From NCBI GenBank assembly GCA_038046645.1, contig JBBSVU010000024.1, positions 3,141-18,110 of the forward strand: a stretch of 14,970 nucleotides of DNA, given 5' to 3'. Under the pieces are notes generated by a model that was not told the origin of the DNA, did no database searches, and worked only from the letters and a program-made list of their open reading frames with translations. The first letter of the stretch is position 1; each line of letters begins with the position of its first letter. Made by a program: the position numbers and the translations under genes. Positions 1 through 14,970 of the stretch are shown in pieces. Origin of the DNA: an archaeon. Its GTDB lineage: Archaea > Iainarchaeota > Iainarchaeia > Iainarchaeales > 0-14-0-20-34-12.

Positions 1-459
1 AACAAAACAAAAGAATTAGCAAAAAAAATCAAAAATAAAAATTCTATTTACATAATTGGACGTGGCTTAAATTATCCGATTGCTTTGGAATCTGCAATCA
101 AGCTGCAGGAGATAGGTTATATTCATGCAGAGGGTTTTGCCGGCGGTGAATTAAAGCATGGGCCATTGGCTTTAATTGAAAAAAACACACCGTGCATTGC
201 ATTTGTTTCAGAGGATGAGAATAAAAAAGATATTTTGAGCAATGCAGCAGAGGTAAAGGCAAGAGGGGGTTTCATTATAGGGATTGCCCCAAAAAATAAT
301 GCAGTTTTCAATTATTGGATTAAAGTTATGGATGCAAATGACTTAACTATGATTGTAAATCTGATACCTGTGCAATTATTGGCGTATTATTTGGGAGTTG
401 AAAGAGGCCATGATGTAGACTACCCCCGCAACCTTGCGAAATCAGTAACCTGCAAATGA
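1..459 (+). CDS. glmS: Glutamine--fructose-6-phosphate aminotransferase (isomerizing), C-terminal SIS domain; 5' part lies outside the window
   Basis: Frame is open from base 1 (NKTKELAKK...IYIIGRGLNYPIALESAIKLQEIGYIHAEGFAGGELKHGP...PRNLAKSVT). These are hallmark GlmS motifs, and glmM is nearby. Confidence 0.97.
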   Translation, partial: NKTKELAKKIKNKNSIYIIGRGLNYPIALESAIKLQEIGYIHAEGFAGGELKHGPLALIEKNTPCIAFVSEDENKKDILSNAAEVKARGGFIIGIAPKNNAVFNYWIKVMDANDLTMIVNLIPVQLLAYYLGVERGHDVDYPRNLAKSVTCK

Positions 460-500
460 TTATCCTCCAAAATTAGAAAATGTTAGTACTGTAAGATAAG

Positions 501-510
501 TTTTTATATT
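501..510 (+). promoter_or_regulatory. Putative archaeal TATA box for the LAGLIDADG gene at 530
   Basis: TTTTTATATT lies 20-29 nt upstream of ATG 530, and there is no obvious SD. The AT-rich background weakens the call. Confidence 0.4.
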
Positions 511-529
511 ACTTGTTATATATTTTATT

Positions 530-2008
530 ATGGACTTTGTTTTTGATTCGGTAGTACAGAAGGGAAATAATAAAGGAGTAGGTTTTTTGAAAATATCCGA
601 AGTCAGTGATTTATTTGACATAAATCAACAAGTGAGATGCACAATTTTTTCTGATTCTGCCCACCAAGATTTTTTCTCCAAGATTAAGAAATACTCCAAT
701 TCAAAGGGAATTTATGTGCCTAAAGATATTTGTGCAATTAATGACTTTTTTGGGAAAAGAATAAAGGTCAAATTAGCAAAAATAAATGGTTTTTATTCCA
801 AAATAGGAGCTGACGGCAAGTTTTACATCCCACTGGAAGTAGCACAGCAATTAAAATTAGAGGATAAGGATATCCTTAAAATAAAAGTAATATTGCCTGA
901 TGGCAGCGTGCTAGAAAAGTATTCACTGGTGCGATTTAGGGAACATAAGGGATCTTGTGAGTACTCTTTAGTTCTGAATTCAAAACTAAAGGGCATAGGA
1001 GGCATAATTAATCTTGAAAAATTGCAGTCACAGATTTTGAAGAAAAAATCAAATGAATTAGTTATTACTAAACTATTAAAAGGCTTGAATTTTGCGCGGA
1101 TAAATAATGACAAGTTCATTATTCTAGAGCCGAATAAACAACCTATTTTTTTAAGGTCAGACATAAAACTTAAGGATATTGCTTATTATTTGGGGTGTTA
1201 CTTTGCTGATGGAACTAAAAGAGGGAATAGCTGGGCAATTGCAGCTTCAACACTGGAGCAAGCGAGATTTTATTTAGATATGCATGCATTCCTGACATTT
1301 GAATCAGTACTTGATTTTACTCTTTCATATACTAAAAGTAACAAAAATAATATTAGTGAATCAGAATTAATTCGAATTTGGGAAAGTTATTTAGGGATTA
1401 CTAGAATTAAAAGAAGATTTCGCTTTGCTAAAGGCGTTAATGCGGGGAAAACAAATGAGTATGGTACTTTAATTATGCGGAAACACAAAATGTTACTGTT
1501 AGTAGTATATAATAGGCTTTTAGAAATTTTGATATCTGAAATTATTAAAACAAAAAACTTTGATTTGGCAGAAGATTTCATTTGTGGGGTGTTAGAGGGA
1601 GATGGTTGCCCAAATGCTAAAACAAGAGGACACATTATCATTACAACAAACCTAAAAGAATTAAGAATACTGGGTAAGGTATTTAAGTGCTCTGGCATTA
1701 GCTATAAATTAAGGGAAGATTCAAAAGGTAAAAACAATGGAACTATTACAATAGGATCTCTGGAGATATTAAAAAATTTTAATAATCTTAAAGATAAACT
1801 ATTTGCACATTATCCAAAACGGAGGAAATTACTTTTTGAAAGGTTAAAAAAAGTAGGTGGGGTAAGATATATGTTAGGAATGCAGGATTATGCTTCGAGT
1901 TGGGTAAAAGCAGAATTAAAAAAACAAGGTTTATTAAATAATAAATATAAGCTTACTGTGAAAGGTCAGAAAATGGCGGATTATTTTAATAATTTGAATA
2001 TATTTTGA
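530..2008 (+). CDS. Free-standing two-motif LAGLIDADG homing endonuclease-like protein with a long N-terminal region (AbrB/MraZ-like segments)
   Basis: Motifs YYLGCYFADG and FICGVLEGDG. N-terminal segments SKIKKYSNSKGIYVPKDI and SKIGADGKFYIPLEVAQQLKLEDKDILKIKV resemble AbrB swapped hairpins. No intein splice motifs. Confidence 0.8.
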   Translation: MDFVFDSVVQKGNNKGVGFLKISEVSDLFDINQQVRCTIFSDSAHQDFFSKIKKYSNSKGIYVPKDICAINDFFGKRIKVKLAKINGFYSKIGADGKFYIPLEVAQQLKLEDKDILKIKVILPDGSVLEKYSLVRFREHKGSCEYSLVLNSKLKGIGGIINLEKLQSQILKKKSNELVITKLLKGLNFARINNDKFIILEPNKQPIFLRSDIKLKDIAYYLGCYFADGTKRGNSWAIAASTLEQARFYLDMHAFLTFESVLDFTLSYTKSNKNNISESELIRIWESYLGITRIKRRFRFAKGVNAGKTNEYGTLIMRKHKMLLLVVYNRLLEILISEIIKTKNFDLAEDFICGVLEGDGCPNAKTRGHIIITTNLKELRILGKVFKCSGISYKLREDSKGKNNGTITIGSLEILKNFNNLKDKLFAHYPKRRKLLFERLKKVGGVRYMLGMQDYASSWVKAELKKQGLLNNKYKLTVKGQKMADYFNNLNIF

Positions 2009-2009
2009 T

Positions 2010-3377
2010 GTGATGGTTTTGAACAAAAGAAAATTATTCGGAACAGATGGCATACGCGGAAAATCAAACCTTTATCCAATGATATCTGAAGTAGCCATAA
2101 AAGTAGGAAGAGGCGTTGCTTGCTTATACAAAGACAAGAATGTTGCAAGAGAGCACAGAATAGTGATAGGAAAGGATACAAGAAGATCAGGTTATATGTT
2201 TGAGAATGCTTTAACCGCAGGAATACTTGCAGAAAATGTTGATGTTTTGTTGACAGGCCCAGTGCCCACTCCAGCAATCGCTTATTTAACAAAAGCATTG
2301 AATTGTGATGCAGGCATAATGATTTCAGCTTCACACAACCCTGCTGAGGACAATGGGATAAAAATTTTTTCTTATAAAGGGTACAAATTGAAAGATTACC
2401 GGGAAGAACAGATTGAGAATACTGTTTTTTCTGATTATTGCGAGGCCGAATCCAAAAGAAACATGGTTGGAAAGGCAAAAAGGATTGAGGATGCCTCTGG
2501 CAGGTATATTGAATTCCTAAAACATACGATAAATTATAATTCTTTAGAAGGCTTGAGGGTTGTTTTGGATTGTGCAAATGGTGCTGCATATAAAATTGCG
2601 CCGCAGCTTTTTACAGAGTTAAAAGCAGATGTCATTCCAATTAATGTCTCCCCGGATGGCTATAACATAAACAAGGATTGCGGTGCATTACATCCGGAAG
2701 CAATGCAAAAAGCAGTGCTTGAACATAAGGCAGATTTAGGCATTGCCCTTGACGGGGATGCCGACCGCTTAATTGTCTGTGATGATAAAGGAAATATCCT
2801 TGACGGCGATTATTTAATGGCAATCTTTGCAATTGAATTGAAAAAACAAAAGAAACTTAAAAAAGATACCATAGTTTCAACAGTTATGAGCAATTATGGC
2901 CTGGATGAATGCATGAAAAAGCATAAAATAAAAATTGTTAAAGCAGATGTTGGCGACAGATTTGTAATTGAAAAATTAAGGTCTGATGGTTATTCCTTTG
3001 GAGGGGAGCAATCAGGCCACATTATATTTGCAGAGCATTCCACAACAGGTGATGGTTTGCTTTCAGCACTGCAATTGTGCAATATCCTTGTGCAGCAGAA
3101 GAAAAAAATGTCAGAACTGGCAAAAATTCTCCATAAATATCCCCAAATTTTAATTAATATCAAAGTCAAGGAGAAAATTCCTCTTGACAAAATTCCCGAA
3201 TTTGTTTCCGAGAAAAGGAAATCTGAAAGATTGCTTAGGAATAAGGGAAGGCTGCTTGTCCGCTATTCAGGCACTGAGAATATTTGCAGGGTAATGGTTG
3301 AAGGAAAAGATGATTGCAAGATAAAAGAAATTGCCTCTGTTTTAGTAAATGCAATAAGCAAAGAAATTGGAGCTTAA
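2010..3377 (+). CDS. glmM: Phosphoglucosamine mutase
   Basis: LFGTDGIRG, IGKDTRRSG, catalytic ISASHNP, metal loop DGDADR, GGEQSGH, RYSGTE. The start may be ATG 2013. Confidence 0.97.
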   Translation: MMVLNKRKLFGTDGIRGKSNLYPMISEVAIKVGRGVACLYKDKNVAREHRIVIGKDTRRSGYMFENALTAGILAENVDVLLTGPVPTPAIAYLTKALNCDAGIMISASHNPAEDNGIKIFSYKGYKLKDYREEQIENTVFSDYCEAESKRNMVGKAKRIEDASGRYIEFLKHTINYNSLEGLRVVLDCANGAAYKIAPQLFTELKADVIPINVSPDGYNINKDCGALHPEAMQKAVLEHKADLGIALDGDADRLIVCDDKGNILDGDYLMAIFAIELKKQKKLKKDTIVSTVMSNYGLDECMKKHKIKIVKADVGDRFVIEKLRSDGYSFGGEQSGHIIFAEHSTTGDGLLSALQLCNILVQQKKKMSELAKILHKYPQILINIKVKEKIPLDKIPEFVSEKRKSERLLRNKGRLLVRYSGTENICRVMVEGKDDCKIKEIASVLVNAISKEIGA

Positions 3378-3378
3378 T

Positions 3379-4266
3379 ATGAAAAATCTGCAGTTTTACC
3401 TTCTTTTAGCATTTACAATAATTTATACTGCAACATTGCCTGCTGTTTTTAAAATTACCCTGCGCGAGGTAAGTGTTGAGCAGATAACCTTCTTTAATTA
3501 TTTCATAGGTTTTGTCTTGTATTTGTTGTGGTTTATTTCAAGGAAGCAACTGCATCTTGTTAAAGAATCTTTTTCAAAGATCCATTATTTTATTTTTATA
3601 GCCTTTTTCGGCTTGTTCCTTAACAGGTTTCTTTACCTTCATGCATTTAATTTTATTCAGGCCACAGAGGCAAATATTTTGTATTATACCTATCCCCTAG
3701 GTATTGCATTGCTCGGGTTTCTTGTACTGAAAGAGAAATTAAAAAAAACTGACCTTATCGGATTGTTGTTAGGTTTTATTGGCGCTTTTGTAGTGATAAC
3801 AAAATTAGATTTTTCCCTTTTTAGCCTTAACCTTGTTGGGGATACTTTGGCAATAGCCGGTGGCTTAGCATATGCTTCATATTTAATTTTTTCTAAAAAA
3901 TTTAAATTTAACCTTATGGTAATAGTTATTTATTCTGACTTTTTTGCCTCTTTGTTTGCAGCAATTTATATTGCTTTATTCTCCAGTTTTTCAATCCCTT
4001 CTTCTTTAGGAATAGCAGGCCTGCTTTATATTGGGTTAGCTGATGCTATCCTGATTTACTTATTTATCCTATTGCTCAGGGAAGCAAATACCTTTAGAAT
4101 AGCAAGTTCCTTTTATGCCATCCCCTTTGTAGCAACATTATTAAATTACCTCATATTAAATGAAATTATATATCCTTCATATATCCTTGGCCTAATATTG
4201 TTGGTTGCAGGGATATTGATACAAAATAAAGGAAAGTGGAAAAAAGTGGAAGTAACTGAAGAGTGA
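3379..4266 (+). CDS. EamA/DMT family transporter
   Basis: About 295 aa with roughly 10 hydrophobic segments in two repeats (YTYPLGIALLGFLVLKEK and IPFVATLLNYLILNE). ATG 3379 follows the glmM stop. Confidence 0.92.
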   Translation: MKNLQFYLLLAFTIIYTATLPAVFKITLREVSVEQITFFNYFIGFVLYLLWFISRKQLHLVKESFSKIHYFIFIAFFGLFLNRFLYLHAFNFIQATEANILYYTYPLGIALLGFLVLKEKLKKTDLIGLLLGFIGAFVVITKLDFSLFSLNLVGDTLAIAGGLAYASYLIFSKKFKFNLMVIVIYSDFFASLFAAIYIALFSSFSIPSSLGIAGLLYIGLADAILIYLFILLLREANTFRIASSFYAIPFVATLLNYLILNEIIYPSYILGLILLVAGILIQNKGKWKKVEVTEE

Positions 4267-4932
4267 ATGGGAAGTGGAAAAATGCAGCTTAATGATTCTT
4301 TTGAAAATAATTTGTCAGAATTCATAAAGTTCTTGAAAAAAGAATTAAATGCCGGGGAGGAATTCGAATTCTGGCACAGCTTGGATGAGCTTGAGCACAT
4401 ATTTACTAAATTAAAAAACAAAAATTATGGAAAAATCGAGAAAAATGTCCATATTGGAGGCTGCTTGTTTCTTGAAAATGGCGCAGTAATAAAAGCAGGC
4501 ACAAGGATTGAAGGAAATGTTTATGTTGGTGCAAATTCTGTTATAGGGCCAAATGCCTATTTGAGGAAAGATGTTTATGTCGGGGAGAACTGCCATATTG
4601 CAAACTCTGAAATAAAAAATTCCATAATCTTGGACAATACAAATATTCCGCACTATTCCTATGTTGGTGATTCCATTCTAGGGAATGACATAAATTTAGG
4701 GGCAGGGACAAAGATAGCCAATTTAAGGTTTGATGACAAAACAATAACTGTTCAGGTTGGCAGCAAAAAGATTGATTCAGGCAGAAGAAAACTAGGTTCT
4801 TTGATAAATTCAGGCACAAAAACAGGCATCAATTCCACAATCTACTGCGGGAAAATCATTGGGAAAGGCTGTTTCATTTACCCTGGAAGGATTGTTGACC
4901 GCAATTTGAAAGATAATGAAATTGTAAAATAA
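4267..4932 (+). CDS. Glucosamine-1-phosphate N-acetyltransferase-like protein (GlmU C-terminal left-handed beta-helix domain only)
   Basis: Hexapeptide repeats, IGPNAYLR, EIKNSII, PHYSYVGDSILG, NLGAGTKIANLRFD and SGRRKLG, as in the archaeal GlmU C-terminus. No nucleotidyltransferase domain. The start may be ATG 4282. Confidence 0.85.
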   Translation: MGSGKMQLNDSFENNLSEFIKFLKKELNAGEEFEFWHSLDELEHIFTKLKNKNYGKIEKNVHIGGCLFLENGAVIKAGTRIEGNVYVGANSVIGPNAYLRKDVYVGENCHIANSEIKNSIILDNTNIPHYSYVGDSILGNDINLGAGTKIANLRFDDKTITVQVGSKKIDSGRRKLGSLINSGTKTGINSTIYCGKIIGKGCFIYPGRIVDRNLKDNEIVK

Positions 4933-4975
4933 GTCCATTTACTGTTTTTCACAATTCATGCAGTAAACTATTTTT

Positions 4976-7900
4976 TCAAATCATCATTTTTCTTCCAGTA
5001 ATAGCATCAATTGTTACAATTCTTGTCTGCCCGTTTGGCTGCTTGAATTCTGCTTGGTAAACAGGCCAGTACACCTCATTAACCCTCTGGACAATCAGGT
5101 TTGGCCATATTTTTTTCAGCAAAGAGATAACATCCTGCTTTGTTATCTTTTCTTCAATCTTCAATAAAGCCTCACTTTCTTCTACCTCTAAATTAGACAA
5201 AGAATTCAGCAAAGGATGCAATGGATTATTTGGCAAATCAAACCTTTTGATTAATTTGTATGTTTTTATCCCATTTTTATTAAGCAAGCCAACAATATTC
5301 CTGCTTTTTAAGTCATCAAGCAACCTATTGCATTTCTGCTCAGCAAACCCTGTTTTATTCATCAATTGTTCAAGTGTCTTTTCATTCCTGCCAAGGTAAT
5401 TAAGAAGTATAATTTCATCCTCTTTTAGCTGGTAAAAGTCTTTAAGCCCTTCGGATTCAACAAATTGGCTGTTTGCGAACTGCAGGAATTCACCGCTTGC
5501 TGAGTTTATGAAAAATACGCCCTGCTTGAACTGGTGTTCTTTGGTATAATAATTGAAAATTACCTTAAACACAGGAATATTTGTCAATTCAATATTATCC
5601 AAGAATTCCTGTTTTCCTAAAATGCCTAAAAGCCCTTTCTGCCTGTATTTGTTTGCAAGCAGGTTTGCTTCTTTTTCGCCTACCTGCGGGGAGAATTGCA
5701 AAAGATCAGGCTCAGATTTTGCTTTTTTCTCAGGCTCTTCTCCTTCATCTTCAACAATATCCTCAAAATCCTCATCTTTTAATTCAGGTTCTTCCCCATC
5801 TTCAATATGTTCATCTGCCATTGGTTTCTCTTCTTTTTCTTCAATTAATGAAATAACATTGTCTTCATCATTTAGGTAAGCGCCTTTTTCAAGCAAAAGC
5901 TCAAGCACATTTTTTAATTTGCCTGCAGATGAATATTTTTCATTTAAGTCCTTCACAATCTGTTCAAGCCTTTTCACAGGCATGTTTTTCTTTGAACCAA
6001 GTTCTGAAAAAGCAGATTCAGCCGCTAGATTCTCAACATTTTTCGGTGATAATTCTTTTTTTCTTTCAACACTTTCCGCTTCCCTTCCTTCATGCTGTGA
6101 CATCCTTGGCCGTATTGACATTACAAACGACCTTGATGTTTCATCAACCCTATCCCCAACAAGTGCTTTTCCGACTGGCAGTGTTTTTATGAAACTGCTT
6201 CTTTTGAAATATGCGGGAATTATGGTAGGGGTTCTTTTGAATACTGCTTTTATGTCATCATTGAATATTAATTTGTGTGCAATTATTACATCCAATTGGC
6301 TTAGTACTTTGGAGTCGATTGCACTTGGTTGTTGTGTTGCAAATACCAATGAACAGCCAGGCCTTCTCCCCTGTTTTACATATTCAATTAAGGCTTCGCT
6401 TGCAGCTGTCTTTACATTTCCCGCAGGCATTAATGTATGCGCTTCATCAATAAACAGCCAGGTCGGAGGTATGTCTATCTCCAATAAATCTTCGCTTTTT
6501 TCACTGTCAAATCGCTCTGCTGCCTCATGCCTTGTTGAGATTTTTCTTGCCGCCAGAATTCTTCTTGCGAGTATTCCTATAACTAATGCACTTACATTAT
6601 CATCAAGGAATGATGTGTCAATAATTGTCAATTGATTTTCTTTGCTTAATTCAGAAAGTGGAGTGCCTCTTTTATCGAAAACCCCCCAGCTTTTTGCGCT
6701 GTCAAATCTTGAGGTTAAAGCCCTTATCGAATCTGATTTATATCCTCTATCTTTTGAATTTATATCTGCATCATTTTCCATGCAAAATATTATATCTTCT
6801 AAAGAATAATTGTTCCCAAATCCCTTGATTGCTTTTCCTTCTTTTGTCCTGAAACCATTTTTTACCTTATATACTGTATGGTCTAGCAATAATCCTGTAG
6901 GTGAAAACCTATCAATACCAAAGGTTAAGCACCAATCTTGCGGCGTAAGCAATGAAGGCTGCATTGCATATGTTGCATCATATGTTCCCTTAGGCGTGCT
7001 TTTTTCTACCCCTCTTGGAATAAATACTTTCAAATTTTCCAATCCCTTTGGTTTTAATCCCCATTCCTTTAAGGTCTGGAGTTCTTTTTCTTCCTTGTTA
7101 GGGAATTTCATGCTCCAAAAAACGCCAATAGGGTCAATTACAATCTGCCCAATATTTTTGTTTTTTAATGCAAGCTCTTCAGCAAGTACCCCTAAAAGGT
7201 AAGACTTTCCACTGCCGCGCGCGCCGCAAACAAATACCACATGCGGATTTAATCCATCTAGGCAAATATTCTTCTTGTAATTTGCTTCATCAACCTTCCC
7301 GATGAATAATGATGCTTCCTCACCATATTTATCATAAACAGATTTTTTTCGCCCGATAAAACTAACTGTGCCGTCCTTGTTTTGCAGCAATCTTAAATCA
7401 GGCTTTATTGCTGATTCATCCCCGACATCAGCATCTTCTGGAATATTTTCACTTAAATCCTTATCTGCTTTCTCTTCATCTCCGTCATCTTGTTTATCTG
7501 GTATTTTTTCTTTTTGTGGTTCAGGTTTCATTTCTAAAATTTTTGGAGTTTCTTTTTTCTCTTCCCTTATTTTAACATCTTCCTTTTTTTCTTGTCCAAT
7601 ATTAACATCTTTTTTATCAAGTTCTTCTGTTTTTTCATCAGCTGCTGGCAATTCTTTCAAAATTGCAATCTTTTTTTTCTTTGGCTTGTTCAGGCTGAGC
7701 AATCTTTCTTTTAACCCTGATTTTTTATTTTCCTCTTTTTCATCCTTCTTAGGCTCTTTTTCTGCATTTTTCACTTTTTCTTTTTCACTTACGTTTTTCT
7801 CTTCTTTATTATTGGTTTTTTCTTCGCTTGCAGATTCTTTTGCCATTTCTTCATTAGCCTTTTCAATATCCTTATTCTTTTTGCCTTGCATATCCTTGAT

Positions 7901-8020
7901 TTTCGCCTCTAGCCTTTTCTTTCCTTCCTCTATTTCATCATCCTTTCCGAACATTGAGTCAAATAAGTCTTCTTTCTCAATCTCTTCATTCGATTCAATA
8001 CGGCTTTCTTCTATCTCCAT
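4976..8020 (-). CDS. HerA/FtsK-superfamily (DUF87) P-loop ATPase with a charged low-complexity N-terminus and C-terminal wHTH/PepSY-like region
   Basis: Walker A GARGSGKS, IDPIG, Walker B WLFIDEAH and KQGRRPGCSLVFATQQPS (HerA GR..G...ATQ.P motif). Confidence 0.88.
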   Translation of the reverse strand: MEIEESRIESNEEIEKEDLFDSMFGKDDEIEEGKKRLEAKIKDMQGKKNKDIEKANEEMAKESASEEKTNNKEEKNVSEKEKVKNAEKEPKKDEKEENKKSGLKERLLSLNKPKKKKIAILKELPAADEKTEELDKKDVNIGQEKKEDVKIREEKKETPKILEMKPEPQKEKIPDKQDDGDEEKADKDLSENIPEDADVGDESAIKPDLRLLQNKDGTVSFIGRKKSVYDKYGEEASLFIGKVDEANYKKNICLDGLNPHVVFVCGARGSGKSYLLGVLAEELALKNKNIGQIVIDPIGVFWSMKFPNKEEKELQTLKEWGLKPKGLENLKVFIPRGVEKSTPKGTYDATYAMQPSLLTPQDWCLTFGIDRFSPTGLLLDHTVYKVKNGFRTKEGKAIKGFGNNYSLEDIIFCMENDADINSKDRGYKSDSIRALTSRFDSAKSWGVFDKRGTPLSELSKENQLTIIDTSFLDDNVSALVIGILARRILAARKISTRHEAAERFDSEKSEDLLEIDIPPTWLFIDEAHTLMPAGNVKTAASEALIEYVKQGRRPGCSLVFATQQPSAIDSKVLSQLDVIIAHKLIFNDDIKAVFKRTPTIIPAYFKRSSFIKTLPVGKALVGDRVDETSRSFVMSIRPRMSQHEGREAESVERKKELSPKNVENLAAESAFSELGSKKNMPVKRLEQIVKDLNEKYSSAGKLKNVLELLLEKGAYLNDEDNVISLIEEKEEKPMADEHIEDGEEPELKDEDFEDIVEDEGEEPEKKAKSEPDLLQFSPQVGEKEANLLANKYRQKGLLGILGKQEFLDNIELTNIPVFKVIFNYYTKEHQFKQGVFFINSASGEFLQFANSQFVESEGLKDFYQLKEDEIILLNYLGRNEKTLEQLMNKTGFAEQKCNRLLDDLKSRNIVGLLNKNGIKTYKLIKRFDLPNNPLHPLLNSLSNLEVEESEALLKIEEKITKQDVISLLKKIWPNLIVQRVNEVYWPVYQAEFKQPNGQTRIVTIDAITGRKMMI

Positions 8021-8158
8021 AATATCCCTTGCTAAAAACGCTATAACTAATATATCATTATTATTAAAAAAGCTAATTGATTTGAATATGCAGTCAAAAT
8101 GTATTAATATGAGTTACTTCTTATTATTAAAAGTATTTTTGGGATTAAAGGTGATTTA

Positions 8159-8626
8159 ATGGGAAAACTTGAGACCTTAAGGGATGTAATGGCAATCATA
8201 AGGGATTTCCTTCTGATTATTGTCCTTTTTGGGCTTATTGTTGGAATAGTCTTGTTAGGTATGTTGCTAATGGGATTAATAAATACAATACAAACACAGG
8301 GACTTTCAGGAATATTGCCACTGGTTGGCGGTATGGCTGCCGGAAGCTTAGGAAATTCCGGCTCCAGTTCTTCTTATGCCCAAGGGAAATATACTATGGA
8401 TTCTGAGACGCAGCAGATTTTTACTGAATTAAGTGATGCCATGAATAGCCAGGATGTAGTAGCACTCTCCACAAAGCTTGATGAGCTTGAAAAACATTTT
8501 ACTGGCAAGGGCATGACTGATGCTGCAGATTTGACAAAAAAAGTAAAAACTTCAATGATGACAGGGGATATAGCCGGCGCTCAGGAATATGGAACACAGC
8601 TTTTTAGCCTATTTAAACAGTCATAA
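8159..8626 (+). CDS. Hypothetical membrane-anchored protein
   Basis: N-terminal hydrophobic helix, G/S-rich linker and helical C-terminal domain. AGGTGA SD at 8149-8154. Confidence 0.8.
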   Translation: MGKLETLRDVMAIIRDFLLIIVLFGLIVGIVLLGMLLMGLINTIQTQGLSGILPLVGGMAAGSLGNSGSSSSYAQGKYTMDSETQQIFTELSDAMNSQDVVALSTKLDELEKHFTGKGMTDAADLTKKVKTSMMTGDIAGAQEYGTQLFSLFKQS

Positions 8627-8725
8627 CAATTACATTTATTTTTAACTACCCGATCTGGAAATCTGCTGCGTTTTACAATATAACGGGCAGTAAACAGTTT
8701 ACGGGAAATCCACTCTTCCAAATCC

Positions 8726-8733
8726 TTTATAAA
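8726..8733 (+). promoter_or_regulatory. Archaeal TATA box (TTTATAAA) upstream of the LAGLIDADG/tRNA unit
   Basis: Consensus TTTATAAA lies 22-29 nt upstream of ATG 8755, consistent with a leaderless transcript. Confidence 0.6.
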
Positions 8734-8754
8734 TATCAAAGCAGCGATGTTGTT

Positions 8755-9765
8755 ATGAGTACTTCATATAGGGTTATTTTAGGTAGAAAGTATCTTTTTA
8801 TGTTTTTTAAATTAATTAGAGAATCTGACAGTTTTGTTTCTTGGGCTAAACTTAGGAAGGATCTTGTTATAGGGGATACTGCTCTGAAAAGGTATAAACG
8901 TGGTGAGTTAACAATCCCATTACTTTTATTCTTAACTTTATTAGGTTATTTAAACAAGAAAGATCACAAGTTATTCACACAGAATGTGTCTTTAAGAAAC
9001 TCTAATTGGGGAGCAAAGAAAGGGGCCCATGCAGCTATTTCTAAACTAAGCAAAACCAAACTTAATGAAAATATGAGTAAAGTTAGATCTAATATCAAGC
9101 GTAAGAATATTTTAGATACTCCCTATCCTACTTTATTTGATTTAAGTGCATGCGAATTTTTTGGAGCTATGCTTGGGGACGGTTGCGTTTCTTATTTTAA
9201 AAATGAAGGACAAATTAAGTCTGAGGTGCGAATAGTAGGAAATGCAAAAAAAGACAGAATTTATCTAGAGTATATTTCTGGATTAATTAAAAAACTTTTT
9301 AATTCACAAGCAAAAGTTTATGAACGGAAAAAGGATAATAGTTTGCAATTATGTACTAGGAAAAAATCAGTTGCTGCATGGTTAAAGAATAATGGGTATC
9401 CTACAGGTAAAAAGCCTAAAGATTTTGGCATACCTGAGAACCTTATGAATTTGCCTTTAGACTATCTTAATAGAGTAATAAGAGGTCTCCTAGATACTGA
9501 TGGGCATGTTAATGCTAGGAAAGATGAGAATTATAAGTATCCTTACATTACAATTTCAAGTGTCAGCCATAATTTAAAGAATCAGTTAAAAGTAATCTTA
9601 AGACGACAAGGTTTTCCTGCATTTATCCATTCTGATGCCGTAAGTATTAGGGGTGCTAAGAATTTCCATAAATGGTTTGAGGTTGTTGGAAGTAGCAATC
9701 CAAGGATTTTAAAAAAGTATGACGAATTTTGTAATATAGGGCAAATTATTCCGGGCTCGTGGTGA
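8755..9765 (+). CDS. Two-motif LAGLIDADG homing endonuclease-like protein with an N-terminal HTH-like region
   Basis: Motifs EFFGAMLGDG and VIRGLLDTDG. N-terminal SWAKLRKDLVIGDTALKRYKRGELTIP is HTH-like. The TGA stop lies inside the tRNA. Confidence 0.88.
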   Translation: MSTSYRVILGRKYLFMFFKLIRESDSFVSWAKLRKDLVIGDTALKRYKRGELTIPLLLFLTLLGYLNKKDHKLFTQNVSLRNSNWGAKKGAHAAISKLSKTKLNENMSKVRSNIKRKNILDTPYPTLFDLSACEFFGAMLGDGCVSYFKNEGQIKSEVRIVGNAKKDRIYLEYISGLIKKLFNSQAKVYERKKDNSLQLCTRKKSVAAWLKNNGYPTGKKPKDFGIPENLMNLPLDYLNRVIRGLLDTDGHVNARKDENYKYPYITISSVSHNLKNQLKVILRRQGFPAFIHSDAVSIRGAKNFHKWFEVVGSSNPRILKKYDEFCNIGQIIPGSW

Positions 9766-9824
9766 AATGGCATCACGCAACCTTCGCAAGGTTGAGGCTG
9801 CGGGTTCGACTCCCGCCGAGTCCA
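9753..9824 (+). tRNA. tRNA-Ala (anticodon CGC), intronless, CCA not encoded
   Basis: Acceptor stem GGGCTCG/CGAGTCC with the G3:U70 Ala determinant; D stem GTGA/TCAC; anticodon arm CAACC-TTCGCAA-GGTTG; T arm GCGGG-TTCGACT-CCCGC; discriminator A73. Confidence 0.97.
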
Positions 9825-9831
9825 TTCCGCC

Positions 9832-9967
9832 TTCTCTTTCTTTTTCTAAAAGAAAGAGAATGTAGGTTGCCAAGAGAAAGAAAATATGGGTGTTTCAAAA
9901 AAGAAAGAGAAAAGCTAGGCGCCCCAAAAGAGAAAGAAACTTTGGTGCACCAAAAGAGAAAGAAAAG
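9832..9967. repeat. Homopyrimidine/homopurine hairpin followed by mirror-repeated purine tracts (potential intrastrand triplex or terminator element)
   Basis: 13-bp perfect stem 9832-9844/9848-9860; mirror pairs 9848-9860/9872-9884 and 9900-9913/9926-9939; another tract copy at 9952-9965; palindrome TTTGGTGCACCAAA at 9941-9954. Confidence 0.85.
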
Positions 9968-10000
9968 TTTAAGTATTGCCTAAAGCAAATAAAATTTGTT

Positions 10001-10177
10001 TTACAGCATCAGGAAAATCCATTCGATTAAGAAAAACAAAAACATAATGATAAAGCCTGTGCTTGAAAAGAACATATCTCCGAAAATGTTTACGTTTTGG
10101 GTAAGCAGCAATCCGAATACTAAATAAAAGGCAATAGTTACATTGATTCCCATCACAATTCTTTTGAAGGTTATCAT
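10001..10177 (-). CDS. Small membrane protein (58 aa, two predicted TM helices); absent from the ORF track
   Basis: Translated by hand: MITFKRIVMGINVTIAFYLVFGLLLTQNVNIFGDMFFSSTGFIIMFLFFLIEWIFLML*. Its ATG overlaps the upstream gene's TGA (ATGA). Confidence 0.7.
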   Translation of the reverse strand: MITFKRIVMGINVTIAFYLVFGLLLTQNVNIFGDMFFSSTGFIIMFLFFLIEWIFLML

Positions 10178-10539
10178 AATCCCATCATAAAAAAGTTATA
10201 ATATATCCAAACGCAATACGAGCTAATTTCATTTACCCAGATTAATCTGCTGCTTAATTTTGGGTCATCCTCAGCAAATGCCAAAACCGCAATTTTTACC
10301 ATGTAATGTATTGATAAAAAACCACCGACAAAGGTTGCCCATTGGAAGATATTCCCAACATCATTTAAGATCCAAAGCATTAGTATTAAGGCTATTGTCC
10401 CGGCTATCAATTTTTGGCCGTTTGCAAATACGAAGATTATGGCTATGAAAATGAATAAGAATTGCAGGTTATTTATGATTAAGCCAAAAATCCAGGCAAT
10501 ATCCAATGCCATCAAATGATACAAAAATTCAATTAACAT
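10174..10539 (-). CDS. Hypothetical integral membrane protein (about 121 aa)
   Basis: 3-4 hydrophobic segments. ATG 10539 is preferred over the track's 10611 start, which runs through the AT-rich divergent promoter region. Confidence 0.75.
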   Translation of the reverse strand: MLIEFLYHLMALDIAWIFGLIINNLQFLFIFIAIIFVFANGQKLIAGTIALILMLWILNDVGNIFQWATFVGGFLSIHYMVKIAVLAFAEDDPKLSSRLIWVNEISSYCVWIYYNFFMMGL

Positions 10540-10613
10540 AAGCGGTCTATATAATACTCTGTTCTTTCTAATATAAATAAAAAACTTGTAGATTTTACTA
10601 AAAAATAACAAAA

Positions 10614-10621
10614 TATATAAA
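10614..10621 (+). promoter_or_regulatory. Putative TATA box (TATATAAA) for the Lrp/AsnC gene
   Basis: Lies 24-31 nt upstream of ATG 10645. The palindrome TAATATATTA follows at 10630-10639. Confidence 0.45.
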
Positions 10622-10644
10622 CTTTTTGTAATATATTATTAAAT

Positions 10645-11661
10645 ATGGCTAAATCGCTTGATTCAGGCATAGTTGAGCTCGATTCCATAGATAGTAAGAT
10701 TCTGCATCAGCTTGACTTAAATGCAAGGATGCCTATTTCTCTAATCGCAAAAAGGACAAGCCTTTCAAGGATGGTTGTTGAATATAGAATAAACAAAATG
10801 CTTGAGTTAGGGGTCATAAGAGCCTTTGCCACACAGATAGATCCTGCAAAATTCGGGTTGTCAAGCTGGAAAGTCTATGTAAGGTTGCACAATACAACTG
10901 CAGAACTCGAGAACCAGATTATGGATTTTCTGGCTGCCAATCCCCAAGTATGGTGGGTTGTAAAATGTTACGGCCAATACAATCTGCTTTATTCAGTTGT
11001 AGGGGAAAGCTATTATGAATTTTACAAATCATTAATCGATTTTCACAACCGATTTGGTGAATATATACTTGAAGAAAATATAAACAACCATCTTGAGCCA
11101 GAATTTTCAAGCAGAGGTTATTTAAGCGATGAAAATCCAGTGATGGTCTGCAAGCCTTTTTTGGTAAAGCCTGAAAAATCAGATAGTGATTCTATTGACT
11201 TCAAGATATTAAAGGTTATTTCAGTAAATGCAAGGCTTTCTGCTGTTGAAATAGCCAAGAAAACAGGGTTAAGCCCAAGAGTAGTTGATTACCGGATGAA
11301 GGAATTGATAAAAAAGAAAGTTATTGTTTATTTTAGATTAGTCCTTGATGTGAATAAAATTGGAAGAGATTATTATAAAGGGCTTGTCTATTTAAAAAAT
11401 ACTAATTCTAAGAACATGGAAAGGCTTATTGGCCATCTCAAATTAAATAAGGAAATAACCCAATGGGGAAAAACAGTTGGTCCATGGCAGCTTGAGATAG
11501 AATCAGAGTCAAGGAATTTTAAGGAATATAACCTAACAATTGAGGCTTTGTTAAATAAATTTTCAGATTTAATAGTTAGGATAGATACTATTCTGATGTA
11601 TAAGGAATATAACCCAGAATACAACTTCCTAGCTTACTTGGAAAAAACAAGCCAACAATAA
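10645..11661 (+). CDS. Lrp/AsnC family transcriptional regulator with tandem duplicated HTH-RAM units
   Basis: Two repeats: LDSIDSKILHQLDLNARMPISLIAKRTSLSRMVVEYRINKMLELGVI and DSIDFKILKVISVNARLSAVEIAKKTGLSPRVVDYRMKELIKKKVI. Confidence 0.93.
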   Translation: MAKSLDSGIVELDSIDSKILHQLDLNARMPISLIAKRTSLSRMVVEYRINKMLELGVIRAFATQIDPAKFGLSSWKVYVRLHNTTAELENQIMDFLAANPQVWWVVKCYGQYNLLYSVVGESYYEFYKSLIDFHNRFGEYILEENINNHLEPEFSSRGYLSDENPVMVCKPFLVKPEKSDSDSIDFKILKVISVNARLSAVEIAKKTGLSPRVVDYRMKELIKKKVIVYFRLVLDVNKIGRDYYKGLVYLKNTNSKNMERLIGHLKLNKEITQWGKTVGPWQLEIESESRNFKEYNLTIEALLNKFSDLIVRIDTILMYKEYNPEYNFLAYLEKTSQQ

Positions 11662-11700
11662 TGTTATTTAATCCTTTTACTATCTCATTTATCTGATAAG

Positions 11701-12501
11701 ATGGCAAGAGTTTTTGTTAAAGATAATCTGATTCGCATTGAATTGTCTGAAGAGGAGTCAAAAAAATCTAATTTGAATGCAAATAAAGAGTATGAATTCC
11801 TGAAAGCCAAGGAAGGATTGTTTTTGCTGTCTGAAAAAGCACAAGCAGCTGAACAGGTAAAGGATTATTCTGCAATTGACAAGAAAATATTCTCGCTGCT
11901 GTCTGACAAAAAACAGCTGAGCAATGCTGTTGAAGGCAGATTTGAAAAATTGCTGAATAAAGAAGAACTCTCTAGATTTAACGAGCTGTTAAAATTAGGG
12001 AATATCATAAAATTCAAGCTTTCTGACAAATATAAAAGGGCTATTTACAAAATTTCTGAAAAATTTGTTGAGAAAAAATCGGAACATAAAACCTTTTCTG
12101 AGCAAAATATTGGACATAAGCCGAGTGTGCAGCAAATTAAGCCAAATTCCCTGCAAACAGCAGGGGAATATTTCCCTACGTTGACAAAAGACGGCTATAC
12201 TATTGTCGAGGAATCTGTTGCAAAGGAAATAAGCGAGGATTGTGCTGATAGAATTAAAGATAAAGAGCTATATGGCATGAAAATGTTTGATGGAAAATAT
12301 TGTGTAATCGAATCCTGGCTTTTTGAAAAGCACGAACCCAAAATTTTAGAATTCATTAAGAAAAATAAATGCTCAGATTTAGCTTCAATTTCTTCCAATT
12401 TAAATCTTCCGGAATCCCTTGCTCGCGTAATTTGCGGTTTATTGTGCGAAAAAGGCGATTTAATGGAAAAAAGAAGGAATTTATACTGCTTTATATCTTA
12501 A
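11701..12501 (+). CDS. Hypothetical protein with a possible N-terminal AbrB-like and C-terminal winged-helix domain
   Basis: 266-aa ORF. The C-terminus ILEFIKKNKCSDLASISSNLNLPESLARVICGLLCEKGDLMEKRRNLY is wHTH-like. Confidence 0.75.
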   Translation: MARVFVKDNLIRIELSEEESKKSNLNANKEYEFLKAKEGLFLLSEKAQAAEQVKDYSAIDKKIFSLLSDKKQLSNAVEGRFEKLLNKEELSRFNELLKLGNIIKFKLSDKYKRAIYKISEKFVEKKSEHKTFSEQNIGHKPSVQQIKPNSLQTAGEYFPTLTKDGYTIVEESVAKEISEDCADRIKDKELYGMKMFDGKYCVIESWLFEKHEPKILEFIKKNKCSDLASISSNLNLPESLARVICGLLCEKGDLMEKRRNLYCFIS

Positions 12502-12510
12502 TTTTATCTG

Positions 12511-12570
12511 ATGAAAGAGACTGTACCTAATGAAAGTCCTATGAAAGAGACTGTACCTAATGAAAGTCCT
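12511..12570 (+). repeat. Perfect 30-bp tandem duplication (MKETVPNESP x2)
   Basis: ATGAAAGAGACTGTACCTAATGAAAGTCCT at 12511-12540 and 12541-12570. Confidence 0.98.
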
Positions 12571-12969
12571 GTTTTAATCCCTCTCGTGTCTAAAAGGGAG
12601 AACGATCCATTATTCCTAAATGAAGCCCTTCAAGGCATTAAACAAGTGATTCTGCTTTTGATTGTTGATACCAATAATAGTTCAAAGACTTTTGGATTTA
12701 ATGCAATGGAAATTTCACAGGGAAGCGCATTGATGGAGGATGCCGCAAAAATAATTGGCCAGAAGAAGAAAAAATGCGATACTATTTTGCAATGGGGCGA
12801 TACCTTTACTGTAATTGACCATATTGCTAAGCTGAAGCAATGCAGTTTTATAAAAATGATTAAGCAAGATGATGAAAATTTTGAAAAATTATATGATAAA
12901 TTAAAATATCAAAAAGCATACAAGGTTTTGCTGTTTGAATTTCCTAAGCAGGAAACCGAAGAAACATGA
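12511..12969 (+). CDS. Universal stress protein (USP)-like protein
   Basis: VLIPLVS...VILLLIVD...LQWGDTFTVIDHIAKLKQCSFI follows the USP beta/alpha pattern but is divergent. Confidence 0.6.
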   Translation: MKETVPNESPMKETVPNESPVLIPLVSKRENDPLFLNEALQGIKQVILLLIVDTNNSSKTFGFNAMEISQGSALMEDAAKIIGQKKKKCDTILQWGDTFTVIDHIAKLKQCSFIKMIKQDDENFEKLYDKLKYQKAYKVLLFEFPKQETEET

Positions 12970-12972
12970 AAT

Positions 12973-13036
12973 ACTCTTGTTTATTTCTTATTACCAAGAG
13001 AAAAACTCTTGTTTATTTCTTATTACTAAGAGAAAA
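12973..13036. repeat. 32-bp intergenic tandem repeat, 2 copies with 1 mismatch, each with CTCTT...AAGAG inverted ends
   Basis: ACTCTTGTTTATTTCTTATTAC[C/T]AAGAGAAAA at 12973-13004 and 13005-13036, between convergent genes. Confidence 0.93.
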
Positions 13037-13046
13037 ATTAGGAAAA

Positions 13047-13074
13047 ATAATAATTGGTTTTAGCCAATTATTAT
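13047..13074. terminator. Inverted repeat (11-bp stem, 6-nt loop) over the stop of the DUF296 gene; possible terminator
   Basis: ATAATAATTGG-TTTTAG-CCAATTATTAT. On the minus strand a T-rich tract follows. Confidence 0.5.
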
Positions 13075-13431
13075 CTTCTTTGTATCAACATGCCTTAGGT
13101 CTAATTCTAAATCATCAAATACTTTTGCTGAAACTAACTGGCCGTCTCCGGCTTTATTTCCATCTGCTCCTTTCAAAATCACCCTGATATTGGTATTTGT
13201 GCGCTCTTTTCCCTTTTCAATTTTTCCGGATACTGTCAAGAGTTCGCAAGGCCCTGCTAACTTGATTTTGTTAATGCTTGAATCCATGCCGTGTGAAACA
13301 ATTGCAATATCTTTTAATTTTCCCCTTCCTCCTGTTATGAATACATAATGCAGATTCTGTTCATTTACCAAATCTTCTAATTCCTGCATCACATCGCTAT
13401 CAGCGCTTATCTTAACTGTCATATTAGCCAT
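13060..13431 (-). CDS. PPC domain / DUF296 family protein (degenerate metal site)
   Basis: FITGGRGKLKDI...GPCELLTVSGKI...IRVILKGADGNKAGDGQLVSAKV matches the DUF296 pattern. GAGGGG SD upstream. Confidence 0.75.
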   Translation of the reverse strand: MANMTVKISADSDVMQELEDLVNEQNLHYVFITGGRGKLKDIAIVSHGMDSSINKIKLAGPCELLTVSGKIEKGKERTNTNIRVILKGADGNKAGDGQLVSAKVFDDLELDLRHVDTKKIIIG

Positions 13432-13470
13432 CTTATCAACCCCTCAGTGAATAGCAAATTATCCCTAAAT

Positions 13471-13494
13471 GTTTAATAGTTTAATATATTAAAC
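13471..13494. promoter_or_regulatory. Perfect 16-bp palindrome with an extra half-site in a divergent intergenic region; candidate operator
   Basis: GTTTAATATATTAAAC at 13479-13494, directly preceded by GTTTAATA at 13471-13478. Confidence 0.45.
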
Positions 13495-13613
13495 AGCTAT
13501 TGCCTTTTTTAAATTACCTTTTTTCGCCTATTTGCTGTAAGGCACATAAAAACATGTAGTCTTTGGCTGGTTTTTTAAAATAATACCCTTATTTTTCTAT
13601 ATTGGGTGAGTTT

Positions 13614-13970
13614 ATGGCAGATAATCTAGGCGAAGCACTTGTTTATGAAGCAGATGATTCAAGCTTTAATTTTCAAGTAATTGAAAAATCCAAAAAAGTG
13701 CCTGTTATTGTGCAATTTTACGCTCCTTGGTGCATGCCCTGCCAGATGCTTGCCCCGATTTTAGAATCAGTTGTTAGATCACATGTGGGAAAATGCCTTT
13801 TGGCAAAGGTGAATATTGAAGAAAGCCCTTATGTTAGCAATGAATATGGGATTTTTAGCGTTCCTGCAGTAAAATTATTTATGGGCGGAAAGGTTGTCAG
13901 TGATTTTTCAGGGTTGGTGCCTGAAGAATACCTAAAATCCTGGTTAGATAAGAATTTAAATAAAAAATGA
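13614..13970 (+). CDS. trxA: Thioredoxin
   Basis: PVIVQFYAPWCMPCQMLAP active site, cis-Pro motif SVP, GGTGA SD before ATG 13614. Confidence 0.92.
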   Translation: MADNLGEALVYEADDSSFNFQVIEKSKKVPVIVQFYAPWCMPCQMLAPILESVVRSHVGKCLLAKVNIEESPYVSNEYGIFSVPAVKLFMGGKVVSDFSGLVPEEYLKSWLDKNLNKK

Positions 13971-14003
13971 CTTATTATATGAAAGCCTAAATATGGTGAT
14001 CTT

Positions 14004-14264
14004 ATGGTAATTACTTTTGAAATGGAACCTTATGAAGAGTTTGCAGCAAAAAACGGTTATAAATTAAATCCGAATTATGATGCCGCTAGAGCAATTGTTA
14101 AATCCTTGATTGCAAGGGAACAGCAATATGGCAAAAGATATTGCCCGTGCAGAAAACTCTTCAACGATCCAAAAGAAGATGATAAGATTGTCTGTCCTTG
14201 CGCATTTGTGCATTCAGACATAAAATCAACAGGCAAATGCCACTGCGGATTATTTTATAAATAA
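14004..14264 (+). CDS. Ferredoxin:thioredoxin reductase catalytic subunit
   Basis: CPC-x14-CPC-x12-CHC motif set (YGKRYCPCR...IVCPC...GKCHCGLF). GGTGAT SD upstream; adjacent to thioredoxin. Confidence 0.93.
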   Translation: MVITFEMEPYEEFAAKNGYKLNPNYDAARAIVKSLIAREQQYGKRYCPCRKLFNDPKEDDKIVCPCAFVHSDIKSTGKCHCGLFYK

Positions 14265-14391
14265 ATTTTTTTGGAATTTTGCAGGTTAAGAATCTGCACC
14301 TATTTGAATTAATAATTATTTGGTTAACATACATTGTATGCCTGCACCAAAAAGACCTCATAAGAGATTTTTCCCTGTTTATATTGCTTTT

Positions 14392-14970
14392 ATGGCCAGC
14401 GAATTGAAGAAGGGCACGAGAAGAGGTGCAATAGCGAAAAGGCTGGTACAGAAAGGGGCAAATCCTGATTCTTCAAATACTTTTTTGTCCAGGAAATTTC
14501 CAAAGGAAGAGATTGCAAAAATGATGGAAGAAGGGAAAACAAGGGAACAGGCAATAGATGCTTTATTGTGGAAATATAGGCAAACAGTAAAAAGCAGTGT
14601 AGAATGGAATGAGATTGCAAGAAAAAGAGAGGCTGGGAAGACTCCTGAGGAGAGGAGTGAGATTGGAAGGGAGGCATGGGCTGGGAAGACTCCTGCTGAA
14701 AGAAGTGAGATTGCTAGGGGAAGAAATGTTGAGAAAGCTAAAAGAGGCAAGGCTATTGCACAGATAATGGCTAGGAAGACTCCTGAGGAGAGGAGTGAGA
14801 TTGCAAGAAAAGGATGGGCTGGGAAGACTCCTGAGGAGAGGAGTGAGATTGCAAGGAGAAAATGGGTTGGGAAGACTCCTGAGGAGAGGAGTGAGATTGC
14901 AAGAAAAGGATGGGTTGGGAAGACTCCTGAGGAGAGGAGTGAGATTGGAAGGGAGGCATGGGCTGGGAAG
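14392..14970 (+). CDS. Repeat protein with 16-aa KTPEERSEIARKGWAG-type repeats; runs off the 3' end and is absent from the ORF track
   Basis: ATG 14392 opens 193 codons with no stop: MASELKKGTRRG...AGKTPEERSEIGREAWAGKTPAERSEIARG...KTPEERSEIARKGWAGKTPEERSEIARRKWVG... Confidence 0.85.
   Translation, partial: MASELKKGTRRGAIAKRLVQKGANPDSSNTFLSRKFPKEEIAKMMEEGKTREQAIDALLWKYRQTVKSSVEWNEIARKREAGKTPEERSEIGREAWAGKTPAERSEIARGRNVEKAKRGKAIAQIMARKTPEERSEIARKGWAGKTPEERSEIARRKWVGKTPEERSEIARKGWVGKTPEERSEIGREAWAGK
14635..14970 (+). repeat. 48-bp coding tandem repeat array
   Basis: Units start at 14635, 14683, 14773, 14821, 14869, 14917 and 14965. Core GGGAAGACTCCTGAGGAGAGGAGTGAGATTG followed by a more variable 17 nt. 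Confidence 0.96.

Follow-up and report, generated by a model that had tools for sequence, protein, structure and literature searches.

A predicted LAGLIDADG endonuclease gene ending inside tRNA-Ala(CGC) is probably a homing cassette of DPANN-type archaea

A tiny groundwater archaeon of a DPANN-type phylum carries a LAGLIDADG gene, P0001, whose reading frame runs into the gene for tRNA-Ala(CGC). We conclude, at a probability of about 0.72, that P0001 is a selfish free-standing homing-endonuclease cassette docked at the 5′ end of this tRNA gene. Positions below are those of the window, by which we mean the whole stretch of DNA analysed, 14,970 nucleotides of contig JBBSVU010000024.1 (assembly GCA_038046645.1).

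A predicted nuclease gene entering tRNA-Ala(CGC)

P0001 is a free-standing gene of the forward strand (8755-9765) that encodes 336 amino acids and ends in PGSW directly before its stop codon; the start at 8726 given in the original prediction belongs to the TATA box, and the ORF itself opens at 8755. In Pfam searches the protein matched LAGLIDADG_3 (3.3e-11, residues 238-297) and LAGLIDADG_2 (6.4e-6, residues 136-220). Two LAGLIDADG motifs lie on the one polypeptide, FGAMLGDG (9163-9183, forward strand) with the predicted catalytic residue D142 (codon 9178-9180) and RGLLDTDG (9481-9504, forward strand) with the predicted catalytic residue D249 (codon 9499-9501). Both acidic residues had been described as retained, and they are unchanged throughout the alignment: G137, G141, D142 and G143, G244, D247, T248 and D249, as well as K204, are invariant in 24/24 aligned relatives.

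AlphaFold2 modelled P0001 with a mean pLDDT of 81.6, in three parts: a helical, HTH-like domain at the N-terminus (residues ~1-85), a linker of poor model quality (88-123) and the double LAGLIDADG core (~125-328, pLDDT 86-96); pLDDT falls below 50 in residues 330-336. The N-terminal domain matched no Pfam or NCBIfam family, and an HTH_3 match was obtained solely in L046, a relative from the Gly/Gln clade. Using Foldseek, we obtained as top matches I-Tsp061I (TMt 0.70), I-DmoI (TMt 0.72-0.75) and intein endonucleases, with a probability of 1.00 for I-Tsp061I, I-DmoI, PI-PfuI and I-AniI, which points to the pseudo-dimeric alpha-beta-beta-alpha-beta-beta-alpha fold in the model; WhiA and the bI3 and I-AniI maturases were among the further fold matches. 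P0001 is a predicted double-motif LAGLIDADG nuclease, and its cleavage activity we infer from sequence and model.

The tRNA-Ala(CGC) gene (9753-9824, forward strand) was called by ARAGORN and matched Rfam RF00005 at 65.7 bits over model positions 1-71. It is complete and intronless, with G3.U70 and a D stem of GTGA/TCAC, and is the sole CGC isoacceptor found in the 89%-complete genome. The nuclease frame overlaps it by 13 nucleotides (9753-9765, forward strand), the codons (P)GSW and TGA covering tRNA positions 1-13, and the TGA (9763-9765) forms positions 11-13 in the 5′ strand of the D stem, just as the original prediction had it. The last 14 nucleotides before the tRNA, GGGCAAATTATTCC (9739-9752, forward strand), code for the C-terminal residues G-Q-I-I-P, which are conserved: the orthologs L043, L044, L062 and L063 keep the motif (I/T)G(Q/R/K)(I/L)(I/L)P. 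In 3/4 of these the Pro codon straddles tRNA +1, as it does in P0001, and L044 has a 5-nt spacer. Because this last conserved codon spans tRNA +1 and the cassette ends there, the cassette would have no stop codon of its own. The proposal of a free-standing nuclease that sits in the 5′ flank of the tRNA and owes its stop codon to that tRNA is supported, and the notion that its tail is merely a borrowed host leader fails on the conserved motif. An independent metagenome contig (run X9, record 21) matches 9474-10036 without a difference, so the junction is no assembly artefact. Since ORFs of the family overlap tRNAs by design, gene callers are liable to shorten or omit either the nuclease ORF or the tRNA.

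The TATA box that had been placed just upstream of the ATG was found as TTTATAAATA (8726-8735, forward strand), ~25 nt from the ATG and conserved in the ortholog L063. It lies within a conserved 40-nt upstream element, ACGGGAAATCCACTCTTCCAAATCCTTTATAAATATCAAA (8701-8740, forward strand), whose local alignment with the 5′ region of L063 reached a score attained by 0/1000 shuffles; the mobile unit would extend leftward at least as far as this element. L043 has TGGAAATCTGC in common with window positions 8656-8666, at a score that 26/1000 shuffles reach. Archaeal promoters follow a characteristic spacing between TATA box and transcription start, and a box ~25 nt from the ATG would make the nuclease mRNA leaderless or nearly leaderless.

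With a TATA box and ATG of its own, no surrounding host ORF and a continuous tRNA beside it, P0001 resides in neither an intron nor an intein; the intein copy of LAGLIDADG in the same genome sits in aRF1 and is a separate gene. It could nevertheless descend from an endonuclease of a BHB or group I tRNA intron, freed by repair or duplication of the tRNA beside it and no longer mobile. The nearest solved structures, I-Tsp061I and I-DmoI, are archaeal intron enzymes, many tRNAs in these genomes are intron-bearing, and ARAGORN can read the L046 locus as one tRNA-Gln with a 1186-nt 'intron' containing the ORF. However, L046 consists of a 5′ tRNA fragment, the nuclease gene and then a second copy of the same tRNA 5′ end, and since its downstream part opens with this copy, the locus is a duplication and not two exons. 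A BHB intron would hold the ORF between exon halves, whereas the window tRNA is in one piece and matches the model without insertion. Apart from the tRNA matches, no group I intron or other Rfam family was found in the window, and the 39 archaeal group I introns reported in the available part of PMC6125680 are all in rRNA genes (39/39). We consider an origin as such a relic improbable.

Association of the family with tRNA genes

The free-standing LAGLIDADG paralogs of this genome end at a tRNA gene in 5/5 cases, the tRNAs being Ala-CGC, Arg-GCG, Gly-CCC, Thr-GGT and Gly-TCC. When every crude gene with its 3′ end within 50 nt of a tRNA was counted, adjacency was seen in 19/874 genes, including the 5 paralogs, and in 14/869 of the others; the adjacency of LAGLIDADG genes and tRNAs in this genome exceeds chance. 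A scan of the genome contigs with a single protein gave 2 loci.

Among the compared genomes, 69 open frames of the family were collected. An Rfam tRNA adjoins the ORF 3′ end in 47 of them (co-directional in 23, convergent in 24) and the 5′ side alone in 10, and Rfam gives none for the other 12; since these genomes are kin picked by similarity to P0001, such family counts overstate independence. For 4/12 of the Rfam-negative members an intron-bearing tRNA was called by ARAGORN alone. The expectation that homologs systematically abut or overlap tRNAs is borne out (47 plus 10 of the 69), and only its restriction to tRNA 5′ ends has to be given up: in roughly half of the relatives the gene enters the tRNA from its 3′ end in antisense orientation, and in one clade it comes after the tRNA. 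At a threshold of 1e-10, a family match was found in 99/215 genomes of the phylum, with a patchy distribution across families. The number of copies ranges from 0 to 5 per genome, beside differing tRNAs, and the family persists in genomes of only ~1 Mb.

The kind of tRNA follows the phylogeny of the nucleases. A tree of 45 proteins gave 29 tRNA-label changes against a shuffled mean of 37.7, with 0/200 shuffles as low, and its clades comprise Ala-CGC, Thr (GGT, TGT, CGT), Gly (CCC, TCC, GCC), Arg-TCG/TCT and Arg-GCG. Of the four distinct orthologs of P0001 that were found (33-49% identity), 4/4 immediately precede tRNA-Ala(CGC). On this sequence evidence, P0001 belongs to a large family of DPANN-type archaea in which a lineage is tied to one kind of tRNA. 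In the literature searched we found no report of a cellular LAGLIDADG family with branches tied to single tRNA genes and ORFs entering the tRNA. Comparison of 8 tRNA-Ala genes, with pairwise identities of 66-84% (98-99% between this genome, G000, and its congener G001), gave no clear sign that the tRNA travels with the gene. A short D-loop type was also seen in a tRNA-Ala(GGC) without an adjacent nuclease gene.

Occupied, gene-free and decayed alleles

Among relatives the gene is present or absent at one and the same locus, a polymorphism characteristic of free-standing homing endonucleases, and the empty and occupied alleles anticipated upstream of tRNA-Ala(CGC) were both found. The genome analysed here carries the occupied allele. 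In G001, of the same genus, the neighbour gene (65% amino-acid identity) and the tRNA (98-99%) lie 96 nt apart and no nuclease gene is present; G002, of the same family, has an unrelated leader before the tRNA and likewise no nuclease gene. All three genomes share the genes that flank the locus on either side. G001 keeps 14/14 of the last nucleotides of the nuclease gene (9739-9752), homology resuming at 9739, and this 14-nt remnant is, as judged from the alignment, a deletion footprint. Seven further tRNA-Ala(CGC) loci gave no family match at that place. The L043 copy is a pseudogene, its frame broken by 3 stops and its DTDG changed to DTDD, and further family copies with in-frame stops or pseudogenes are present, most copies being intact with invariant catalytic residues. 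In 4 low-coverage, fragmentary metagenome DNA runs, searched over 7800-10700, no joint skipping the gene was found. The variable gene content fits the presumed cycle of a homing endonuclease, in which the gene is gained, decays and is lost.

Other observations count against this reading: ortholog divergence (44-49%) is about that of the HerA-like ATPase next door, compared between the same genomes (46-49%), and the HerA-like ATPase gene again adjoins the cassette in L043/L064, so that synteny is partly kept across families. A long vertical residence with losses would explain these observations as well as repeated homing. P0001 could on these grounds be a domesticated LAGLIDADG host factor, inherited vertically and acting on the tRNA gene or transcript as a WhiA-like DNA-binding regulator or an RNA-maturase-like helper, with the overlap reflecting operon-like coupling and not parasitism. 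The intactness of most copies with their invariant catalytic and core residues, the presence of WhiA and the bI3 and I-AniI maturases among the fold matches, and the persistence of the family in ~1 Mb genomes agree with such a role. Yet same-genus and same-family genomes do without the gene at the locus while a working tRNA remains, decayed copies exist, and the 0 to 5 copies per genome stand next to differing tRNAs. Moreover, orientation to the tRNA varies (co-directional, convergent or behind), which argues against one shared transcript logic. Factors of the WhiA type are not known to retain the catalytic aspartates, whereas both are kept in P0001 and its relatives. Domestication is in our judgement unlikely.

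The same alleles bear on the proposal that P0001 is cargo of a larger integrative element for which the tRNA gene serves as attachment site. Integration at tRNA genes is well established, and short copies of tRNA ends stand beside some family members. However, the G001 allele differs by one ~1 kb gene between conserved neighbours, the window ORFs matched no integrase or recombinase family, and the cassette lies at the tRNA 5′ end, whereas integrases usually target the 3′ end. A multi-gene island with integrase and att sites was not seen, and we ruled this explanation out on synteny, regarding it as extremely improbable.

Orphan tRNA fragments at several loci suggest that the putative cassettes insert into tRNA genes. 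In addition to the duplicated end in L046, a tRNA-Ala-like 16-mer, GGGCTGATAG(A/C)TCAGT, lies upstream in G001 and L043, two 5′ tRNA fragments lie upstream of the tRNA in G017, which has no nuclease gene there, and L052 has an 11-nt copy of the adjoining tRNA end. The orphan 5′ fragments stop at tRNA position 15-16. When gene-free tRNA-Ala(CGC) loci were scanned for copies of the 5′ fragment, 1/8 was positive (G017), the fragment of G001 being missed because it differs from that genome's own tRNA. A far-side duplicate of the adjoining tRNA end reached p <= 0.005 in only 4/33 loci (L022, L027, L048, L052). The matches of L022, L027 and L048 are neighbouring full tRNAs and that of L052 is the 11-nt copy; with 3/4 significant cases explained by full tRNAs, far-side repeats were dropped as a general feature of the family. 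Apparent tRNA-like debris in the left flank of the window (8690-8703) was likewise rejected, since 571/1000 shuffles reach its score against the G001 spacer.

Proposed cycle and relation to known systems

The homing cassette would measure ~1.05 kb (at least 8701-9752), with a promoter of its own and a gene for a double-motif LAGLIDADG nuclease whose N-terminus forms an HTH-like domain. We infer a cycle in which the nuclease finds its cognate tRNA gene, or the junction, in cassette-free genomes and cleaves there, repair from the occupied allele copies the cassette next to a working tRNA, and the gene subsequently decays and is deleted. Translation would stop at the first in-frame stop within the tRNA, here the UGA at positions 11-13.

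Because the cassette would have displaced the former upstream region of the tRNA, the latter is most likely driven by a TATA-like box in the last ~15 codons of the nuclease, by transcripts reading through from the nuclease promoter, or by the two together. The box, TTTTAAAAAAG (9707-9717, forward strand), falls in the codons I-L-K-K at -46 to -36 from tRNA +1, and is a plausible, weakly supported candidate for an internal promoter of the tRNA. TTTTAAA-type boxes stand at about -37 to -28 of other tRNAs in the same genome, TTTTTATG stands at -44 to -37 in the gene-free G001 allele, and the orthologs have A/T-rich boxes at about -40 to -29. Across 23 co-directional tRNAs, A/T runs are enriched at -50 to -22 (7.8 vs 6.6, P about 0.016).

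Two further ideas, that the overlap is functional through an RNase P throttle and that the cassettes remodel tRNA genes, are offered tentatively, and we find them doubtful when taken jointly. Every translatable nuclease mRNA would contain the tRNA 5′ end and hence the RNase P site, and 5′ maturation of the tRNA would remove the stop codon and leave a non-stop mRNA. The nuclease would thereby be throttled in proportion to tRNA processing, and the cassette would repay by supplying a tRNA promoter in its last codons. Cassettes may also insert within tRNA genes and restore them with one end duplicated. If true, they would be an unrecognised engine of tRNA-gene remodelling in DPANN archaea, from which orphan fragments and replaced alleles would arise, and perhaps also genes that are split or bear introns. 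Confirmation would provide a set of natural meganucleases with predictable targets, the tRNA genes, a mechanism for tRNA-gene turnover and fragmentation in small-genome archaea, and a natural test case of how processing by RNase P and translation contend for the same RNA.

Known homing endonucleases reside in introns and inteins, or are encoded by free-standing genes of phages. Like I-DmoI and I-Tsp061I, P0001 is a single chain of archaeal origin with two LAGLIDADG motifs, both acidic residues and, in the model, the same fold, and the presumed common role is the cutting of a conserved stable-RNA gene. These two are archaeal rRNA intron enzymes, whereas P0001 lies outside an intron, beside a tRNA gene in which its ORF ends, and has an extra N-terminal HTH-like domain of ~85-125 residues. 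The bacterial transcription factor WhiA, derived from LAGLIDADG proteins, shares the scaffold combined with an HTH domain, but WhiA is not known to keep the catalytic acids and has a C-terminal HTH domain, whereas P0001 and its aligned relatives keep both aspartates without exception and the extra domain of P0001 stands at the N-terminus. Among elements that target tRNA genes, integrase islands occupy tRNA 3′ ends, and the Ty3 and Dictyostelium TRE retroelements occupy Pol III genes. P0001 resembles them in using a tRNA gene as a conserved, safe landing site, and differs in being a single nuclease gene with neither integrase nor reverse transcriptase, presumably spread by double-strand-break repair. 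According to the available part of PMC2330249, phage T4 SegB is a homing endonuclease of the GIY-YIG type whose free-standing gene lies in the tRNA gene cluster of T4. SegB and the other Seg and Mob enzymes of intronless homing resemble P0001 in being free-standing and lodged among or beside tRNA genes, and the presumed mode of spread is the same, cleavage of the allele that lacks the gene with co-conversion of the DNA around it. P0001 differs from SegB in being a LAGLIDADG and not a GIY-YIG protein, in residing in an archaeal chromosome and not in a phage, and in belonging to a family whose lineages appear each tied to one tRNA identity, with a reading frame that overlaps the tRNA.

The nuclease gene and its borrowed stop codon

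In the window (contig C24 of its genome, G000; G+C about 34%), a LAGLIDADG reading frame of 336 residues at 8755-9765 on the plus strand, with the C-terminus ...IGQIIPGSW*, runs into a complete, intron-less tRNA-Ala(CGC) at 9753-9824, which was called by ARAGORN and by Rfam (65.7 bits, model positions 1-71) and folds into a cloverleaf with the alanine G3.U70 pair and the D stem GTGA/TCAC. The overlap is 13 nt, its TGA (9763-9765) forms tRNA positions 11-13, and a TATA box is positioned at 8726-8735, about 25 nt upstream of the ATG; the original prediction of a frame ending inside the tRNA on a D-stem stop codon was thus correct in every detail. Since an independent metagenome contig reproduced 9474-10036 without a difference, the junction is real. 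The protein matched the Pfam families LAGLIDADG_3 (3.3e-11) and LAGLIDADG_2 (6.4e-6), and its AlphaFold2 model (mean pLDDT 81.6) shows a helical domain, confidently modelled, at the N-terminus and a double alpha-beta core between two disordered parts, the linker (88-123) and the tail (330-336); I-Tsp061I, I-DmoI, intein endonucleases, I-AniI and WhiA were the best Foldseek matches. The feature is a real, well-defined, free-standing homing-endonuclease cassette docked on tRNA-Ala(CGC), and the enzyme is probably active.

tRNA-Ala(CGC) was found directly downstream of all four distinct orthologs, which share 33% (L044), 49% (L062), 48% (L063) and, for L043, 44% (tblastn; 49% over 322 tree columns) identity with the window protein. 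Their C-termini (...TGRILPGP*, ...TGKILPGPLV*, ...TDKIYPGL* and ...TGKLLPKRALSSAR*) repeat the motif (I/T)G(Q/R/K)(I/L)(I/L)P, which therefore belongs to the protein. The proline codon of the motif is CC|G, the G being tRNA +1, in G000, L043, L062 and L063, and none of the five genes (window gene and four orthologs) has a stop codon before the tRNA. The cassette ends at tRNA +1, which is why the stop is borrowed, as had been proposed; the property is old and common to the Ala-CGC clade. The usual tRNA residues U8-A9-G10 read as TAG in the frame of the gene; the window tRNA has G9, so its frame continues to the TGA at positions 11-13. Many of the 23 relatives co-directional with their tRNA also stop inside it (overlap of 15 nt in loci L004, L007, L020, L024, L058 and L059), and the frames of L026 and L029 read straight through it.

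Because the cassette abuts tRNA +1, the former tRNA upstream region now lies about 1 kb away. An internal tRNA promoter in the last codons of the nuclease, the alternative named at the outset, is plausible because TATA-like boxes occur upstream of the tRNAs and A/T runs are enriched there. We found TTTTAAAAAAG at -46 to -36 from the tRNA (codons I-L-K-K), TTTTTATG at -44 to -37 in the same-genus genome G001, TTTTAAA-type boxes at about -37 to -28 of other G000 tRNAs, and such a box in the last codons of the paralog before tRNA-Gly(CCC) (GATTTTTTTAAAACATAG, D-F-F-K-T-stop). At -50 to -22, the longest A/T run averaged 7.8 over the 23 pairs that are co-directional, vs 6.6 inside the ORFs (P about 0.016), which for DNA this rich in A+T is a modest signal. 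The tRNA could equally well be transcribed by read-through from the nuclease promoter. An mRNA translatable to its stop must contain tRNA positions 1-13, and therefore, almost certainly, the complete tRNA together with its RNase P site; the hypothetical consequence, that tRNA 5' maturation would yield a non-stop nuclease message, is logically sound.

Immediately behind the tRNA (9825-9965) comes a perfect 13-bp hairpin at 9832-9860 (TTCTCTTTCTTTT / AAAAGAAAGAGAA) and, downstream of it, three direct repeats of 26 nt (9882-9962), which end in AAAGAGAAAG. In G001, too, the tRNA is followed by a purine/pyrimidine hairpin array of similar kind, and in G000 hairpins of the same AGAAAAGAAAA type terminate the upstream regions of many other tRNAs.

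tRNA adjacency of paralogs and relatives

The G000 genome (1.17 Mb, 25 contigs, 89% complete) contains six matches to the window protein, one an intein in aRF1 and five free-standing, and all five of the latter end at a tRNA gene. Besides the window gene at Ala-CGC, these are C1:70941-72143 (Arg-GCG, overlap of 15-16 nt), C17:25690-26604 (Gly-CCC, gap of 19 nt), and C1:76448-77458 (Thr-GGT) and C6:55855-56658 (Gly-TCC), which both run antisense into the tRNA 3' end. As a control, the 3' ends of 19 of 874 crude G000 genes, five of them these paralogs, lay no more than 50 nt from a tRNA. Two of the five lie in a tRNA-rich stretch of contig C1 (70.9-82.5 kb; Arg, Leu, Pro, His, Thr, Ala, Glu and Thr in 12 kb), where a 264-aa ORF at 78979-79773 without a Pfam match also ends antisense into an intron-bearing tRNA-Ala(GGC) called by ARAGORN.

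Among relatives, we analysed 69 free-standing open frames, leaving out inteins, L061 (no LAGLIDADG part) and L064 (same DNA as L043). Homologs systematically abut or overlap tRNA genes: an Rfam tRNA lay at the 3' end of 47 of the 69 frames (23 co-directional, 24 convergent) and at the 5' side only of 10, counts that come from kin genomes found by similarity and are not independent trials. Of the 12 frames with no Rfam tRNA, four adjoin intron-bearing tRNAs that ARAGORN alone called, one has a tRNA inside the stop-to-stop frame, one runs off a contig edge and one is truncated. Of the 215 genomes sampled from the phylum, 99 had a match at 1e-10, patchily distributed across families.

A tree of 45 family proteins required 29 tRNA-label changes vs a shuffled mean of 37.7 (0 of 200 shuffles as low), with clades for Ala-CGC, Arg-TCG/TCT and Arg-GCG, a Thr clade of eight (GGT, TGT, CGT; support 96) and a Gly clade (CCC, TCC, GCC; support 97). 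That the clades keep to tRNAs for one amino acid over its different isoacceptors, in genomes with unrelated flanks, is the best argument available that the enzyme would recognise the tRNA gene sequence itself. The literature searched, with subscription journals mostly outside its scope, contained no tRNA-flanking LAGLIDADG family, which does not prove absence; the window gene belongs to an apparently undescribed tRNA-specific family. Proteins of about 470-530 aa at L061 (G038:C22, 143-1573, minus strand; 35 nt upstream of tRNA-Thr(GGT)), G113:C182, G173:C89 and G133:C23 have only the N-terminal domain (residues about 6-115) in common with the family; their different, non-LAGLIDADG C-terminal part has a weak DUF7487 match only. 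The N-terminal domain may be a tRNA-gene-finding module, joined in these proteins to another effector.

Alleles, tRNA fragments and mobility

Comparison of occupied and gene-free alleles showed the gene present at the locus in G000 and absent from it in G001 and in the same-family genome G002; a further seven tRNA-Ala(CGC) loci, from other genomes, gave no family match at that position. In L043 the gene has decayed to a pseudogene, interrupted by three in-frame stops and with DTDG changed to DTDD. In G001, the upstream-gene ortholog (65% amino-acid identity) and the tRNA (71/72 identical) are 96 nt apart, and homology with the window restarts at 9739, with the 14 nt GGGCAAATTATTCC the same in both genomes. 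Because these 14 nt encode the conserved G-Q-I-I-P and G002 has an unrelated leader, we read the G001 allele as a secondary loss in which 14 nt remain as a footprint, and that of G002 as one without trace of the gene. Several other members have one or two in-frame stops; single stops are TAG in eight (G021, G006, G127, G089, G105, G108 and others) and TGA in one (G173), and the TAG stops could reflect decay or TAG read-through in some of these archaea. The homing-endonuclease life cycle, known from fungal omega-type elements, predicts such a mixture of intact, decayed and deleted copies.

The main alternative is a domesticated host factor: most copies are intact, ortholog divergence (44-49%) equals that of the neighbouring HerA-like ATPase (46-49%), and the ATPase gene adjoins again in L043/L064. 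However, the closest genomes lack the gene at this locus, pseudogenes and variable copy number occur, the catalytic acids are kept and orientation to the tRNA varies. The mobile-element reading is well supported. The ATPase itself (HerA/DUF87-type, 1014 aa, 4976-8020, minus strand) is conserved (87% in G001, 46-51% in other families) and also stands beside this tRNA-Ala(CGC) locus in G001, G002 and L043/L064.

The stretch 8701-8740, TATA box included, aligns with the L063 5' region (score reached by 0 of 1000 shuffles), and by this alignment the left part of the cassette is conserved. Orphan tRNA ends in L046, G001, L043, G017 and L062 offer a thin suggestion that cassettes may land inside tRNA genes and restore the tRNA with a duplicated end. 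In L046 the gene is preceded by a 37-nt tRNA 5' fragment and followed by another copy of that 5' end; a tRNA-Ala-like 16-mer upstream in G001 and L043 is 15/16 identical to the 5' end of G000 tRNA-Ala(GGC); in G017, where the gene is absent, tRNA-Ala(CGC) is preceded by two 5' fragments that each stop at position 15; and T-arm/acceptor fragments directly follow the tRNA in L043 and L062. The suggestion is thin because a search for far-side tRNA ends was significant in 4 of 33 loci, with an orphan copy only in L052, because a self-like fragment was present in only 1 of 8 scanned alleles without the gene, and because the window left flank had no significant likeness to the G001 spacer (score reached by 571 of 1000 shuffles).

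At L046 (G027:C10, 844-2122), the LAGLIDADG gene has an HTH_3 domain, and the second 5' copy starts a 128-nt tRNA-like gene below the Rfam gathering score; ARAGORN calls this gene only when the outer pieces are combined as a single tRNA-Gln with an intron of 1186 nt. The G017:C1 copies (L038/L085) of the first ~15 nt, GGGCCGATAGCTTAG and CCGATAGCTCAG, lie 75-115 nt upstream of the tRNA, each followed by CGCCG, and may be what earlier gains and losses of a cassette left behind. In L043 (2655-2742), the last 17 nt of the tRNA (GATTCCCTCCGGGTCCA) recur exactly 53 nt further on, right where the contig ends, either as a real duplicated 3' end or as an assembly break at a repeat.

An intron relic at the window locus was not supported, the tRNA being continuous and intron-less and L046 having a duplicated 5' end, and an integrase-type island was excluded by synteny. 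Archaeal group I introns, as tallied in PMC6125680, lie in rRNA genes in 39 of 39 cases. The nearest analogue in print is SegB of phage T4, located in the T4 tRNA cluster, as described in PMC2330249.
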